Source of the DNA: a virus
Virus genome (UHGV): UHGV-0125383
Direction: 5' to 3' (one strand)
DNA length: 29,406 bases
Shown: one piece after another, positions 1-29,406 of the stretch
How positions within the stretch are numbered: the stretch's first letter is position 1
Layout of the letters: each line of letters starts with the position of its first letter
The notes under the pieces: model-generated
Databases searched by the model: none
What the model saw: only the letters and a program-made list of their open reading frames with translations
What the model was told of the DNA's origin: nothing
Position numbers and translations under genes: made by a program

Positions 1-784
1 AGAGAATGTGCTGGAGAGTACCAAATGCACGAGTCTTGTCCGGATCAAGCGTGGAAGCGTACGCCAGAAAACCTTTCGGCTTCTTCGTCCCGTTCCCGCT
101 GGTAAAGGCGATTTCTTCCTGCTCTGCAAACTCAATTGCCAGTTCGCTGTTGATCCAGTCCTCAACGTTGAAGAAGGCATCATCCAACATCGTCTGGGTT
201 GCCTGGGGATTACCGTAGATTTCACCCATGAATGGCTCAATCTGACCGAGTTTGGAGGCATCCGTATCCGGACGAGCATCCGTTTCACCAACCCAGCCAG
301 ACGCAGTACCGCCAAGGTTAACCAGTTTTTTATAGTTTGCGCCGCCAACGGTGATGGTCGTGGCTTCCTGGCGCATCACCACTTCATCTTTCAGAAGATC
401 CAGGATAGTGCGATCAAGTTCTTCCGGTACGGCATAACCACCGTCTTCATCGACGCCGACCTGTAGGGCTTTACGCTCCAGATCGCGAAGGCCATCATCT
501 TTACCCTTACGCATAAAATCGAGAAATGCCGTTTTGTGTTCACTTGCGGCCTTGCTCTGAGGTCCACCAGCAGGACGTTTTACCTGCTTCAGTTCTTCTT
601 CCAGAGCAGATTTAAGTTCGTCCAGTTCAGATAACTTACCGTTTAAGGTTTCAACCTCACCGGCAAGTTTGCCCTTTTCTTGCTCAACAGCCTCCAGCCG
701 CTTATCGTTCTTTTCTTTGAACGCATCAAACTTAGCCTGTAGCTCCTGCGCAACCTGTTCTACATCTTTTTGTTCTACTGCCAT
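1..784 (-). CDS. Major capsid protein, HK97 family, N-terminal part (gene continues beyond window start)
   Basis: Minus-strand frame open from ATG at 782-784 to position 1 with no stop (hand translation begins MAVEQKDVEQVAQELQAKFDAF..., a coiled-coil N-terminus, then ...GYAVPEELDRTILDLL...). It lies directly downstream of the prohead protease as in HK97-like head modules. Not in the ORF track because it has no stop inside the window. Confidence 0.75.
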   Translation of the reverse strand, partial: MAVEQKDVEQVAQELQAKFDAFKEKNDKRLEAVEQEKGKLAGEVETLNGKLSELDELKSALEEELKQVKRPAGGPQSKAASEHKTAFLDFMRKGKDDGLRDLERKALQVGVDEDGGYAVPEELDRTILDLLKDEVVMRQEATTITVGGANYKKLVNLGGTASGWVGETDARPDTDASKLGQIEPFMGEIYGNPQATQTMLDDAFFNVEDWINSELAIEFAEQEEIAFTSGNGTKKPKGFLAYASTLDPDKTRAFGTLQHIL

Positions 785-800
785 GTTGTTTCTCTCCGGT

Positions 801-1472
801 TCAGAAATTCAGTGATTTAAGTGCATTCAGACCAGCAGTCACATCAGCATCACGCTGACTGATTGCGCTATAGCCCCCGGCCATGAATGCTTTAGCCTGG
901 GTGCGAGAAAGCCCAACATCGCGCAGGACTCGTTCAATACATTTCTGTGATGGTGTTTCACCACGTGCCAGCATGCTTTTCACATCACTGATTCGGGCTT
1001 CATCATTAGATGGGAACGTGACGGGGCTGACTTCCCAGAGGTCGATCTCTTTCAACAAAAATGCTTCTTTGGTTTTGTCGTATTCCCAGTCATTCAACCA
1101 ATAGCCAATAGAAAGGCCGGTTATAGAACCGGCCTTCATGTGTCCGTGAGCGCGCTTCGCCAGCGGGTCATCATCAATGAGTAATCGCCCTTTAACGTAA
1201 AGGCCAACATCATCCTCTTTCATTTCGGTGTAGACACCGATCGGTTCAGCGGTCTGGTGTTGCCAGAGAAGTGCCGGCATCCTCCCCTTTTCTTTCCACG
1301 TCTGTAGCGATTTTGTGAAGGCACCAGGAACCACAATATCGCCGTAGCTATCCTTCACGCCGAATACCGAACCGTAGCCCTCAAACTCGCCGGTTTCACT
1401 GACAGACTTCAGTTTCAGCGGAACATCAAGTCGCTGTTTTGTTGACGGTCGTTCAGACGGGTTCATCGTCAT
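801..1472 (-). CDS. Prohead (head maturation) serine protease, HK97 family
   Basis: 223-aa ORF from the track. Sequence character and position between portal and capsid genes fit HK97-type prohead protease; family recognition is from memory. Confidence 0.85.
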   Translation of the reverse strand: MTMNPSERPSTKQRLDVPLKLKSVSETGEFEGYGSVFGVKDSYGDIVVPGAFTKSLQTWKEKGRMPALLWQHQTAEPIGVYTEMKEDDVGLYVKGRLLIDDDPLAKRAHGHMKAGSITGLSIGYWLNDWEYDKTKEAFLLKEIDLWEVSPVTFPSNDEARISDVKSMLARGETPSQKCIERVLRDVGLSRTQAKAFMAGGYSAISQRDADVTAGLNALKSLNF

Positions 1473-2688
1473 GTGGTGGATCCTCGGTTGATTTTTGTTT
1501 GCTGCCGTCGGACGGTTTAGTTGTCATGTTCATTGGCGTCAGATAGATGTCTCCGCCTGGCCGGGGGTTGCGATCCTCCAGTTCCAGACAGTCATTCGGT
1601 GAAAACATGCCCCAGTTGATGCCGGTGGCGTACGCATCGAATCGAGATTTCATATCACCGCGCAGTAGCGCGCCAGCGTTGAATTTTGCGAAAAACTGCC
1701 CACGCTTGGACTTCTTCACCAGTCCGACGTTGATTCGCTGTTCGATACGGGTCATGTAGGGAACCAGTGAATAATTGATAAACCCAATTCCCAGATTCTC
1801 GATGTTGTTGAATGTCGCGCGGTCAGTGTTCTGCACCATGTGCATCGGTACCCGGTAGAGACGACAAATTTCCTCAAGCTGGAATTTTCTGGTTTCAAGG
1901 AACTGCGCGTCTTCGGCGGATAAGGCCATTTGTTTCCACTGCAACCCCATTTCAAGGATCATCGGTTTGTGAGCATTACCCAGTCCCTGATGTTTCTCTT
2001 CAAAATCGTTTTTCAGTCGTTCAAATGCCTGATCTGTAAGTTGCTGTTCTGTCTGCAATACACCTGATGTAACCGCGCCATTACTGAACAGGCGGGCACC
2101 GTGCTCTTCAGTAGCCAGTCCAAGAGCGACCGCCTGTCTGGCATATGCGATCGGATTCAGACCAACCAGCCCGTCGAATGTGAGGGTCCGAACGTGCCAG
2201 ATTTCCTCCTGAGTAAGGATGTCGGATGTGCCATCCGGAAACGTAACCTGGTAAACCGGCTCCCACTTGCTGTTTAATTTTGGTACTACAGAGCCAGGAT
2301 CGAGCGGAAGCAGCTCAACAACCTCTCCCAGAGCATAAACCTTGTATGCGTAGAAATTCCCGCGCAGACACAGACAAACGATAATCAGTTCCCAGAACTC
2401 CTGTGGGGTCATGTACTCGTTAGGCTGAACCGATAGCAGTTTGTGAAGGCGTTCATTAACCGCCTTTTCTTTGCGGTCACCGGTAACCTTTAACAGATTG
2501 CATGGAAGCATACCCATCGACTCTGCCAGCACCCTGATGCAACCAAACACAGCCGTCAGGTGCATCGCGCGGCGTGAACTGACTCGCCTTCCTGTGTAGG
2601 TGTCGTACGAATAGCCTGCCATTTCTGCCAGTTGTGCTGGGGTTGAAACAGGAGTTCCGCTTTTCTGGAATAATCCGGGGAAAAACAT
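1453..2688 (-). CDS. Portal protein, HK97 family
   Basis: 411-aa ORF downstream of large terminase and overlapping the protease start by 20 nt; size and position are typical of HK97-family portal proteins. Confidence 0.85.
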   Translation of the reverse strand: MFFPGLFQKSGTPVSTPAQLAEMAGYSYDTYTGRRVSSRRAMHLTAVFGCIRVLAESMGMLPCNLLKVTGDRKEKAVNERLHKLLSVQPNEYMTPQEFWELIIVCLCLRGNFYAYKVYALGEVVELLPLDPGSVVPKLNSKWEPVYQVTFPDGTSDILTQEEIWHVRTLTFDGLVGLNPIAYARQAVALGLATEEHGARLFSNGAVTSGVLQTEQQLTDQAFERLKNDFEEKHQGLGNAHKPMILEMGLQWKQMALSAEDAQFLETRKFQLEEICRLYRVPMHMVQNTDRATFNNIENLGIGFINYSLVPYMTRIEQRINVGLVKKSKRGQFFAKFNAGALLRGDMKSRFDAYATGINWGMFSPNDCLELEDRNPRPGGDIYLTPMNMTTKPSDGSKQKSTEDPPHDDEPV

Positions 2689-2691
2689 TCG

Positions 2692-2850
2692 TTACCCCCT
2701 CAGCAGATACTTGGAAACCAGCCATGACCAGAAAAGGCACAGCCCACCACCAGCAATAAAACCAGCAGGCGGATACACCAACCATGCCCCATAAGAGAGC
2801 AACAGTGCTCCCAGCACCCCGACAGTTGGGGTGAGAATATTCAGGATCAT
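2692..2850 (-). CDS. Small hydrophobic protein (52 aa) between large terminase and portal
   Basis: Hand-translated: ATG at 2848-2850, [52 protein letters not shown], stop 2692-2694. Mostly hydrophobic with two predicted membrane spans. Below the ORF-track size cutoff; coding status not proven. Confidence 0.35.
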
Positions 2851-2861
2851 AATTGCCTCAG

Positions 2862-4595
2862 TTAAAGTGAACGTATGCCGTGCGTTTCAAGGCGATCAGA
2901 AAGGGTGTCAACTTTCTCATAGAGCATCAGACGGCCAATACCCATAATCAGCGCCACTGCGCCGTCGATTTTGTTTTCGTTCTGCTCTTTGATGGGCTTC
3001 ACCACATCGTCATTGCCGGGGATGTTTTTCCCTACCACGTTGGCAATACACCAGCTCATGATGGGGTTGCCGTCATGATGAAACCTGCCGGACTCAATCG
3101 CCGCTTCAAGCTCTTTCATCGGGTCTGACATGTTGGTGTAGTTCTGAATGATGGTAACGGGATTAAGCTGCTCATCCGCCAGGTCATGAGAAAGCCCGGT
3201 GGCGCCGTAGGGATCAATCGGTGACTCGGTGACCGGGTTCAGTTTGTTCGCTGCTTTGGCCTCCTCCAGAATGTAGCGGTAATCCACCTCTGCGCCATCG
3301 GTGACGGTGAGGTAACCCATCTCAACCCATTTCTGAAAGCGTTCAGCAGTGCGGCGATCCTCGTTTTTCTCCACGCTGTAAACCGTGTCATACGGTACCC
3401 AGAAGCGTGGCGCCACACTGTAATAATGCGTTTTGCCATCAATCTCGCGGGTGAACAGCCTCGCCATGCTGTTCATATCCAGTTTGCGTGCAAGGTCGAA
3501 TGCCAGCACACAGGGCTGCCCTTCGAAATGCTCGAGCGTAAGCGTTTTGTCTTCGCAGTTCTGCCAGGACACAAGGTTATAGAAAGCCGCCCGCGCCGCC
3601 ACCCAGATATTCAGATGCTTGGTTTTAAAAACGCCCGCCTGCCGGGCATTGTTAATCGCGCGCTGCTGCTGACTGAGAAGAAAATCGCGGTACACCGAGA
3701 CGCCCATATTTGGGTTCGCCTTCTCCAGCACCTTCGGATCCGTCCAGTCGTCGCCTTCATCAACCGTGTAGATGATGCCGAACAGCTCCTCGTTGGGAAC
3801 CGAGCCGTTAAGCATCTCGATCACTTCGCGGCGTTTGTCGTAGCACGGACCTTCAATGTTGTAACCGGCGGTGGTGATCGCCCACATCAGCGGCTGGCGA
3901 CGCGCGCCCATTCCGGTCAGCATGGTGGTATAGAGCGAGTCGGTCTGATGTTCGTGATATTCGTCGACGATGGCGCAGTGCGGCGACGCACCGTCGCCCG
4001 GGTTGCCAATCAGCGGTTCGAACCGCGCACCGTCCTCAGGCCGGTTCAGGTTGGAGGCATTCACCTCGATGCCGAACGCTTCGACGAGCAGCGGAGTCCG
4101 CTTGCACATCAGCCGCGCAGGACGAAACACTTCCCACGCCTGTTTTTCAGTCGTGGCGCCGGAATACACCTCCGCGCCGAATTCGTTGTCACAGGTAAAG
4201 CAGTACAGCGCCACGCCGGCGGAGATCGCCGACTTACCGTTTTTACGGGGGATCTCGGTGTAAACTTCGCGAAAGCGGCGCAGCCTTGTCCCCTTTTGCA
4301 CCCAGCCAAAGGCACAGCAGATGATGAAAAGTTGCCACGACTCCAGGGTGATCGGCATCCGTTTGAACGCCCATTCGCCCTTGGTATGCGGCAGCAATTG
4401 AATAAACTTCGCGGCCTTCTCCGCCATGTCCTTATCAAAGCGGTACCGGAATTTGCGGCTTTTCTCCTGAGCCATGTCGTCGATGTGGCGCTGGCAGGCC
4501 TGAAGCACAAACTGGCACGCGGGTATCTTTCCCCGCACAACGTTGCGGGCGTATTGATTCGCGGCGTTGACGTTAGGGTACGATTTCCGGCTCAT
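2862..4595 (-). CDS. Terminase large subunit
   Basis: 577-aa ORF. N-terminal ATPase-like region and C-terminal nuclease-like region typical of phage large terminases; overlaps the small-subunit gene stop by 4 nt (translational coupling). Confidence 0.9.
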
Positions 4596-5095
4596 GAGTT
4601 GATCATCTTCAGGAATGGGTTAGCGGTTTTCTTCTGCCCGGCCAGGCCGATAAGACGCTGGCGACTACTGGGGTCAAGGCCCAGCATGGATCCGGTGGAG
4701 CTCATCTCCGATTCCTGCTCTTTCTTGGCGGTCAGCTCGGGGTTCTTTATCCTGCCGCCCATCGCGCCGACGATGGTGTTACCTTCCGAAGCGATGTTCT
4801 TCACGGCACGGCGCCAGAATTCGTAAGCCACACACCAGCGCTCAAGAACCGCCAGGTCGGTAACGCACAGCAGTCCCTGCCCACATAACTCTTTTGTGGT
4901 CAGTTCCCACATGACGGAAGCCAGCGGGAGATCGTCTTCTGTGAACCAGTCCGGCGGCGCTACACCTTTAATTGGCGTAAAGACCGGTTCCTCTTTATTC
5001 AGGGCTCGCTTGCCGGGGTTACCGGCCAGTTCCTTGCGCGCCGTTGGCTTGGGGCGACGCCCGGAACGCCCTGCCGTTCCAGCCATATGCGGCAC
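4592..5095 (-). CDS. Terminase small subunit (P27-like family)
   Basis: 167-aa ORF immediately upstream of, and coupled to, the large terminase; basic N-terminus ([30 protein letters not shown]) typical of P27-family small terminase. Confidence 0.8.
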
Positions 5096-5214
5096 TCCTG
5101 GTTAAATTTCATTTTTCGCGGGTATAAAAATTCGGGGAGGCGGGCAGTCCGGAAGGAAGGCGGTCGCAGAGATTCTGCCCCCCTCCCCTGGCTGATATCA
5201 GATGATAATCATTA
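5096..5214. other. Candidate cos / packaging-initiation region between the HNH endonuclease and small terminase genes
   Basis: 119-bp intergenic with GC-rich inverted repeat GGGCAG...CTGCCC and mirrored GGGGAGG / CCCCTCCCC runs (seen). In HK97-like phages cos lies between the HNH and terS genes (established). Assignment is by position only. Confidence 0.3.
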
Positions 5215-5565
5215 TCACTTAAGCCGCTCACGCGCGGTCTTCGCTGCGTGACACGACCAACACAGACTCTCGAGGTTACTGTCATCATCCGTGCCACCGT
5301 GAGCCTTCGCTTTGATGTGGTCGACACAAGAAGCCTGCTTGACGATCCCCTGCCTGAGATGGTTCTGACACAGACCGCTATCACGCTTCAGAATACGGTC
5401 TCGTATTACTTCCCACTTCGTTCCATAACCGCGCTGGTGTCTTGATTGTCCTGGCTTGTATTGCCGCCATCCTTCGCCTTTATGCGATTCGCAGTAGCCT
5501 GACGGGTCAGTTGTTGTCGAGCGACAACCGCGAACACGACAGGCTTTTGGTGTACGTGGGGGCAT
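5215..5565 (-). CDS. HNH endonuclease (packaging-associated)
   Basis: 116-aa ORF with Cys-rich N-terminus and HNH motif ...CVDHIKAKAHGGTDDDSNLESLCWSCH...; located next to terS as is usual for cos-phage HNH proteins. Confidence 0.85.
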   Translation of the reverse strand: MPPRTPKACRVRGCRSTTTDPSGYCESHKGEGWRQYKPGQSRHQRGYGTKWEVIRDRILKRDSGLCQNHLRQGIVKQASCVDHIKAKAHGGTDDDSNLESLCWSCHAAKTARERLK

Positions 5566-5586
5566 GAGCTATTACCTGCTTAAATG

Positions 5587-5775
5587 CTACTTTGTGATTT
5601 TCACAATCTGATCGCCAAGGGTTGCCGTTTCACGTATCTCCCGAACAATGTAAGAGGCGTGTTCTCGGCTTATGGCATAGATGTTGAACGAAAACTGACG
5701 ACCATCAGCATCGGTAAAATTTACGCTGAATAAGTGCCAGTCACGACCATCAACGTTAACTGTAGTTTTATCCAT
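5587..5775 (-). CDS. Hypothetical phage protein (62 aa)
   Basis: Track ORF 5587..5796 begins with a GTG; the internal ATG at 5773-5775 is preceded by AAGGAAGG at SD spacing, so the likely product starts MDKTTVNVDGRDWHLF... Confidence 0.5.
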   Translation of the reverse strand: MDKTTVNVDGRDWHLFSVNFTDADGRQFSFNIYAISREHASYIVREIRETATLGDQIVKITK

Positions 5776-5799
5776 GAACAGCCTTCCTTGCCTCACGCA

Positions 5800-6369
5800 C
5801 TATTGTGAAGCTCTGGTTTCTTCGATTTCCCGTATTCCAGCAAAGTTATTGTTACCCTTCTCAATGACGGCCAGCAGCGGCTTAATCCAGAGAACAGCCT
5901 GGCAATATGTCAGGGTGCTGGTGGCAACGGTACGATCATCGGCTTCGTCAGGTCCGACGGAATTGGTGTGCATGGCGCTGGAACGTATACGGTTCGCGTA
6001 GTCGAGCAGCCCACCAGCAACATCATCAGGAACAGGCAGATCACAGGTTTTTTCACGTCGAAGAATCTCCCGGTATTCGATGACAGTCTTTTCGGTACCC
6101 GCATCGATCAACGAATTAAGGCGGCTGGCATTTTCTGATACCTGGTTAAAACGGTTGAAGTTGAAAGCCTGCGTCGCGATGACCTGACCCTGTAGCGCGT
6201 TATCATGCTCCAGAACGCGCTTATCGCTTTGCGCTGTGCTCAGCTCTGCCCGGTTGTTCGCCAGCAGGACACCGAGAATAGCGATAGCGCCAACGACAAT
6301 AACCACCGCGATAATTGCCAGCCACCAGCGCCATGACGTTTTCAGTGATGACAGCAGCGTCTGGATCAT
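5800..6369 (-). CDS. Rz-like i-spanin (inner-membrane spanin)
   Basis: 189-aa ORF with N-terminal transmembrane segment (WRWWLAIIAVVIVVGAIAILGVLLA) and periplasmic domain; start overlaps the endolysin stop (ATGA); contains an embedded lipoprotein ORF in another frame. Confidence 0.85.
   Translation of the reverse strand: MIQTLLSSLKTSWRWWLAIIAVVIVVGAIAILGVLLANNRAELSTAQSDKRVLEHDNALQGQVIATQAFNFNRFNQVSENASRLNSLIDAGTEKTVIEYREILRREKTCDLPVPDDVAGGLLDYANRIRSSAMHTNSVGPDEADDRTVATSTLTYCQAVLWIKPLLAVIEKGNNNFAGIREIEETRASQ
5910..6050 (-). CDS. Rz1-like o-spanin lipoprotein, embedded within the Rz gene in a different frame
   Basis: Track ORF 5910..6104. Signal peptide plus lipobox LLVGC followed by a proline-rich mature part (CSTTRTVYVPAPCTPIPSDLTKPMIVPLPPAP). 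Probable start is GTG at 6048-6050 (giving MKKPVICLFLMMLLVGC...) preceded by GGGAGA; the exact start is uncertain. Confidence 0.75.
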   Translation of the reverse strand, partial: KPVICLFLMMLLVGCSTTRTVYVPAPCTPIPSDLTKPMIVPLPPAP

Positions 6370-6860
6370 GATTCTTTTACCGAGCTGGTGCCATTCATCA
6401 ACGGTAACAGGCGGCTATCCCTCGGCTCGTTAACCGGCCAACGATAACCAGTCACGCGGGAACGCGAGAACGCACGAATATTGATGGCGTCGGACTGATT
6501 GCCTCCGAGGACCATCAGGTCACCGTTCTGGTGCTGCCCGACCACAAATCCGACATGGCCACCGCCGTCGCGACTGAATACCACCACACATCCATAGGCT
6601 GGCTCGCGAAGTTCGACGCCCCAGTTGAGATAGGATTTCGCAGACTCGAAACGGGTTGATTTGATGCCGACACGCTCGAGCATTGAGCCGACGTATGCTG
6701 CACACCAGGGGGTTTCGTCATCTTTGATTCCGGCACGGTGAATATCCTTCCAGAACTGAAGCAACAGCGGATTATGGCGCGGACCTTTAATTTCCATCTG
6801 CCCAATGTATTTACGGCCTTCCACCAGCCAGCGTGGCTCGTTACTGGTTTGCATCGTCAA
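6366..6860 (-). CDS. Putative endolysin (cysteine peptidase-like peptidoglycan hydrolase, TIGR02594-like family)
   Basis: 164-aa ORF between holin and Rz. Contains candidate catalytic Cys ([10 protein letters not shown]) and His (GGGHVGFVV); family assignment is from memory. Confidence 0.7.
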
Positions 6861-7161
6861 CTCCCGCCTTTTTGGCTGCGAATTTTTTAATCAGATTGCC
6901 GATCGAATCGGTGCCGATGTATCCAATAAAGACGCTGGCAATGTATGCGAGGTTGCTGCTCAATCCGGAGAAGTCGAGCAGGTCACGAATAAACCAGGCG
7001 ATCATCGCGCACATCAGCGCATCAATTAGCGTCTTCATCTTGGCGCCACCGTTATAGCGACCACGCAGGTACGCCATAATAAAAGCCAGCATTGCACCAA
7101 TACCCTGCTCCTTAGCGGCAAGTAGCGCAGCGATGAAATCTTGTTTGTATGGCATTTTCAT
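6841..7161 (-). CDS. Holin, lambda S family, with Met-Lys-Met dual-start motif
   Basis: Track ORF 6841..7170 starts at a GTG; the first ATG is 7159-7161 giving [39 protein letters not shown]..., which I recall as closely matching lambda S ([39 protein letters not shown]...). SD GGAGGTGAGG lies upstream. The second ATG is at 7153-7155. Confidence 0.9.
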
Positions 7162-7304
7162 AGGCCTCACCTCCGATAGTTCGGATGGCGCTGTGTGTGA
7201 TTGAAAGAGATCAGGCTTCCGGGCTCTTTTGTAAAAGTGAAAAAAGAAGGTGATTCCCGGAGCCTGAAGATGATGATCACCACAGCGGGATGACGTGATG
7301 ATCG

Positions 7305-8357
7305 TTATGTCTTATTCAGTTCGCGGATTTCCTCCACAGTCTGAATAAATCGCTCTGTTTCCAGCTCAACGCCGATTGCCCGTCGCCCAAGCGCCATAGC
7401 CGCTTTAATGGTTGAACCCGATCCCATGAAGAAATCAGCCACAACATCACCCGGCCTGCTGCTGGCGTTGATGATCTGCTGCAACATGTCTGCTGGCTTT
7501 TCGCATGGGTGTTTTCCGGGGTAAAACTGAACCGGTTTATGCGTCCAGACATCGGTGAAAGGAACAGAGACTGAAACAGAAAAGAACCGCCGGAGAGACC
7601 TATACTCTTCCAGCAATTCTGAATACTTCCGGTTCAACGAATGCCACGTGGCCACCAGCTGGTGGTGTGGTGTGTCGAGCTCATTGTTTCGATGCTTATC
7701 GAATGCAACCTGGGTGAACAGTTCCTGCAGTTTCTGGTAATCCGCTTCGCCTGGCAGTTGCCATTGAGAGGCTCCGAACCAGTGCGAGACCATGTTTTTC
7801 TTCCCGGTCGCATCGGCGATCTGCTTAGAGGAAACCCCAAGCGATTCACGCGCGTCACGGAAATACGAAATCAGCGGCGTCAGCACATGCTGTTTGAGCT
7901 CGTTACTTTTCTCTGCGTATCCATCACTCTTGGGCTTATACGGGCCCTGGTAATGTTCAGCGAAAAGAATGCGCTCAGTCGCCGGGAAATATGAACGCAG
8001 GCTTTCTTTGTTGCAGCCATTCCAGCGACCGGAAGGTTTTGCCCAGATGATGTGATTAAGGACACTGAACCGCTCCCGCATCATGATTTCAATATCAGAC
8101 GCAAGGCGATGCCCACAGAACAGATAAAGGCTACCGGCGGGTTTCAGAACGCGCCAGAACTCAGCCAGGTATCCATCAAGCCAGCGTAAAAAATCCTCGT
8201 CCCCTTTCCACTGGTTGTCCCATCCTTCAGGTTTCACCCTGAAGTAAGGTGGATCCGTAACGATAAGGTCAATGGAGTTATCAGGGAGAGAAGCGATGTA
8301 ATGCAGGGAGTCAGCGTTGATTAACTCAACACTGTTTATTTTTACAGTATTTTTCAT
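7305..8357 (-). CDS. DNA N6-adenine methyltransferase (beta-class: DPPY motif N-terminal, FxGxG C-terminal), probably orphan
   Basis: 350-aa ORF with VTDPPYF near the N-terminus and FFMGSGST near the C-terminus. No adjacent restriction endonuclease ORF. First gene of the late operon, between the late terminator and the holin. Confidence 0.8.
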
Positions 8358-8594
8358 AGATCAGTAAGCGTAACTCTGATAAGCTCACTATGCTTTTGCG
8401 CTAAAGCAGTGGGCCCTGGTTAGCTTGTGACCTGAAAGCATGAGCTGATGGCTGGCCGGGTGCTACAACACCCACCAGCCGCCCATTTTCACAGCAGATA
8501 GCCCAGGCTGTCGCTGGGCCAGTGATTGATCTTCGACGATATGACAGGGGTATTGATGCAATGCACCTCGCGAATACCCCTGTCGTATCGCCGG

Positions 8595-8620
8595 AAAGCA
8601 AAAGCCCCGACTGGCGGGGC
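8595..8620 (-). terminator. Rho-independent terminator (tR'-like) in the late-operon leader
   Basis: On the minus strand the RNA would read GCCCCG-CCAGU-CGGGGC followed by UUUUGCUUU: a perfect 6-bp GC stem, 5-nt loop and U-tract, just downstream of the putative late promoter. Confidence 0.7.
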
Positions 8621-8686
8621 TCTCGTCATAATCAAATTGTCGCTTCTCATCGCTGCCATCGTGGCGCAGCTCTGCCAAGCATAAAC

Positions 8687-8716
8687 ACATTAGCTAACTT
8701 TCTGGCCCGTTTTCAA
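8687..8716 (-). promoter_or_regulatory. Putative late promoter (PR'-like) downstream of the Q gene
   Basis: Minus-strand TTGAAA (complement of 8711-8716) and TAATGT (complement of 8687-8692) with about 18-bp spacing, between the Q stop and the terminator. Hexamers were picked by eye. Confidence 0.3.
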
Positions 8717-8764
8717 CTCTGTCAGTTAAAAATAGCACTAATAGCTAAAATATTCCTTTTGCGA

Positions 8765-9364
8765 CTATTCGGATAATAGTTTTCGTGAGGACAGAAAAAC
8801 CTTTGCTCTGAAGATTTCCAGGCACCAGCGCACTCGTTTTCTGGCCTCTCCATCAGTCAGCCAGGGCGCTATAACCTGCAATTCTCTGGTGATGTCTGAG
8901 ATTTTTTTCCTTGTGGTGTAATACTGGCATCCAACCACATAAACAGGATCGTTCAGGTCGAAAGCCTGAAGGACAGACTCCTCGACGAACTCAACATCAT
9001 CACTATTGATGGCCTCATCAATTATACTGACCTGCGGCTCGGGCCAGAGAATTAAGCGGGCCCGCCGTAACGCCTGCTCACCACGGAATCCCTCATCCCT
9101 CGCTTGATTCAACGCGACGGTAAAACGCTCGAGCGCTTTATCAGACCAGTTCCTCCCTCTGATTACGTTCCAGCATGAATGTCCGCATGGTTTTCTGGGA
9201 GCTACTCCACCGCGAACGCTTTCACCCCATACAGCGAGAAGAGATTTGATCCATCCAGACTGGATATCGGTCAGGAGCATGCTTTTCCCCAGCCAGCTTT
9301 TGCGCGGCGCTATCGCTGCCTTTTCCAGGGCTGCCCGATGCGAACGTTTTTGACGAGGTGTCAT
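8765..9364 (-). CDS. Putative late-gene antiterminator Q
   Basis: 199-aa ORF immediately upstream of the promoter/terminator pair that precedes the lysis genes, the position Q occupies in lambdoid phages. Family resemblance is from memory only; the call is mainly by synteny. Confidence 0.55.
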   Translation of the reverse strand: MTPRQKRSHRAALEKAAIAPRKSWLGKSMLLTDIQSGWIKSLLAVWGESVRGGVAPRKPCGHSCWNVIRGRNWSDKALERFTVALNQARDEGFRGEQALRRARLILWPEPQVSIIDEAINSDDVEFVEESVLQAFDLNDPVYVVGCQYYTTRKKISDITRELQVIAPWLTDGEARKRVRWCLEIFRAKVFLSSRKLLSE

Positions 9365-9378
9365 TATTTTTTCTCCAC

Positions 9379-10374
9379 TTATGCCAGCACACCAATTGCA
9401 AGCGCACGATCGATAAAACGAAATATCAGCTCCAGCTGCGAGCCGTATTTCTCTTCAAATGCCACGGTATCCGCATGTAGCTCGTCGTGATGCTTTCTGC
9501 ACAAAGGCAACACCCAGAGGTCATGCGCTTTTGTCCCCATACCGCCCTGACCGTGGCCTATCAGGTGGTGCGGATCATCTGCCTGCTTACCACAGCAGGC
9601 GCACGGCTGGGCCTTCACCCAGCGCGTGTATTTCTCATTTTCCCAGCGTCTCCGCTTCGGGCGTAGCATGAAGCTTTCCGGCGATTCCGGATCAATCCTG
9701 AGTGTCAGTACCTTCTTCGCCTTCTCCTGCACAATGCTGGTGGCTGGTAACGAGGGCACAATATCGCTTTCTCGCATGACGGATTTCGGCTCTTCACCCG
9801 GTAGTCGCAGCGCTTTATGTGCAACGCTTTCCGGGATCACGTCACCCAGATCATTTCTGACCATCCACCAGCACAACTCCGGGAGAGTCAGAACATGCGA
9901 CTCTGGAAAACCTAAATCCGTACGGATGACTGACATGATCCAGGATACCAGGTTTTTGCTGGCTATACCTGCAAGCTGTTCCGTGTATTGTCCAGCGAGG
10001 GTGTGGTCGCAGTGCCAGCACAACCGGATGCTCCCTGGCTTATGCCGCATTATCGTAAAATTCTTGTCGTGCCATGTTGAATGGGGCCACTGGCATTCGA
10101 ACTTTTTGTTTAACCAGCCATCAAGCGAAGACAATCCACCAGCGCGTTGAATAACGCGCTGATTTTCAAATATCCCACTCATTACCGGATCGTCTGCCAG
10201 TGGCTGAACCGCTGCCGGCACATAACCAGTTTCGTAAGAGGCCATGCTTTCAGGTTCTGGCTCGAGTAAAACCCGACCGCGCATGAATAGCGGCATCAGT
10301 TCAGCGCCAGGACGGAAAAGCACAACCCCCATTCGATGGGCTATTTCAGGTGTTAGCAGTGCTCTCAACATCAC
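9379..10374 (-). CDS. DUF968-family phage protein (YdfU-like) with C-terminal HNH-like Cys/His motif
   Basis: 331-aa ORF. C-terminal ...CACCGKQADDPHHLIGHGQGGMGTKAHDLWVLPLCRKHHDELH resembles the conserved DUF968 region of lambdoid prophage proteins (memory). Confidence 0.6.
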   Translation of the reverse strand: MMLRALLTPEIAHRMGVVLFRPGAELMPLFMRGRVLLEPEPESMASYETGYVPAAVQPLADDPVMSGIFENQRVIQRAGGLSSLDGWLNKKFECQWPHSTWHDKNFTIMRHKPGSIRLCWHCDHTLAGQYTEQLAGIASKNLVSWIMSVIRTDLGFPESHVLTLPELCWWMVRNDLGDVIPESVAHKALRLPGEEPKSVMRESDIVPSLPATSIVQEKAKKVLTLRIDPESPESFMLRPKRRRWENEKYTRWVKAQPCACCGKQADDPHHLIGHGQGGMGTKAHDLWVLPLCRKHHDELHADTVAFEEKYGSQLELIFRFIDRALAIGVLA

Positions 10375-10643
10375 ACTCCACTTCTAGCAAACGTCGATTT
10401 TCGGAACTCTTTTTTTATTTTCTTGTTCCCACACAAGTGGAGGTAGAGAAGTGACAGTTCTCGGGATAAGTAACACTCACCGTCGATATACCTCACGGCA
10501 TCAGGATGTAAATCAATCCAATCTTTTGTTTCTTTAAGGGCAAGAAACTGCTCCTGACTGAGGCTGAAACCGCCATGCTGTGTTTTTTTAGCCTTATGAA
10601 TTGATGATGTGCCATAAATCCCTGGTTTTGACTGATTACCCAT
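10371..10643 (-). CDS. Hypothetical phage protein (90 aa)
   Basis: Track ORF; overlaps neighbouring genes by a few nt on both sides (coupled arrangement). No family recognised. Confidence 0.5.
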   Translation of the reverse strand: MGNQSKPGIYGTSSIHKAKKTQHGGFSLSQEQFLALKETKDWIDLHPDAVRYIDGECYLSRELSLLYLHLCGNKKIKKEFRKSTFARSGV

Positions 10644-11526
10644 GAACAGCCCCTCCAGCCAACTCTTTATCGTGGGTAAACTTACCGTTCCAGGTCACCT
10701 TCATCGGAAGCTTTCCTTTCAGGTAATTTTTGTACAGCCAGACAGCACCATCCCTGAGCAGAACAGGTTGATAGGTGGTAAAGCTGACTGCAGAGTTTGG
10801 TGAGACTTTCGTGCTTTTCTCAGTAAGGTATTTATCGCGAGCGTAAGAACGGACACGCCATTGAGCGCTGCGCCCTTCCGGATTGTCATCATAGAGCCAG
10901 TTTGCAGAGACCAGCCAGGCACTAATCTTACTGGTATTAACACCGTTGAGTCGTTTGCAGAACTGTACCGGAGAAAGCCCGTCGGTGAAGAGACTCTCGA
11001 GGTGTTCAATGTATTCAGCCTGCTGGTGAGTAATAGCCTCAGCCTGTTGCTTTGCTTCCATGGCATCAGCCCATGCACGGGCAAGCTTTATTGGGTCTGA
11101 GATATCGGGTAACGTAACGCCATAAACTTCGCGCATGCCAAAGTAATGATCTTCGAGTTGCTCAAAGAAGTCCCACGCCTGCTCTGTCTCAAGCATTTTC
11201 GCATGGTGCGATGCGCCGCGTTCAGTCCAGAGATATAAGCTGCGAGTTTTCGGGGAGATTTGCACATAGCTTAAAGAGTTGCGCAAATTTTCGACTTCTT
11301 CTCCCTCAATCCTGAAGTAGTGTTTACCCTCAATAAACCGGCTTTTGTTGCGATTAAAGTTATTCGTGATGTTTTGCGCGGTGGTGCTGTACCCAGCGGC
11401 AAGTGAATCAGTGGTTACCACTCGCTGATTGCGATAAGTAATCACCGGGACTGCGGAATTATTAACAGAAACGACAGATGTGGCGCTACCTTTGGGCGTA
11501 GCAAGGCCCATAACCTGGTTAGTCAT
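10636..11526 (-). CDS. ORF6N/Rha-type phage regulatory protein (antirepressor-like)
   Basis: 296-aa ORF; N-terminal region (VITYRNQRVVTTDSLAAGYSTTAQNITNNFNRNKSRFIEGKHYF...) resembles ORF6N/Rha-family domains of phage antirepressors (memory). Confidence 0.55.
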   Translation of the reverse strand: MTNQVMGLATPKGSATSVVSVNNSAVPVITYRNQRVVTTDSLAAGYSTTAQNITNNFNRNKSRFIEGKHYFRIEGEEVENLRNSLSYVQISPKTRSLYLWTERGASHHAKMLETEQAWDFFEQLEDHYFGMREVYGVTLPDISDPIKLARAWADAMEAKQQAEAITHQQAEYIEHLESLFTDGLSPVQFCKRLNGVNTSKISAWLVSANWLYDDNPEGRSAQWRVRSYARDKYLTEKSTKVSPNSAVSFTTYQPVLLRDGAVWLYKNYLKGKLPMKVTWNGKFTHDKELAGGAVHG

Positions 11527-11614
11527 ATTTTCTCCACTGTTTTAGTGCGAACGGGACTGCACTCCCGTTTCGCTTGCACCGGGTAACCATACCCTGAATT
11601 ACCCATGTTTTGCT

Positions 11615-12001
11615 CTAGCAAGATGATATTTTTTCCTCAAATTTCTTGATCGAGATCTCTACTCTTCCCCCTTTCACTACTGGCCCCCACTCCACCAGCA
11701 TTCTTTTTACCTGGCTGTCGTCTTCCCAGATCCCCGCATGGGTAAGAGCGTCGAACAGCGCTTTGTTGTAGTTATCCAGATCCCGGATCCGGTTGTCCGG
11801 CGGGAACAGGATTATTTCAACAGCCGCCGGTGACGATGACGGCTTCGGGAGCATGCGCAGTTGTTCAATGATTGCCGCACATGCTGACGACTGGAACTGG
11901 CGACCTTTGGCACTTATCAGGTGACGGCCGGCAAGCGGCCCCTTGTTCGGGGCGCGCCAGTACGTGTTCACACTTGGAGGAAACGGCAGCACAAGTTTCA
12001 T
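11615..12001 (-). CDS. rusA: RusA-family Holliday junction resolvase
   Basis: 128-aa ORF with the characteristic RusA motifs LPFPPSVNTYW, RDLDNYNKALFDALT and GIWEDDSQV. Confidence 0.9.
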   Translation of the reverse strand: MKLVLPFPPSVNTYWRAPNKGPLAGRHLISAKGRQFQSSACAAIIEQLRMLPKPSSSPAAVEIILFPPDNRIRDLDNYNKALFDALTHAGIWEDDSQVKRMLVEWGPVVKGGRVEISIKKFEEKISSC

Positions 12002-12318
12002 ACCCGGATCCCCTTGTTTTTGAGATAGGCGATTGCGCGGTCCTTCGCACCATCTTCACCATTCACAAGCGCATGCAGCAGGGAATCTGCATCAGCAGCG
12101 TTCTCCGGATCGTTGATGGCAATTCCCCGCGAGACACCACGCGTCAGGGTGATAGCCCCTTTCCTCTCCAGCGCGCGCAGATGATCCGCAGCGGCATTTG
12201 GCGAACTGCATCCCAGCAGTCCCGAAAGTTCTGTATTGGTTGGAGGATAGCCATGCTCGCGTTGAAAGCTGATCAGGGTATCCAGTACATGCTGCTGGCG
12301 AGCCGTTAAGTTCATCAT
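11998..12318 (-). CDS. LexA N-terminal DNA-binding domain protein (winged HTH only, no S24 peptidase domain)
   Basis: Track ORF 11998..12345. Probable start is the ATG at 12316-12318 (MMNLTARQQHVLDTL...), preceded by AAGGAGG and overlapping the C5-methyltransferase stop (ATGA). LTARQQHVLD...GYPPTNTELSGLLGCSSPNAAADHLRALERKGAI parallels the LexA DNA-binding domain (memory). The protein ends about 105 aa without a cleavage domain. Confidence 0.7.
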   Translation of the reverse strand: MMNLTARQQHVLDTLISFQREHGYPPTNTELSGLLGCSSPNAAADHLRALERKGAITLTRGVSRGIAINDPENAADADSLLHALVNGEDGAKDRAIAYLKNKGIRV

Positions 12319-14297
12319 GCTGCCTGTTCCTCCTTGCTCACACATAGCTCTGGCAGATTGGCGCGCACCAGCGCTTCAGCGAACGGTGGCGGGACTGCAT
12401 TGCCGCAGCGCGCCACTTGCTTATCTTTGGCGTACCGCTTGCCGCGATAATCCTGATCGATGATGTACCAGTCAGGGAAGCCCTGTGCGCGGTAAAGCTC
12501 GTGCGGCTGAAGCATACGCATACCGATATCGACGATGCGGTACGTTATCCCATCGATGTCGACCATCCCGGTGCATTCCTCGCCGCAGTATTCACGTAGG
12601 AACGCCAGCGCCTGCTGTGCGCGGTGTTCGTCGTAGTCTTCGACCGCCAGAGTGGTTTTGACTTCCCCGACATGCAAGCCGCCAGCCGTAACTGTCGGCA
12701 TTGGTTCACTCGTGGGCTGACCATCGCGACAGGTGCCGCGCAGTTTTACCAGGTGAGAAGCAACCACTGCATGGTGATCGACCGTCGTCACCGAGTGGAC
12801 TGGTTCATCCAGCCCGACGCCTGGCCCCGTATAGTTGCCGCCGTAATGCTTCGCCAGAAATGCGCTGGCCACGGCGAACTTGTTACCACCAGCGGTTACC
12901 GTCCCCAGCGGCTTTTCAAGCTGCAACACACGCGGGTCCTGCCCCGGCCTTTCGCCGTAACCCATCTGGATCAACGTTGGCGTCACCAGCTGTGAATGAC
13001 CGCCGCCGCCCGCCGTAATCGTCGCACTCGGCTCGTCTGCCCGGTGACCGATGCTGGCCCCAAACTGGCGAGCGATAACCGGCGCAACCAGACAGGCACG
13101 AGACTGTTTCAGGATGGTGTGAGCGGGTTTATCCAGCGGGCGCGGCTTTGCCTGGTACTCACTGCCACCATTACCAGCCAGGAACGGTGTAAGCGCGGCC
13201 TCAACGATGCCGAGGGCATGACCATTCCCGCCCGGGCGCCGTGACGTGCCGGCGGTGATTGTCGGGACTGGTTGTGTGACATCCTGCCCTGTCGCGCCTG
13301 TTCTGAACTTCGTCAGGTGCGGCACGGCAACCGCGTAACCATGCGTTTTGGTGATTGTCTGCAGCGGTTCTTCCAGCGACTGGCCCCGGAAGCAGTCGTA
13401 ATGCGTTTTGGTGCTGGTATGGTTGCACTTCACGATAAATGGCGACGCGCTGTCGATAACGAAGCGCTGAATACCGCGCGCAATGCGCTTGAGCGTATTC
13501 ACTGCCAGGGGCTTTTTGCGGTCGAAGATCGACAGCGCGGGAATGGTCCAGTCGATACACTCCGCAGCGGTGCGCCACGGCAACAGCTTGCCAGCCTGAA
13601 CCGCCGGTAACTTCGGATCCCCGTGTGTTGGCTCCGGCCACACTATCGGTTTCCCGTCACAGCGAATAACCATGAAGAAGCGTTTTCTGATCGTCGGCGC
13701 ACCGTAATCACAGGCGCGCAGTTCGCGATACTCAACGACATAACCCAGACCTTTTACCAGTCTGGCGGCGTCCTCGCTGTCGAGAGGAATACCCAGGAAT
13801 TCACAGCACTCCACCAGCGCCGGATGATCGGGAGAAATCCCCGTCGTTAGCATAGCGACGAAAGCCTGGAAGTTTTCGCCAACACGTTCAGGATCCGGGC
13901 GCATTTCACCAGCAAGAAGCGGCCCCCACGTTCTGAACTCTTCGACGTTCTCCAGCTTCATAACACGAGGCTTAACATCAAGCCCCCAGCGCAGTGTCAC
14001 CCAGGCCAGACCGCGTATCGCTTTTTCTACGGGCTTCGCACCTTTGGCTTTCGAAAAATGACGACAATCAGGACTGAACCATGCCAGGGCAACCGGTAAC
14101 CCACCCGTCGCCGCGCGCGGATCCACTTCAAATACTGATTCGCAGTAATGGAGCGTGTCCGGGTGGTTCGTCTTGTGCATCGCGATCGCGTTCTCGTCAT
14201 GGTTGATCGCGATATCAACGCTGCGACCAATCGCCATTTCAATACCTGTTGACGCGCCACCACCACCAGCAAAGTTATCAACGATAATCTCACGCAT
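12315..14297 (-). CDS. DNA cytosine-5 methyltransferase with expanded, internally repeated variable region
   Basis: 660-aa ORF with motif I FAGGGG, catalytic PC motif (FSPDCRHFS), ENV (KLENVEEF) and C-terminal GNAVPPP. The central region carries five similar modules (PTITAGTSRRPGG, SATITAGGGGHSQ, GTVTAGGNKFAV, HSVTTVDHHAV, MPTVTAGGLHVGE). Confidence 0.85.
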   Translation of the reverse strand: MREIIVDNFAGGGGASTGIEMAIGRSVDIAINHDENAIAMHKTNHPDTLHYCESVFEVDPRAATGGLPVALAWFSPDCRHFSKAKGAKPVEKAIRGLAWVTLRWGLDVKPRVMKLENVEEFRTWGPLLAGEMRPDPERVGENFQAFVAMLTTGISPDHPALVECCEFLGIPLDSEDAARLVKGLGYVVEYRELRACDYGAPTIRKRFFMVIRCDGKPIVWPEPTHGDPKLPAVQAGKLLPWRTAAECIDWTIPALSIFDRKKPLAVNTLKRIARGIQRFVIDSASPFIVKCNHTSTKTHYDCFRGQSLEEPLQTITKTHGYAVAVPHLTKFRTGATGQDVTQPVPTITAGTSRRPGGNGHALGIVEAALTPFLAGNGGSEYQAKPRPLDKPAHTILKQSRACLVAPVIARQFGASIGHRADEPSATITAGGGGHSQLVTPTLIQMGYGERPGQDPRVLQLEKPLGTVTAGGNKFAVASAFLAKHYGGNYTGPGVGLDEPVHSVTTVDHHAVVASHLVKLRGTCRDGQPTSEPMPTVTAGGLHVGEVKTTLAVEDYDEHRAQQALAFLREYCGEECTGMVDIDGITYRIVDIGMRMLQPHELYRAQGFPDWYIIDQDYRGKRYAKDKQVARCGNAVPPPFAEALVRANLPELCVSKEEQAA

Positions 14298-15168
14298 GGG
14301 TCACCCCCTGCATGCTGCTGGCAAGACCAGAGGCAACGGCAATGATCTCGCTGGTGGGCATACGTTCAAGCCATAGCTGATTGATATTGCCTTTCAGCTT
14401 GTTCTGCTGTGACTCAGTCAGGGCGTCAACGCCATCCACCTGGTTAAACACCAGACCAACCTCGAGAGGCCAGATACGCGACTCAACTTCTGGCAATACC
14501 AGCGGCGCAGTTGGCTGTACTGCTTCTTCCTGCCGGGCCTTACCAGCGGCAAATGTGACCAGCGACATAAACGCCTTCCCTTTTTCCTCCAGATCGGCAC
14601 GGCTGATGTAGCTGAAACGCTCACCGCGCCAGGACTTGTCGAACACGGCGATTGCACCAGCAAAAAATGCGCTGGTGGGCTTTTGCTTATCGTCCAAAGG
14701 AACAAACCACACAGGGAGATCGAAGCCAATGCGACCGCGAATAAACATGATGTGATCGGCATCTTCCGGCCACCAAGTTTCGCTCGGCGCGGCTTTTATC
14801 AGGAATACATAGCGACCACCCTTTTCGCGCTGGGCTGCTGCGTAATTCATAATGTGTGTCATGCCAGTGATCGCCTGCTTCTCGTGGTACTGCGAACGGC
14901 TATACGGTGGGTTGCCATAACCTGCGCCGCCAAGTTCTGCCAGACGTTCAGACCAGTCCTGCGTCAGCGCATTATCTTCGGCGGTGTACCAGACCGGACA
15001 CTTCGCGTTATCGTCGTCAGCAAACAGATCCAGAACCAACGGCCCGAATATTGCGTTGATCCCCCAAAACAACAGATCCGGAGTACGCCATTGATCGCCA
15101 ACCTCTTTCAGTTCGTGGGCTGGTTTACTGCGCAGTTCCGCCAGCGCCTGGCAATATTTGTTTATCAT
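14290..15168 (-). CDS. Phage Dam-type DNA N6-adenine methyltransferase
   Basis: 292-aa ORF with NPPY motif (GYGNPPYSRSQ); start overlaps the replication-gene stop (TAATG) and its stop region overlaps the C5-methyltransferase start by 8 nt. Confidence 0.8.
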   Translation of the reverse strand: MINKYCQALAELRSKPAHELKEVGDQWRTPDLLFWGINAIFGPLVLDLFADDDNAKCPVWYTAEDNALTQDWSERLAELGGAGYGNPPYSRSQYHEKQAITGMTHIMNYAAAQREKGGRYVFLIKAAPSETWWPEDADHIMFIRGRIGFDLPVWFVPLDDKQKPTSAFFAGAIAVFDKSWRGERFSYISRADLEEKGKAFMSLVTFAAGKARQEEAVQPTAPLVLPEVESRIWPLEVGLVFNQVDGVDALTESQQNKLKGNINQLWLERMPTSEIIAVASGLASSMQGVTHA

Positions 15169-16100
15169 TATCCCCTGAACCCCTTTGGAATTTTGGTATC
15201 AACCGGACCGAACTTCATTGGGTCATGTTTCTTTTCGCCCCAGCATTCACGTGGTGGACGCCCCTTCTTGTCCCAGCGGATCCCGCTTTGCAGATACCCC
15301 TCAAATTTTTTCGGGCCAAACAGTGTTTCAGGGCGCATGTACTGGTACTGCTCATCGTTACCGTTCCAGTGTTCGTGTTTCAGGTCGATCACCAGTTGCA
15401 TATCAGCGACGCTGTAACCTTCACGCAGACGTGCACGAATGTTTTCCAGCGAGGTTTTAGATTTCTGATACCGGGAGCCACTGACCTGGTTTAAATGGGT
15501 TAAAACCAGAATGGCGTTATCGGTGATCACAACCTCAGGGTCTGGTTGCGACGCAACCGGACAAGAAGGTTTTATGATCTGTTTGTGGTGATCTGAGTAA
15601 TGATCTGTATAGAGAATAGGTTCCGCGACTTCGCGGTTATGGTTCCGCGATTCTGCGTTTTCGGTTCCGTGATTCTGCGGAATAGGTTCCGTGACTTCGC
15701 GTTTCCCGTTCCGCGATTCTGCGGAATCCAGTGTTGTAGGGAATAAAGCCTCGATTAATGCCTCACCGTCGATACGGTAGTGCGTCTTTTTCGTACCGTT
15801 TACCTGCTTTTGCGCTTTATCAACAATTCCAGGTAACCAGCGAGTGCAAATCTTGTTTACCAGTCGCTGTACCTGGTCTTCACTGACTCCACGAATTTCC
15901 GCAGCTAACTCGCTGTGCTCTTTGTAGAACCAGCCATCCTTCAGGTCTGATTTCCCGGACCAGAAGACCAACTGGTTGAGAACTGCCCCCAAAGCATGCG
16001 CCTGCTGATCACCGGAAAAAAAATCAAGGTAAGGGACCGGGATTGTTATTGCGTTGCGCTGGCCCGACAGCGACTGAACGATTTCAAATATCTGGCTCAT
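15168..16100 (-). CDS. Replication initiation protein (lambda O-like role) with iterons inside the coding sequence
   Basis: 310-aa ORF. Contains five 17-bp iterons that translate to a repeated linker (ESRNGKREVTEPI / ESRNHNREVAEPI). C-terminal MRPETLFGPKKFEGYL resembles the conserved phage C-terminal domain seen in replication proteins (memory). Confidence 0.7.
   Translation of the reverse strand: MSQIFEIVQSLSGQRNAITIPVPYLDFFSGDQQAHALGAVLNQLVFWSGKSDLKDGWFYKEHSELAAEIRGVSEDQVQRLVNKICTRWLPGIVDKAQKQVNGTKKTHYRIDGEALIEALFPTTLDSAESRNGKREVTEPIPQNHGTENAESRNHNREVAEPILYTDHYSDHHKQIIKPSCPVASQPDPEVVITDNAILVLTHLNQVSGSRYQKSKTSLENIRARLREGYSVADMQLVIDLKHEHWNGNDEQYQYMRPETLFGPKKFEGYLQSGIRWDKKGRPPRECWGEKKHDPMKFGPVDTKIPKGFRG
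15619..15723. repeat. Putative replication origin: five iterons at exact 22-bp spacing within the replication gene
   Basis: GGTTCCGCGACTTCGCG (15619), GGTTCCGCGATTCTGCG (15641), GGTTCCGTGATTCTGCG (15663), GGTTCCGTGACTTCGCG (15685), CGTTCCGCGATTCTGCG (15707); each has internal dyad symmetry (CCGCGA / TCGCGG). Confidence 0.75.
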
Positions 16101-16239
16101 GATCGTCCTTTATCTCAGTAAACTTGCGCTGGAACTGTTCGAGCGGACTGAAGCATTCATGCTCATAGCCTTTGCGTAGGTAGATAACGCGGACGGGAAA
16201 ACCGTAGTGGTCTTTGAACCAGCGGTTAAGTTCTCGCAT
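16084..16239 (-). CDS. Hypothetical small protein (51 aa); alternative to the 98-aa track ORF 16110..16406 in another frame
   Basis: Hand-translated MRELNRWFKDHYGFPVRVIYLRKGYEHECFSPLEQFQRKFTEIKDDHEPDI; ATG at 16237-16239 preceded by AGGGGAA. Composition is protein-like, whereas the 98-aa frame is Arg/Ser-rich; however the 98-aa frame has better positional coupling to both neighbours. Unresolved. Confidence 0.3.
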   Translation of the reverse strand: MRELNRWFKDHYGFPVRVIYLRKGYEHECFSPLEQFQRKFTEIKDDHEPDI

Positions 16240-16402
16240 AAGGATTCCCCTCTACGGCGCCATACCCCCACAATTGCCATCGCCCGACTGTGGTTACAGG
16301 GAACCCAGCGGCCTGATACCATGCGCTCATACCGAAACATGATGTAACCCCGAACAGGGTATGCACGTAGTTGCGGTATGCGGTTCTTTACCGTTAAACT
16401 GT

Positions 16403-16957
16403 TCATGCGTTAGTTTCTCCACTGATACGACACGCCACGGCGCCCGGAGCTGCACACTCGCGGGCGTCACTCTTTTTCGGCGCACAAAAGACGCGAAAAA
16501 GCAGCGTTAAGTGTTCCTGCCATTTAGCCATCACCTGATAGCTGTTCTCTTCGATCTGCGCTCGTTCCTTCTCATCAATCACACCGTCGGCAGTTGCCTT
16601 GCGAACGTACTGTGAATGCTTGCCAATCCACTCGACTGACTCCATCAGGCGCTGGTTGATATCGCCGTTCTCAATCTCTTCAACATCAGCCAAAGGCACA
16701 AAAACACCGTTGGAGTGACGTGCGATAGCATTCGCAATATGGTTTGAGCCACCAGCTCTCTGTAACACCATTGCCCAGCCAAGCGGGAAGATCTGATCAC
16801 CATCAGCCCGAAGGCGGTTAAACAGTGCATTTTCAGTAACGCCCAACCACTCAGCAGCCTCGGCATAACCGCCAGGCAATTCGGTGATCGTCTTTTTGAT
16901 TGCGCCCACCAGCCAGGATGGTTGCTTATCAACTTTCCATTCCGGTTCATTTCCCAC
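16403..16957 (-). CDS. Phage early regulatory protein with HTH (CII-like / YdaT-like position)
   Basis: 184-aa ORF immediately downstream of the cro-like gene; contains an HTH-like segment (GYAEAAEWLGVTENALFNRLRADG). Family assignment is tentative. Confidence 0.45.
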   Translation of the reverse strand: MGNEPEWKVDKQPSWLVGAIKKTITELPGGYAEAAEWLGVTENALFNRLRADGDQIFPLGWAMVLQRAGGSNHIANAIARHSNGVFVPLADVEEIENGDINQRLMESVEWIGKHSQYVRKATADGVIDEKERAQIEENSYQVMAKWQEHLTLLFRVFCAPKKSDARECAAPGAVACRISGETNA

Positions 16958-17000
16958 GGCTTGTTCCTCTCTTCTGTGGTTATAAAAAACGAAATATTTG

Positions 17001-17201
17001 TTACTGTTTTGGATAAATGTCAGGACGAAGATCGGATTTGCTGATAATTCCAGAAGTGGTCTCTTCCAGCTTTTTAGCTAAGGAAAAACCGGCTTTTTTG
17101 TAACCATTAAAAACTAAGCGCAGGTAGCCAGGTGTTGACCCAACGCTTCCGGCTAAATCACCTTGTTGCTCTTTGGTTAAAGAGTCCCAATACTCTTTCA
17201 T
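17001..17201 (-). CDS. Cro-like HTH regulator (YdaS-like)
   Basis: Track ORF 17001..17273 is over-extended; the ATG at 17199-17201 is preceded by a perfect AGGAGG SD and gives a 66-aa product MKEYWDSLTKEQQGDLAGSVGSTPGYLRLVFNGYKKAGFSLAKKLEETTSGIISKSDLRPDIYPKQ. Divergent from the repressor gene across the operator region. Confidence 0.8.
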   Translation of the reverse strand: MKEYWDSLTKEQQGDLAGSVGSTPGYLRLVFNGYKKAGFSLAKKLEETTSGIISKSDLRPDIYPKQ

Positions 17202-17205
17202 GATA

Positions 17206-17283
17206 TGTACCTCCTGTGTACATATTACACGAAAGAAATGAACCATCAAGGTACTTGTACCACTGAGGTACACATTGTTTAAT
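17206..17283. promoter_or_regulatory. Immunity-region operators and divergent promoters (PR-like leftward, PRM-like rightward)
   Basis: Two 17-bp palindromes TGTACCTCCTGTGTACA (17206-17222) and TGTACCACTGAGGTACA (17256-17272), plus a weaker TGAACCATCAAGGTACT (17239-17255). Minus-strand TTGATG (17244-17249) and TAATAT (17222-17227) fit a PR-like promoter; plus-strand TTGTAC (17255-17260) and TTTAAT (17278-17283) fit a PRM-like promoter placing the cI ATG at the transcript start (leaderless). Confidence 0.65.
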
Positions 17284-17289
17284 TTACTG

Positions 17290-17964
17290 ATGAAAACTAT
17301 CCAGGAAATCAGGCGGTTAAACGCCAGAAAATTGAGAGATGGTGTTGGCGGTAATACTTACTTTGCTAACATGATCGATCGCGAGCCAACCCAGACCAGC
17401 AGGTTCATGGGAGAAGGTGCCACCAAAGGTATTGGTGACACTATGGCCAGGCACATCGAAAAATGTTTCGATCTTCCTCAGGGGTGGTTAGATACAGAAC
17501 ATCAAACGACTAATGTTGCAAAAGAACCTGATGTTTCCGACACTAATAGAAACATTACTATGGTTCCCGTTATATCCTGGGTGCAGGCAGGAGCATGGAC
17601 CGATTCTGGTTATGCTGAGGTAGATTTGAATAGTGTTGAAACCTATCCTTGTCCCGTGCCATGCGGGCCTATGACATATATCCTGCGTGTCATTGGAGAC
17701 TCAATGATCGACGAATATCGTCCTGGCGATATGATTTTTGTCGATCCTGAGGTCGCTGCAACGCATGGTGATGATGTCATAGCCCTAATGCATGATTCTG
17801 GTGAGACAACATTTAAAAGACTTATAGAAGACAGTGGTGCAAAATTTCTCAAAGCGTTGAATCCTAACTGGCCTGAGCCATACGTCAAGATTAATGGTAA
17901 TTGCTCAATAATTGGTACTGTAGTTTTCTCAGGAAAGCCCAGAAGATACAGACATAAACCTTAA
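17290..17964 (+). CDS. CI-type prophage repressor (HTH plus S24 LexA-like autopeptidase domain)
   Basis: Track ORF 17275..17964 begins at a TTG; the first ATG is 17290 (MKTIQEIRRLNARKL...). C-terminal domain has the S24 Ser motif (GDSM) and a downstream Lys (TFKRL). Confidence 0.9.
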   Translation: MKTIQEIRRLNARKLRDGVGGNTYFANMIDREPTQTSRFMGEGATKGIGDTMARHIEKCFDLPQGWLDTEHQTTNVAKEPDVSDTNRNITMVPVISWVQAGAWTDSGYAEVDLNSVETYPCPVPCGPMTYILRVIGDSMIDEYRPGDMIFVDPEVAATHGDDVIALMHDSGETTFKRLIEDSGAKFLKALNPNWPEPYVKINGNCSIIGTVVFSGKPRRYRHKP

Positions 17965-17975
17965 TTTTTCACAGT

Positions 17976-17999
17976 AAACCTGCTTCGGCAGGTTTTTTT
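17976..17999 (+). terminator. Rho-independent terminator downstream of the repressor gene
   Basis: AAACCTGC-TTCG-GCAGGTTT followed by a T-run: an 8-bp stem with TTCG tetraloop. Confidence 0.8.
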
Positions 18000-18003
18000 A
18001 TGC

Positions 18004-18032
18004 TTGACAATGTACCTTGACGGTACATAATG
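18004..18032 (+). promoter_or_regulatory. PL-like early promoter overlapped by a third operator copy
   Basis: TTGACA (18004-18009), about 16-17 bp spacer, CATAAT/ATAATG (18026-18032). Operator TGTACCTTGACGGTACA (18011-18027) occupies the spacer, so the repressor would occlude it. Confidence 0.65.
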
Positions 18033-18137
18033 TACCTACAAGCAACAGCGAACAGGCAGGACGCCCACGAAGTAGCCGCCGGTGGCGTATGAATGACCGG
18101 ATGATTCGCTAAGTAAGTCACGGTTGAGGGTTACACA

Positions 18138-18350
18138 ATGAATGCAGCACAGCGCCGCAAGGCGTATCGCAAACATCCAAAGGCCGGAGAGACTGTAGTT
18201 TTGCGCGGAGTTCCTCGCGTAGTTCTTGGCCCATGTACGTTCAATAGCTTTACAGGAGAAGGACGAAGCAAACCATCAGTGAGCCGAATCAGGGTTCAAA
18301 TGACTGGCGGTTCTACCGCTTCGCCACTGGTGCGGAATTTAAAGTTTTAA
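18138..18350 (+). CDS. Hypothetical early protein (70 aa) with Arg-rich N-terminus; possible N-like antiterminator
   Basis: First ORF downstream of the PL-like promoter; GAGGG SD 8 nt upstream of the ATG; N-terminus MNAAQRRKAYRKH is arginine-rich. No boxA/boxB-like nut site was found, so the function is speculative. Confidence 0.4.
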   Translation: MNAAQRRKAYRKHPKAGETVVLRGVPRVVLGPCTFNSFTGEGRSKPSVSRIRVQMTGGSTASPLVRNLKF

Positions 18351-18817
18351 TACCAAACAGGTGTCTTCGGGAGGGGTAACAGAGTCGCGGCCTGATTAAC
18401 TGCAACTCGTAGTCAAATTCCTACAGCTGGTGGCGATACCCAAGCCAGGAATACCGAAAACCAGTAGGAGTGTTAGGGAACAGGGCCAATCACCCCCTTA
18501 GCACCCCGCCCGAAGATACCTGACACCGCGCCTGATGTGGATAAAAGCAGGCCAAAGCAATAAGAAGTTCATCCCTGTTCTGGCGGCCCGGTGTTTTCCC
18601 GTGTATTTCCGGCAACCGCCAGCCTTTTCAGGGCACAACATGCAAGCGCACTCCTTCACTTACCAGTTATGGGTGACAGGTGTGAAACGGCGGAGTGCGC
18701 TTGCAGTTGTGGTGAATTGCAGCCCTTAGAGGTAACCAGAAGATAAGCATCTGGCGCCACAACCCAATCACGTAGCCAGCGTGGTACCAGGAAGTAAGAA
18801 AGCTGTGTGTAGTCTTG

Positions 18818-18887
18818 GCGGTACCAGGGTCTTCAACCTGACAAAAGGGGGACGAAGATAATGTTCTACCTCGGTACCGCCTTTTTT
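18818..18887 (+). terminator. Terminator-like element inside the early-left structured region
   Basis: GGCGGTACC (18818-18826) pairs perfectly with GGTACCGCC (18873-18881), followed by TTTTTT (18882-18887); the loop is long (46 nt), so function is uncertain. Confidence 0.3.
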
Positions 18888-19022
18888 ACAAAACAGACAA
18901 GGGCATCACCGGGTGACGGGCTCATAACCCAATCCACCCGGGCGGTTGCAGCCGCAGGTGCTCTTGTCTGTTTTGTGGAGAAACTAACTGGCGGTAGCGA
19001 CCGCCAACTCGAGGGTTAAACG

Positions 19023-19394
19023 ATGAGTAATGACCGCATGACCGTAGTGCCCGACTTCCTGGGCGAACTGGATGCCGGCGTGTTCATGAATAAGATCGCC
19101 GCGGCGCTGAATACCACCGCGCTCGGAGTTCTGAACAACGGCAACAAAGGCAAGGTAGTCCTTACCTTTGATTTTGAGCGTATGGGTAACTCCGTCGAAG
19201 AGAAGCGCGTCAAGATCAAGCACAAACTGAACTACAGCACCCCGACACCACGCGGAAAAGCGTCCGAAGAGGACACAACCGAAACCCCTATGTGGGTCAA
19301 CAAAGGCGGGAAGCTCACCATCCTCCAGGAGGATCAGGGGCAACTGTTCGGGATCACCGGCGCGGTGGACGGAAAGCTTAAAGCGGCTCAGTGA
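19023..19394 (+). CDS. Hypothetical phage early protein (123 aa)
   Basis: Track ORF with GAGGG SD upstream; no family recognised. Confidence 0.55.
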   Translation: MSNDRMTVVPDFLGELDAGVFMNKIAAALNTTALGVLNNGNKGKVVLTFDFERMGNSVEEKRVKIKHKLNYSTPTPRGKASEEDTTETPMWVNKGGKLTILQEDQGQLFGITGAVDGKLKAAQ

Positions 19395-19450
19395 TCCGCA
19401 GCAACAAATTCACTGATACCACTTCGATCATCAGTTAATAAGGAATTTCT

Positions 19451-20278
19451 ATGTCTCAGTTAGACAACGGCACATTTCAGCAGGTAAAAGACCTGGTTCT
19501 TTCTGGCTACCATCTGAATGATATTCAGGATCTGGCATGTCCAACCGCATTGTTACCTCAAGGAACCAACGTAGAAAGCCTCGAGCGTTTTTCTCTGGAG
19601 CGTTTCCGATTCCGCGGCGCAATGACCACGACCAGCATTGACGACTTCGCTCGTTACTCGAAGGGTTACTCCAACGCCGCCGAACCAGCCCGTTGCTTTA
19701 TTGACGCTGACAACATGACCGCCCGCTCGGTATTCAATATCGGCTCCCTGAACAATCCAGGACATGCCGATAACGTTGCCGCTATCACCCTGAAGAAAAC
19801 TGCCCCGTTCCGCGCGCTGCTGCAGATCGATGGTCAACGCCTGAAGCAAAAGCAAATCGCCGAATGGCTGGAAGACTGGAGCGATTATCTGCTGGCGTTC
19901 GATGCAGATGGCAATACGATGCAAATTTCCCAGGCCGCCCAGGCTGTACGCCGTATCACTATCCAATCGGCAACCCAGCAGGATCATGAAACAGGTGACT
20001 TCGCAGGTAAACGCTCACTCATGCAAAGCGTTGAAGCCAGCAGCAAAGAAGTCATGCCGGTGGCGTTCGAGTTCAAGTGTGTGCCGTATGAAGGGCTTGG
20101 CGAGCGCCGCTTTAGTCTGCGTAACAGCCTGCTGACTGGTGATGAGCCGAGCTTTGTTCTGCGTATCGTCCAACTGGAAGCCCAGGAAGAAGCGATCGCC
20201 AACGAGTTTCGCGATCTGCTGATCAGTAAATTCGACGGTGAATCAGTAGAAACCTTCATCGGTAACTTTAAAGCGTAA
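19451..20278 (+). CDS. DUF2303-like phage protein (YfdQ-like)
   Basis: 275-aa ORF with AAGGAA SD; resembles the YfdQ family of enterobacterial prophages (memory). Confidence 0.55.
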   Translation: MSQLDNGTFQQVKDLVLSGYHLNDIQDLACPTALLPQGTNVESLERFSLERFRFRGAMTTTSIDDFARYSKGYSNAAEPARCFIDADNMTARSVFNIGSLNNPGHADNVAAITLKKTAPFRALLQIDGQRLKQKQIAEWLEDWSDYLLAFDADGNTMQISQAAQAVRRITIQSATQQDHETGDFAGKRSLMQSVEASSKEVMPVAFEFKCVPYEGLGERRFSLRNSLLTGDEPSFVLRIVQLEAQEEAIANEFRDLLISKFDGESVETFIGNFKA

Positions 20279-20409
20279 TTGCTCAGCATTAAATCCCCGG
20301 CGCCGCGGGGATTTATTGAAGCGTAATTCCTTTATATATCGCCATCTGGCGAGGGATTCGTGCAACCAAAAATCGTGCGGTGCAGCGCACCAATTAAGGA
20401 GAACTAACG

Positions 20410-20949
20410 ATGAGTTATATCCAGACTCTTTCCGGTAAGAAGTTCGATTATATCAACTCCACCATTGACGATATTGATATCGAAGACATCGCCGGGGCGC
20501 TTTCCAATATCTGCCGCTTCGCGGGGCACCTGTCGGATTTTTACAGCGTGGCACAGCATTCCGTTCTGTGCAGTCAACTCGTGGCGCCAGAGTTCGCCTT
20601 TGAAGCGCTGATGCATGATGCCGCAGAGGCGTACTGCCTGGACATCCCTGCCCCGCTGAAAGCATTGTTGCCAGATTACCGCCTGATCGAGACACGAACT
20701 GACCACCTAATCCGCCTGAAATTCGGCCTGCCGCTCGACGAGACATACCTCGTTAAATATGCCGACCTGACCATGCTCGCGACCGAGCGCCGGGATCTGG
20801 ATATCGACGACGGCTCCATATGGCCGATTCTGGAAGGTATTCCACCCACGGATTTATTCGAAATTCATCCTTTGCGCCCCGGCCAGGCCTTCGGCCTGTT
20901 CATTAACCGGTTCAATGAACTGATGGAGCTGCGCCAATGCGCCGCCTGA
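20410..20949 (+). CDS. HD-domain phosphohydrolase (YfdR-like 5'-deoxynucleotidase)
   Basis: 179-aa ORF with HD motif (ALMHDAAEAY) and upstream His residues; TAAGGAGAA SD. Confidence 0.7.
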   Translation: MSYIQTLSGKKFDYINSTIDDIDIEDIAGALSNICRFAGHLSDFYSVAQHSVLCSQLVAPEFAFEALMHDAAEAYCLDIPAPLKALLPDYRLIETRTDHLIRLKFGLPLDETYLVKYADLTMLATERRDLDIDDGSIWPILEGIPPTDLFEIHPLRPGQAFGLFINRFNELMELRQCAA

Positions 20950-21113
20950 AAGTAAAGGAGCTCGTTGCGGAGGCTCATGCCTCCGTACCGGAACTACCAG
21001 CAAAGCATGGGCGGCTTATGAAAGAGGTCGCAACACGACTGGAAGCAACCTATGCAGCGTTAACCGAGTCACTGGCTCGGCTGGATCAGCAACGTGAAGG
21101 TAATGTGCAATGA
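20937..21113 (+). CDS. Hypothetical small protein (58 aa)
   Basis: Hand-translated MRRLKVKELVAEAHASVPELPAKHGRLMKEVATRLEATYAALTESLARLDQQREGNVQ; overlaps the upstream stop and the downstream start (ATGA) in a coupled arrangement. Confidence 0.45.
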   Translation: MRRLKVKELVAEAHASVPELPAKHGRLMKEVATRLEATYAALTESLARLDQQREGNVQ

Positions 21114-21364
21114 CCGTATTCGAATACGTCCAGGCCCATCCCAATACCACCAGCAGCGATATTGCTAAAGCGCTGAACAGAAGGACACCCGTTGTGGCCG
21201 GCGCACTATCGCAACTCTACACCACTGGCCACATCGTAAAAACTGGTGTTCGTGGTGGTGCACCAACATACCGCGTCAACGATCTGCCATTCGGCTGCAG
21301 TAATCCTCTGACGATGATGTTTAACCACCTTTTACAGGCTGTCCGCCAGGAGTCCGCCCAATGA
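21110..21364 (+). CDS. Hypothetical phage protein (84 aa), possible winged-helix DNA-binding protein
   Basis: Track ORF; N-terminal segment (SSDIAKALNRRTPVVAGALSQLYTTGHIVK) is HTH-like. Confidence 0.5.
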   Translation: MTVFEYVQAHPNTTSSDIAKALNRRTPVVAGALSQLYTTGHIVKTGVRGGAPTYRVNDLPFGCSNPLTMMFNHLLQAVRQESAQ

Positions 21365-21708
21365 GCAACATCGACAAACAGGCTCTGCGTGATATCGCAG
21401 AGAAAACAAAAATCGCTGGCGAAGCTCCGGTTATGCCGTTCTGGCAACGAATCAATACGCTGAATGATTTCATGAAGCGCGTTACTCCGGCCACCGTGCT
21501 GACGCTGCTGGATGAGCTGGAAGCCAAAGACAAGCAGGTTGCAGAGCTGCAGGCGCGTGACCAGCCTAAGTTTGTACAGTGTTGGTCATGTAAACGTGCC
21601 ATCGAGGTATTGGCGATAGCTGACTGTGATGGGTATTGCCCTCGCTGTGCGGCTCCAATTGACCTCGATGACGAGCCATACGCCGCTGGCATCGGTAAGG
21701 GGGAGTGA
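21361..21708 (+). CDS. Hypothetical phage protein (115 aa) with C-terminal CxxC...CxxC zinc-ribbon-like motif
   Basis: Track ORF; CWSCKRA...CDGYCPRC. Confidence 0.5.
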   Translation: MSNIDKQALRDIAEKTKIAGEAPVMPFWQRINTLNDFMKRVTPATVLTLLDELEAKDKQVAELQARDQPKFVQCWSCKRAIEVLAIADCDGYCPRCAAPIDLDDEPYAAGIGKGE

Positions 21709-21917
21709 TGGGTATTACTGAAGGCTTCTGCGCGGATCTCTACTGCGATTGTGAAGGTTGCCAGTCAGGGAAAATTTATCCGCAGGCGCAGGCGGACTTT
21801 ATTGGCCGGAATATGACCGATATTTCACAGCAGGCACGTGAGGCGGGCTGGCGCATCAGCAAAGACAGAACTCGCGCATTTGCACCCGGACACAAAATTA
21901 CCAGGACTAACCCATGA
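21705..21917 (+). CDS. Hypothetical Cys-rich small protein (70 aa)
   Basis: Track ORF overlapping neighbours by 4 nt on each side. Confidence 0.45.
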   Translation: MMGITEGFCADLYCDCEGCQSGKIYPQAQADFIGRNMTDISQQAREAGWRISKDRTRAFAPGHKITRTNP

Positions 21918-23089
21918 CCACTATTACCAGATTCACCAAAGAGCAGTTAATCAAGCGCCTGGAAGAACAGCAGTCGGGAGCGCGCTATGCGTTAAGCTTT
22001 GTGCAGGATAGTGAAATCCTGCGAGATATTGAGATGGATTTGCGCATTACTGAAATCGCGCGGGCATCACTGGAGGCTGAGCCTGTATCTTTTGATGCCC
22101 TACGTGATGCCGTCGCTGAAGTTTCTGGCGGCGCCGCAATGGAATGGAGTGATATTTATAAGGGGCATCAGGCTGTGCCGTTTATCAATTTCAACTCACT
22201 GGCTCGAATCGTTGACAAGTTCCGCGCCGCCCCGCCAGCGCCTACTGTGACATTCTATCGCGACGGGATTGAAGCCGCTGCAGCGTGGGTGGACCAGCAA
22301 CGCGAGTCTTACGACAGCGAACACGGACGGCACGATCCAGGCACAGGAACGTTTGAATTCGGCAATGACGCCCAGCGCGATTACTCGGCAACGCTGGAGG
22401 AAATCGCCGAGGGTATTCGCGGCTTGCACCCCAACACCGCCCCGCCAGCGCCGGTAGTGTGTCAGGAGCCAATTGCGTGGCTTAACGACGCGTATTTAGC
22501 TCGCGGCGTGGTTGATGGGGAAGCAGGTAGCGAGGATGTAGGTCCAGGTTATATCCCGGTTTACCGTGAGCCACTCTATGCAGTGCAGCCAGCGGCGGTA
22601 GTGCCGGATGATCTAGCTAAAGCGTTCATTTCGGCGATAGAAAAAGAGCAAGATCGCCTATTCGGTGAGGATTATCTGATGGATTCGAAAGACTGCATTG
22701 ATGTAATCCGCGAAGAGATGCAGAGACTTAACGCCTGCCGCGCCGCCCTGCTTCAGGGTAGCCAACCTGTAAGTAATCGTGATGAGTTGCCGCCCAGCAT
22801 CAAATCCGCGCCAGAACTGGATTCTGTGGCTAAAAACGCTGAGTTGCTGCCCGGAAACTCTCCGGTAACTCCGGATAGTTCGGAGGATACAAAGCGCCTT
22901 GACTGGCTTGATTACCAGAACAAAAGGCTGAATGAGTATTACGGCACGGCCTACGGTTGGAAATTTGACGCGAATTTCCAGAGGAACGCAATGATGCTCA
23001 ATGACAGCAATTATCCAGTTATGACAGTTCGCCAGGCTATTGATCAGGCTATCGCATCAGCTCAGCAGCAGGAGGTAAATCGTGAATAA
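21914..23089 (+). CDS. Hypothetical phage protein (391 aa) with internal Pro-rich repeats
   Basis: Track ORF; repeated AAPPAPTVTFY / TAPPAPVVCQEP segments; no family recognised. Confidence 0.55.
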   Translation: MTTITRFTKEQLIKRLEEQQSGARYALSFVQDSEILRDIEMDLRITEIARASLEAEPVSFDALRDAVAEVSGGAAMEWSDIYKGHQAVPFINFNSLARIVDKFRAAPPAPTVTFYRDGIEAAAAWVDQQRESYDSEHGRHDPGTGTFEFGNDAQRDYSATLEEIAEGIRGLHPNTAPPAPVVCQEPIAWLNDAYLARGVVDGEAGSEDVGPGYIPVYREPLYAVQPAAVVPDDLAKAFISAIEKEQDRLFGEDYLMDSKDCIDVIREEMQRLNACRAALLQGSQPVSNRDELPPSIKSAPELDSVAKNAELLPGNSPVTPDSSEDTKRLDWLDYQNKRLNEYYGTAYGWKFDANFQRNAMMLNDSNYPVMTVRQAIDQAIASAQQQEVNRE

Positions 23090-23318
23090 ATCTGAACTAC
23101 TTCAGAAAATTGCAGCACTTGCTTCAGAGTGCCACGCGCTAGGCTGTGAACTTGATATAGGTGACGAGCGGACAGAAGCATTCGAAATATATGAAGTCCT
23201 TCGTCGGTTACAGCGTTTCGGTTCTGCCAGTGAAATGTTGGCTGCAACCAACCCACTCTTGTCTCCTGGTATTTCAAATGATACGGATTGGGTCAATTTT
23301 GACGCTGATGATGAATAA
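23082..23318 (+). CDS. Hypothetical acidic small protein (78 aa)
   Basis: Track ORF overlapping the upstream gene by 8 nt. Confidence 0.45.
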   Translation: MNKSELLQKIAALASECHALGCELDIGDERTEAFEIYEVLRRLQRFGSASEMLAATNPLLSPGISNDTDWVNFDADDE

Positions 23319-23413
23319 ACCAAGATCGAACTTTGCTGAAATTGATACCGACCACCAGCACTGATATTTGATGTTACAGCCCGGGTGCAGCCGGGCTAAG
23401 TGGAGAAACAGCC

Positions 23414-23623
23414 ATGGCAAAGCTAATGAAGGCGAGTCAATGGGGACGCCGTGAATTTACCAATGACTCAGTTCCTGACAACCGAACTATTAGACGTTGG
23501 GTCGAGAATGGTTTACTCATGGGACGTATCGTGGACGGTTCTGTTTTTGTCTGCGAAACAGAAAAATGGGGTGTCGACTCAATGGTTAGTCAAGTAGTTC
23601 GCCAGTTAATTAATGAGGGCTGA
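23414..23623 (+). CDS. xis: Excisionase (lambda Xis-like)
   Basis: 69-aa ORF immediately upstream of the integrase; NRTIRRWVENGLL resembles the lambda Xis ETVRRWV region (memory); GGAGAAA SD. Confidence 0.7.
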   Translation: MAKLMKASQWGRREFTNDSVPDNRTIRRWVENGLLMGRIVDGSVFVCETEKWGVDSMVSQVVRQLINEG

Positions 23624-23625
23624 CC

Positions 23626-24804
23626 ATGGCGGCAAGGCCAAGAAAAAAAGAATACCGACATCTGCCGGACTATCTGGTATTTGATAAAGATCGAGGTGTT
23701 TATAAATTCACACTTATTACCGGGAAGAAGAAAAATATAGGTAAGGATCGGGCCATCGCAATAGCTATCGCCAGAGAGTACAACCTGAGGATGAGACCTG
23801 AACTTTCCCCGTCGGTTGATAATCTCATTAGAGAATCTGGTGGGGTTACTGGAGAAGCCAAACCATTTGCTGAACATGTGGATCACATAATGGAACGTGC
23901 TATTGAGGACGAGCGCCCTTCTCAGAGCACCCTGGATGACTGGAATAATGACGCACTACGCGTAAAAGAGTTTTTCGTTAATGTTCCTGCCTGCGATATC
24001 GAGTTGGAGCATGTTAACGCATACATCAATCAATACCATGCCGGCGCGTCTGCGAACGTGCAAAACAGAAAAGTCAGCTTCCTTAAAAAGCTGTTTTCGT
24101 ATGCGGTCGATGAATCCCTGATGCTCGATAATCCGGCAACCCGGAAGAAAATGCGCAGGACCGAAGAGAAGAAAAGACAACGCCTGTCGCTCGATCATTT
24201 CATGGCTATCCGGCGCGCTGCAGCACCATGGTTAAGAACGGCAATGGACCTGGCTCTACAGACGACACATGCGCGCCTCGAAGTCTCGAGGATCCGTTAT
24301 TCAATTCGCGAACCCAAAAACGGTATATGTGGTTGTGTCTGGCTCGATCAGCCAGAGAACGGTATCTATGGAACACTATACATACACCGCCAAAAGGTAC
24401 AGAAGAAGGAGGCGTCGCACGTTGCGATCCCCATAGGTGATGAGTTAAAACGCATCATTGATGATAGCCGGGATAATGTGGCCAGTCCGTATGTTGTTCA
24501 TCGGATCCCGGAACGACAGGTTAAACGGAGCAAAGAAGTCTCGCATCCCACCCAGGTGGCCCCGGATTATTTAAGCAGGTCATTCTCTGCTGTCCGCGAC
24601 AGGCTCGGGTTATGCAATCACCTCGCAATGGATGAAAGACCGACCTTCCATGAAATACGAGCTTTGGCTGCTCACCTGTTTGATAAACAGGGCATAGATC
24701 CGCAAGGCAGAATGGCGCATAGCGATGCAAAGTCTACGAAAATTTATACCCAGAATCATATAGATTGGGTGGTAGTTCCACATGGCGAAATCAGAACTGG
24801 ATGA
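23626..24804 (+). CDS. int: Tyrosine integrase, lambda Int family
   Basis: 392-aa ORF. N-terminal arm-binding-like region (KEYRHLPDYLVF) and C-terminal catalytic region (RPTFHEIRALAAHLFDKQ ... AHSDAKSTKIYT) parallel lambda Int (memory). Confidence 0.92.
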   Translation: MAARPRKKEYRHLPDYLVFDKDRGVYKFTLITGKKKNIGKDRAIAIAIAREYNLRMRPELSPSVDNLIRESGGVTGEAKPFAEHVDHIMERAIEDERPSQSTLDDWNNDALRVKEFFVNVPACDIELEHVNAYINQYHAGASANVQNRKVSFLKKLFSYAVDESLMLDNPATRKKMRRTEEKKRQRLSLDHFMAIRRAAAPWLRTAMDLALQTTHARLEVSRIRYSIREPKNGICGCVWLDQPENGIYGTLYIHRQKVQKKEASHVAIPIGDELKRIIDDSRDNVASPYVVHRIPERQVKRSKEVSHPTQVAPDYLSRSFSAVRDRLGLCNHLAMDERPTFHEIRALAAHLFDKQGIDPQGRMAHSDAKSTKIYTQNHIDWVVVPHGEIRTG

Positions 24805-24809
24805 AGTGC

Positions 24810-25030
24810 ATGATTTGTCAAATGACATGTAAATGGACCACGTACCGACCTTGTCAACAAAGGCAAAAAGAACTATTACTTTAATATGTAAAATTGAAGT
24901 TCATAAGAGTGCAAGACTAACCATTTGTTTTTAAATAAAAATAAATCTTAGACTCACTTTTCTGAAACTGTACTAATCTATTGTCAAGTGCGTACCGCTC
25001 TTGGTACTATTCAGTCAACAAAGGTTTCAC
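24810..25030. other. Candidate attachment-site region (arm-type repeats) immediately downstream of int
   Basis: AT-rich. Palindrome TGTCAAATGACA (24816-24827); direct repeats CGTACCGACCTTGTCAACAAAGG (24841-24863) and CGTACCGCTC...AGTCAACAAAGG (24991-25024); TTGTCAAG (24981-24988). The GTCA-core repeats resemble lambda-type arm sites; this is inference. Confidence 0.3.
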
Positions 25031-25081
25031 AACAAACTGAAGTTCTAACCCACACAGTAGGTACAACAAGGAGAGGCTTAT

Positions 25082-25117
25082 ATGAAAAACTTCGCTATCG
25101 GTTACGGGGAAGGTTAA
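25082..25117 (+). CDS. Putative leader peptide (11 codons, MKNFAIGYGEG)
   Basis: ATG 25082 preceded by AAGGAGAGG SD at 8-nt spacing; stop 25115-25117; followed 20 nt later by an intrinsic terminator and then the 333-aa gene. Confidence 0.35.
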   Translation: MKNFAIGYGEG

Positions 25118-25137
25118 GTCTTAACGTGCATTGAACT

Positions 25138-25165
25138 AAACTCCTCATTTTGAGGAGTTTTTTTT
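25138..25165 (+). terminator. Intrinsic terminator / attenuator between the leader ORF and the membrane-protein gene
   Basis: AAACTCCTCA-TTTT-GAGGAG followed by eight T's. Confidence 0.7.
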
Positions 25166-25187
25166 CATCTTCTATAAGGTTTTCAGA

Positions 25188-26189
25188 ATGTACCGATGGA
25201 TAAAAAGTAAAACTAAAACATTGCTTGGTGTTCTAGTTGGCATCTTGATCAGCCTGATAGTTACGAGAATTTTGTTGAATGTGAATGCAGTACAAACTGC
25301 ATCTTGGTTTTACGCAGTGTTTGATGCTGGACTAATGATTACGTTCGCAACATTTACAGCTCTATACAGCGTGTACAAAATCAGTAACAAATTTCCAGAT
25401 ACAAACCCACTGTTACCTCTTTTCGGAGTCATAGTTTGGGTGCTTTTCCTGCTGGCATACTATGTACTTCGATACAATAATACTTACCAAACTGCGCTTT
25501 CAATCATTGTTGCCGGTTCGATTGCTGGGATGGGATGGTGGATCCAATTCATTACTTCTGCAGCCAGTGATCGAAGAAAACATACTTTGAATGTTGTTCT
25601 TAGTACAAGAACATGTACCGAATACCAAACTCATTTGCGTAACTTCACACACTTATGGAGAGGCAATCGCCATGCTCCAAAAGAGCTATGTGTTTGGAGA
25701 GACGACCCTGATCATCCAAAATTCAAAGATGCTAAAGTCCCTGATGAAGTCGTAAATGGGATTAACGGATTAGTATACATTCTTAATTTCTTTGAATTTT
25801 TAGCCCAAGGAATTAAGGCTAACGACCTTGATGAGAAACTCCTCCGAGAGTGCTTTTGTGGGTTTTTAGAGGGGCTTGAAAGAAGAGCATTTTTCATTCT
25901 CCTCGAAGCACAAAAAAGAGATGAACGTTACTTTGAAGGCATTATTTTCCTGTGCAAACGTTGGAATAATGAAAAATCGTTAGTTGAAAAACATCGTCAC
26001 TCAGCACCTCCTGCTGATATAGGTATTTGCCATCCATCTCAAGCAGAAATCATGAAAATGCTCGGTATTAAAGATGTGACTAATTCAAAGCCGAAAAAAA
26101 GACGGAGACGCCGTTCCGCTATAGTTCAGCAAGCGGAAGCAGCGAATGTAGCGGAACTAAATCCAACGCAGTCAGCTGCACCTCAATAA
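25188..26189 (+). CDS. Membrane-anchored protein of unknown function (333 aa): four N-terminal transmembrane helices plus cytoplasmic domain; candidate moron/exclusion factor
   Basis: Track ORF in visibly AT-rich DNA between int and the tRNA fragment. Four hydrophobic helices in residues about 10-121, a roughly 200-aa soluble domain, and a basic tail (KPKKRRRRRS). No family recognised. Confidence 0.6.
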   Translation: MYRWIKSKTKTLLGVLVGILISLIVTRILLNVNAVQTASWFYAVFDAGLMITFATFTALYSVYKISNKFPDTNPLLPLFGVIVWVLFLLAYYVLRYNNTYQTALSIIVAGSIAGMGWWIQFITSAASDRRKHTLNVVLSTRTCTEYQTHLRNFTHLWRGNRHAPKELCVWRDDPDHPKFKDAKVPDEVVNGINGLVYILNFFEFLAQGIKANDLDEKLLRECFCGFLEGLERRAFFILLEAQKRDERYFEGIIFLCKRWNNEKSLVEKHRHSAPPADIGICHPSQAEIMKMLGIKDVTNSKPKKRRRRRSAIVQQAEAANVAELNPTQSAAPQ

Positions 26190-26324
26190 TTTACTGGGGA
26201 ATAACTACACCTTAAGTCATTGATGTATATAGAGCGGCTTTTGTAAAAAATGCACTGTTTGTTTATACATACGAATGGTTAGCAACGCCAGACACGGAGC
26301 GACTTACAGAGCTTTCAAAGCGGT

Positions 26325-26372
26325 GTCATGGGGTGTCGGGGGTCGGAGGTTCAAATCCTCTCGTGCCGACCA
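26325..26372 (+). tRNA. Partial tRNA-Pro gene: 3' 48 nt only (T-arm, acceptor 3' strand, CCA); att-core relic, not a functional tRNA
   Basis: GTCATGGGGTGTCGGGGGTCGGAGGTTCAAATCCTCTCGTGCCGACCA matches, from memory, the 3' part of enterobacterial proL (tRNA-Pro GGG). The 77 nt ending at 26372 cannot form an acceptor stem (5' side reads GGAGCGA, not CGGCACG), so the 5' half is absent. Confidence 0.7.
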
Positions 26373-26383
26373 AAATTCCCCAG

Positions 26384-26414
26384 AAAAACCAGCCTTTTAC
26401 GGCTGGTTTTTTTT
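26384..26414 (+). terminator. Bidirectional rho-independent terminator just 3' of the tRNA fragment
   Basis: AAAAA-CCAGCC-TTTTAC-GGCTGG-TTTTTTTT. Confidence 0.75.
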
Positions 26415-26505
26415 ATTATTGCCGTCCACCGAAATGGAATTCGATTCGAGTTATGGACGGAAATAATGTTACACTTCCGGTTTTGCACAGCCGATCTTAT
26501 TGCTT

Positions 26506-26868
26506 ATGTGGCATCACTTCATCAAGTACACCTCCGTAGGCGTGATCAACACATTGATTCACTGGATAGTTTTTGCTATCTGCATCTACGCCTTTCATAC
26601 CCATCAGGCGCTGGCGAATTTCCTGGGCTTCAGTGTGGCGGTCAGTTTTTCTTTTTACGCCAACGCCCGGTTTACCTTTAAGCAATCGACCACAACGCGT
26701 CGCTATCTGCTGTATGTCGGCTTTATGGGCCTGCTCAGTATCCTGACGGGTTGGGGGGCCGAACAGTGCGGTTTCCCACCGCTGGTGACGCTGGTCGCGT
26801 TCTCCGCCATTAGTCTCATTTGTGGCTTTATTTATTCCAGATTCATTGTATTCAAGGACGCACGATGA
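26506..26868 (+). CDS. gtrA: GtrA, bactoprenol-linked glucose translocase (flippase)
   Basis: Track ORF 26500..26868 starts at a TTG; the ATG at 26506 gives a 120-aa product [20 protein letters not shown]... closely resembling P22 GtrA (memory). Its stop overlaps the gtrB start (ATGA). Confidence 0.9.
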
Positions 26869-27812
26869 AAATTTCACTGGTCGTTCCTGTCTTCAACGAA
26901 GAAGAAACCATTGGCCTCTTTTACAAGACGGTGCGTGAATACGACGCACTGAAAGAACATGATGTCGAAATTGTGTTCATCAACGATGGTAGCACCGACG
27001 CAACGGAATCCATCATCAACGCCCTCGCCGTCGCCGACCCACTCGTTGTTCCGCTCTCGTTTACGCGAAATTTTGGTAAAGAACCGGCGCTGCTCGCCGG
27101 GCTCGACAATGCCAGTGGCGATGCCGTCATTCCGATGGATGTCGATCTCCAGGATCCTGTCGAAGTCCTGCCGCACTTGATTCAAAAATGGCAGGATGGG
27201 GCGGACATCGTGCTGGCTAAGCGTTCCGATCGCTCCGTCGATAGCCGCCTGAAGCGAAAATCCGCCGAGTGGTTTTATAAGCTACACAATAAAATCAGCA
27301 CGCCGCATATCGAAGAAAACGTCGGCGATTTTCGGCTGATGAGTCGTGAAGTGGTGGACAACATTAAACAAATGCCAGAACGAAATCTGTTCATGAAAGG
27401 GATTTTATCCTGGGTTGGCGGCAAAACTGACATCGTCCTCTACGCGCGCGCCACTCGCTGTGCCGGGAAAAGTAAATTCAACGGCTGGAAACTGTGGAAC
27501 CTTGCACTGGAAGGGATCACCTCTTTTTCTACCTTCCCTCTGCGTATCTGGACCTACATTGGTCTGGCGGTTGCCCTGCTTTCTTTCACCTACGGTGCAG
27601 GAATGGTGATAGATACGCTTCTGTGGGGAAATCCCGTGCGTGGCTATTCTTCCTTGATTGTGTCAATCCTGTTTCTGGGAGGCGTACAGCTTATTGGCAT
27701 TGGCGTGCTGGGTGAGTATATCGGACGAATCTATGTCGAAACCAAGCAGCGGCCTCGATACATTCTGAAAAAACGTAAAACTGTGGACCACGATTCAGAC
27801 AAGGATAACTGA
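26865..27812 (+). CDS. gtrB: GtrB, bactoprenol glucosyltransferase (GT2 family)
   Basis: Track ORF 26820..27812; the real start is the ATG at 26865 ([25 protein letters not shown]...), near-identical in character to phage GtrB (memory). 315 aa with C-terminal transmembrane segments. Confidence 0.95.
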
Positions 27813-29356
27813 TGTTAAAGCATGTTAATAAAAGCATTCTTTTAATTGCCTTTTTTGCAGTATTTATCCTGGAGTGGTTCACCCCTATTCACTCCGATGA
27901 TTACCGTTATGCCCTGCTTGGCATCTCATTTGATGCGCACCTGCATCACTACCTGACCTGGAGCGGGCGCATAGTGGCTGATTTTGTCAGCTCGCTTTTA
28001 CTCGCCACCGGATCTCGTGGATTTATCTCAACCATGACCGGCCTTGTCGTCGTTGCGTTCTGCTATTTCATTGTGAAAACGCCGACGGGCACGCTGAAAT
28101 GGAAAAAACATGACGCGCTGATCTTTACCCTTATTTTTCTGACCTTTTGGGTCGCTAACCCGAATATCGGACAAACGGTTTTCTGGATAGTCGGCAGCGC
28201 GAACTACCTGTGGACGAATCTGTTCGTCGCCGCATGGCTCTGGAACCTGTACCGCATACAGCTTCAGCGTGAAGAGCGTACACACATGGGTATGCTGTTG
28301 CTCGGGCTGTTGGCGGGCTGTTCCAATGAAAGCGTCGCGCCATTTGTCGTGGGTCTTGCCCTTCTGGCTATCGTGTACGATTACTGGCAAGCGAAACGCG
28401 TCTTTGCGAATAAGGTCGCGTATTTTTTGTCCGCACTGGTGGGCGCCAGTATTTTGATTTTCTCACCAGGCAATTTTATTCGCGCTCAGGGCGCTCATAC
28501 CGTCTGGTATGATAAATCGATCGTTGAAAGAATCACAATTCATCTGAGCGAGCGCTTCTTTAACCACCTGGCGCTGGTCTGGATTTCTTATGTCGTACTG
28601 GTCTTACTGGCAATGCTTCTGATCGTGGCCAAACGACAAGGCCATCGCATTAAAAGTGCGAATCTCAACATGGTCGGCTTAATGCTGTTGGTGGGGCTGG
28701 GAACCTCTTTAATTATGGTGGCCTCCCCGTCGTATCCTGACCGCGTCATGCTGTCGACATTTTTATTTTTCCTGCTTGCCCTCTCGTTCCTTGCACGGGA
28801 AGTCGTCACGGTAGCCGGACCACGTGTCATGAAAGGAGTCTATGTCGTTACGGGCCTGATGGCTGCGGTATTCATCTGGTCATACGCGTTAATGTATGCC
28901 GCTTACACGCGCGTTTATGAGCAGGATGTTGTTCGTGTGAATATCGTTAAGCGCCAACTCAGCCAGGGTCACAAGGACTTTACGGTGCCTGACTTCCACT
29001 TCCTGAAAATGCAAAACAGCGGAGGGCATTTCGGTTTCTTTCACGATCCGCAGGTCTATGGCCGTTATTTTGCCGCAGGGAATGTGGCGAAGAAAAAAGT
29101 TAACTTCGACTACTCCGTACTCGTCAACGGTAAGCAGCAAACCATCGATGACAATACCGTGGCCTGGTTCAATCACCGCGGTGATTTAATGCTGGTGAGC
29201 AAGCATCCATTAACCGGTACCGTGCAGGTGAAGACCGAATCGTCCGATACGTCGCGCTCGCTTACGCGCTTTACCGCCGCGAAAATTAACGATGAATACT
29301 GGTATTTCAGCGCCATACCTAAAGCAGAAGTGACTCACGTCGCGCTGCTGCCCTGA
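27812..29356 (+). CDS. gtrC: GtrC-type serotype-specific O-antigen glucosyltransferase (polytopic membrane protein)
   Basis: 514-aa multi-pass membrane ORF whose start overlaps the gtrB stop (TGATG); third gene of the gtr operon. Specificity cannot be inferred from sequence. Confidence 0.65.
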   Translation: MLKHVNKSILLIAFFAVFILEWFTPIHSDDYRYALLGISFDAHLHHYLTWSGRIVADFVSSLLLATGSRGFISTMTGLVVVAFCYFIVKTPTGTLKWKKHDALIFTLIFLTFWVANPNIGQTVFWIVGSANYLWTNLFVAAWLWNLYRIQLQREERTHMGMLLLGLLAGCSNESVAPFVVGLALLAIVYDYWQAKRVFANKVAYFLSALVGASILIFSPGNFIRAQGAHTVWYDKSIVERITIHLSERFFNHLALVWISYVVLVLLAMLLIVAKRQGHRIKSANLNMVGLMLLVGLGTSLIMVASPSYPDRVMLSTFLFFLLALSFLAREVVTVAGPRVMKGVYVVTGLMAAVFIWSYALMYAAYTRVYEQDVVRVNIVKRQLSQGHKDFTVPDFHFLKMQNSGGHFGFFHDPQVYGRYFAAGNVAKKKVNFDYSVLVNGKQQTIDDNTVAWFNHRGDLMLVSKHPLTGTVQVKTESSDTSRSLTRFTAAKINDEYWYFSAIPKAEVTHVALLP

Positions 29357-29357
29357 A

Positions 29358-29400
29358 TAAAAAAGCCTCTCATCACGATGAGAGGCTCTCCCCCTTTTCC
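29358..29400 (+). terminator. Rho-independent terminator after gtrC
   Basis: GCCTCTCATC-ACG-GATGAGAGGC (10-bp stem) followed by a pyrimidine/T-rich tract, immediately after the gtrC stop. Confidence 0.7.
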
Positions 29401-29406
29401 CGACAG

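Follow-up and report, generated by a model that had tools for sequence, protein, structure and literature searches.

The gene at positions 7,305–8,357 of virus genome UHGV-0125383—a stretch of 29,406 nucleotides, analyzed over its whole length and referred to here as the window—encodes a beta-class N6-adenine methyltransferase that, as judged from its sequence, is an orthologue of M.EcoGII, a widely used reagent. It lies directly upstream of the lysis genes and is preceded by a conserved promoter, an intrinsic terminator, further hairpins, and a structured leader (Table 1). The late-slot methyltransferase is itself not new: the enzyme is well known, this is one further orthologue, and its genomic position is the usual one; a first-pass annotation of this DNA missed both the orthology and the fact that the arrangement has long been annotated and is common. 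The folded leader is apparently the one new element at the locus. The late terminator, the further hairpins, and the structured leader in front of the gene offer a concrete genomic reason for the silence of M.EcoGII-type enzymes in lysogens, a point left open by the original paper on the enzyme, and the leader is the part of the locus most worth bench work.

Table 1. Features of the window in and around the late region, with supporting details.
Feature	Coordinates	Strand	Details
Rz spanin with embedded Rz1 (5910-6104)	5800..6369	minus	phrog_214, E 3e-53
Endolysin, TIGR02594 / CHAP-like	6366..6860	minus	Pfam and NCBIfam
Lambda-S-type holin, MKM dual start	6841..7161	minus	PF05106, E 2.5e-29
Two stable hairpins, methyltransferase stop to holin	7195..7300	minus	dG -35.5 kcal/mol, z -5.4
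M.EcoGII-family beta-class N6-adenine methyltransferase	7305..8357	minus	350 aa; PF01555, M.EcoGII alignment
Conserved, structured leader 5' of the methyltransferase gene	8376..8492	minus	~117 nt; covariation model R1
Second hairpin, weak terminator-like, directly 5' of leader	8499..8521	minus	dG -15.7 kcal/mol
Conserved post-terminator hairpin	8544..8583	minus	ACAGGGGTATT ... AATACCCCTGT; near-identical in window, ZF40, Chris1
Intrinsic terminator (tR' analogue)	8595..8620	minus	GCCCCG-CCAGU-CGGGGC then UUUUGCUUU
pR'-like promoter	8687..8716	minus	-35 TTGAAA (8716-8711), 17-18 nt spacer, -10-like CTAATG/TAATGT (8693-8687)
Q-like putative late antiterminator, ST64B Sb49 / ZF40 gp25 type	8765..9364	minus	199 aa; phrog_753
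C5-cytosine methyltransferase, expanded variable region	12315..14297	minus	660 aa; PF00145
Dam-type phage N6-adenine methyltransferase	14290..15168	minus	292 aa; early/replication region

The reading frame, as listed among the ORFs of the window, opens with ATG and is uninterrupted over 350 aa. Its product matches PF01555 (N6_N4_Mtase) over residues 29–337 with an E-value of 4e-44 and 151.6 bits, against a Pfam cut-off of 26.7, and contains DPPY at residues 35–38, HPCEKP at 283–288, and FMGSG at 310–314. The order of DPPY, central recognition domain, and FxGxG is that of the beta class, and the assignment made in the first-pass annotation therefore stands. The catalytic and AdoMet-binding motifs are all intact in the translated sequence. 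The protein reaches only 107.6 bits against the cut-off of 292 for the YhdJ/M.EcoKII equivalog (NF008572), and falls outside that group.

Aligned over its full length with M.EcoGII, the protein shows 271 of 348 residues identical (78%, a lower bound, since the reference was read from an OCR'd supplement), 89% positives, and 2 gaps. It is 87% identical to Anc291, an experimentally tested ancestral reconstruction (PMC11551740), and 72% identical to SUPREM; with just 71% identity between M.EcoGII and SUPREM, the protein falls within the span of the tested enzymes. M.EcoGII, together with M.EcoGI, comes from E. coli O104:H4 C227-11 and resembles the window enzyme in length (349 versus 350 aa), in the beta-class order of its motifs, and in being borne by a prophage. 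The window enzyme differs in belonging to another host lineage, with DNA ~79% identical to the E. coli copies, in the 30% of recognition-domain residues that have changed, and in that its activity is putative.

M.EcoGII methylates the N6 of adenine in essentially any sequence context (PMC5778455), and it and its variants have been called largely non-sequence-specific from nanopore data on RNA (PMC5778455, PMC11551740); M.EcoGII, Anc291, and SUPREM all methylated DNA in vitro (PMC5778455, PMC11551740). Given the orthology, this lack of specificity strengthens the reading of broad anti-restriction protection beyond what the first-pass annotation supposed. It also means that the refutation proposed there—all three methyltransferases of the window acting on the same motif—hardly applies.

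The orthologue has diverged from M.EcoGII by 22% overall and by 30% within the recognition domain, which might, in principle, have narrowed its specificity. [quoted passage not shown] The differences in this domain would fit a sequence-specific orphan methyltransferase with a defined motif, either shielding the phage from only a few restriction systems, perhaps a single one, or having an epigenetic or regulatory role. Members of PF01555 are indeed mostly specific, for example M.RsrI, CcrM, and M.MboIIA, and the RefSeq name of the relatives, assigned automatically, is "site-specific DNA-methyltransferase." Such an enzyme is nevertheless quite unlikely here, with the window protein being nearer to M.EcoGII and Anc291 than those enzymes are to SUPREM, and with its helix-turn-helix segment being nearly the same as that of M.EcoGII.

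Another reading takes RNA as the main target in the late phase, with methylation of host or phage RNA changing translation or stability during lysis. M.EcoGII does methylate rA in vitro, both in RNA and within DNA:RNA hybrids (PMC5778455, PMC11551740). However, its activity on RNA is ~100-fold lower than on DNA (Table S3, PMC11551740), and the window protein has Q179, as does M.EcoGII, whereas SUPREM has E179, the residue important for RNA activity (PMC11551740). The Dam-type and C5 enzymes in the same genome also point to DNA protection, making RNA a highly improbable main target.

The late region was resolved by alignment of four phages and by folding, in place of a generic consensus scan of the window, which did not detect the promoter and missed the terminator. 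The TTGAAA element and its spacing are invariant in the alignment of four phages sharing the Q type of the window; the pR'-like promoter was called solely from its conservation and its position. Some 70–85 nt past the -10 element, the terminator folds with a dG of -18.3 kcal/mol (z -2.9); it has been kept in ZF40, Chris1, and ST64B, where changes in the stem preserve pairing. Among 138 distinct contexts upstream of the leader, 96 have a hairpin with a T-run ending 12–19 nt before it. The late region of the window yielded neither a Q-binding element nor a pause element.

The first-pass annotation had presented the gene as the first transcribed from a putative Q-dependent late promoter. The position was borne out by the conserved promoter and terminator following the Q-like gene, whereas the dependence on Q is putative, with the protein being only Q-like, by a remote-homology family: it matches phrog_753, "anti-termination protein Q-like" (E 2.8e-59), without a match in Pfam or NCBIfam. 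In Chris1, ZF40, and ST64B, homologues likewise follow DUF968/YdfU, a placement that also agrees with other lambdoid phages, and no experimentally studied member was found for the family of this protein. The ORF list and a tRNA scan revealed no credible ORF between the Q-like gene and the methyltransferase and no tRNA gene in this gap, where Stx phages have them. A 75-aa ORF at 8,463–8,690 was rejected as a gene; it overlaps the promoter, terminator, and leader, and this region differs in close relatives.

Downstream of the methyltransferase and on the same strand, holin, endolysin, Rz/Rz1, HNH, TerS, TerL, portal, and protease genes follow, which bears out the earlier placement upstream of S-R-Rz. 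The holin, 106 aa in independent gene calls, begins at the ATG at 7,161, where GGAGG is followed by ATG AAA ATG, and the embedded Rz1 ORF has a lipobox-like LLVGC. None of 200 shuffles was as stable as the two hairpins that separate the methyltransferase from the holin, and a putative terminator has been annotated at the equivalent place in SfV.

This layout resembles lambda PR'–6S RNA–tR' and StxS, with the promoter right after the antiterminator gene and a short conserved transcript ending at an intrinsic terminator, but the window has no sequence similarity to these systems and carries extra conserved hairpins past the terminator. In Stx phages, PR' is constitutive and is terminated just downstream in lysogens (PMC7547250). 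The comparison with the stxAB slot (Q–PR'–tR'–cargo–S R Rz) made in the first-pass annotation was upheld: the window gene lies in the same late-leader slot, its expression is likewise expected to depend on antitermination, and in several Stx2 phages the methyltransferase and leader share the slot with tRNAs and stx. The Stx2a phage EH2201 has the order ydfU-Q-orf-methyltransferase-tRNAs-stx2AB, and in porcine Stx2e strains a methyltransferase directly precedes stx2e in 71% (PMC12571312). The cargo of the window would act on phage DNA, whereas stx acts on the animal host, and the Q type of the window (ST64B Sb49-like) is not among the studied Q proteins.

Among 5,426 complete E. coli genomes, about 1,100 have the arrangement, and it is also present in at least 600 viral contigs and in phages SfV, cdtI, mEp460, phiNP, and ZF40; in these five phages and in Stx2 phages the Q-methyltransferase-lysis layout has already been annotated. 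The order Q-methyltransferase-holin is found in SfV, cdtI, phiNP, Eeyore, yong2, and PhiR46_1, and also upstream of stx2.

In the literature, M.EcoGII is silent in the lysogen and its constitutive expression slows growth, and it has been proposed, but only proposed, that the enzyme is turned on at induction to overcome restriction. No account of the control of its natural expression was found in the searchable literature. The locus in the window probably encodes a non-specific late methyltransferase that would be held silent behind tR' in the lysogen and would heavily methylate progeny DNA for broad anti-restriction protection. The late operon would begin with the methyltransferase cistron, and the promoter right after the Q-like gene would fire into the terminator some 80 nt farther on. 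Because the terminator and one or two further hairpins lie before the gene, little or no methyltransferase transcript is expected in the lysogen, which would explain how toxic M.EcoGII-type enzymes are kept silent. Upon induction, the Q-like protein would let RNA polymerase pass the terminators, the enzyme would be produced alongside the lysis and head genes, and replicating phage DNA would be heavily methylated shortly ahead of its packaging. Most restriction enzymes with an adenine in their site would then be unable to cut the progeny DNA when it enters a new host, with the Dam-type and C5 enzymes of the early/replication region supplying further marks earlier in the cycle. Heavy m6A would also leave the phage more sensitive to type IV nucleases that depend on m6A.

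Both of these additional enzymes were confirmed, and with them the earlier count of three methyltransferases. The Dam-type protein scores 202.2 bits with TIGR01712 (cut-off 97.05) and 144.5 bits with PF05869 Dam (cut-off 28.1, E 3e-42), and has NPPY at about residue 86. The C5 gene shares 8 nt with the Dam-type gene, and its product matches PF00145 with an E-value of 2e-19 (70.4 bits, cut-off 22) and contains motifs I (FAGGGG), IV (SPDCRHFS, with the catalytic Cys), VI (ENV), VIII (APTIRKR), IX (RMLQPHELYRAQGFP), and X (GNAVPPP). Seven tandem units of ~35 aa, each with PxxT[IV]T, lie in its variable region; copy number ranges from 2 to 7 among homologues, and self-BLAST of the protein gave no significant repeat. 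These units are reminiscent of the multispecific C5 enzymes of Bacillus phages SPR, phi3T, and rho11s, single polypeptides in which several target-recognizing domains are arrayed (EcoSal Plus review), but have no sequence relationship to them; alternatively, the repeat could be purely structural. The trio also occurs together in phiNP and ZF40, and the stacking of three methyltransferases in this phage group is thereby confirmed. The earlier statement that a restriction enzyme is lacking likewise held: Pfam and PADLOC scans of the remaining ORFs of the 29.4 kb window, outside which the phage tail region lies, revealed no restriction endonuclease, the only nuclease-type matches being the packaging HNH and a DUF968/HNH protein.

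The leader contains two hairpins supported by strong covariation and the invariant elements AAAUGGGCG, RAACC..GGCCCA, and GAGCYUA. RNAalifold applied to plain MAFFT alignments gave unstable structures, with stems of differing length being misaligned, and the covariance model was therefore built from a homogeneous seed. The resulting model, R1, scores 143 bits at the leader, its only significant match in the window with filters off, whereas Rfam 15 gave no match at E <= 1 to this leader or to those of five divergent loci. The leader was observed in 74 viral-contig or phage loci and 58 bacterial-genome loci, with one match per locus, just upstream of the methyltransferase and never without it. 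The leader cells are paired at 91.7% and 92.3%, versus 29–46% with the partners slid.

Its constant association with the methyltransferase gene, and not with the Q type, would also fit a DNA-level module boundary—a recombination "linker" for the cassette or a site for a DNA-binding protein—instead of a regulatory RNA. Consistent with such a boundary, two loci (L014 and L288) have an additional partial leader copy bordering an inserted gene, the hairpin loops are often palindromic, and the test for strand and RNA nature, with G-U cells (56 and 52) barely exceeding A-C cells (47 and 32), leaves both unproven. Recombination linkers, however, require sequence identity and not compensation, whereas 18 and 19 of 25 leader pairs have changed on both sides and are still paired; the stem sequences differ wholly between clades, and the leader is inside the transcribed region in every case. 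The DNA-level explanation is thus doubtful.

The chances are about even that the leader is an undescribed cis-regulatory RNA for M.EcoGII-type genes across Enterobacterales, which would control how the mRNA of a toxic, non-specific methyltransferase is translated or processed, or how stable it is; AAAUGGGCG could base-pair with one or the other of two GCYCAY sites farther downstream. For the invariant AUGGGC and the proximal site GCUCAU, only one-sided, wobble-compatible changes were seen, no better than in shuffles, and the distal partner site GCCCA shows no variation. A leader-peptide reading was rejected by eye: the ORFs that start at the AUG of AAAUGGGCG run for 7, 10, 33, or more codons, and a conserved stop, frame, and Shine-Dalgarno sequence are all absent. 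The methyltransferase start has no Shine-Dalgarno sequence at normal spacing, which, together with the leader, suggests an extra post-transcriptional check on a dangerous enzyme.

As a regulatory RNA, the leader would be a stand-in for Com, the translational activator of Mu mom. Mu mom/Com and the com-linked non-specific methyltransferases Hin1523, Hia5, and Nma1821 of Mu-like prophages share with the window a toxic, broad adenine modifier, and Mu mom is expressed only late and under extra post-transcriptional control (PMC3299994). Mom has an acyltransferase fold and the Hia5 group is alpha-class, whereas the window enzyme is beta-class; positions 8,358–8,764 contain no com-like ORF in the ORF list, and the window thus lacks the com/mom arrangement of Mu. 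Relatives of the window gene at loci L119, L120, L153, L161, and L242 do have a Com-like zinc-ribbon ORF directly upstream, which PF10122 matches with 24.6 bits against a cut-off of 22.9.

With respect to the gene at 7305–8357, the first-pass annotation of a beta-class N6-adenine methyltransferase was borne out: the protein matches Pfam PF01555 (N6_N4_Mtase; E 4e-44, 151.6 bits against a cut-off of 26.7), PHROG methyltransferase families, and the PADLOC type II methyltransferase model (E 5e-148), and scores below the YhdJ equivalog threshold. The motifs DPPY (residues 35–38), HPCEKP (283–288), and FMGSG (310–314) are arranged as in the beta class, with intact catalytic and cofactor motifs. Alignment to the sequence relatives in the PDB (8urk/9c3u, M.RsrI, CcrM, and M.MboIIA) is limited to the N- and C-terminal Rossmann halves, with residues ~115–280 covered by none of these solved structures.

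Comparison with M.EcoGII—a characterized non-specific adenine methyltransferase, the reference sequence of which was taken from the supplement of PMC11551740—showed 271 identities over 348 positions (78%), 89% positives, and two single-residue gaps. The protein shares 87% identity with Anc291, a reconstructed ancestor, and 72% with the related enzyme SUPREM, and M.EcoGII and SUPREM are only 71% identical to each other; the protein thus lies inside the span of tested enzymes. The recognition domain (residues 160–237) is 70% identical to that of M.EcoGII, with the helix-turn-helix segment nearly unaltered and residue 179 being Q in both. M.EcoGII methylates adenine whatever the sequence context (PMC5778455), and all three enzymes are active on DNA in vitro (Table S3, PMC11551740); based on nanopore data for RNA, M.EcoGII and its variants were called largely non-sequence-specific (PMC11551740). 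Judged by sequence, the enzyme is a further member of the well-known M.EcoGII kind in its customary genomic place.

The methyltransferase gene is widespread and has long been annotated. DNA and protein searches identified SfV orf48, cdtI orf56, mEp460, phiNP 'dam', Eeyore, Hafnia phage yong2, Klebsiella Kpn74, and Stx2c/Stx2a phages as annotated homologues, and the gene is present in ~1,113 of 5,426 complete E. coli genomes, in at least 600 viral contigs, and in species-representative genomes throughout Enterobacterales. All annotated lambdoid examples share the order DUF968–Q–(small ORF)–methyltransferase–holin. The proposed equivalence with the stx slot holds as well: in the Stx2a phage EH2201 the gene is flanked by Q on one side and by the tRNA–stx2AB block on the other, and for 71% of the strains in a 2025 survey a methyltransferase was reported directly 5′ of stx2e (PMC12571312).

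Features of the window discussed in the text
Feature	Position	Strand	Details
Holin	start 7153–7161	minus	PF05106, lambda-S type, MKM dual start
Endolysin	downstream of holin	minus	TIGR02594/CHAP
Rz	downstream of endolysin	minus	Rz1 embedded
Two hairpins	7195–7300	minus	methyltransferase stop to holin; dG −35.5 kcal/mol, z −5.4, 0/200 shuffles equally stable
Methyltransferase ORF	7305–8357	minus	ATG start, 350 aa
Structured leader	8376–8492	minus	~117 nt, directly 5′ of M.EcoGII-family gene
Weaker hairpin	8521–8499	minus	after second conserved hairpin
Second conserved hairpin	8583–8544	minus	after terminator, ~40 nt
Intrinsic terminator	8620–8595	minus	conserved; stem differences keep pairing; −18.3 kcal/mol
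Promoter-like element	TTGAAA 8716–8711	minus	17–18 nt spacer, −10-like CTAATG/TAATGT; TTGAAA invariant in alignment
Q-like protein	8765–9364, upstream of methyltransferase	minus	199 aa; phrog_753, E 2.8e-59
Small regulator	11998–12345	minus	phrog_362, annotated transcriptional repressor
C5 methyltransferase	12315–14297	minus	8-nt overlap with Dam-type gene; all core C5 motifs
Dam-type methyltransferase	14290–15168	minus	above TIGR01712 (phage N6A methyltransferase) curated threshold; NPPY
Integrase, then DUF4760 gene and three-gene cassette	23626–24804 and 26328–29356	plus	gtrABC-like by layout

Downstream of the methyltransferase gene follow those for holin, endolysin, Rz/Rz1, an HNH protein, TerS, TerL, portal, and prohead protease; the other upstream genes encode DUF968/HNH (YdfU-like), ORF6N antirepressor, RusA, the C5 and Dam-type methyltransferases, replication, CII-like, and Cro-like proteins, and an S24 repressor. 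Because of this gene set, the integrase, and the gtrABC-like cassette—a 117-aa ORF without Pfam match, a family-2 glycosyltransferase, and a DUF6056 protein—the window is assigned to an SfV/ST64B-like lambdoid prophage that is probably serotype-converting like SfV. The holin start reads ATG AAA ATG preceded by GGAGG, the same arrangement as the lambda S107/S105 antiholin/holin dual start, and a mechanically listed GTG start at 7170 is probably unused. In SfV, a putative terminator is annotated at the place equivalent to the hairpins preceding the holin.

A generic scan of the window returned no promoter and also missed the terminator, and the region after Q was therefore aligned with those of ZF40, Chris1, and ST64B, which share the Q type (45–75% protein identity). 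The ~85-nt stretch after the −10 is strongly conserved in these four phages, and the arrangement from TTGAAA-N17/18-TAATGT to the 40-nt hairpin (8544–8716) is kept in ZF40, Chris1, and partly ST64B, all with the same Q-like protein. The transcribed ~85-nt stretch also carries an internal hairpin, GCUGC..GCAGC. The same logic of promoter, short transcript, and terminator is found in lambda PR′-6S-tR′ and in StxS of Stx phages, in which PR′ is constitutive and terminated just downstream in lysogens (PMC7547250). Neither a tRNA nor a credible ORF was found between Q and the methyltransferase; with the conserved promoter and terminator, the gene keeps its proposed rank as the first of the late operon. 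No Pfam or NCBIfam match was obtained for the Q-like protein, and no experimentally studied member of its family was found in the literature; together with the 8544–8716 region, this uncharacterized protein would be well suited to the definition of a new Q/qut type. M.EcoGII is silent in its lysogen, slows growth if expressed constitutively, and is presumed to be switched on at induction against restriction (PMC5778455); the text of that paper does not mention the position of the gene relative to Q or lysis genes. Placement behind a late promoter and terminator would be an obvious mechanism for such silence in the lysogen and switch-on at induction.

DNA similarity to distant phages starts ~140 nt before the methyltransferase start codon, even in those with a different Q and small ORF, and includes a structured leader. 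This leader contains two hairpins rich in compensatory changes and the invariant single-stranded motifs AAAUGGGCG, RAACC..GGCCCA, and GAGCYUA, with two downstream GCYCAY sites as candidate pairing partners of the invariant AAUGGGC; the arms of the first hairpin are GGCUGGUGGGUG/CACCCGGCCAGCC in the window, GCUACAGCAUG/CAUGCUGUAGC in Kpn74, and GCAGGACAAG/CUUGUCCUGC in PhiR46_1. A covariance model seeded with ten similar sequences and the two clear hairpins only gave exactly one significant match per locus, ending ~18–25 nt 5′ of the methyltransferase start, and matched 74 of 78 viral or phage loci searched and 58 of 71 bacterial-genome loci. In two independent alignments, A5 and A7—both fitted to the model, which favors the structure, although the raw sequences agree—91.7% and 92.3% of cells, respectively, are paired (29–46% with partners slid), both sides have changed in 18 and 19 of 25 pairs, and none of 500 shuffles reached the covariation score in either. 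The surplus of G-U over A-C cells (56 and 52 against 47 and 32) is too small to show which strand folds or that the folded form is RNA.

Leader-bearing genera include Enterobacter, Klebsiella, Citrobacter, Kluyvera, Buttiauxella, Erwinia, Pantoea, Serratia, Providencia, Hafnia, Rahnella, and Ewingella; the covariance-model search found no leader in Xenorhabdus, Aeromonas, or AT-rich relatives taken as Pasteurellaceae-like. The same element was seen in loci L001–L008 and most of L009–L120, L138–L165, and L288–L357 of the phage, viral, and genome loci compared. Neither the leader of the window nor those of five divergent loci matched an Rfam family. The leader appears to be undescribed so far, and is directly testable.

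When viral contigs were scanned with a degenerate pattern, 121 matches were obtained: after each of the 88 element-like ones the methyltransferase comes at a constant distance, and the other 33 are chance occurrences inside unrelated sequence. Among the loci scanned, the leader was never found without the methyltransferase. Chris1 and ST64B, with the same Q, promoter, and terminator and no methyltransferase, lack the leader, whereas ZF40, in which the methyltransferase is not followed by lysis genes, retains a divergent copy; the leader thus goes with the methyltransferase rather than with the late promoter.

A hairpin with a T-run ends 12–19 nt 5′ of the leader in 96 of 138 distinct upstream contexts. 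Of the leader variants inspected by eye, none has a Shine-Dalgarno sequence at the usual distance from the start codon. Our best guesses for the role of the leader are translation control or RNA processing.

In Providencia-type loci (L333–L339, L343, L351, L203, and L222) the leader directly follows the upstream stop codon, with no terminator-like hairpin. An extra partial copy, comprising the first hairpin only and with its own terminator 5′, precedes the full copy by ~840 nt in two loci (L014:2028–2094 and L288:1528–1594); in L014 a hypothetical gene of ~130–160 aa is inserted between the copies. The leader may be a site at which late-region cargo is inserted or recombined.

Some relatives carry a Mu Com-like zinc-ribbon ORF between leader and methyltransferase (36 aa at L119:2829–2939, and likewise in L120, L153, L161, and L242; PF10122 above gathering score); the window contains none. 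In L119 and L120, the methyltransferase start is UUG as judged by eye, and the preceding AGGAGG lies inside a hairpin. This arrangement mirrors Mu com-mom and the non-specific methyltransferases that are linked to com in Mu-like prophages (PMC3299994), and suggests that the methyltransferase family is generally under post-transcriptional restraint.

The count of three methyltransferases was reproduced through TIGR01712 for the Dam-type enzyme and core motifs for the C5 enzyme. Pfam and PADLOC detected no restriction endonuclease or other defense protein among the remaining ORFs within the window, in line with the claim that no restriction enzyme accompanies them. The original observation is confirmed, and the interpretation given with it is supported, broad anti-restriction self-protection being the probable role.

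The C5 variable region (residues ~300–560) contains seven tandem ~35-aa units, each with [DEKQ][EKQ]PxxT[IV]T[AK], in a protein of 660 aa. Homologues from phiNP, ZF40, and Rhizobium, Pseudomonas, Ralstonia, and Pseudoalteromonas phages have 2–6 such motifs: two in phage C5a (474 aa), six in phiNP (575 aa), and 3–5 in the ZF40, Epa33, RR1-A, and Ralstonia phage proteins (692–717 aa), although some divergent units of the longer proteins may escape the strict pattern. This layout recalls the tandem target-recognizing domains of multispecific C5 enzymes of Bacillus phages, and the units are possibly such an array; since self-BLAST of the window protein returned no significant repeat, this reading is a lead only.

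The same trio occurs in Citrobacter phage phiNP (L001/L378) and Pectobacterium phage ZF40 (L368/L377), with neighboring Dam-type and C5 genes in the early region and an M.EcoGII-type gene after Q; the three methyltransferases are therefore a trait of a phage group and not of this genome alone. In ZF40, the late methyltransferase is followed by the integrase instead of lysis genes.

Follow-up and report, generated by a model that had tools for sequence, protein, structure and literature searches.

What a protein that consists of the DNA-binding domain of LexA, and lacks the rest of LexA, does between a DNA methyltransferase gene and rusA in a prophage is the question raised by the gene at 11998..12318 (including the stop codon) on the minus strand of the DNA analyzed here, a viral stretch of 29.4 kb (29,406 nucleotides), hereafter called the window. 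The gene runs from an ATG at 12318..12316 to a TGA at 12000..11998 and encodes a product of 106 amino acids (MMNLTARQQ...KNKGIRV). Both ends overlap with neighboring genes. The TGA of a C5 cytosine DNA methyltransferase gene occupies 12317..12315, giving an ATGA overlap with the start codon, and the ATG of rusA (12001..11999) forms a second ATGA overlap at the 3′ end. A Shine–Dalgarno-like AAGGAGG (12329..12335, minus strand) is located within the end of the methyltransferase gene, 10 nt 5′ of the ATG. The coordinates of the start, this motif, and both overlaps agree with those in the initial annotation. Translational coupling of the LexA-like gene is predicted from the overlaps, and AAGGGG in its last codons probably doubles as the Shine–Dalgarno sequence of rusA. 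A 115-residue form starting at 12345 was rejected: it has no Shine–Dalgarno sequence, it would overlap the methyltransferase gene by 31 nt, the LexA-like homologs begin with M-x-x-L-T, and NCBI annotates the 106-residue form. The initial annotation had left room for a true start elsewhere, whereas the 106-residue start is upheld by the Shine–Dalgarno sequence, the homologs, and NCBI. The identical protein is deposited as WP_457975593.1 ("LexA family protein", Citrobacter amalonaticus). The gene is not new as an entity; it has already been called and named correctly in public databases, and the annotation value of the finding is ordinary.

Residues 1–69 (12112..12318, minus strand) form a LexA-type winged helix-turn-helix, in which the AF2 model places helices at residues 6–22, 28–35, and 40–53 and strands at 56–58 and 66–68. 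The Pfam profile LexA_DNA_bind (PF01726) is matched end to end by residues 1–65 (profile positions 1–65 of 65; E = 3e-19; 69 bits, cut-off 23.7), indicating that the protein does not belong to an unrelated winged-helix family. The AF2 monomer model (pLDDT 87.6) is superimposed on the DNA-binding domain of Escherichia coli LexA (1jhh, 3jso, and 1lea) at 48–50% identity (Foldseek), with rmsd values of 0.7–1.2 Å over 66–70 residues and reaching 1.4 Å across the three structures, and the phmmer alignments with LexA chains in the PDB (E values of 1e-14 to 1e-15) end at approximately residues 72–79. The parts that are missing should be noted. Only positions 1–90 of the 203 in the TIGR00498 lexA profile are matched, with a score (64.5 bits) below the curated cut-off (110.95). 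The Pfam search gave no match to Peptidase_S24 (PF00717) in the protein, and the translated sequence contains no Ala-Gly cleavage dipeptide after residue 69. [quoted passage not shown] Since neither the S24 autopeptidase nor the cleavage site is present, RecA-stimulated self-cleavage is not possible.

The protein is thus a phage paralog of the LexA N-terminal domain. It belongs to PHROG 362 as a full-length member (residues 1–105 of 106; E = 1.6e-41). This family, which is common and labeled 'transcriptional repressor', includes SfV orf42 and genes of SfII, the cdtI phage, mEp460, and Stx2 phages, and is present in Stx2-converting, cdt-converting, and Shigella serotype-converting phages. The cluster of SfV orf42 holds 2,527 member sequences, one member being found on 528 contigs. 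In the split (unfused) family, the DNA-binding domain is under purifying selection (pN/pS 0.32). Our literature search found no functional or experimental study of the PHROG 362-type LexA-like family. PADLOC matched neither the LexA-like protein nor RusA to a defense system, and nothing was found by Rfam and tRNA scans of the window.

The recognition helix, defined by alignment of the family, is SPNAAADHLRALER (residues 39–52; 12163..12204, minus strand). In LexA, the contact residues are S39, N41, A42, E44, and E45 (PMC3091678). Across 148 unique homologs, S39, N41, and A42 do not vary, and the acidic residue at position 45 is nearly invariant. A43, L47, and R48 of the helix are also invariant in the family. 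The changes from E. coli LexA are E44A and E45D. Such replacements are not unique to the phage protein: full-length LexAs bearing the cleavage site have the helix S[VHP]NAAVDHLKAL, and 16 of 20 genes of this V44/D45 type carry CTGT-N8-ACAG within approximately 120 nt 5′ of their own start (background, 0.009 per kb). Because genuine LexAs with nearly the same helix own canonical boxes, the phage protein probably still reads SOS-type half-sites. The occupation of SOS boxes that the initial annotation had raised is plausible, judging from the invariant S39, N41, and A42 and from these canonical boxes. Positions 44–46 differ among subclades (for example SPNAATDMLRKL, SPNAATEVLRSL, and SPNAAALQLRAL), which would be unexpected if all members had to read one enterobacterial SOS box.

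The window contains only one perfect SOS box (TACTGTAAAAATAAACAGTG, 8330–8349). Sites matching CTGT-N8-ACAG with at most one mismatch number 14 in the window, against 9.25 expected, and are not enriched, nor is any spacing enriched among exact CTGT-Nx-ACAG pairs (x = 0–20). The scan of the phage for LexA-box-like sites that the initial annotation had suggested thus shows no enrichment at any half-site spacing and gives no phage operator set. Relatives were also examined for an SOS box conserved near the gene, and this was rejected, a perfect box being found in only 9 of 162 loci. The perfect boxes in close relatives are not independent evidence, because in each case it is the same late methylase gene, nearly identical in sequence, that contains the box.

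Residues 70–106 (12001..12111, minus strand) form a tail composed of a hinge and a two-helix hairpin (helices at residues 71–85 and 91–101), judging from the AF2 model and the alignment. L80, L84, A91, A95, L99, and G103 in the tail are invariant in a 29-sequence alignment. The hairpin is specific to the LexA-like family and is missing from the natural fusions with RusA described below. When a profile of the tail was searched against 1.84 billion representatives, every match was a fragment from the same family, apart from one spurious repeat protein. No other architecture was found by this search, and the tail is thus not shared as a module with other proteins.

The prophage is lambdoid and SOS-inducible, and the gene is located within its long early-right (nin-type) operon, whose order is cro-like, cII-like, replication, Dam, C5 methyltransferase, LexA-like, rusA, ORF6N/KilAC, DUF968, and Q-like genes. 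An S24-type CI repressor is also present in the window. No promoter-like site was found on the minus strand between 8200 and 17400. We tentatively propose, with a confidence that stops short of even, that the product is a RecA-insensitive dimeric LexA-type DNA binder produced in lytic growth. The protein would be made only after derepression of the prophage, while the host LexA is being destroyed, and would bind LexA-type CTGT half-sites as a dimer. Isolated N-terminal fragments of LexA retain weak specific operator binding, and dimerization strengthens the binding. We infer that the C-terminal hairpin, whose AF2 model is a monomer, might give the dimerization that the S24 domain gives in LexA. 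The outcome would be a RecA-insensitive LexA-type repressor able to re-occupy SOS-type operators in lytic growth.

The relationship with the downstream gene is the next point to be considered. The rusA gene (11615..12001, minus strand) encodes a Holliday-junction resolvase of 128 amino acids that matches PF05866 over all positions (1–124 of 124) and has the acidic motifs DLDN and EDD. In a first set of 80 loci, rusA is directly downstream of the LexA-like gene with the same 4-nt overlap in 74, is fused to it in 5, and lies 630 nt away in 1. In a second clade of 56 loci, which partly overlap the first set, rusA is adjacent in 37, lies 580–770 nt away in 17, and is fused in 1 (frameshift-like); a gene is inserted between the LexA-like gene and rusA in 17 loci of this clade. 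As a whole, rusA is absent from the fetched flank in only 1 of approximately 136 LexA-like loci, and such near-constant adjacency is not predicted by a free-standing repressor. The LexA-like gene is missing at 16 of 80 close rusA loci. Among GenBank phage records with RusA, 85 of 417 are at an identity of at least 60%, and 62 records carry the LexA-like gene.

In Klebsiella and Kluyvera prophages, the LexA domain is fused in-frame to RusA, with the tail lost. This lineage comprises 24 clusters at 90% identity with both PF01726 and PF05866 (Pfam). The dN/dS values are below 0.1 in both domains, that of the DNA-binding domain being 0.05 at a dS of 0.73. The linker evolves fast and is predicted to be disordered (pLDDT below 50), and the AF2 model of a natural fusion gives no fixed interface between the winged helix-turn-helix and RusA (pTM 0.44). 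In one fusion, P0069, the junction is kept and the RusA part is markedly diverged, the identity of the whole protein to the query being 68%, versus 86–91% in the other fusions. These fusions under purifying selection show that the LexA-type domain works when tethered to the resolvase. A second fusion (L284, 233 aa), present on one contig only, resembles a frameshift and was disregarded as evidence. The initial annotation noted that the gene overlaps rusA, yet the strongest functional clue, the natural fusions, escaped it.

RusA is a dimer. When naturally fused to the LexA-type domain by a flexible linker, dimeric RusA would replace the hairpin in its dimerizing role, and the loss of the hairpin would follow from this takeover. 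The fusion mirrors the architecture of LexA (a DNA-binding domain, a linker, and a dimeric domain), which counts for a dimeric LexA-type binder.

The main rival is that the LexA-type domain is an accessory of RusA, a duplex-DNA-binding arm, docked non-covalently through the hairpin or fused, whose role would be to tether RusA to branched phage DNA, target it there, or modulate it, with no part in transcriptional regulation. We regard this as unlikely, though a serious contender. The adjoining position of rusA in most loci of both sets and the fusions argue for it, as does the asymmetry of the association: rusA is almost never lacking where the LexA-like gene is present, while the LexA-like gene is lacking at a fraction of rusA loci, as would be expected if the protein were an accessory. 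Only one RusA subfamily shows the association, both domains are constrained in the fusion lineage, the junction is kept even in the diverged P0069, and the tail is dispensable once the link is covalent. However, 20% of the close relatives manage without the partner, and RusA alone is a complete resolvase. The residues kept invariant in the LexA-like protein are those with which LexA reads bases, a degree of conservation that a non-specific DNA clamp would not need. The absence of a fixed domain interface from the AF2 model of the fusion and the disordered linker also stand against a defined complex with RusA, as do the inserted gene that separates the partners in the second clade and the failure to find the tail attached to another domain. 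Furthermore, the methyltransferase upstream is equally constant (131 of approximately 134 classifiable loci), and the synteny of these phages may simply reflect their history. If the protein is an accessory of RusA after all, it would provide a minimal bacterial resolvase with a winged-helix arm.

A second rival, which we consider improbable, is a phage-specific transcription factor that has its own, non-SOS operator and represses or activates a phage promoter. The characterized precedent is gp6 of GIL01, which is only a LexA DNA-binding domain, binds a distinct palindrome (GaCACAnnTGTGaC) at the late promoter P3 to activate it, and requires K38 for the binding (PMC6182141). The family is aligned with gp6 by hhalign at a probability of 96.4%, the label of PHROG 362 is that of a transcriptional repressor, and the variation of helix positions 44–46 by subclade would fit operators that evolve together with the phage. 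On the other hand, no conserved candidate operator was found, and the gene is flanked by neither intergenic space nor a promoter-like site. The residue that hhalign pairs with K38 of gp6 is N41, which is of the LexA type, and the helix in the window is almost identical to those of genuine LexAs that use CTGT-N8-ACAG. These phages also already have a Q-type antiterminator for late genes. A gp6-type site was sought and rejected, the palindrome core CACANNTGTG being absent from the window.

The third neighbor to be considered is the methyltransferase. The C5 cytosine DNA methyltransferase (660 aa; PF00145; 12315..14297, minus strand) is preceded by a Dam-type N6-adenine DNA methyltransferase (PF05869; 14290..15168, minus strand), which is located directly upstream of the LexA-like gene in most relatives. 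The closest relatives (97% identity) have Dam immediately upstream and no C5 methyltransferase. The C5 gene is an optional cassette between Dam and the LexA-like gene, present or absent among near-identical prophages, and prophages from E. coli and IMG/VR have the same C5 methyltransferase but no LexA-like gene. In the first set, a DNA methyltransferase is located upstream at 76 of 80 loci; of the other four, three either could not be resolved by the script or lie at a contig end. In the second set, one is located upstream at 55 of 56 loci. The overlap of the start and stop codons persists in most cases. These enzymes belong to four families: PF05869 Dam, C5, D12-class Dam, and N6_N4. The specific link to the C5 methyltransferase in the initial annotation is contradicted by the Dam-only close relatives, the four families, and the C5-bearing prophages that have no LexA-like gene. 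Regulation of the methyltransferase module, also raised there, finds neither a promoter-like site nor an intergenic operator near the gene. As far as can be read from these comparisons, the position behind the C5 methyltransferase is a cassette junction with no functional pairing. That the LexA-like protein regulates or partners the methyltransferase module, or buffers SOS induction by expression of the phage methyltransferase, is highly improbable despite the constancy of the slot and its overlap and the fact that foreign methylases can induce SOS in E. coli: four enzyme families make a specific protein–protein or operator relationship unlikely, the slot is also filled in relatives lacking the LexA-like gene, the C5 gene comes and goes, and the LexA-like gene is downstream in the same operon with no promoter between.

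The RecA-insensitive dimeric binder that we tentatively favor can be extended to its neighbors. In a bolder form, which we consider distinctly doubtful, the methyltransferase, the LexA-domain protein, and RusA would be one unit managing the DNA-damage signaling of the host in lytic growth. With its tail docked on the RusA dimer, a RecA-proof SOS repressor would silence the SOS regulon of the host again, LexA-controlled competitors and toxins included, after commitment of the prophage. The fusions would be chimeric repressor–resolvases in which a Holliday-junction nuclease replaces S24 as the dimerization module. Stx2-converting, cdt-converting, and Shigella serotype-converting phages need the SOS response for their induction. 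If such a RecA-proof LexA domain acts as proposed, it could alter the duration and strength of SOS-gene expression, the firing of co-resident LexA-controlled prophages or colicins, and the amount of toxin made.

The protein resembles several known systems to different degrees. GIL01 gp6 is likewise encoded by a phage and retains the DNA-binding domain of LexA but not the autocleavage domain. Homology is clear for the shared domain and extends no further (29% identity across 62 columns in the hhalign alignment), and BLASTP gave no alignment between the two at E values up to 100. Unlike the protein in the window, which adds a tail of 37 residues, gp6 has 66 residues and no tail, and it represents an independent capture from a Gram-positive LexA in Tectiviridae with no link to rusA. 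The autocleavage fragment LexA(1–84) also lacks a dimerization domain and keeps residual operator binding, and in the host it is quickly removed by ClpXP. The logic of an uncleavable DNA-binding remnant is the same, but the phage protein would be a stable product of its own gene, and it carries a conserved C-terminal hairpin. The N-terminal domain of E. coli LexA (1LEA, 1JHH, and 3JSO) has the same fold, is aligned without gaps over residues 2–72, and shares the LTxRQQ, SxNAA, and SRGI motifs; the phage protein differs from LexA in having the helical tail in place of the hinge cleavage site and the S24 peptidase/dimerization domain. The relatives in PHROG 362 share the length, the tail motif, and the slot between a methyltransferase gene and rusA, whereas the protein in the window is only approximately 47% identical to the members in E. 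coli and Shigella phages and has the C5 methyltransferase cassette inserted upstream.

The LexA-like gene is read on the minus strand from an ATG at 12318..12316 to a TGA at 12000..11998 and encodes 106 residues (MMNLTARQQHVLDTLISFQREHGYPPTNTELSGLLGCSSPNAAADHLRALERKGAITLTRGVSRGIAINDPENAADADSLLHALVNGEDGAKDRAIAYLKNKGIRV). The overlaps and the ribosome-binding site described in the initial annotation are all read in the sequence: the start shares an ATGA with the stop codon (TGA 12317..12315) of the 660-residue C5 methyltransferase (12315..14297, minus strand), an AAGGAGG Shine-Dalgarno sequence (12335..12329, minus strand) lies 10 nt ahead of the ATG, and the rusA ATG (12001..11999) overlaps the stop codon in a second ATGA. 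Gene junctions in this operon generally have such 4-nt overlaps. A real start elsewhere is unlikely, since the alternative 115-residue form from 12345 lacks a Shine-Dalgarno sequence, the homologues all start M-x-x-L-T, and the NCBI protein has 106 residues.

The Pfam profile LexA_DNA_bind is matched over its full length (1-65/65, E 3e-19), and Peptidase_S24 has no Pfam match in the protein. The lexA equivalog TIGR00498 is matched over the first 90 of its 203 positions, with a score below the cut-off, and residues 2-72 of Escherichia coli LexA align without gaps with residues 2-72 of the window protein (phmmer against PDB). The AF2 model (pLDDT 87.6) consists of the LexA winged helix-turn-helix and two extra helices, 71-85 and 91-101. 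By Foldseek, the first 66-70 residues superimpose on LexA structures at 0.7-1.4 Å with 48-50% identity, and no PDB structure matches the whole chain. The translated sequence contains no Ala-Gly site past the domain, which excludes RecA-stimulated self-cleavage, as had been proposed from the missing autopeptidase domain. The gene encodes an uncleavable paralogue of the LexA N-terminal domain under purifying selection.

The protein belongs to the profile family PHROG 362 ("transcriptional repressor") as a full-length member, and the identical sequence occurs on 20 contigs as WP_457975593.1, "LexA family protein" of Citrobacter amalonaticus. A tblastn search of GenBank phages gives 62 records with the gene at about 47% identity, including SfV (orf42), SfII, SfIV, cdtI phage, mEp460, and many Stx2/Stx2c phages, under varying labels such as "LexA DNA binding domain protein" and "repressor, lexA family". 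The SfV-type cluster holds 2,527 sequences. In a scan of one genome per species, tail-bearing members are found only in Enterobacteriaceae. A full-length member (42% identity) on a 534-bp contig of an Actinomadura rugatobispora assembly (L169, NZ_JBHSON010000324.1) is probably contamination. A full-text literature search found no functional study of the family, and the serotype-converting phage papers examined do not mention the gene. The gene is correctly annotated and is an unexceptional member of this phage family, which is widespread and functionally unstudied.

The gene belongs to the early-right operon of a lambdoid prophage, a long run of minus-strand genes. The order is headed by a divergent S24-type CI repressor gene (17275..17964, plus strand), followed by a cro-like gene, a CII-like gene, a replication protein gene, a Dam gene (PF05869; 14290..15168, minus strand), the C5 methyltransferase gene, the LexA-like gene, and rusA. 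Genes for an ORF6N/KilAC protein, a 90-residue ORF, a DUF968/HNH protein, and a Q-like antiterminator come next, and then the late operon with an N6_N4 methylase (7305..8357, minus strand) and lysis genes. On the minus strand from 8200 to 17400, a consensus scan gave no sigma-70-like site, suggesting that the gene is most simply expressed from the early-right transcript once the prophage is derepressed. Altogether the prophage has three DNA methyltransferases, each from a different family: one late (N6_N4) and two early (C5 and Dam). PF00145 is matched in three separated stretches of the C5 enzyme, indicating large insertions. A 29-nt inverted repeat (8526-8601; 83% complementary, 18-nt loop) separates the Q-like gene from the late methylase; next to it, a G+C-rich hairpin followed by T's (about 8590-8625, minus strand) looks like a tR'-like late-leader terminator.

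LexA contacts DNA through Ser39, Asn41, Ala42, Glu44, and Glu45 (PMC3091678). Among 148 unique family sequences, Ser39, Asn41, Ala42, Ala43, Leu47, and Arg48 are invariant, position 45 is Asp or Glu in nearly all, position 44 is Ala, Asn, Thr, or Val, and position 46 is His, Met, Val, Leu, or Gln. The commonest helix is that of the window, SPNAAADHLRAL (53/148). A genome scan found full-length LexAs of Acidiferrobacterales, Chromatiales, and Betaproteobacteria with the helix S[VHP]NAAVDHLKAL and a VAAGSP cleavage region. A strict CTGT-N8-ACAG lies within about 120 nt upstream of the gene's own start in 16 of 20 such lexA genes (background in the same loci, 0.009 per kb), and CTG-N10-CAG in 19. 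Since lexA is autoregulated, these boxes indicate that the canonical box accommodates a small hydrophobic residue at position 44 together with Asp45, and judging from its helix the window protein probably still reads CTGT half-sites.

The sole perfect CTGT-N8-ACAG in the window, TACTGTAAAAATAAACAGTG (8330-8349, minus-strand reading), lies within codons 3-9 of the N6_N4 methylase ORF. It is near the SOS-box consensus and stands at the start of the late operon, just past the Q-like gene and the terminator-like hairpin. Half-sites are not enriched in the window at any spacing examined, and in most other phages with the LexA-like gene the 4 kb downstream contain no such box. An identical box at the start of SfV orf48 (L243 34172-34187) is not independent evidence, because the surrounding DNA is nearly identical. 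Strong SOS boxes, such as TACTGTTTTTACATACAGTA and TACTGTATATGCGTACAGTA, are found elsewhere in related prophages (L001:548-563, L052:173-188, L070:7412-7427, L147:2944-2959, and L010:86-101); that of L001 (Stx2k phage OQ243220) lies inside a CI-like repressor gene (locus 82-774, minus strand).

Our leading, though tentative, reading is that the protein is a RecA-insensitive, dimeric LexA-type DNA binder whose targets during lytic growth would be SOS-type operators. The tail (residues 70-106) would supply dimerisation, as the S24 domain does in LexA. Its invariant residues are Leu80, Leu84, Ala91, Ala95, Leu99, and Gly103. The pN/pS values are 0.32 for the domain, 0.51 for the tail, and 0.65 for the hinge, of which only the order is meaningful as synonymous sites are near saturation. 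Some of the tail conservation may serve the rusA ribosome-binding site, since the last codons (AAC AAG GGG ATC CGG GTA TGA) hold AAGGGG 8-9 nt ahead of the rusA ATG. Among 1.84 billion representative proteins, a tail-only profile found the tail in no other architecture.

In five loci (L029:4001-4609, L030:527-1135, L031:4001-4627, L032:4001-4609, and L046:4001-4627), a single ORF of 202-208 residues joins the winged helix-turn-helix (residues 1-70, about 80% identical to the window) through a linker of about ten residues to full-length RusA, and the helical tail is absent. A large protein collection holds 24 clusters (90% identity, 202-212 residues; P0046-P0069) with the PF01726+PF05866 architecture, from Klebsiella, Kluyvera, and metagenomes, named "hypothetical protein" or "RusA family crossover junction endodeoxyribonuclease" at NCBI. 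P0069 has the same domain and junction with a far more diverged RusA part (68% overall to the query; 86-91% for the others). [quoted passage not shown] The AF2 model of a fusion (pTM 0.44), with a confident winged helix-turn-helix, a disordered linker, and RusA at moderate confidence, describes two predicted domains on a flexible tether. Covalent attachment to RusA, accompanied by loss of the tail, is thus tolerated by the LexA-like protein, and RusA would supply dimerisation in place of the tail. A 233-residue "fusion" (L284) resembles a frameshift and was disregarded. The match of window RusA to the RusA profile PHROG 34 begins only at position 75, possibly because that family includes fused members.

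In a first set of 80 loci (79 from IMG/VR and one GenBank phage), rusA follows with the same 4-nt overlap in 74, is fused in 5, and lies 630 nt away in 1. A DNA methyltransferase gene lies upstream in 76, from four families (PF05869 Dam, 43; C5, 20; D12-class Dam or Dcm-D12 fusion, 10; N6_N4, 3); one of the rest has a replication-like gene, and three are unresolved or at a contig end. The C5 enzyme is upstream in L003-L007 (97-99% identity), as in the window, and Dam without it in the closest relatives (L008-L013 and L016-L018; 97%). The same C5 methyltransferase also occurs in an E. coli prophage that has neither the LexA-like gene nor rusA. These swaps make the C5 methyltransferase an interchangeable cassette, and the coupling proposed in the initial annotation is incidental. 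The methyltransferase N-terminus matches positions 1-152 of PHROG 29443 (273 positions) and the LexA-like helix region 145-184, which suggests truncated methyltransferase::LexA-domain fusions or merged gene calls in that profile. A second clade comprises 56 loci, partly overlapping the first set, of which 55 have a methyltransferase upstream. The neighbouring gene is rusA in 37; in 17 an insertion places rusA 580-770 nt downstream, and one locus has no rusA within 2.5 kb. The LexA-like gene thus has a fixed slot, from a methyltransferase gene to rusA.

Among 80 loci anchored on rusA (RusA 79-100% identical to that of the window), the LexA-like gene is directly upstream in 62, nearby in 2, and missing in 16. 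In the latter, a methyltransferase gene abuts rusA in 8, and an unrelated 72-75-residue PHROG 303 ORF fills the slot in 7 (L102:388-615, L122:2283-2501, L124:2277-2504, and four more); this ORF (MKNLSTEHENAVRDVARQC...; no function assigned in PHROG) overlaps the rusA start by 4 nt. RusA occurs in 417 GenBank phage records, at 60% identity or more in only 85, and classical RusA phages (about 43%) are annotated without a LexA-like partner. rusA is often seen without the LexA-like gene, but the LexA-like gene without a nearby rusA at only one locus. This asymmetry is better explained if the protein is a DNA-binding accessory of RusA, the main rival to the SOS-operator reading; however, an accessory would not need the base-reading residues and RusA works alone, and we consider this role possible but rather doubtful. 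A phage-specific regulator like gp6, the truncated LexA homologue of Bacillus phage GIL01, has a real precedent (PMC6182141); however, gp6 is an independent capture (no BLASTP match; 29% identity by hhalign), its key residue Lys38 (K38) aligns with Asn41 (N41) of the window protein, and its palindrome core is absent from the window, making such a role unlikely. A methyltransferase-specific role, including the regulation of the methyltransferase module proposed initially, is very improbable, being contradicted by the swaps among four upstream families.

Two findings are new: the fusions to rusA, and comparative evidence that the recognition helix remains suited to the canonical SOS box.

Follow-up and report, generated by a model that had tools for sequence, protein, structure and literature searches.

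A phage-encoded C5-cytosine methyltransferase with seven tandem recognition-type cassettes and a candidate multispecific, anti-restriction role

Analysis of the UHGV virus genome UHGV-0125383 (29,406 nucleotides, the whole stretch analysed and hereafter the window) identified an orphan phage C5-cytosine DNA methyltransferase whose variable region, between motifs VIII and IX, consists of seven tandem cassettes of 35-45 aa each and the vestige of an eighth. On balance, we favor the reading that these are recognition-type cassettes and that the enzyme is multispecific and serves anti-restriction. Amongst close homologues, single cassettes are present or missing as whole units, and relatives from other proteobacterial phages are reported to protect DNA against many restriction enzymes.

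An orphan C5-cytosine methyltransferase in an early prophage operon

An earlier note on this DNA had placed an oversized orphan phage C5 methyltransferase at positions 12315-14297. This was borne out by an exact ORF, the 660-aa product of which (the window protein) matched PF00145 in three stretches with 70.4 bits against a cut-off of 22, as well as PHROG 23072 and 116, both annotated as 'DNA methyltransferase'. Foldseek searches with the modelled catalytic domain returned 3g7u, DNMT1, M.HhaI and M.HaeIII with E values of 1e-7 to 1e-10. The product of this ORF is a genuine C5-cytosine DNA methyltransferase. The gene, the motifs of its product and the two adjoining genes are as follows.

12315-14297, minus strand: C5-cytosine DNA methyltransferase gene, 660 aa (ORF, PF00145, PHROG 23072 and 116)
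14256-14273, minus strand: motif I, FAGGGG, residues 9-14, AdoMet binding (translation)
14052-14075, minus strand: motif IV, SPDCRHFS, residues 75-82, with the catalytic Cys78 (translation)
13944-13952, minus strand: motif VI, ENV, residues 116-118 (translation)
13674-13688, minus strand: motif VIII, RKRFF, residues 204-208 (translation)
12474-12518, minus strand: motif IX, RMLQPHELYRAQGFP, residues 594-608 (Pfam and alignment)
12384-12404, minus strand: motif X, GNAVPPP, residues 632-638 (Pfam, alignment and translation)
14290-15168, minus strand: Dam-family N6-adenine methyltransferase gene, upstream (PF05869, 3.3e-42)
11998-12318, minus strand: small gene with a LexA DNA-binding domain, downstream (PF01726, 3.9e-19)

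The motifs I, IV, VI and X proposed previously could all be read from the translation, motif IV in the form P-D-C. Motifs I, VI and X follow one another in canonical order and are invariant in the family alignment A2 (G11-G14 of motif I; E116, N117 and V118 of motif VI). The P-D-C context of the motif IV cysteine is unusual when compared to the Pro-Cys of canonical C5 enzymes, but PDC[KTR]HFS is the norm across the phage methyltransferase family. By analogy, the variant is probably functional, because Pyei1_p05, an enzyme of a Paracoccus phage with a reported identity of about 69% to assayed active Paracoccus enzymes, has PDCKHFS. Motif VIII aligned with QNRERLY of SPR and with 3g7u, and motif IX with 3g7u and DNMT1, the motif IX region (residues 586-645) mapping to Pfam profile positions 268-320.

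The prophage is lambdoid, and its early rightward operon contains the C5 gene directly after the replication and Dam genes, in the order cI-like repressor, CII-like, replication protein, Dam, C5, LexA-like and RusA. The end of the Dam-family gene and the start of the C5 gene share 8 nt, and the pairing of these two genes is annotated likewise in E. coli prophages and in F116. On the downstream side, the LexA-like gene overlaps the C5 gene end (by 4 nt in the L009 gene call); in F116, too, a LexA-like gene adjoins the trio of methyltransferase genes. The downstream gene is possibly a regulator. The prophage holds three methyltransferase genes in total. No restriction endonuclease gene was found among the neighbours of the C5 gene, in agreement with the earlier statement that a cognate endonuclease is absent, and no strong promoter-like site was found between the immunity region and the C5 gene.

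Cassette array and its variation across the family

The expanded variable region had been described as five similar tandem units. Tandem modules, each carrying a (D/E)xPxxT(I/V/L)T core, do make up this region, and all five proposed units could be confirmed, their T(I/V)T cores lying at residues 346, 426, 466, 503 and 535. The count, however, fell short, as there are seven units plus a vestige at residues 286 onwards (the seven ending at residue 550); the two units missed, LEEPLQTITKTHGYAVA and LDKPAHTILKQSRACLV, have their cores at residues 314 and 394, respectively. Each cassette follows a common frame of strand, Gly-rich loop, (D/E)xPxxT(I/V)T, loop and strand. The pattern P..[TS][IV][TL] was found seven times in the 660-aa protein, 32-48 aa apart, and amongst 20,000 shuffles of the protein the maximum was two copies, none reaching seven. 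A module profile was derived from the cassettes and refined by iteration across 270 proteins of the family; it detected the seven cassettes with i-E values of 2e-9 to 8e-15. Letters in the following list denote cassette types.

13326-13442, minus strand: cassette 1, type C, residues 286-324, PFIVKCNH...LEEPLQTITKTHGYAVA, core at 314 (i-E 6e-10)
13194-13325, minus strand: cassette 2, type A, residues 325-368, PHLTKFRTGATGQDVTQPVPTITAGTSRRPGG... (i-E 9e-11)
13086-13193, minus strand: cassette 3, type H, residues 369-404, PFLAGNGGSEYQAKPRPLDKPAHTILKQSRACLV (i-E 2e-9)
12981-13085, minus strand: cassette 4, type G, residues 405-439, PVIARQFGASIGHRADEPSATITAGGGGHSQLVT (i-E 7e-11)
12864-12980, minus strand: cassette 5, type E, residues 440-478, PTLIQMGYGERPGQDPRVLQLEKPLGTVTAGGNKFAVAS (module profile)
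12759-12863, minus strand: cassette 6, type D, residues 479-513, AFLAKHYGGNYTGPGVGLDEPVHSVTTVDHHAVVA (i-E 2e-14)
12648-12758, minus strand: cassette 7, type A, residues 514-550, SHLVKLRGTCRDGQPTSEPMPTVTAGGLHVGEVKTTL (i-E 8e-15)
12549-12611, minus strand: vestigial eighth cassette, type B, residues 563-583, ALAFLREYCGEECTGMVDIDG (family consensus)

The core of cassette 3 is degenerate (T-I-L; HTILKQ). The vestigial type B cassette adjoins motif IX and has its TxT core deleted, the family consensus at this position being RAFLxKYYG...PLHTxTTKDRxGLVTV. Tandem Repeats Finder reported no repeat in the DNA, and the cassette repeat is visible at the protein level only; therefore, the cassette copies are old and diverged. 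Comparison of the window protein against itself by BLASTP listed no off-diagonal pairs, so that pairwise Smith-Waterman comparisons with shuffles, and then profiles, were required. An origin of the cassettes by recent duplication was considered and rejected, given that the copies have diverged from one another and that cassette types are conserved from one bacterial class to another.

The window protein belongs to a family of proteobacterial phage enzymes comprising 2,542 clusters at E<1e-30, which was surveyed in 149 representatives of 50%-identity clusters. The number of cassettes per representative ranged from 0 to 12, with at least 14 sequence types and about 144 different arrangements amongst the 149 proteins. 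When a type is present, its mean number of copies per protein is 1.00-1.18 for every type except A, and the presence of the types varies from 6/149 to 134/149. The order of the cassettes is partly conserved, with C first, E before D, and A-B last, and the array ends in type B in 127 of the 149 representatives. The same cassette pattern was observed in a separate set of Rhodobacteraceae genomes. One short natural enzyme of the family, 517 aa long, has the arrangement C-E-D-A-B. A conserved cassette order is also what a single fixed superstructure would lead one to expect.

Within the cassettes, the core P and T hardly vary across the family, and two loops differ by cassette type. Type-specific positions, defined as variable overall but conserved within one cassette type, cluster in two segments, one right after the first strand and the other right after the TxT core.

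Amongst the 120 homologues with at least 82% identity to the window protein, four cassette arrangements were found: CAHGEDLA (72), CAHGDA (28), CAHGEDA (19) and CAHGEDHA (1). In 28 of these 120 proteins, the 39 aa of cassette 5 (type E) are cleanly missing as one block. Judged from such sequence comparisons, the modules behave as cassettes, with gain and loss of whole units on a near-identical backbone.

Assayed relatives, proposed mechanism and alternative explanations

Experimental information on the family comes from enzymes of other proteobacterial phages. The window protein is 42% identical over its full length to Pyei1_p05 (E=4e-167), which in turn is reported to share about 69% identity with two prophage enzymes of Paracoccus aminophilus, JCM7686_0772 and JCM7686_2655 (PMC6536676); homology of the window protein to these two assayed enzymes was gauged via Pyei1_p05, and P. 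aminophilus was not among the genomes returned by a scan seeded with Pyei1_p05. Assays of JCM7686_0772 and _2655 (PMC3925955, Additional file 8) showed DNA to be partly protected from 16 of the 28 restriction enzymes tested, including AluI, BsuRI, EcoRII, Hin6I, HpaII, MspI, NciI, TaiI, XhoI, PvuII and others, and the phenotype was termed 'relaxed specificity' (PMC3925955). This phenotype is also expected from a single degenerate recognition surface. The sites CGCG, CCWWGG, GGNNCC and CCATGG were not protected at all (PMC3925955), and thus methylation by the Paracoccus enzymes is not simply context-free. A passage of PMC5537653 cites protection against many restriction enzymes for Aeromonas relatives. 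The Sinorhizobium protein phi2LM21_p23, 36% identical to the window protein at 99% coverage, was inactive in E. coli (PMC5537653). The terms 'target recognition' and 'multispecific' are absent from the text of PMC5537653, which mentions no repeated or modular recognition region. Neither a multispecific C5 enzyme from enterobacterial phages or hosts nor tandem cassettes for target recognition in this family were found described in the literature that could be searched, where the cassette architecture appears to be undescribed.

Due to the protection by relatives against multiple enzymes and the 42% identity to Pyei1_p05, a multispecific reading of the window protein is plausible and has indirect support. 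The single catalytic core would work with different cassettes in turn, as in the precedent of the Bacillus phages SPR and phi3T, and each cassette would direct the core to its own short DNA sequence. Phage DNA produced during lytic growth would then be methylated at many kinds of sites and could escape several host restriction systems. We infer that the C5 gene stays off in the lysogen and is turned on when the prophage is induced, because it shares the early rightward lambdoid operon with the Dam-family gene.

Structure prediction was performed with AlphaFold2 in two runs, one for the window protein, based on 40 aligned sequences, and the other for P0134, a natural relative with five cassettes, with 58 more colinear sequences. 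The catalytic domain was modelled confidently in both runs, with block-mean pLDDT values mostly of 85-97 in the window protein. Neither run gave a confident fold of the cassettes, for which pLDDT stayed under 50 in the window protein and ranged from about 35 to 63 in P0134, the lowest cassette value over both runs being about 25; cassette 7 was modelled as a beta-hairpin with pLDDT of 60-70. To our knowledge, there is no structure of any multispecific C5 enzyme.

Instead of reading separate targets, the cassettes could stack into an extended DNA-binding array of relaxed, short or degenerate specificity, in which their number tunes affinity or reach. We regard this as rather unlikely, even if the 'relaxed' phenotype of the relatives with its partial rather than complete protection, the partly conserved cassette order and the weak similarity to proven recognition domains are consistent with it. 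A generic stacking unit need not occur about once per protein for each type with widely variable presence, nor does such an array fit well with type-specific residues conserved between Alpha- and Gammaproteobacterial phages (82% identity for type E), with single cassettes gained or lost without other changes, with the lack of a compact repeat fold in the AlphaFold2 predictions, or with the four sites left wholly unprotected by the relatives. Another explanation is that most cassettes are inactive relics and that one or two sequences are methylated via the last intact cassette or cassettes. The degenerate core of cassette 3, the reduction to a vestige of the cassette adjoining motif IX and the inactivity of phi2LM21_p23 in E. 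coli point in this direction, and pseudo-domains are described for the multispecific enzymes of Bacillus phages. All seven cassettes, however, score strongly against the family profile, the assayed relatives protect many unrelated sites, and the conservation of types across distant hosts argues for purifying selection on each of them, all of which makes the relic explanation improbable.

It is very improbable, in our view, that methylation serves replication, packaging or gene regulation of the phage itself rather than evasion of restriction, with the repeats used for some other interaction. The Warsaw group pointed out that such genes lie next to replication modules and speculated that they might function in replication (PMC5537653), and in the window the C5 gene likewise comes directly after a replication gene and the Dam gene. 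A regulatory enzyme should nevertheless keep a fixed specificity and architecture, yet the cassette set varies among near-identical prophages; furthermore, the three methyltransferase genes of the prophage and the protection by relatives against many restriction enzymes fit anti-restriction.

The preferred reading, an anti-restriction enzyme with separate recognition by its cassettes, can be extended to the family as a whole, with a credence that we would put slightly short of even. The family would then be a combinatorial system of at least 14 interchangeable cassettes, each about 35 aa long and with 2-12 of them in an enzyme; each would program the catalytic core for another target, and phages would reshuffle them to track the restriction repertoires of their hosts. 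If this were true, these would be the most multispecific DNA methyltransferases known, and the Bacillus-phage principle would extend, via an unrelated lineage, to phages of Proteobacteria. Should the cassettes be independent, the natural one-cassette variants CAHGDA, CAHGEDA and CAHGEDLA would allow a DNA motif to be assigned per cassette type, the anti-restriction repertoire of a phage could be read from its sequence, and a tractable system would be available for asking how several recognition domains work together with one catalytic core. Additionally, prophage induction could yield DNA heavily marked with 5mC, which would escape type II restriction and be exposed to McrBC-type systems.

Comparison with known methyltransferases

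The earlier note had also invoked the SPR/phi3T paradigm, which holds for the tandem-unit architecture but not for sequence kinship. Against the SPR, phi3T, rho11s and H2 enzymes, the best BLASTP E value of the window protein was only 0.035, and the module profile matched these enzymes only at their T(I/L/V)T cores, at about 0 bits (i-E 0.04-0.7, Z=1). The only match of the profile in M.HaeIII, NEPAFTVQASGRQC at residues 232-245, also scored about 0 bits and fell at the core motif, and M.HhaI gave no match. We take these core-motif positions of M.HaeIII and the four Bacillus enzymes to lie in their target-recognition regions. Cassette 6 and the SPR segment EPAFTVNTIDRHGV aligned with a Smith-Waterman z of 5.9 (0/500 shuffles). 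Alignment of the cassettes with the Bacillus recognition segments by hhalign gave a 4% probability, and a profile of 66 cassettes had no match at E<=10 amongst all PDB sequences. With scores of about 0 bits and 4%, homology to proven recognition domains is therefore not claimable, and the likeness to SPR-type recognition domains, as seen in these comparisons, is limited to the core motif.

The window protein has the same catalytic fold as M.HaeIII and M.HhaI, and M.HaeIII has one copy of the core motif (NEPAFTVQASG), but both of these enzymes have one recognition domain and one target sequence. The recognition domains of M.phiBssHII, an enzyme of a Bacillus prophage with five specificities, are reported to lie at separated locations and not in one continuous array. 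This phage-derived multispecific C5 enzyme is cited in PMC8936443.

The closest likeness in sequence is to the proteobacterial phage relatives of about 700 aa, namely JCM7686_0772, JCM7686_2655, Pyei1_p05, phi2LM21_p23, and ARM81mr_p29 and ARM81ld_p31 of Aeromonas, which like the window protein are encoded by orphan genes near replication genes and an adenine methyltransferase gene. Pyei1_p05 has the P-D-C catalytic motif in common with the window protein and carries eight cassettes of the same cassette family, the types in common with this family being A, H, N, E, I, B and G; its type E cassette is 82% identical to the catalogued type E cassettes. The cassette sets of the relatives differ from that of the window protein, which is without an intact type B cassette and, unlike Pyei1_p05, has 31 additional residues inserted between motifs VI and VIII.

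In architecture, the known counterparts are M.SPRI, M.Phi3TI, M.Rho11sI and M.H2I of Bacillus phages. These are likewise phage-borne orphans with a single catalytic core and several tandem units, each about 40 aa long and containing a T(I/L/V)T core, that are placed between motifs VIII and IX, and the function proposed for them, evasion of several restriction systems, is the same. They have no detectable sequence relationship to the window protein beyond the C5 superfamily and the core motif, and their motif IV is the canonical P-C instead of P-D-C. Their multispecificity is proven genetically, whereas that of the window protein is inferred, and they carry two to four units; the window protein has seven, and its family reaches 12.

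Enzyme identity and cassette array

An ORF at 12315-14297 on the minus strand encodes a 660-aa protein whose sequence identifies it as a C5-cytosine DNA methyltransferase. It scored 70.4 bits against Pfam PF00145 (cut-off 22), the PHROG families that it matched carry the annotation 'DNA methyltransferase', and the solved C5 enzymes 3g7u, DNMT1, M.HhaI and M.HaeIII matched the confident part of its AlphaFold2 model. Motifs I (FAGGGG), IV (SPDCRHFS), VI (ENV) and X (GNAVPPP), claimed in the earlier note, were all found in canonical order, together with VIII (RKRFF) and IX. The Cys of motif IV (residues 75-82, window 14052-14075, minus strand) is preceded by Asp (P-D-C), whereas the canonical form is Pro-Cys; among family members PDC[KTR]HFS is the rule, and a protein closely related to the experimentally active Paracoccus enzymes has it as well.

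An insert of ~31 aa, LTTGISPDHPALVECCEFLGIPLDSEDAARLV, lies between motifs VI and VIII (window 13752-13850, minus strand; about residues 150-182); it is predicted with high confidence to be helical and is missing from Pyei1_p05 of a Paracoccus phage. In certain close homologues (P0044, P0065), another insert, of 21 aa, occurs around residue 128. GC content is 0.59-0.61 in the C5 gene vs 0.48-0.53 in its flanks (window 12000-14500), a difference that could stem from cassettes rich in Gly, Pro and Ala or from a foreign source of the gene.

Between motifs VIII and IX lies a tandem array of short repeats, referred to here as cassettes. The five units proposed earlier are all real, but the count was wrong, as alignment and profile gave seven, with borders set by eye plus MAFFT alignment of the repeat region.

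Cassettes of the window protein
Cassette 1, residues 286-324
Cassette 2, residues 325-368
Cassette 3, residues 369-404
Cassette 4, residues 405-439
Cassette 5, residues 440-478
Cassette 6, residues 479-513
Cassette 7, residues 514-550

Common to the cassettes is the frame [P/A/S]-h-L, Gly-rich loop, (D/E)-x-P-x-x-T-(I/V)-T, second loop, h-V. Seven copies of the pattern P..[TS][IV][TL] are present, 32-48 aa apart, against at most two in any of 20,000 shuffles of the protein; after iteration over 270 proteins of the family, the cassette profile detected each cassette with an i-E of 6e-10 to 8e-15. What is left of an eighth cassette (ALAFLREYCGEECTGMVDIDG, residues 563-583) occupies a site just before motif IX that holds an intact cassette in most relatives. 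The copies are old, since a DNA-level search found no tandem repeat.

AlphaFold2 gave a confident catalytic domain for both the window protein and a natural five-cassette relative, with block-mean pLDDT over the cassettes of ~25-40 and ~35-63, respectively. These low values could mean that the units are flexible and become ordered on DNA, or that the alignment was inadequate for repeats.

Cassette gain, loss and types

Prophages of Salmonella, Citrobacter, Enterobacter and Klebsiella commonly encode homologues at 82-97% identity. These close homologues are 619-712 aa long, with length steps of whole cassettes, as seen in the arrangements below (letters denote sequence types).

Arrangements among the 120 closest homologues
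C-A-H-G-E-D-L-A, 72
C-A-H-G-D-A, 28
C-A-H-G-E-D-A (window protein), 19
C-A-H-G-E-D-H-A, 1

The family comprised 2,542 clusters (50% identity) in an exhaustive search at E<1e-30, and the best 150 of the cluster representatives carried 0 to 12 cassettes per protein (mode 7). Clustering yielded at least 14 sequence types, in ~144 arrangements among 149 representatives. In these 149, every type but A occurs about once per protein, types are present in 6 to 134 proteins, and the order is conserved in part, with C in first place, E ahead of D and A-B at the end. The same cassette pattern, in an E-I-B frame, was observed in a separate sample of Rhodobacteraceae genomes. Residues variable between types and conserved within them fall in two segments, after the first strand and after the TxT core, and the Pro and Thr of the core are nearly invariant.

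The Paracoccus sp. ME4 chromosome holds four family copies at different sites (L012, L015, L040, L049), presumably in different prophages; the three with readable cassettes are arranged AAEIB (twice) and CFEIGB (once).

Genomic context and probable expression

The window is a lambdoid prophage.

Genes discussed
7305-8357, minus, third methyltransferase, PF01555 N6/N4 type (4e-44)
9379-10374, minus, DUF968 gene, weak HNH-nuclease-like match
11998-12345, minus, small LexA-DNA-binding-domain gene, overlapping the C5 gene end
14290-15168, minus, Dam-family methyltransferase, overlapping the C5 gene start by 8 nt
17275-17964, plus, cI-like repressor
23626-24804, plus, lambda-type integrase

Downstream of the cI-like gene, the minus-strand order is CII-like, replication, Dam-family, C5, LexA-like, RusA, ORF6N and DUF968. 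Given the gene overlaps and the lack of a strong promoter-like site between the immunity region and the C5 gene, it is reasonable to infer from the sequence that this gene would be expressed from the early rightward operon upon induction. Regulation of the methyltransferase cluster may be a conserved role of the LexA-like gene. In Pseudomonas phage F116, a 'LexA-like protein' gene adjoins an adenine-C5-adenine methyltransferase trio (entry with locus L007, 1221-1430).

The PF01555 gene lies upstream of those for the terminase (2862-4595) and the portal protein (1453-2688), so that one phage combines enzymes of Dam, C5 and N6/N4 type. No restriction endonuclease is present in the window, which bears out the earlier statement that a cognate endonuclease is lacking. 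The DUF968 protein, typical of lambdoid nin regions, was rejected as a restriction partner.

A low-GC stretch with a DUF4760 ORF (24500-26500, 0.39-0.42) follows the integrase gene, and beyond it lie a family-2 glycosyltransferase and then a DUF6056 protein (region 23626-29356, plus); by sequence, these two genes resemble a gtr-type module for O-antigen modification (serotype conversion).

Function of relatives and probable recognition by cassettes

The family was found by tblastn in 118 phage records, mainly of Pseudomonas, Vibrio, Aeromonas, Burkholderia, Rhizobium and enterobacteria; among the matches, Sinorhizobium phi2LM21_p23 leads to the Warsaw group's work. JCM7686_0772 and JCM7686_2655, from Paracoccus aminophilus prophages, displayed 'relaxed substrate specificity' in E. 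coli (PMC3925955). Partial protection was reported against AluI (AGCT), BglI, Bme1390I (CCNGG), BsuRI (GGCC), CaiI, EcoO109I, EcoRII (CCWGG), Hin6I (GCGC), HpaII and MspI (CCGG), HpyF10VI, NciI, PauI, PvuII, TaiI (ACGT) and XhoI, and the unprotected sites were CGCG, TCGCGA, GATC, GGNNCC, CCWWGG, CTAG, CATG, GANTC, CCGCTC, ACGCGT and CCATGG (PMC3925955, Additional file 8). Enzymes of the Aeromonas ARM81 phages are described as having comparably relaxed specificity, and phi2LM21_p23 as inactive in E. coli (PMC5537653). Pyei1_p05, reportedly ~69% identical to the assayed Paracoccus enzymes (PMC6536676), has eight cassettes of the same family as those of the window protein, to which it is 42% identical over its full length. 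The terms 'target recognition' and 'multispecific' are absent from PMC5537653, and no description of a tandem or multispecific recognition region in the relaxed-specificity family was found in the literature searched.

Altogether, the window protein is probably an orphan anti-restriction methyltransferase in which one catalytic core would be served by the cassettes as alternative recognition units, on the principle known from SPR but in an unrelated lineage. In the main rival reading, which we consider rather unlikely, the cassettes together make up a single degenerate surface for DNA binding that confers relaxed specificity. The published partial protections do not separate these two readings; the once-per-protein rule of cassette types, the type-specific conservation of loops and the clean gain and loss of single cassettes favour separate recognition units. 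That most cassettes are relics has a small chance, and methylation for phage replication or regulation seems very improbable.

The cassettes were also compared with the actual genes of the Bacillus phage multispecific enzymes SPR, rho11s, H2 and phi3T, and with M.HhaI and M.HaeIII sequences checked against PDB. The cassette profile matched the Bacillus enzymes and M.HaeIII weakly (~0 bits), at T(I/L/V)T cores of the variable region in the former (SPTITT, PTLTTM, EPAFTVNTIDRH) and at NEPAFTVQASGRQC in the latter, and did not match M.HhaI. These cores presumably sit inside the recognition domains known from the mapping work of the Trautner group and from the M.HaeIII structure. Cassette 6 resembled the SPR segment EPAFTVNTIDRHGV (z=5.9, 0/500 shuffles). 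Sequence comparison revealed no detectable overall kinship between the window protein and the SPR enzyme, and a sequence search found the cassette in none of the solved structures; the resemblance thus lies in the architecture and the core motif and does not extend to family membership.

Publications already cover this enzyme family and the broad protection that it confers, and the principle of tandem recognition domains is known as well. What appears to be undescribed so far is that the proteobacterial family is assembled from short cassettes, drawn from a large set and reshuffled, a build that natural one-cassette variants allow to be tested directly.

Follow-up and report, generated by a model that had tools for sequence, protein, structure and literature searches.

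Positions 18351-19020 of the window (the whole 29,406-nt stretch of the viral genome UHGV-0125383) constituted a strongly folded, non-coding portion of a prophage early transcript. By analogy with the dicF region of the Qin prophage, we consider it probable that this 670-nt stretch is a non-coding multi-module RNA segment of the PL transcript that is cut into small RNAs, with read-through aided by a leader. The prophage appeared to be an N-less lambdoid of the ST64B / SfV / LLS type (no N homologue was found in LLS-type phages), and the segment to be the counterpart of the ydfC-dicB (dicF) region in Qin.

Folding and coding content

The MFE of the + strand of 18351-19020 was -287 kcal/mol, versus -226 ± 5.8 kcal/mol in shuffles (z = -10.6); the - strand gave z = -6.6 versus shuffles, and a neighboring coding stretch of equal length and comparable GC content (19451-20120; 670 nt), used as a control, gave z = +1.05. 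Compensatory changes were present in the stems, and since many of the pairs were G.U (C.A mismatches if read on the - strand), the structure was assigned to the RNA level and to the + strand. The first-pass annotation had described an ORF-poor, strongly structured stretch with dense complementarity, and this was borne out: all of the pairings quoted exist, several being longer than claimed. The pairing placed at 18360 and 18509-18527 joined 18358-18377 with 18503-18522 (20 nt, 90% complementary). That at 18645 and 18692 was real, but the 9 bp given were too few: 14 nt matched perfectly (18641-18654 with 18692-18705). The pairing at 18818 and 18873 comprised 18817-18830 and 18868-18881, followed by T6 at 18882-18887, and the 14-bp perfect inverted repeat at 18888 and 18963 was the core of 28-nt arms (18888-18915 with 18949-18976). 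GGTACC occurred three times as described, at 18783, 18820 (given as 18821), and 18873. Its proposed relation to the operator was abandoned: the copies at 18820 and 18873 pair with each other in the terminator C stem, and this stem is also found in phages with other repressors.

No ORF of 18351-19020 matched a credible protein family. ORF 18535-18729 had no match in Pfam or PHROG, and the sole match of ORF 18861-19019 was phrog_33599, a function-unknown family (no Pfam match). The RNA under the latter ORF had homologues of 98-123 nt, varying in 1-2 nt steps, and the ORF annotated over the module D RNA in mEp460 lies on the opposite strand; therefore, ORF 18861-19019 does not represent a conserved coding frame. 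A decayed protein-coding gene would account for the short hypothetical proteins that automatic annotation puts here in several phages, and for the match of phrog_33599 to the ORF over D. Nevertheless, this explanation is almost certainly incorrect: the annotated ORFs vary in frame and strand among phages, the steps in length are of 1-2 nt, the substitutions in stems are compensatory, and no Pfam match was obtained.

The covariance-model search and the homologue alignment proposed in the first-pass annotation were both run; the latter yielded compensatory pairs. No Rfam family reached its gathering score anywhere in the window, and relaxing the search to E <= 10 over 17950-19100 added nothing beyond a weak DicF-like terminator match and miRNA/snoRNA hits attributed to chance. 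YrlA (RF02553), GOLLD, ROOL, and STnc100 (RF02076) gave no match in the window at gathering or over 17950-19100 at E <= 10; STnc100-like matches were found elsewhere, in ST64B, P1, Qin, and a Klebsiella phage.

Modules of the array and their homologues

On sequence comparison, the region was a mosaic of modules, each of which was also found separately in other enterobacterial phages. Three classes were distinguished: framed long-stem hairpins (A, M3, and D), terminator-ended sRNA-like units (B and C), and the three-helix M4. The features are as follows:

18358-18522, + strand: module A, a 19-20-bp closing stem (18358-18377/18503-18522), a four-way junction, and three arms
18523-18629, + strand: module B, sRNA-like, with a terminator hairpin (18580-18586/18616-18622) and a U run (18625-18628)
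18633-18717, + strand: module M3, a framed hairpin with the stem 18633-18654/18692-18711
18706-18763, + strand: module M4, three-helix, common to the P1 ban-operon leader, Sashavirus, and FAM21845
18802-18887, + strand: module C, a single-stranded motif (GCUGUGUGUAGUCUU), a terminator hairpin (18817-18830/18868-18881), and U6
18886-18983, + strand: module D, a three-way junction of P1 (18888-18908/18956-18976), P2 (18909-18915/18935-18941), and P3 (18942-18955)
18988-19006, + strand: a small hairpin (CUGGCGGUAGCGACCGCCA), with equivalents after D in many loci, often with UGCAG-type loops
19011-19015, + strand: a Shine-Dalgarno (GAGGG) serving the yfdP-like gene that starts at 19023

Frames with one stem consensus (CACAAC...GAGAGCA / UGCUCUC...GUUGUG) held swappable cargos in the same slot, canonical T-arm hairpins included. 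The layout of the window was collinear with that of phage ST64B, and collinear arrays were also found in Flotzy/Eeyore and FAM21845. The frame of module A (fold z = -5.7) was shared by ST64B and loci L099 and L111 with different cargo, and by locus L019 with the same cargo. Module B, with a conserved 5' part reading CCGCGCCUGAUGUGG.UAAAAGCAGGCCAAAGCAAUAA..., had 14 distinct homologues; its terminator, found in two covarying versions, is followed by four U only. The terminators of B and C were both missed by a simple scan because their loops exceed its limit.

A discrete transcript, to which the first-pass annotation had looked for confirmation, has been documented for a homologous prophage, ST64B of Salmonella Typhimurium: STnc1310, a discrete 74-nt ncRNA detected by RNA-seq (Owen et al. 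2020, PMC7067206). Its TPM ranges from 44 to 2373 and rises together with the downstream genes (sb37/sb36 homologues) under peroxide or NO shock (PMC7067206). With its coordinates mapped onto locus L006, STnc1310 stretched from the A-frame stem of ST64B (3' strand) as far as the B-type terminator, and module B was its positional counterpart. Both lie in the same operon, in the same slot after an A-type frame and with the same flanking modules, and both end at a CUGGCGG...CCGCCAG terminator. On the other hand, their similarity was confined to the terminator part (74.5% over 55 nt), and B of the window has an extra conserved 5' hairpin, being ~35 nt longer.

Module M3 (covariance model R1: 21 bits, E = 0.005; fold z = -5.2) was homologous to the frame in Qin that holds the RNase III site yielding the 190-nt DicF, and 18695-18712 matched Qin (locus L131) 2741-2758. 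Other cargos occupied the M3 slot elsewhere, e.g., a double T-arm frame in FAM21845. Because the M4 5' strand (GUUGUGG) and the M3 3' strand have nucleotides in common, M3 and M4 represent alternative pairings. In the M4 alignment, which contained four sequences only, 98.3% of cells were paired and there were 3 compensatory pairs.

The motif GCUGUGUGUAGUCUU of module C was conserved in Flotzy and ST64B. Module C occupies the slot of DicF in Qin and has the terminator stem of DicF. Its assignment to the DicF family was rejected: the score with Rfam DicF (RF00039) was 15.2 bits at 18804-18882 (gathering, 48; genuine DicF, 76.7), and the alignment covered little beyond the terminator stem. In context, C agreed with DicF in lying in an early-left-type operon, in its terminator ending in U6, in the presence of the homologous stem, and in spacing: counted from position 18700, homologous to the cut in Qin and a presumed cleavage site by analogy, the U run ends after 188 nt, versus 190 in Qin.

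In Qin, RNase III (190-nt form) and RNase E release DicF from the operon transcript, and the long M3-homologous stem contains, in its 3' strand, the 5' end of the 190-nt form. The dicBF operon of Qin (E. coli K-12) resembled the window in four respects: a several-hundred-nt non-coding stretch in a repressor-controlled early-left-type operon; an sRNA with an intrinsic terminator (UUGGCGGUA...CCGCC stem); a homologous long stem ~190 nt upstream containing the mapped RNase III site; and a long-stem-closed domain just 5' of the next ORF. It differed from the window in that an STnc100-like domain takes the place of D, modules A, B, and M4 are additions of the window, and C was outside the DicF family by Rfam score (15 versus 48 bits).

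The P1 ban-operon leader (the 'dicF-like region', trnA, trnT) contained an M4 with 82% identity and two D-like modules whose loops read UCAUAU, as well as framed modules of the same stem consensus, one of which had a canonical T-arm as cargo. However, these modules stand among genuine tRNA genes in a different operon, and the annotated antisense CDSs plp and upl cover part of the leader.

A large structured ncRNA had also been suggested; a single functional unit of this sort, similar to GOLLD/ROOL, would be consistent with the very low z over the entire 670 nt and the association with phages and tRNA genes. This is very unlikely: the modules assorted independently (only D in mEp460; B and D in Nissle; M4 and D-like modules in P1), cargos were swapped inside the same frame, the MFE structure broke into separate, independent local domains, and no large RNA was matched in Rfam.

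Module D and the initiator-tRNA anticodon arm

Module D is an uncurated motif absent from Rfam, a three-way junction supported by covariation (fold z = -8.2). In its alignment (A6; 35 sequences; covariance model R1), 97.2% of cells were paired and there were 9 compensatory pairs, versus 38-52% of paired cells in slid controls. It was found in at least 120 IMG/VR viral contigs, and in Enterobacterales only. A degenerate D pattern was also found in Nitrospira, Planctomycetota, Bacteroidales, and others, without the surrounding structure, and these hits were regarded as chance matches. A full-text literature search with the D core sequence found no mention of it. Reports on tRNA mimics and decoys in prophages provide context only, and the Pas sRNA preprint concerns sRNAs of the late region, not the 18351-19020 locus.

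The P2 cap GGGCUCAUAACCC (18918-18930) is the initiator-tRNA anticodon stem-loop: the window reads GGGCTCATAACCC, consisting of three G-C pairs and a CUCAUAA loop identical to tRNAfMet, the sequence of which was present at 100% identity in 5426 of 5426 E. coli genomes. When the flanks were included, 16 of 20 positions were identical. This apical cap and the 5' 55 nt of B were highly conserved, and a conserved GGAG follows the long stem of D.

D itself was not recognized as a tRNA: ARAGORN, with standard and relaxed thresholds, found no tRNA in the window, and Rfam tRNA (RF00005) had no match at E <= 10 over 17950-19100. Only a very permissive mitochondrial mode called Met(cat), among many false positives. 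A short form (type-2) starts 6 nt past real tRNA genes in a late operon and ends in RCCA (CAGGCC + R + CCA in 15 of 15 copies), while type-1 D of the window has a 21-bp stem followed by GGAGAAAC and thus no acceptor-type stem with NCCA. The species 1 and 2 RNAs of T4 (in a tRNA cluster) and the bacterial Y-RNA-like YrlA are tRNA-like stable RNAs. Type-2 D resembles them in its position beside tRNA genes, its acceptor-like stem followed by RCCA, and its mimicry of a tRNA arm; however, D has no D arm and its anticodon-type arm is extended, and in type-1 D a stem of 21-26 bp without CCA replaces the acceptor-like stem.

Whether the framed hairpins are MITE-like palindromic mobile elements inserted into the operon, as the first-pass annotation had offered in part, was also considered. 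Their 16-28 nt terminal inverted repeats surround 40-130 nt of variable cargo, and the frames have a common stem consensus. This origin is exceedingly unlikely in view of the median of one copy per E. coli genome (with copies in only 304 of 5426 genomes) and the location of D in phage operons, in the direction of the flanking genes, in every annotated context examined. Moreover, the stems changed by compensation and G.U pairs, which keep pairing on the + strand only, instead of being preserved as inverted-repeat ends, and neither target-site duplications nor a transposase were seen.

A purely cis-regulatory role, in which the hairpins and terminators attenuate, insulate, or time the early-left genes, perhaps by tuning translation as the RNase III site of the lambda N-leader does, and in which no module is a separate RNA, appears rather unlikely. 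It is in keeping with the invariable location of D directly upstream of the first downstream ORF, between the terminator and the Shine-Dalgarno, with the attenuator-like alternative pairing of M3 and M4 through a common strand, and with the presence of two terminators within one operon. However, the D core also occurs in a late operon, 6 nt past tRNA genes and with an RCCA end; M4 and D-like modules are located among tRNAs in the P1 ban leader; the B position of ST64B is the site of a detected, discrete ncRNA of 74 nt; and the 5' 55 nt of B and the D cap are conserved far beyond the need of a simple attenuator.

No target was found for any module, and in the window, sequences complementary to the D loop or to the CCAAUCCA segment of D were no commoner than chance. 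AUGAG at the start of the next gene was rejected as a partner of the D loop: it follows from the Met-Ser with which yfdP-type proteins begin, and is missing where rdgC follows D.

Leader RNA, predicted processing, and biological meaning

Upstream of the array, the following features were identified:

18004-18031, + strand: a PL-like sigma-70 promoter (TTGACA, a 16-nt spacer, and CATAAT; 11 of 12 consensus matches)
18043-18115, + strand: a structured leader RNA with a closing helix (AGCGAA/UUCGCU), an invariant core, and a covarying hairpin (CCGGU/ACCGG)
18138-18350, + strand: an orphan 70-aa ORF with a Shine-Dalgarno, inserted between the leader and module A, outside the RNA array

The promoter, which sits among ATGTACC/GGTACAT operator palindromes with the cI terminator (17976-17995) upstream, is predicted to drive the transcript containing 18351-19020. 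The PL-like promoter of the first-pass annotation thus held, but the first small ORF placed after it proved to be an insertion absent from ST64B, Flotzy, and L019; the leader directly adjoins module A in ST64B, L019, L099, and L111. The ORF was also considered as a possible N-like protein; it had no Pfam or PHROG family, no tblastn match, and no phage homologue.

There were 33 distinct versions of the leader in the fetched loci, and it also occurred in phages of Yersinia, Pectobacterium, Pantoea, Aeromonas, and Providencia. Its alignment (A8) had 98.5% of cells paired and 5 compensatory pairs (slid controls, 20-45%), while its overall fold was no stabler than shuffles (z = +0.9) and it had no Rfam match. 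The leader is a candidate factor-independent antiterminator. HK022 put is similar in its size (~70 nt), its place as the first element of the PL transcript, ahead of intrinsic terminators, and its occurrence in a phage group without an N gene, but differs in predicted fold. Homology with put was rejected because BLAST revealed no similarity and the leader covariance model R2 had no match at E <= 10 in the HK022 immunity region (putL, putR). The GGUACC copy at 18783 was set aside as an antiterminator because it is not conserved in ST64B or Flotzy. Between the antitermination and processing elements that had been proposed for 18351-19020, processing fits best, given the published RNase III site in the homologous Qin stem; the best candidate for antitermination is this leader, outside the 670-nt stretch.

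In the favored multi-module reading, transcription would begin at the PL-like promoter and the nascent RNA would fold one module after another. By extrapolation from the single homologous stem of Qin, RNase III may cut A, M3, and D within their closing stems (19-26 bp), and 3' ends would be provided by the two intrinsic terminators at about 18629 and 18887. Three products are predicted: a ~110-nt sRNA B similar to STnc1310; a ~190-nt species that extends from the stem of M3 as far as terminator C and is trimmed to a DicF-like sRNA; and D RNA, a tRNA-like three-way junction displaying the mimic of the initiator-tRNA anticodon arm. Through the cut in D, the mRNA of the downstream yfdP-yfdQ-yfdR-like genes would acquire a defined 5' end, and the leader would provide read-through of both internal terminators into these genes. 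RNase III processing hairpins are familiar in phage early transcripts from the lambda N-leader and the early sites of T7, which are also long hairpins in early polycistronic RNA just 5' of a ribosome-binding site. The present hairpins, for which cleavage in this phage is only predicted, differ in forming a family: their stems follow one consensus, and their apical cargos, conserved and in some cases built from tRNA parts, are swappable.

B, C, and D may function in trans. D could conceivably serve as a decoy or competitive inhibitor of tRNAfMet-cleaving nucleases, e.g., VapC/MvpT of Shigella, Salmonella, and E. coli plasmids, or as a binder of the 30S P site, aided by the conserved GGAG after the stem. 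A broader proposal is speculative and has only a modest chance of being correct: in temperate enterobacterial phages, small RNAs 'framed' for RNase III and assembled from pieces of tRNA (the initiator anticodon-arm mimic in D and single or double T-arm hairpins in others) would form a family acting in trans on tRNA-recognizing machinery, and the leader would be a novel type of antiterminator RNA that works without a protein.

Early-left operons of lambdoid phages are commonly taken to be rows of small genes, and the space described here is annotated as hypothetical proteins, even as a PHROG family. The conserved modular RNA array found where annotators place such proteins means that DicF in Qin, the sole well-studied case, has counterparts across a widespread phage group including ST64B, SfV/SfII/SfIV, mEp460, LLS, Stx2c phages, and many prophages. 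The orphan ncRNA STnc1310 gains a structural context, and D and the PL leader bring the number of newly defined, well-covarying uncurated RNA motifs to at least two. The copy of the anticodon arm, with a short form next to tRNA genes that ends in CCA, offers an entry point to the role of phage tRNA-like RNAs, and read-through of early terminators by N-less lambdoid phages becomes testable. If D does act in trans, it would represent RNA-based counter-defence or manipulation of host translation.

Structure of the region and its place in the early-left operon

Strong folding was predicted for the region (18351-19020, + strand): its minimum free energy was -287 kcal/mol vs -226 +/- 5.8 in shuffles (z = -10.6), the opposite strand gave z = -6.6, and a coding control of equal length and similar GC content gave z = +1.05. 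The first-pass annotation had described this segment as structured and ORF-poor, and both properties were confirmed: all of the complementarities that it listed were found, several being longer than claimed, and the ORF at 18535-18729 matched no Pfam or PHROG family. A second ORF (18861-19019), overlapping the RNA module referred to as D, had phrog_33599 ("unknown function") as its sole family match, and its counterpart in mEp460 is annotated on the other strand. phrog_33599 is probably a family built from mis-called ORFs over a conserved non-coding RNA (ncRNA). The underlying RNA ranged from 98 to 123 nt among homologues in steps of 1-2 nt, and this indel pattern, together with the lack of a frame, made it scarcely credible that the region is a decayed protein gene.

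A lambdoid immunity region was present in the window, with the following features.

Features of the immunity region and early-left operon
16403-16957, - strand, CII-like gene
17001-17273, - strand, cro-like gene
17275-17964, + strand, cI (S24/LexA-type)
17976-17995, cI terminator, 3' of cI
18004-18031, strong PL-like promoter (TTGACA, 16-nt spacer, CATAAT; 11/12 consensus matches)
19023-19394, yfdP-like gene, downstream of the region
19451-20278, DUF2303/yfdQ-like gene, downstream of the region
20410-20949, yfdR-like 5'-nucleotidase gene, downstream of the region

This early-left operon belongs to the "LLS functional type" of lambdoid phages, which is N-less and Rec-less and includes LLS, ST64B, and phiNP; the authors who defined the type remarked that an N gene was missing and speculated on a put-like mechanism. 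Operator-like palindromes (ATGTACC-N6-GGTACAT) overlapped the PL-like promoter (18010-18042), and GTAC-containing operators were also found in the PL region of HK022 (L176; L-numbers denote loci fetched for comparison), the two repressors being weakly similar. A 70-aa ORF (18138-18350), which has a good Shine-Dalgarno sequence and an N-terminus rich in arginine (MNAAQRRKAYRK...), matched no Pfam or PHROG family and gave no tblastn match in 50,697 phage records. Since the structured leader RNA (18043-18115) directly adjoins module A in ST64B, L019, L099, and L111, this ORF is an insertion between them here.

A mosaic of RNA modules

By BLAST against phages, E. coli genomes, and the fetched loci, no record contained 80% of the region, while its pieces recurred separately; this recurrence and the predicted fold defined the module borders.

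Modules of the region (+ strand)
18358-18522, module A, 19-20-bp closing stem with three arms inside
18523-18629, module B, conserved 5' part, terminator hairpin, and U run
18633-18717, module M3, long hairpin
18706-18763, module M4, small, three helices, 5' strand overlapping the M3 3' strand
18802-18887, module C, conserved single-stranded motif, terminator hairpin, and U6
18886-18983, module D, three-way junction with a long closing stem
18988-19006, small hairpin directly 5' of the Shine-Dalgarno sequence of the yfdP-like gene

The module order was collinear with the window in phages Flotzy and Eeyore, in ST64B (leader, A-type frame, B-type terminator, frame, STnc100-like piece, C-type terminator, D, sb37), and in the E. 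coli FAM21845 prophage (B, frame, M4, C, D, rdgC). Subsets occurred elsewhere: D in mEp460 and many Stx2c phages, B and D in Nissle 1917, and M4 with D-like modules in P1. This modularity contradicted the proposal of a single large ncRNA, which is very unlikely, and the small palindromic mobile element also suggested is even less probable in view of the copy number, constant orientation, and covariation.

Homologues of the A and M3 apical parts were found, with no recognisable features. M4 shared 82% identity with a segment of P1 that lies 68 nt downstream of trnT, and was also similar to Sashavirus intergenic segments; the pairing of 98.3% and three compensatory pairs in its alignment are suggestive but thin evidence of structural conservation, given four sequences. 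GUUGUG (18706-18711), shared by the M3 3' strand and the M4 5' strand, can pair with CACAAC at the M3 base (18634-18639) or in M4 (18758-18763). These mutually exclusive helices, an arrangement also found in P1 and FAM21845, could form a folding or processing switch.

D was the most widespread piece, with 71 phage records and at least 120 IMG/VR contigs; it was part of the matches in 304 of 5426 E. coli genomes, and was confined to Enterobacterales (~26 species) in a one-genome-per-species collection. A typical enterobacterial type-1 D with its terminator in a contig assigned to Chryseobacterium sp. 18061 (L147, 3360-3480) is probably due to assembly contamination or mis-binning. The fold comprises a long stem (P1), an arm with a conserved cap (P2), and a variable hairpin (P3). 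Compensatory changes among homologues, which the first-pass annotation had proposed as a check, were seen at nine pairs in 35 distinct sequences, with 97.2% of cells paired vs 38-52% with slid partners and a covariation score reached by no shuffle. The frequent U.G and G.U pairs in the stems and the model scores (forward ~110 bits vs reverse ~35 bits) assigned the RNA to the + strand. The covariance-model search of Rfam matched no curated family for D.

The D cap GGGCUCAUAACCC (18918-18930) exactly reproduced positions 29-41 of the E. coli initiator tRNA, whose sequence was checked against all E. coli genomes. The identity covers the three G-C pairs that are characteristic of initiator tRNAs, and 16 of 20 positions matched when the flanks were included. 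Divergent copies (ST64B, P1, Yersinia, and Klebsiella spallanzanii) retained U-CAU and GGG/CCC, while adjacent loop positions varied. D itself was called by no tRNA finder, and the D arm of a tRNA is absent. Two types were distinguished. Type 1 (113 loci including the window; P1 of 21-26 bp) had a terminator U-tract 5' in 98 loci and a conserved GGAG 3'. Type 2 (15 loci; P1 of 6 bp) was located between Q and the lysis genes of Klebsiella and Raoultella lambdoid phages, starting 6 nt past the 3' end of a tRNA-Asn, -Arg, or -Thr gene in 14 loci, and was followed directly by RCCA, a tRNA-like acceptor end, in all 15; a separate Raoultella copy lay 3' of tRNA-Phe. In the late-operon leader of Klebsiella phage ST11-VIM1phi8.1 (L008, 879-1574; Q to the lysis genes), IsrJ (57 bits), STnc100 (85 bits), tRNA-Asn, and type-2 D followed in order, which makes this leader a second kind of ncRNA array in phages. 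In many loci (for example, window 18942-18955, L007 2620-2640, and L158), hairpins whose loops are of the UGCAG type (GCGGUUGCAGCCGC, CGACCUUGCAGGGUCG, GGCGGUGGCAGCCGCC) recurred in P3 and just 5' of the ribosome-binding site of the next gene, and may be a common protein-binding or tertiary-contact motif.

Frames, proposed processing, and a transcript in ST64B

Modules A, M3, and D had a common design, in which a long stem (frame) encloses an apical "cargo" that varies. M3 was also detected by the covariance model derived from D (21 bits, E = 0.005), as were additional frames in P1 and Klebsiella phages, and a scan of all fetched loci yielded 105 distinct frames (consensus CACAAC..GAGAGCA / UGCUCUC..GUUGUG), usually with GUGAAU or GGAGAA next 3'. 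Different cargos occupied the same slot, among them the core of D, a hairpin of the M3 type, a 74-nt form frequent in mEp460-like phages, and a 130-nt form bearing two canonical T-arm hairpins (GGUUCGAUUCC); ST64B carried the A frame of the window with another cargo. The 130-nt module occupied the M3 slot in FAM21845 (L002, 3112-3242; also L014, L020, L087, L124, and L166) and had no Rfam match in a scan of L002. One P1 frame contained a canonical T-arm (GGGUUCGAAUCCC) and an anticodon-like loop. In the ban-operon leader of P1 (L003, NC_005856, 69472-70041), the CDSs plp and upl are annotated opposite framed modules (M4 and two D-like), and these gene calls may be artefacts or overlap functional RNAs.

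The dicF region of the cryptic prophage Qin had the same kind of frame (L131, 2672-2696 and 2735-2759), its 3' strand being homologous to that of M3 (window 18695-18712 matches L131 2741-2758). In published work, the 190-nt and 53-nt forms of DicF are made from the operon transcript, the former by RNase III and the latter by RNase E. With DicF annotated at L131 2883-2935, the 5' end of the 190-nt form falls at ~2746, within this strand; the window equivalent is 18700, 188 nt from the end of terminator C (18887). From this position and spacing, we infer by analogy that the frames serve RNase III as processing sites, in which case M3(3')-M4-C would be the counterpart of the 190-nt precursor. Module C shares the terminator stem UUGGCGGUA...UACCGCC with DicF; its membership of the DicF family was not supported (15.2 bits vs a threshold of 48), the alignment being essentially this stem.

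B had 14 distinct homologues, with an almost invariant 55-nt 5' part and two covarying terminator versions. A base-pairing sRNA is usually built from a hairpin at the 5' end, then a linker rich in A/U, and a terminator. A discrete transcript from a homologous prophage is on record: in RNA-seq of Salmonella D23580, STnc1310 (2099207-2099280; TPM 44 to 2373), downstream of ST64B cI, and the next two genes were induced by peroxide and nitric oxide shock (PMC7067206 and its supplement). With cI as an anchor, STnc1310 mapped to L006 ~2158-2231, with its 5' end at the A-frame stem (3' strand) and its 3' end at the U run of the B-type terminator. This places a discrete small RNA at the B position; its 5' end is where an RNase III cut of frame A would fall.

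The leader and the proposed function

The leader (18043-18115) begins where PL transcription is predicted to start, outside the region. It showed ~97% identity in the closest of the phages examined (ST64B, Flotzy/Eeyore, Nissle, and Phi06_2987), and also occurred in Yersinia, Pectobacterium, Pantoea, Aeromonas, and T5-like Providencia phages. Among 33 distinct versions, 98.5% of cells were paired (slid controls, 20-45%) with five compensatory pairs; one hairpin occurred in seven compensatory versions, and the closing helix was compensated. No Rfam match was found, and a relationship with HK022 put was rejected by BLAST and by covariance model. Because two intrinsic terminators precede the first conserved genes in a phage group without N, the leader is a natural candidate for a protein-independent antiterminator.

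We favour, with moderate confidence, the reading that the region is a part of the PL transcript that is processed into several RNAs. RNase III would cleave the frames, terminators B and C would supply 3' ends, and the products would be B (STnc1310-like), a DicF-like RNA from C, and a tRNA-like D RNA; the cut in D would set the 5' end of the downstream mRNA, and the leader would promote read-through. A purely cis-regulatory region is rather unlikely, being weakened by the occurrence of D and M4 beside tRNAs in unrelated operons and by the ncRNA detected in ST64B.

One case of this kind of region, DicF in Qin, is already known, as is the "dicF-like region" of P1. The LLS paper contained nothing on the array, the design of frames with cargos, D, or the leader motif; Rfam had no family for them, and a full-text literature search for the D core sequence found no match. 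What appears to be undescribed comprises the array as it occurs in phages of the ST64B/SfV/LLS type, the frame-and-cargo design, module D (with its mimic of initiator tRNA and its RCCA variant adjacent to tRNAs), and the leader motif. VapC/MvpT toxins of the same hosts cleave tRNAfMet according to the literature, and a tentative, rather unlikely proposal is that D and the T-arm cargos may be trans-acting mimics aimed at tRNA-recognising enzymes such as these toxins.

Follow-up and report, generated by a model that had tools for sequence, protein, structure and literature searches.

A conserved micro-ORF and a terminator-like hairpin precede the gene of a DUF4760 membrane protein in a prophage cargo cassette

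Type III toxin-antitoxin loci are built in the order promoter, small antidote, leaky terminator and effector gene. In prophages, cargo genes that are transcribed independently are known as morons, and lambda RexB and P22 SieA are examples of inner-membrane proteins expressed by prophages that act in exclusion or abortive infection. Regulation by ribosome-mediated attenuation, on the other hand, is exemplified by TnaC and by the Erm and Cat leader peptides. A further case is msrD, whose leader peptide MsrDL blocks termination and release and thereby controls an intrinsic terminator; the ribosome that stalls in response to macrolides physically prevents the formation of this terminator (PMC10314930). 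In the mccA-terminator-mccB arrangement of the microcin C operon, ribosome binding to the 7-codon ORF mccA controls the terminator that follows it, and an abundant short transcript is accompanied by a minor read-through transcript (PMC4231749).

The locus described here resembles each of these systems in part. It shares with msrD a very short leader ORF located directly upstream of a read-through terminator, with the key residues beside the stop codon, but it differs in that the terminator stands 12-46 nt past the stop among the homologues, no alternative structure is conserved and stalling is putative. With mccA it has in common a micro-ORF with a strong Shine-Dalgarno sequence (SD) followed by an intrinsic terminator; however, MccA is the substrate of dedicated enzymes (MccB and others), whereas here a single membrane protein is encoded and the peptide motif is unrelated. 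Type III loci such as ToxIN and AvcID (for AvcID, PMC10511110) have the same order of elements, are found on mobile elements and have a role in abortive infection, but their antidote is a tandem-repeat RNA and their toxin a soluble enzyme, in place of the peptide and the membrane protein of this locus. The identification as a type III system was discarded, given that Tandem Repeats Finder detected no repeats in 24700-26450. RexB, SieA and HK97 gp15 are, like the DUF4760 protein, small inner-membrane morons in variable slots, and they have no sequence or family relationship to DUF4760. To our knowledge, none of the three has a conserved leader peptide. HK97 gp15 was also considered as a member of the family and rejected, since it has only 62 aa and the likeness concerns its genome position alone. 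The EP domain of the plant immune proteins EDS1, PAD4 and SAG101 was likewise among the closest systems compared.

The window, i.e. the whole stretch of 29,406 nucleotides that was analysed (viral genome UHGV-0125383), contains the following features:

23626-24804, + strand: lambda-type tyrosine integrase gene (Pfam Arm-DNA-bind_1, above cutoff, and Phage_int_SAM_1)
24958-26271, + strand: mobile cassette with promoter-like site, micro-ORF, predicted terminator and DUF4760 gene, plus some 80 nt of 3' flank (delimited by block match and GC)
24981-25010, + strand: sigma-70-type promoter-like site, TTGTCA, 18 nt, TACTAT, with TG before the -10 (consensus scan)
25068-25076, + strand: SD of the micro-ORF, AAGGAGAGG, 5 nt from the ATG (read from the sequence)
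25082-25117, + strand: micro-ORF of 11 codons plus stop, MKNFAIGYGEG, with ATG at 25082 and TAA at 25115-25117
25138-25165, + strand: predicted intrinsic terminator with a 10-bp stem (core CTCCTCA/TGAGGAG), a 3-nt loop and T8 (consensus scan and comparison)
25188-26189, + strand: gene of a DUF4760-family inner-membrane protein of 333 aa (Pfam PF15956)
26325-26372, + strand: 3' 48 nt of the tRNA-Pro(GGG) gene proL, which are the attR core and the end of the prophage (identity to proL)
26382-26413, + strand: terminator of proL, chromosomal, the first strong terminator 3' of the DUF4760 gene

All the features named in a preliminary description of this DNA are present, including the 11-codon ORF with its strong SD, and their coordinates needed only slight correction.

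The cassette, of about 1.3 kb, is located between the lambda-type integrase gene and the 48-nt proL fragment, which shows 100% identity to the 3' part of E. coli K-12 proL; no complete tRNA was found in the window by ARAGORN. The block 24958-26271 was matched in 15 E. coli genomes with 87% identity, behind the same type of integrase, and the sequences flanking it on both sides had no match in those 15 genomes. This recurrence is in agreement with the earlier proposal of a self-contained cargo at the int-att junction. The distance between the integrase and the DUF4760 gene is 383 nt in the window and 384-391 nt in the E. coli, Cronobacter and metagenomic copies. Concerning base composition, the DNA between int and the tRNA-Pro fragment had been described as AT-rich and unlike its neighbours, and this is borne out by the GC content, which is 0.35 in the intergenic region 24805-25187 and 0.40 in the DUF4760 gene (GC3 0.33), versus 0.48 in int, 0.52 in the remaining prophage and 0.50 in the gtr genes. 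These envelope-modifying gtr genes adjoin the cassette in this host, although they form a separate island, and sibling contigs carry the cassette without them. Regarding the usual properties of a moron, the deviant base composition (GC 0.35-0.40 versus 0.48-0.52 in the flanks) and the presence/absence or replacement among related prophages are both found here, and a terminator after the gene is not. On the + strand no terminator-like site was detected from 26189 to 26382, hence the DUF4760 gene has no terminator of its own, and no further cassette gene lies downstream of it, where the prophage ends.

Upstream of the micro-ORF, the pattern TTGTCAA...CTTGnTAnnAT of the promoter-like site is kept in the E. 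coli, Cronobacter, Pantoea and metagenomic copies; the consensus scan showed no enrichment of promoter-like sites over shuffled sequences in this region. An internal promoter between the terminator and the main ATG was also considered and rejected, as the interval has only 22 nt and its lone weak hexamer pair is not conserved in E. coli.

The micro-ORF lacks annotation in all the public records examined, and the main gene of the commonest E. coli variant has a wrongly called start as well. No Rfam family was found at the leader, and the peptide motifs go unmentioned in the literature searched. The comparison covered homologous loci from genomes, metagenomes and viral contigs, with proteins 38-100% identical, and revealed an ORF of 9-17 codons ending in G-[YFV]-G-E-G-stop, or a variant of it, in every locus with enough upstream sequence. 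An SD-like purine block precedes the start of this ORF in 36/36 non-redundant leaders. About 26 peptide variants were found in the main clade, whereas the peptides of remoter clades end in IGCEE, SGCFE-SGCFE, SGCNE, GSGCG, GWGDG or GFGES before the stop. In the Acinetobacter phage TRS1, where the protein is only 23% identical, the micro-ORF still ends in DGYGIG. The endings containing Cys and Glu in some clades would be less expected if the invariant ribosome were the sole target of the peptide.

The codons of the motif indicate at which level this conservation operates. For its first and second Gly, all of GGT, GGC, GGA and GGG are used; the middle residue is Y, F, V or T, with six different codons, and TAA, TGA and TAG all occur as stops. 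Variation at the Gly wobble position and in the stop codon, of which all three kinds occur, shows that it is the peptide that is under selection. The Glu codon is invariably GAA and the final Gly codon invariably GGY, so a constraint at the RNA level is possible in part, which counts against an action of the peptide in cis. The leader is under purifying selection and is far more conserved than the synonymous sites of the gene (94 vs 73%, 82 vs 45% and 66 vs 43%). Moreover, the motif keeps its place next to the stop, whereas the N-terminal part differs in length and brings the total to 9-17 codons. Conserved residues at a fixed distance from the stop and a variable N-terminal part are characteristic of arrest peptides, and a motif anchored in this way would agree with a role of the residues closest to the peptidyl-transferase centre. 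The motif persists down to about 23-27% protein identity, and its survival despite the divergence of the protein points to an invariant target (e.g. the ribosome) rather than to a co-evolving protein pocket. Translational bypass or read-through leading from the micro-ORF to the main ORF was discarded on inspection, because the frame is interrupted by stops and the one GGT close downstream is not in the frame of the main ORF.

The hairpin AAACTCCTCA-TTT-TGAGGAGTTT occupies 25138-25160 and the T8 run 25158-25165, as anticipated by the preliminary description, which had noted a hairpin and T8 20 nt past the leader stop. It was also picked by the consensus scan, being one of 6 terminator-like sites versus 1.2 +/- 1.1 in shuffles. 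Here the micro-ORF stop is about 20-23 nt from the hairpin and the T-run 22 nt from the main ATG. The homologous loci provided 37 non-redundant hairpins (dG -7.5 to -18), most of which stand 17-24 nt ahead of the main start codon. Among them are 19 distinct stems, all fully paired; a run of T4-T9 comes after each hairpin, and the stem of this predicted family-wide terminator covaries across the loci. In the 933 kb of retrieved loci, a G.G.G-stop with a terminator after it was counted 90 times on the strand of the gene, in 90/90 cases at less than 450 nt from a downstream DUF4760 match, and 0 times on the opposite strand. The layout of micro-ORF and terminator is not a chance arrangement. The earlier reading of these elements as a leader ORF with its terminator is much strengthened, both being family-wide, the former with selection at the peptide level and the latter with covariation in the stem.

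The distance from stop to stem ranges across homologues from 12 to 46 nt. At the 12-19 nt of the Pseudomonas-type leaders, a ribosome halted on the stop codon could partially overlap the stem; elsewhere the distance is 20-46 nt. These distances are mostly too long for an occlusion of the hairpin in the style of MsrDL, which is an observation against an action in cis.

Three candidate pairings that could compete with the terminator were compared with shuffles and random windows in 36-37 leaders. The pairing of the micro-ORF SD with the 5' arm of the terminator looked attractive because many stems contain CCTCC or CTCCT, but overall it was no better than in shuffles or random windows (mean z about -0.8); it was always weaker than the terminator itself and weakly better than the controls in the enteric clade alone. 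The pairing of the SD/start region with the spacer past the stop was not significant, and a hairpin GAAGGY/RCCTTC with the stop codon in its loop was present in a few clades only (about 19% of leaders at p<=0.05). Thus, no anti-terminator or alternative RNA structure is generally conserved among the 36-37 leaders, a result that also counts against a cis mechanism. Of the elements of a classical attenuator of the trp/his/pyr type, the locus appears to have the short leader ORF and the intrinsic terminator upstream of the gene. It shows no conserved, mutually exclusive anti-terminator and no codons matched to a pathway, having three Gly among its last five codons, for which all four Gly codons are used, and the gene of a membrane protein downstream. 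With no conserved alternative structure and 12-46 nt between stop and hairpin, a classical attenuator responding to translational stress is not supported; the attenuator-like layout suggested at first is sustained in its conserved ORF and terminator and not in the switch between RNA structures. Given that none of these structures is generally conserved, the peptide may work in cis through the ribosome, or else in trans together with a terminator of fixed leak.

Concerning the protein, no family had been recognised at first, and this has to be revised. The 333-aa protein matches DUF4760 (PF15956) with 55.5 bits (cutoff 25, E=9e-15), from residue 114 to 259 and over positions 5-141 of the 141 of the profile. 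The same domain is precomputed in 51/51 close homologues, and PHROGs 8946, 21275 and 2284 also match the protein. DUF4760 comprises 559 clusters at 50% identity and is a family without assigned function. The predicted membrane helix followed by a conserved helical domain agrees with the family; the members of this subfamily, of about 330 aa, have four membrane helices, many others in the family are shorter, with about 150-200 aa, and none of the family descriptions found includes an upstream micro-ORF and terminator. The core of the domain is conserved from Enterobacteriaceae to Pseudomonas, with a membrane helix ending in GW.IQ, followed by (R/K).HT.N...SR.S..YQ and Y.LNY(Y/F)EF.A.GI..(G/N)DLDE. 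G116-W117, H132, R141, N200, E203 and D215 are invariant across remote members, and the polar residues that are conserved within the helices or close to them are D46, Q101, S105 and GWW116-118.

According to the AlphaFold model (full-length pLDDT 81), the protein would begin with four helices (residues 1-123), continue as an entirely helical domain in the cytoplasm (about 125-295) and end in a basic tail that is disordered (299-333, pLDDT<50). The four membrane helices proposed earlier are supported by the modelled helices at 2-32, 39-68, 76-96 and 100-142, although only TM1 and TM3 are strongly hydrophobic; K and R are confined to the predicted cytoplasmic loops, a pattern that fits an N-in/C-in topology. 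The stretch KPKKRRRRR at residues 301-309 corresponds to the poly-Arg tail of that proposal, but 24 further residues separate it from the C-terminus, and its conservation is limited to the enterobacterial clade. The structure prediction suggested for the C-terminal domain gave a confident model, a helical bundle with a pLDDT of 91.6, but no informative fold match. The 333-aa protein had no match in a PDB sequence profile search or in NCBIfam, nothing significant was found in a viral structure library, and a large-database search with a diverse alignment gave no informative names for the homologues. No recognisable enzyme or transporter fold was detected through Pfam or fold comparisons. In the literature, one paper lists a DUF4760 gene, without comment, in a Serratia genomic island.

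The surroundings of the cassette also vary. In the sibling prophage of E. coli EC_J_9, with the same integrase type and the same proL site, the slot is occupied by a different gene of 239 aa. Other copies adjoin a SocA/Panacea pair (toxin-antitoxin), DinI-like genes, tail fibres, and umuDC-like and restriction-like genes, and in phage TRS1 the cassette is in the moron slot between the tail chaperone and tape-measure genes, which is the slot of HK97 gp15. The pair of micro-ORF and terminator is kept in every context, including loci without a nearby integrase. In complete E. coli genomes the cassette is rare and patchy (31/5426). Regarding this distribution across distantly related bacteria and phages, the three-part layout appears to be a real control module that had not been described. 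A search of PADLOC-DB v2.0 (5027 defence protein models, systems up to 2023) gave no family at E<=1, none of the PHROGs with exclusion annotation matched the 333-aa protein, and no defence or exclusion function for the DUF4760 cassette was found in the literature. From its context, a role in defence or exclusion is plausible.

The reading that we favour, with a probability of about 0.42, is that of a self-contained cargo cassette whose promoter, translated micro-ORF and terminator are functionally linked, and in which a leader peptide acting in cis tunes the read-through into the gene of a membrane effector of exclusion or abortive infection. As the T-run lies 22 nt before the ATG and leaves no room for a promoter, the membrane protein would be made only from read-through transcripts, and because its expression needs read-through most transcripts should be short, of about 150 nt, carrying the micro-ORF only. 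The micro-ORF most likely encodes a cis-acting leader peptide, and how the ribosome behaves while it translates the final codons and reaches the stop would set the level of read-through or of stable full-length mRNA. In the lysogen, the leader would keep a potentially harmful membrane protein at a low level, and a disturbance of translation, e.g. by an infecting phage, would raise it. The DUF4760 protein itself would most likely be an exclusion or abortive-infection effector at the inner membrane.

The same leader could also be explained, with somewhat less likelihood, if the peptide were a trans-acting antidote, inhibitor or ligand of the DUF4760 protein and the terminator a fixed leak that provides a high ratio of peptide to protein, along the lines of type III toxin-antitoxin loci and of mccA-terminator-mccB. 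Phage shut-off of host expression would then cause the loss of the short-lived peptide, and the membrane protein would become active. The selection on the peptide is consistent with this, and the lack of an alternative RNA structure and the variable spacing between stop and hairpin fit a constitutively leaky terminator. Furthermore, the endings differ by protein clade (GYGEG, GFGEG, GVGEG, GC.E and GWGDG), and the pentapeptide unit is tandemly duplicated in one clade. The modelled soluble helical bundle could hold a peptide, and mccA offers a precedent for an abundant short transcript produced by a terminator past a micro-ORF (PMC4231749). Nevertheless, a free functional peptide of 9-12 residues in the cytoplasm would be unusual and quickly degraded. 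The anchoring of the motif to the stop, and not to the overall peptide length, does not suit a trans partner, its maintenance at about 23% protein identity argues against a co-evolving binding pair, and without RNA repeats the locus is not a type III system proper.

The favoured cis-leader reading includes an effector role for the membrane protein, and this part has its own alternative. The cassette may have nothing to do with defence and serve envelope lysogenic conversion, ion or membrane homeostasis, or the control of phage lysis or induction, with a leader that limits dosage. Morons often encode fitness factors unrelated to defence, no match to a known or candidate defence family and no functional name were found in the sources searched, and the gene adjoins the envelope-modifying gtr genes here, even though these are a separate island. 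We regard this as unlikely, given that the distribution is rare and patchy, that the cassette recurs in variable slots beside toxin-antitoxin-like, restriction-like and SOS genes, and that sibling contigs have it without gtr genes. The apparently tight repression by the terminator is also what would be expected of a harmful effector.

A microcin-like or signalling peptide, with the micro-ORF product as a precursor modified or exported by the DUF4760 protein, is very improbable. Substrates that are modified at the C-terminus typically have a conserved motif there, the micro-ORF and terminator are laid out as in mccA, and the partner protein sits in the membrane; but there is only one protein, with no recognisable enzyme or transporter fold, the key residues (Y, F, V, W, T or C) are incompatible with a single chemistry, and no immunity gene or processing site accompanies them. 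After the micro-ORF, no gene for an MccB-type adenylating enzyme, export or immunity was found, the DUF4760 gene alone being present before the prophage end. Finally, the hairpin as a terminator of the int transcript and the ORF as a chance frame, conceivable because AT-rich intergenic DNA commonly contains short ORFs and hairpins resembling terminators and the promoter scan was not enriched over shuffles here, has already been refuted by the comparative data, as the pair lies upstream of DUF4760 in every context, even without a nearby integrase, both codon-level conservation and stem covariation are seen, and the 90/90 occurrences are on the strand of the gene versus 0 on the other.

The location in variable prophage cargo slots makes this cassette a reasonable candidate for phage exclusion that is absent from the current defence catalogues. 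It is tempting, but rather doubtful, to go further and see in G-x-G-x-G-stop a new class of ribosome-directed sensor, or the smallest known peptide antidote, that arms a DUF4760 effector once an infecting phage disturbs translation or transcription of the host, as part of an undescribed single-locus abortive-infection or exclusion system of prophages and islands in Gammaproteobacteria. If the peptide acts through the ribosome, G-aromatic-G-E-G-stop would be a new motif among the few leader peptides that act on termination, and one that is found on mobile elements and not with resistance or biosynthetic genes. In the trans case, a membrane protein would have a peptide partner of unusually small size. 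With the conserved upstream micro-ORF and terminator, DUF4760, with its roughly 560 clusters at 50% identity, gains a first functional handle.

The DUF4760 gene, the leader ahead of it and their neighbours occupy these positions:

23626-24804: lambda-type integrase gene, upstream of the cassette
24981-25010, plus strand: promoter-like site TTGTCA-18-TACTAT with a TG upstream (consensus scan)
5 nt ahead of the micro-ORF ATG, plus strand: Shine-Dalgarno sequence AAGGAGAGG (sequence reading)
25082-25117, plus strand: micro-ORF of 11 codons, MKNFAIGYGEG, with a TAA stop (sequence reading)
25138-25160, plus strand: hairpin, starting 20 nt beyond the micro-ORF TAA (sequence reading and consensus scan)
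25158-25165, plus strand: T8 run of the terminator, ending 22 nt short of the main ATG (sequence reading and consensus scan)
25188-26189, plus strand: DUF4760 main ORF, 333 aa (ORF reading)
26325-26372: 3' fragment of the proL tRNA-Pro(GGG), its last 48 nt, identical to E. coli proL

The preliminary description had presented this region as an AT-rich single-gene moron, and the features that it listed (leader ORF, Shine-Dalgarno, hairpin with T8, AT-richness, int and tRNA-Pro neighbours) are confirmed, all being present in the window sequence. Between int and the DUF4760 gene the GC content is 0.35; the gene itself has 0.40 (GC3 0.33), compared with 0.48-0.52 in the neighbours. The proL fragment is directly followed by the proL terminator, no complete tRNA was reported by ARAGORN for the window, and the fragment is the attR end of a prophage inserted in proL. 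Between this end and narP there is a gtrA/gtrB/gtrC-like O-antigen glucosylation cluster (26500-29356; Pfam matches GtrA_DPMS_TM, Glycos_transf_2 and DUF6056), which is a separate islet beyond the prophage, since sibling contigs with the same prophage pass directly into narP without these genes. In an identical contig (L011, 10341-13002), the flanking chromosomal genes narP, ccmH and dsbE are only 78% identical to those of E. coli (L001), indicating that the window host belongs to another enterobacterial genus.

The comparison covered about 100 DUF4760 loci, taken from genomes, metagenomes, viral contigs and phage records. Wherever enough of the upstream region is present, the locus carries a Shine-Dalgarno-led ORF of 9-17 codons ending in G-[YFV]-G-E-G-stop or in a closely similar motif, such as MRNFEIGYGEG, MQNFEIGYGEG (Cronobacter), MKNTLTVGFGEG, MDKTFAVGFGEG (Shewanella) or MVFNIGVGEG (Pseudomonas). 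The layout persists in remote subgroups, with the endings IGCEE, SGCFE-SGCFE, SGCNE, GSGCG, GWGDG and GFGES. In Acinetobacter phage vB_AbaS_TRS1 (L106, 3220-3320), the identity of the DUF4760 protein falls to 23%, yet the annotated gene is still preceded by a micro-ORF, MKTTKLNYRLADGYGIG, that lacks annotation, ends in DGYGIG-stop and is followed by a hairpin and a T-run. In the commonest E. coli variant (protein P0027; L084, 5794-6912) the micro-ORF, MRNFEIGYGEG, is not annotated either, and the protein is annotated with 303 aa, the conserved start MYRLIKRN... lying 30 codons upstream.

Concerning the terminator, the hairpin covaries: among the homologues it takes the form of 19 distinct stems, all fully paired and all with a T4-T9 run behind them, and in most cases it lies 17-24 nt ahead of the main start. 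Furthermore, the motif plus terminator occurred 90 times on the gene's strand in 933 kb, each time immediately ahead of a DUF4760 match, and not once on the opposite strand. Rfam has no family at the leader. We give a probability of about 95% to this architecture of micro-ORF, terminator and DUF4760 gene and to its conservation.

Selection acts on the micro-ORF peptide, which is very probably translated. In 37 non-redundant leaders, all four synonymous Gly codons are used at the first two Gly positions, six different codons encode the middle motif residue, and TAA, TGA and TAG all serve as stops. The motif Glu is GAA in 35 of the 35 leaders having it, never GAG, and the last Gly codon is GGY throughout; an added RNA- or decoding-level constraint may thus weigh on ...GAAGGY-stop (25113-25117 in the window). 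In the enteric clade the leader is far better conserved than the synonymous sites of the DUF4760 gene and is under purifying selection. The motif [T/E]-[V/I]-G-[Y/F]-G-[E/D] recalls TVGYGD, the selectivity-filter signature of K+ channels; this may be coincidence, though it is notable ahead of a membrane-protein gene.

The preliminary description recognised no family for the protein; however, residues 114-259 score 55.5 bits with Pfam DUF4760 (PF15956), for which the cutoff is 25. Three PHROGs of unassigned function also match, NCBIfam gave zero matches, as did a profile search of PDB sequences, and two large-database searches returned only the name 'DUF4760 domain-containing protein'. The family is of modest size (559 clusters at 50% identity in an exhaustive profile search). 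Its AlphaFold model (pLDDT 81) has the four N-terminal helices previously described as membrane helices, but strong hydrophobicity is limited to helices 1 and 3; the charge distribution is compatible with an N-in/C-in topology. The poly-Arg tail exists (residues 301-309), but within a disordered tail and in the enterobacterial clade only. The proposed structure prediction of the C-terminal domain gave an all-helical model (pLDDT 91.6 on its own), whose structure matches, with GST C-terminal domains further down among them, are regarded as generic helical resemblance. G116, W117, H132, R141, N200, E203 and D215 are invariant even in remote members and point to a specific putative juxtamembrane site. 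The searchable literature makes no mention of any function for DUF4760 or of the micro-ORF motif.

Regarding expression, the gap between T-run and main ATG measures only 22 nt, and no conserved promoter fits into it; hence the gene must be transcribed by read-through of the predicted intrinsic terminator. The attenuator-like layout noted previously holds as far as leader ORF and terminator are concerned, but the alternative RNA structure of a classical attenuator was not found: compared with shuffles and random windows, neither pairing of the Shine-Dalgarno with the terminator 5' arm or with the spacer, nor a hairpin around the micro-ORF stop codon, is general. These pairings do not account for the ...GAAGGY-stop constraint either. 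The stop-to-stem distance is 12-46 nt across loci, so a ribosome on the stop codon cannot cover the hairpin in most clades, unlike in msrD, where it does (PMC10314930).

The leader peptide could act in cis by altering what the ribosome does on the final codons of the micro-ORF or at its stop. In favour of this, the motif keeps a fixed position relative to the stop while the N-terminal part differs in length, and the motif outlasts protein divergence to ~23% identity, a sign that its target may be invariant, e.g. the ribosome. Alternatively, the peptide could be a trans-acting partner, the terminator setting a high peptide-to-protein ratio. This would agree with the negative search for an RNA switch structure at these leaders, with the clade-specific peptide endings and with the tandem duplication of the pentapeptide in one clade. 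In type III toxin-antitoxin loci a terminator likewise fixes a high ratio of antidote element to effector. The mccA-mccB pair follows the same logic (PMC4231749). The cis model is slightly favoured over this alternative, and regulation in cis is close to an even call. As for the duplication, the micro-ORF MVITQSGCFESGCFE of L092-L095, ~310-360 nt ahead of where the match begins, has a tandemly doubled 15-nt unit (SGCFE) whose copies differ at one synonymous site (TGC/TGT); a comparable pair, SGSNE-SGCNE, occurs in L096.

The block 24958-26271 behaves as a unit: 15 E. coli genomes share it at 87% identity, in each case following the same type of integrase. It is rare; among 5426 complete E. coli genomes, 31 have it. 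In a sibling prophage of E. coli EC_J_9 (L102, 1681-2400), with the same integrase type and proL site, the int-att slot carries a different 239-aa cargo gene without Pfam or PADLOC match. Elsewhere, the L084 copy lies next to prfC between two DinI-like genes, adjoining a SocA/Panacea pair and tail fibre genes; other copies adjoin umuDC-like and restriction-like genes, stand between two recombinase genes (phage phi467) or at the genome end (Pseudomonas phage Riah). In TRS1 the gene is flanked by the tail assembly chaperone and tape-measure genes, a moron slot that in HK97 holds the unrelated 62-aa gp15. Within the window, a 391-aa ORF without Pfam or NCBIfam match (21914-23089) precedes the xis-like and int genes and is replaced in sibling prophages by a 372-aa ORF and an Rv2179c-like exonuclease, marking a second variable cargo position.

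This rare and patchy cargo-slot distribution is what an accessory exclusion or abortive-infection gene would be expected to show, and a harmful membrane effector would fit with tight repression by the predicted terminator. PADLOC found no match to known defence families. A defence or exclusion role, proposed from genomic context, is tentative, and the preliminary interpretation as a whole is partly supported. The cassette is nevertheless more interesting than a one-genome reading implied: a micro-ORF with a conserved C-terminus and an intrinsic terminator form the obligatory, undescribed front end of a mobile-element membrane-protein family, which extends the known kinds of leader-peptide-controlled genes and prophage morons rather than founding a new category.
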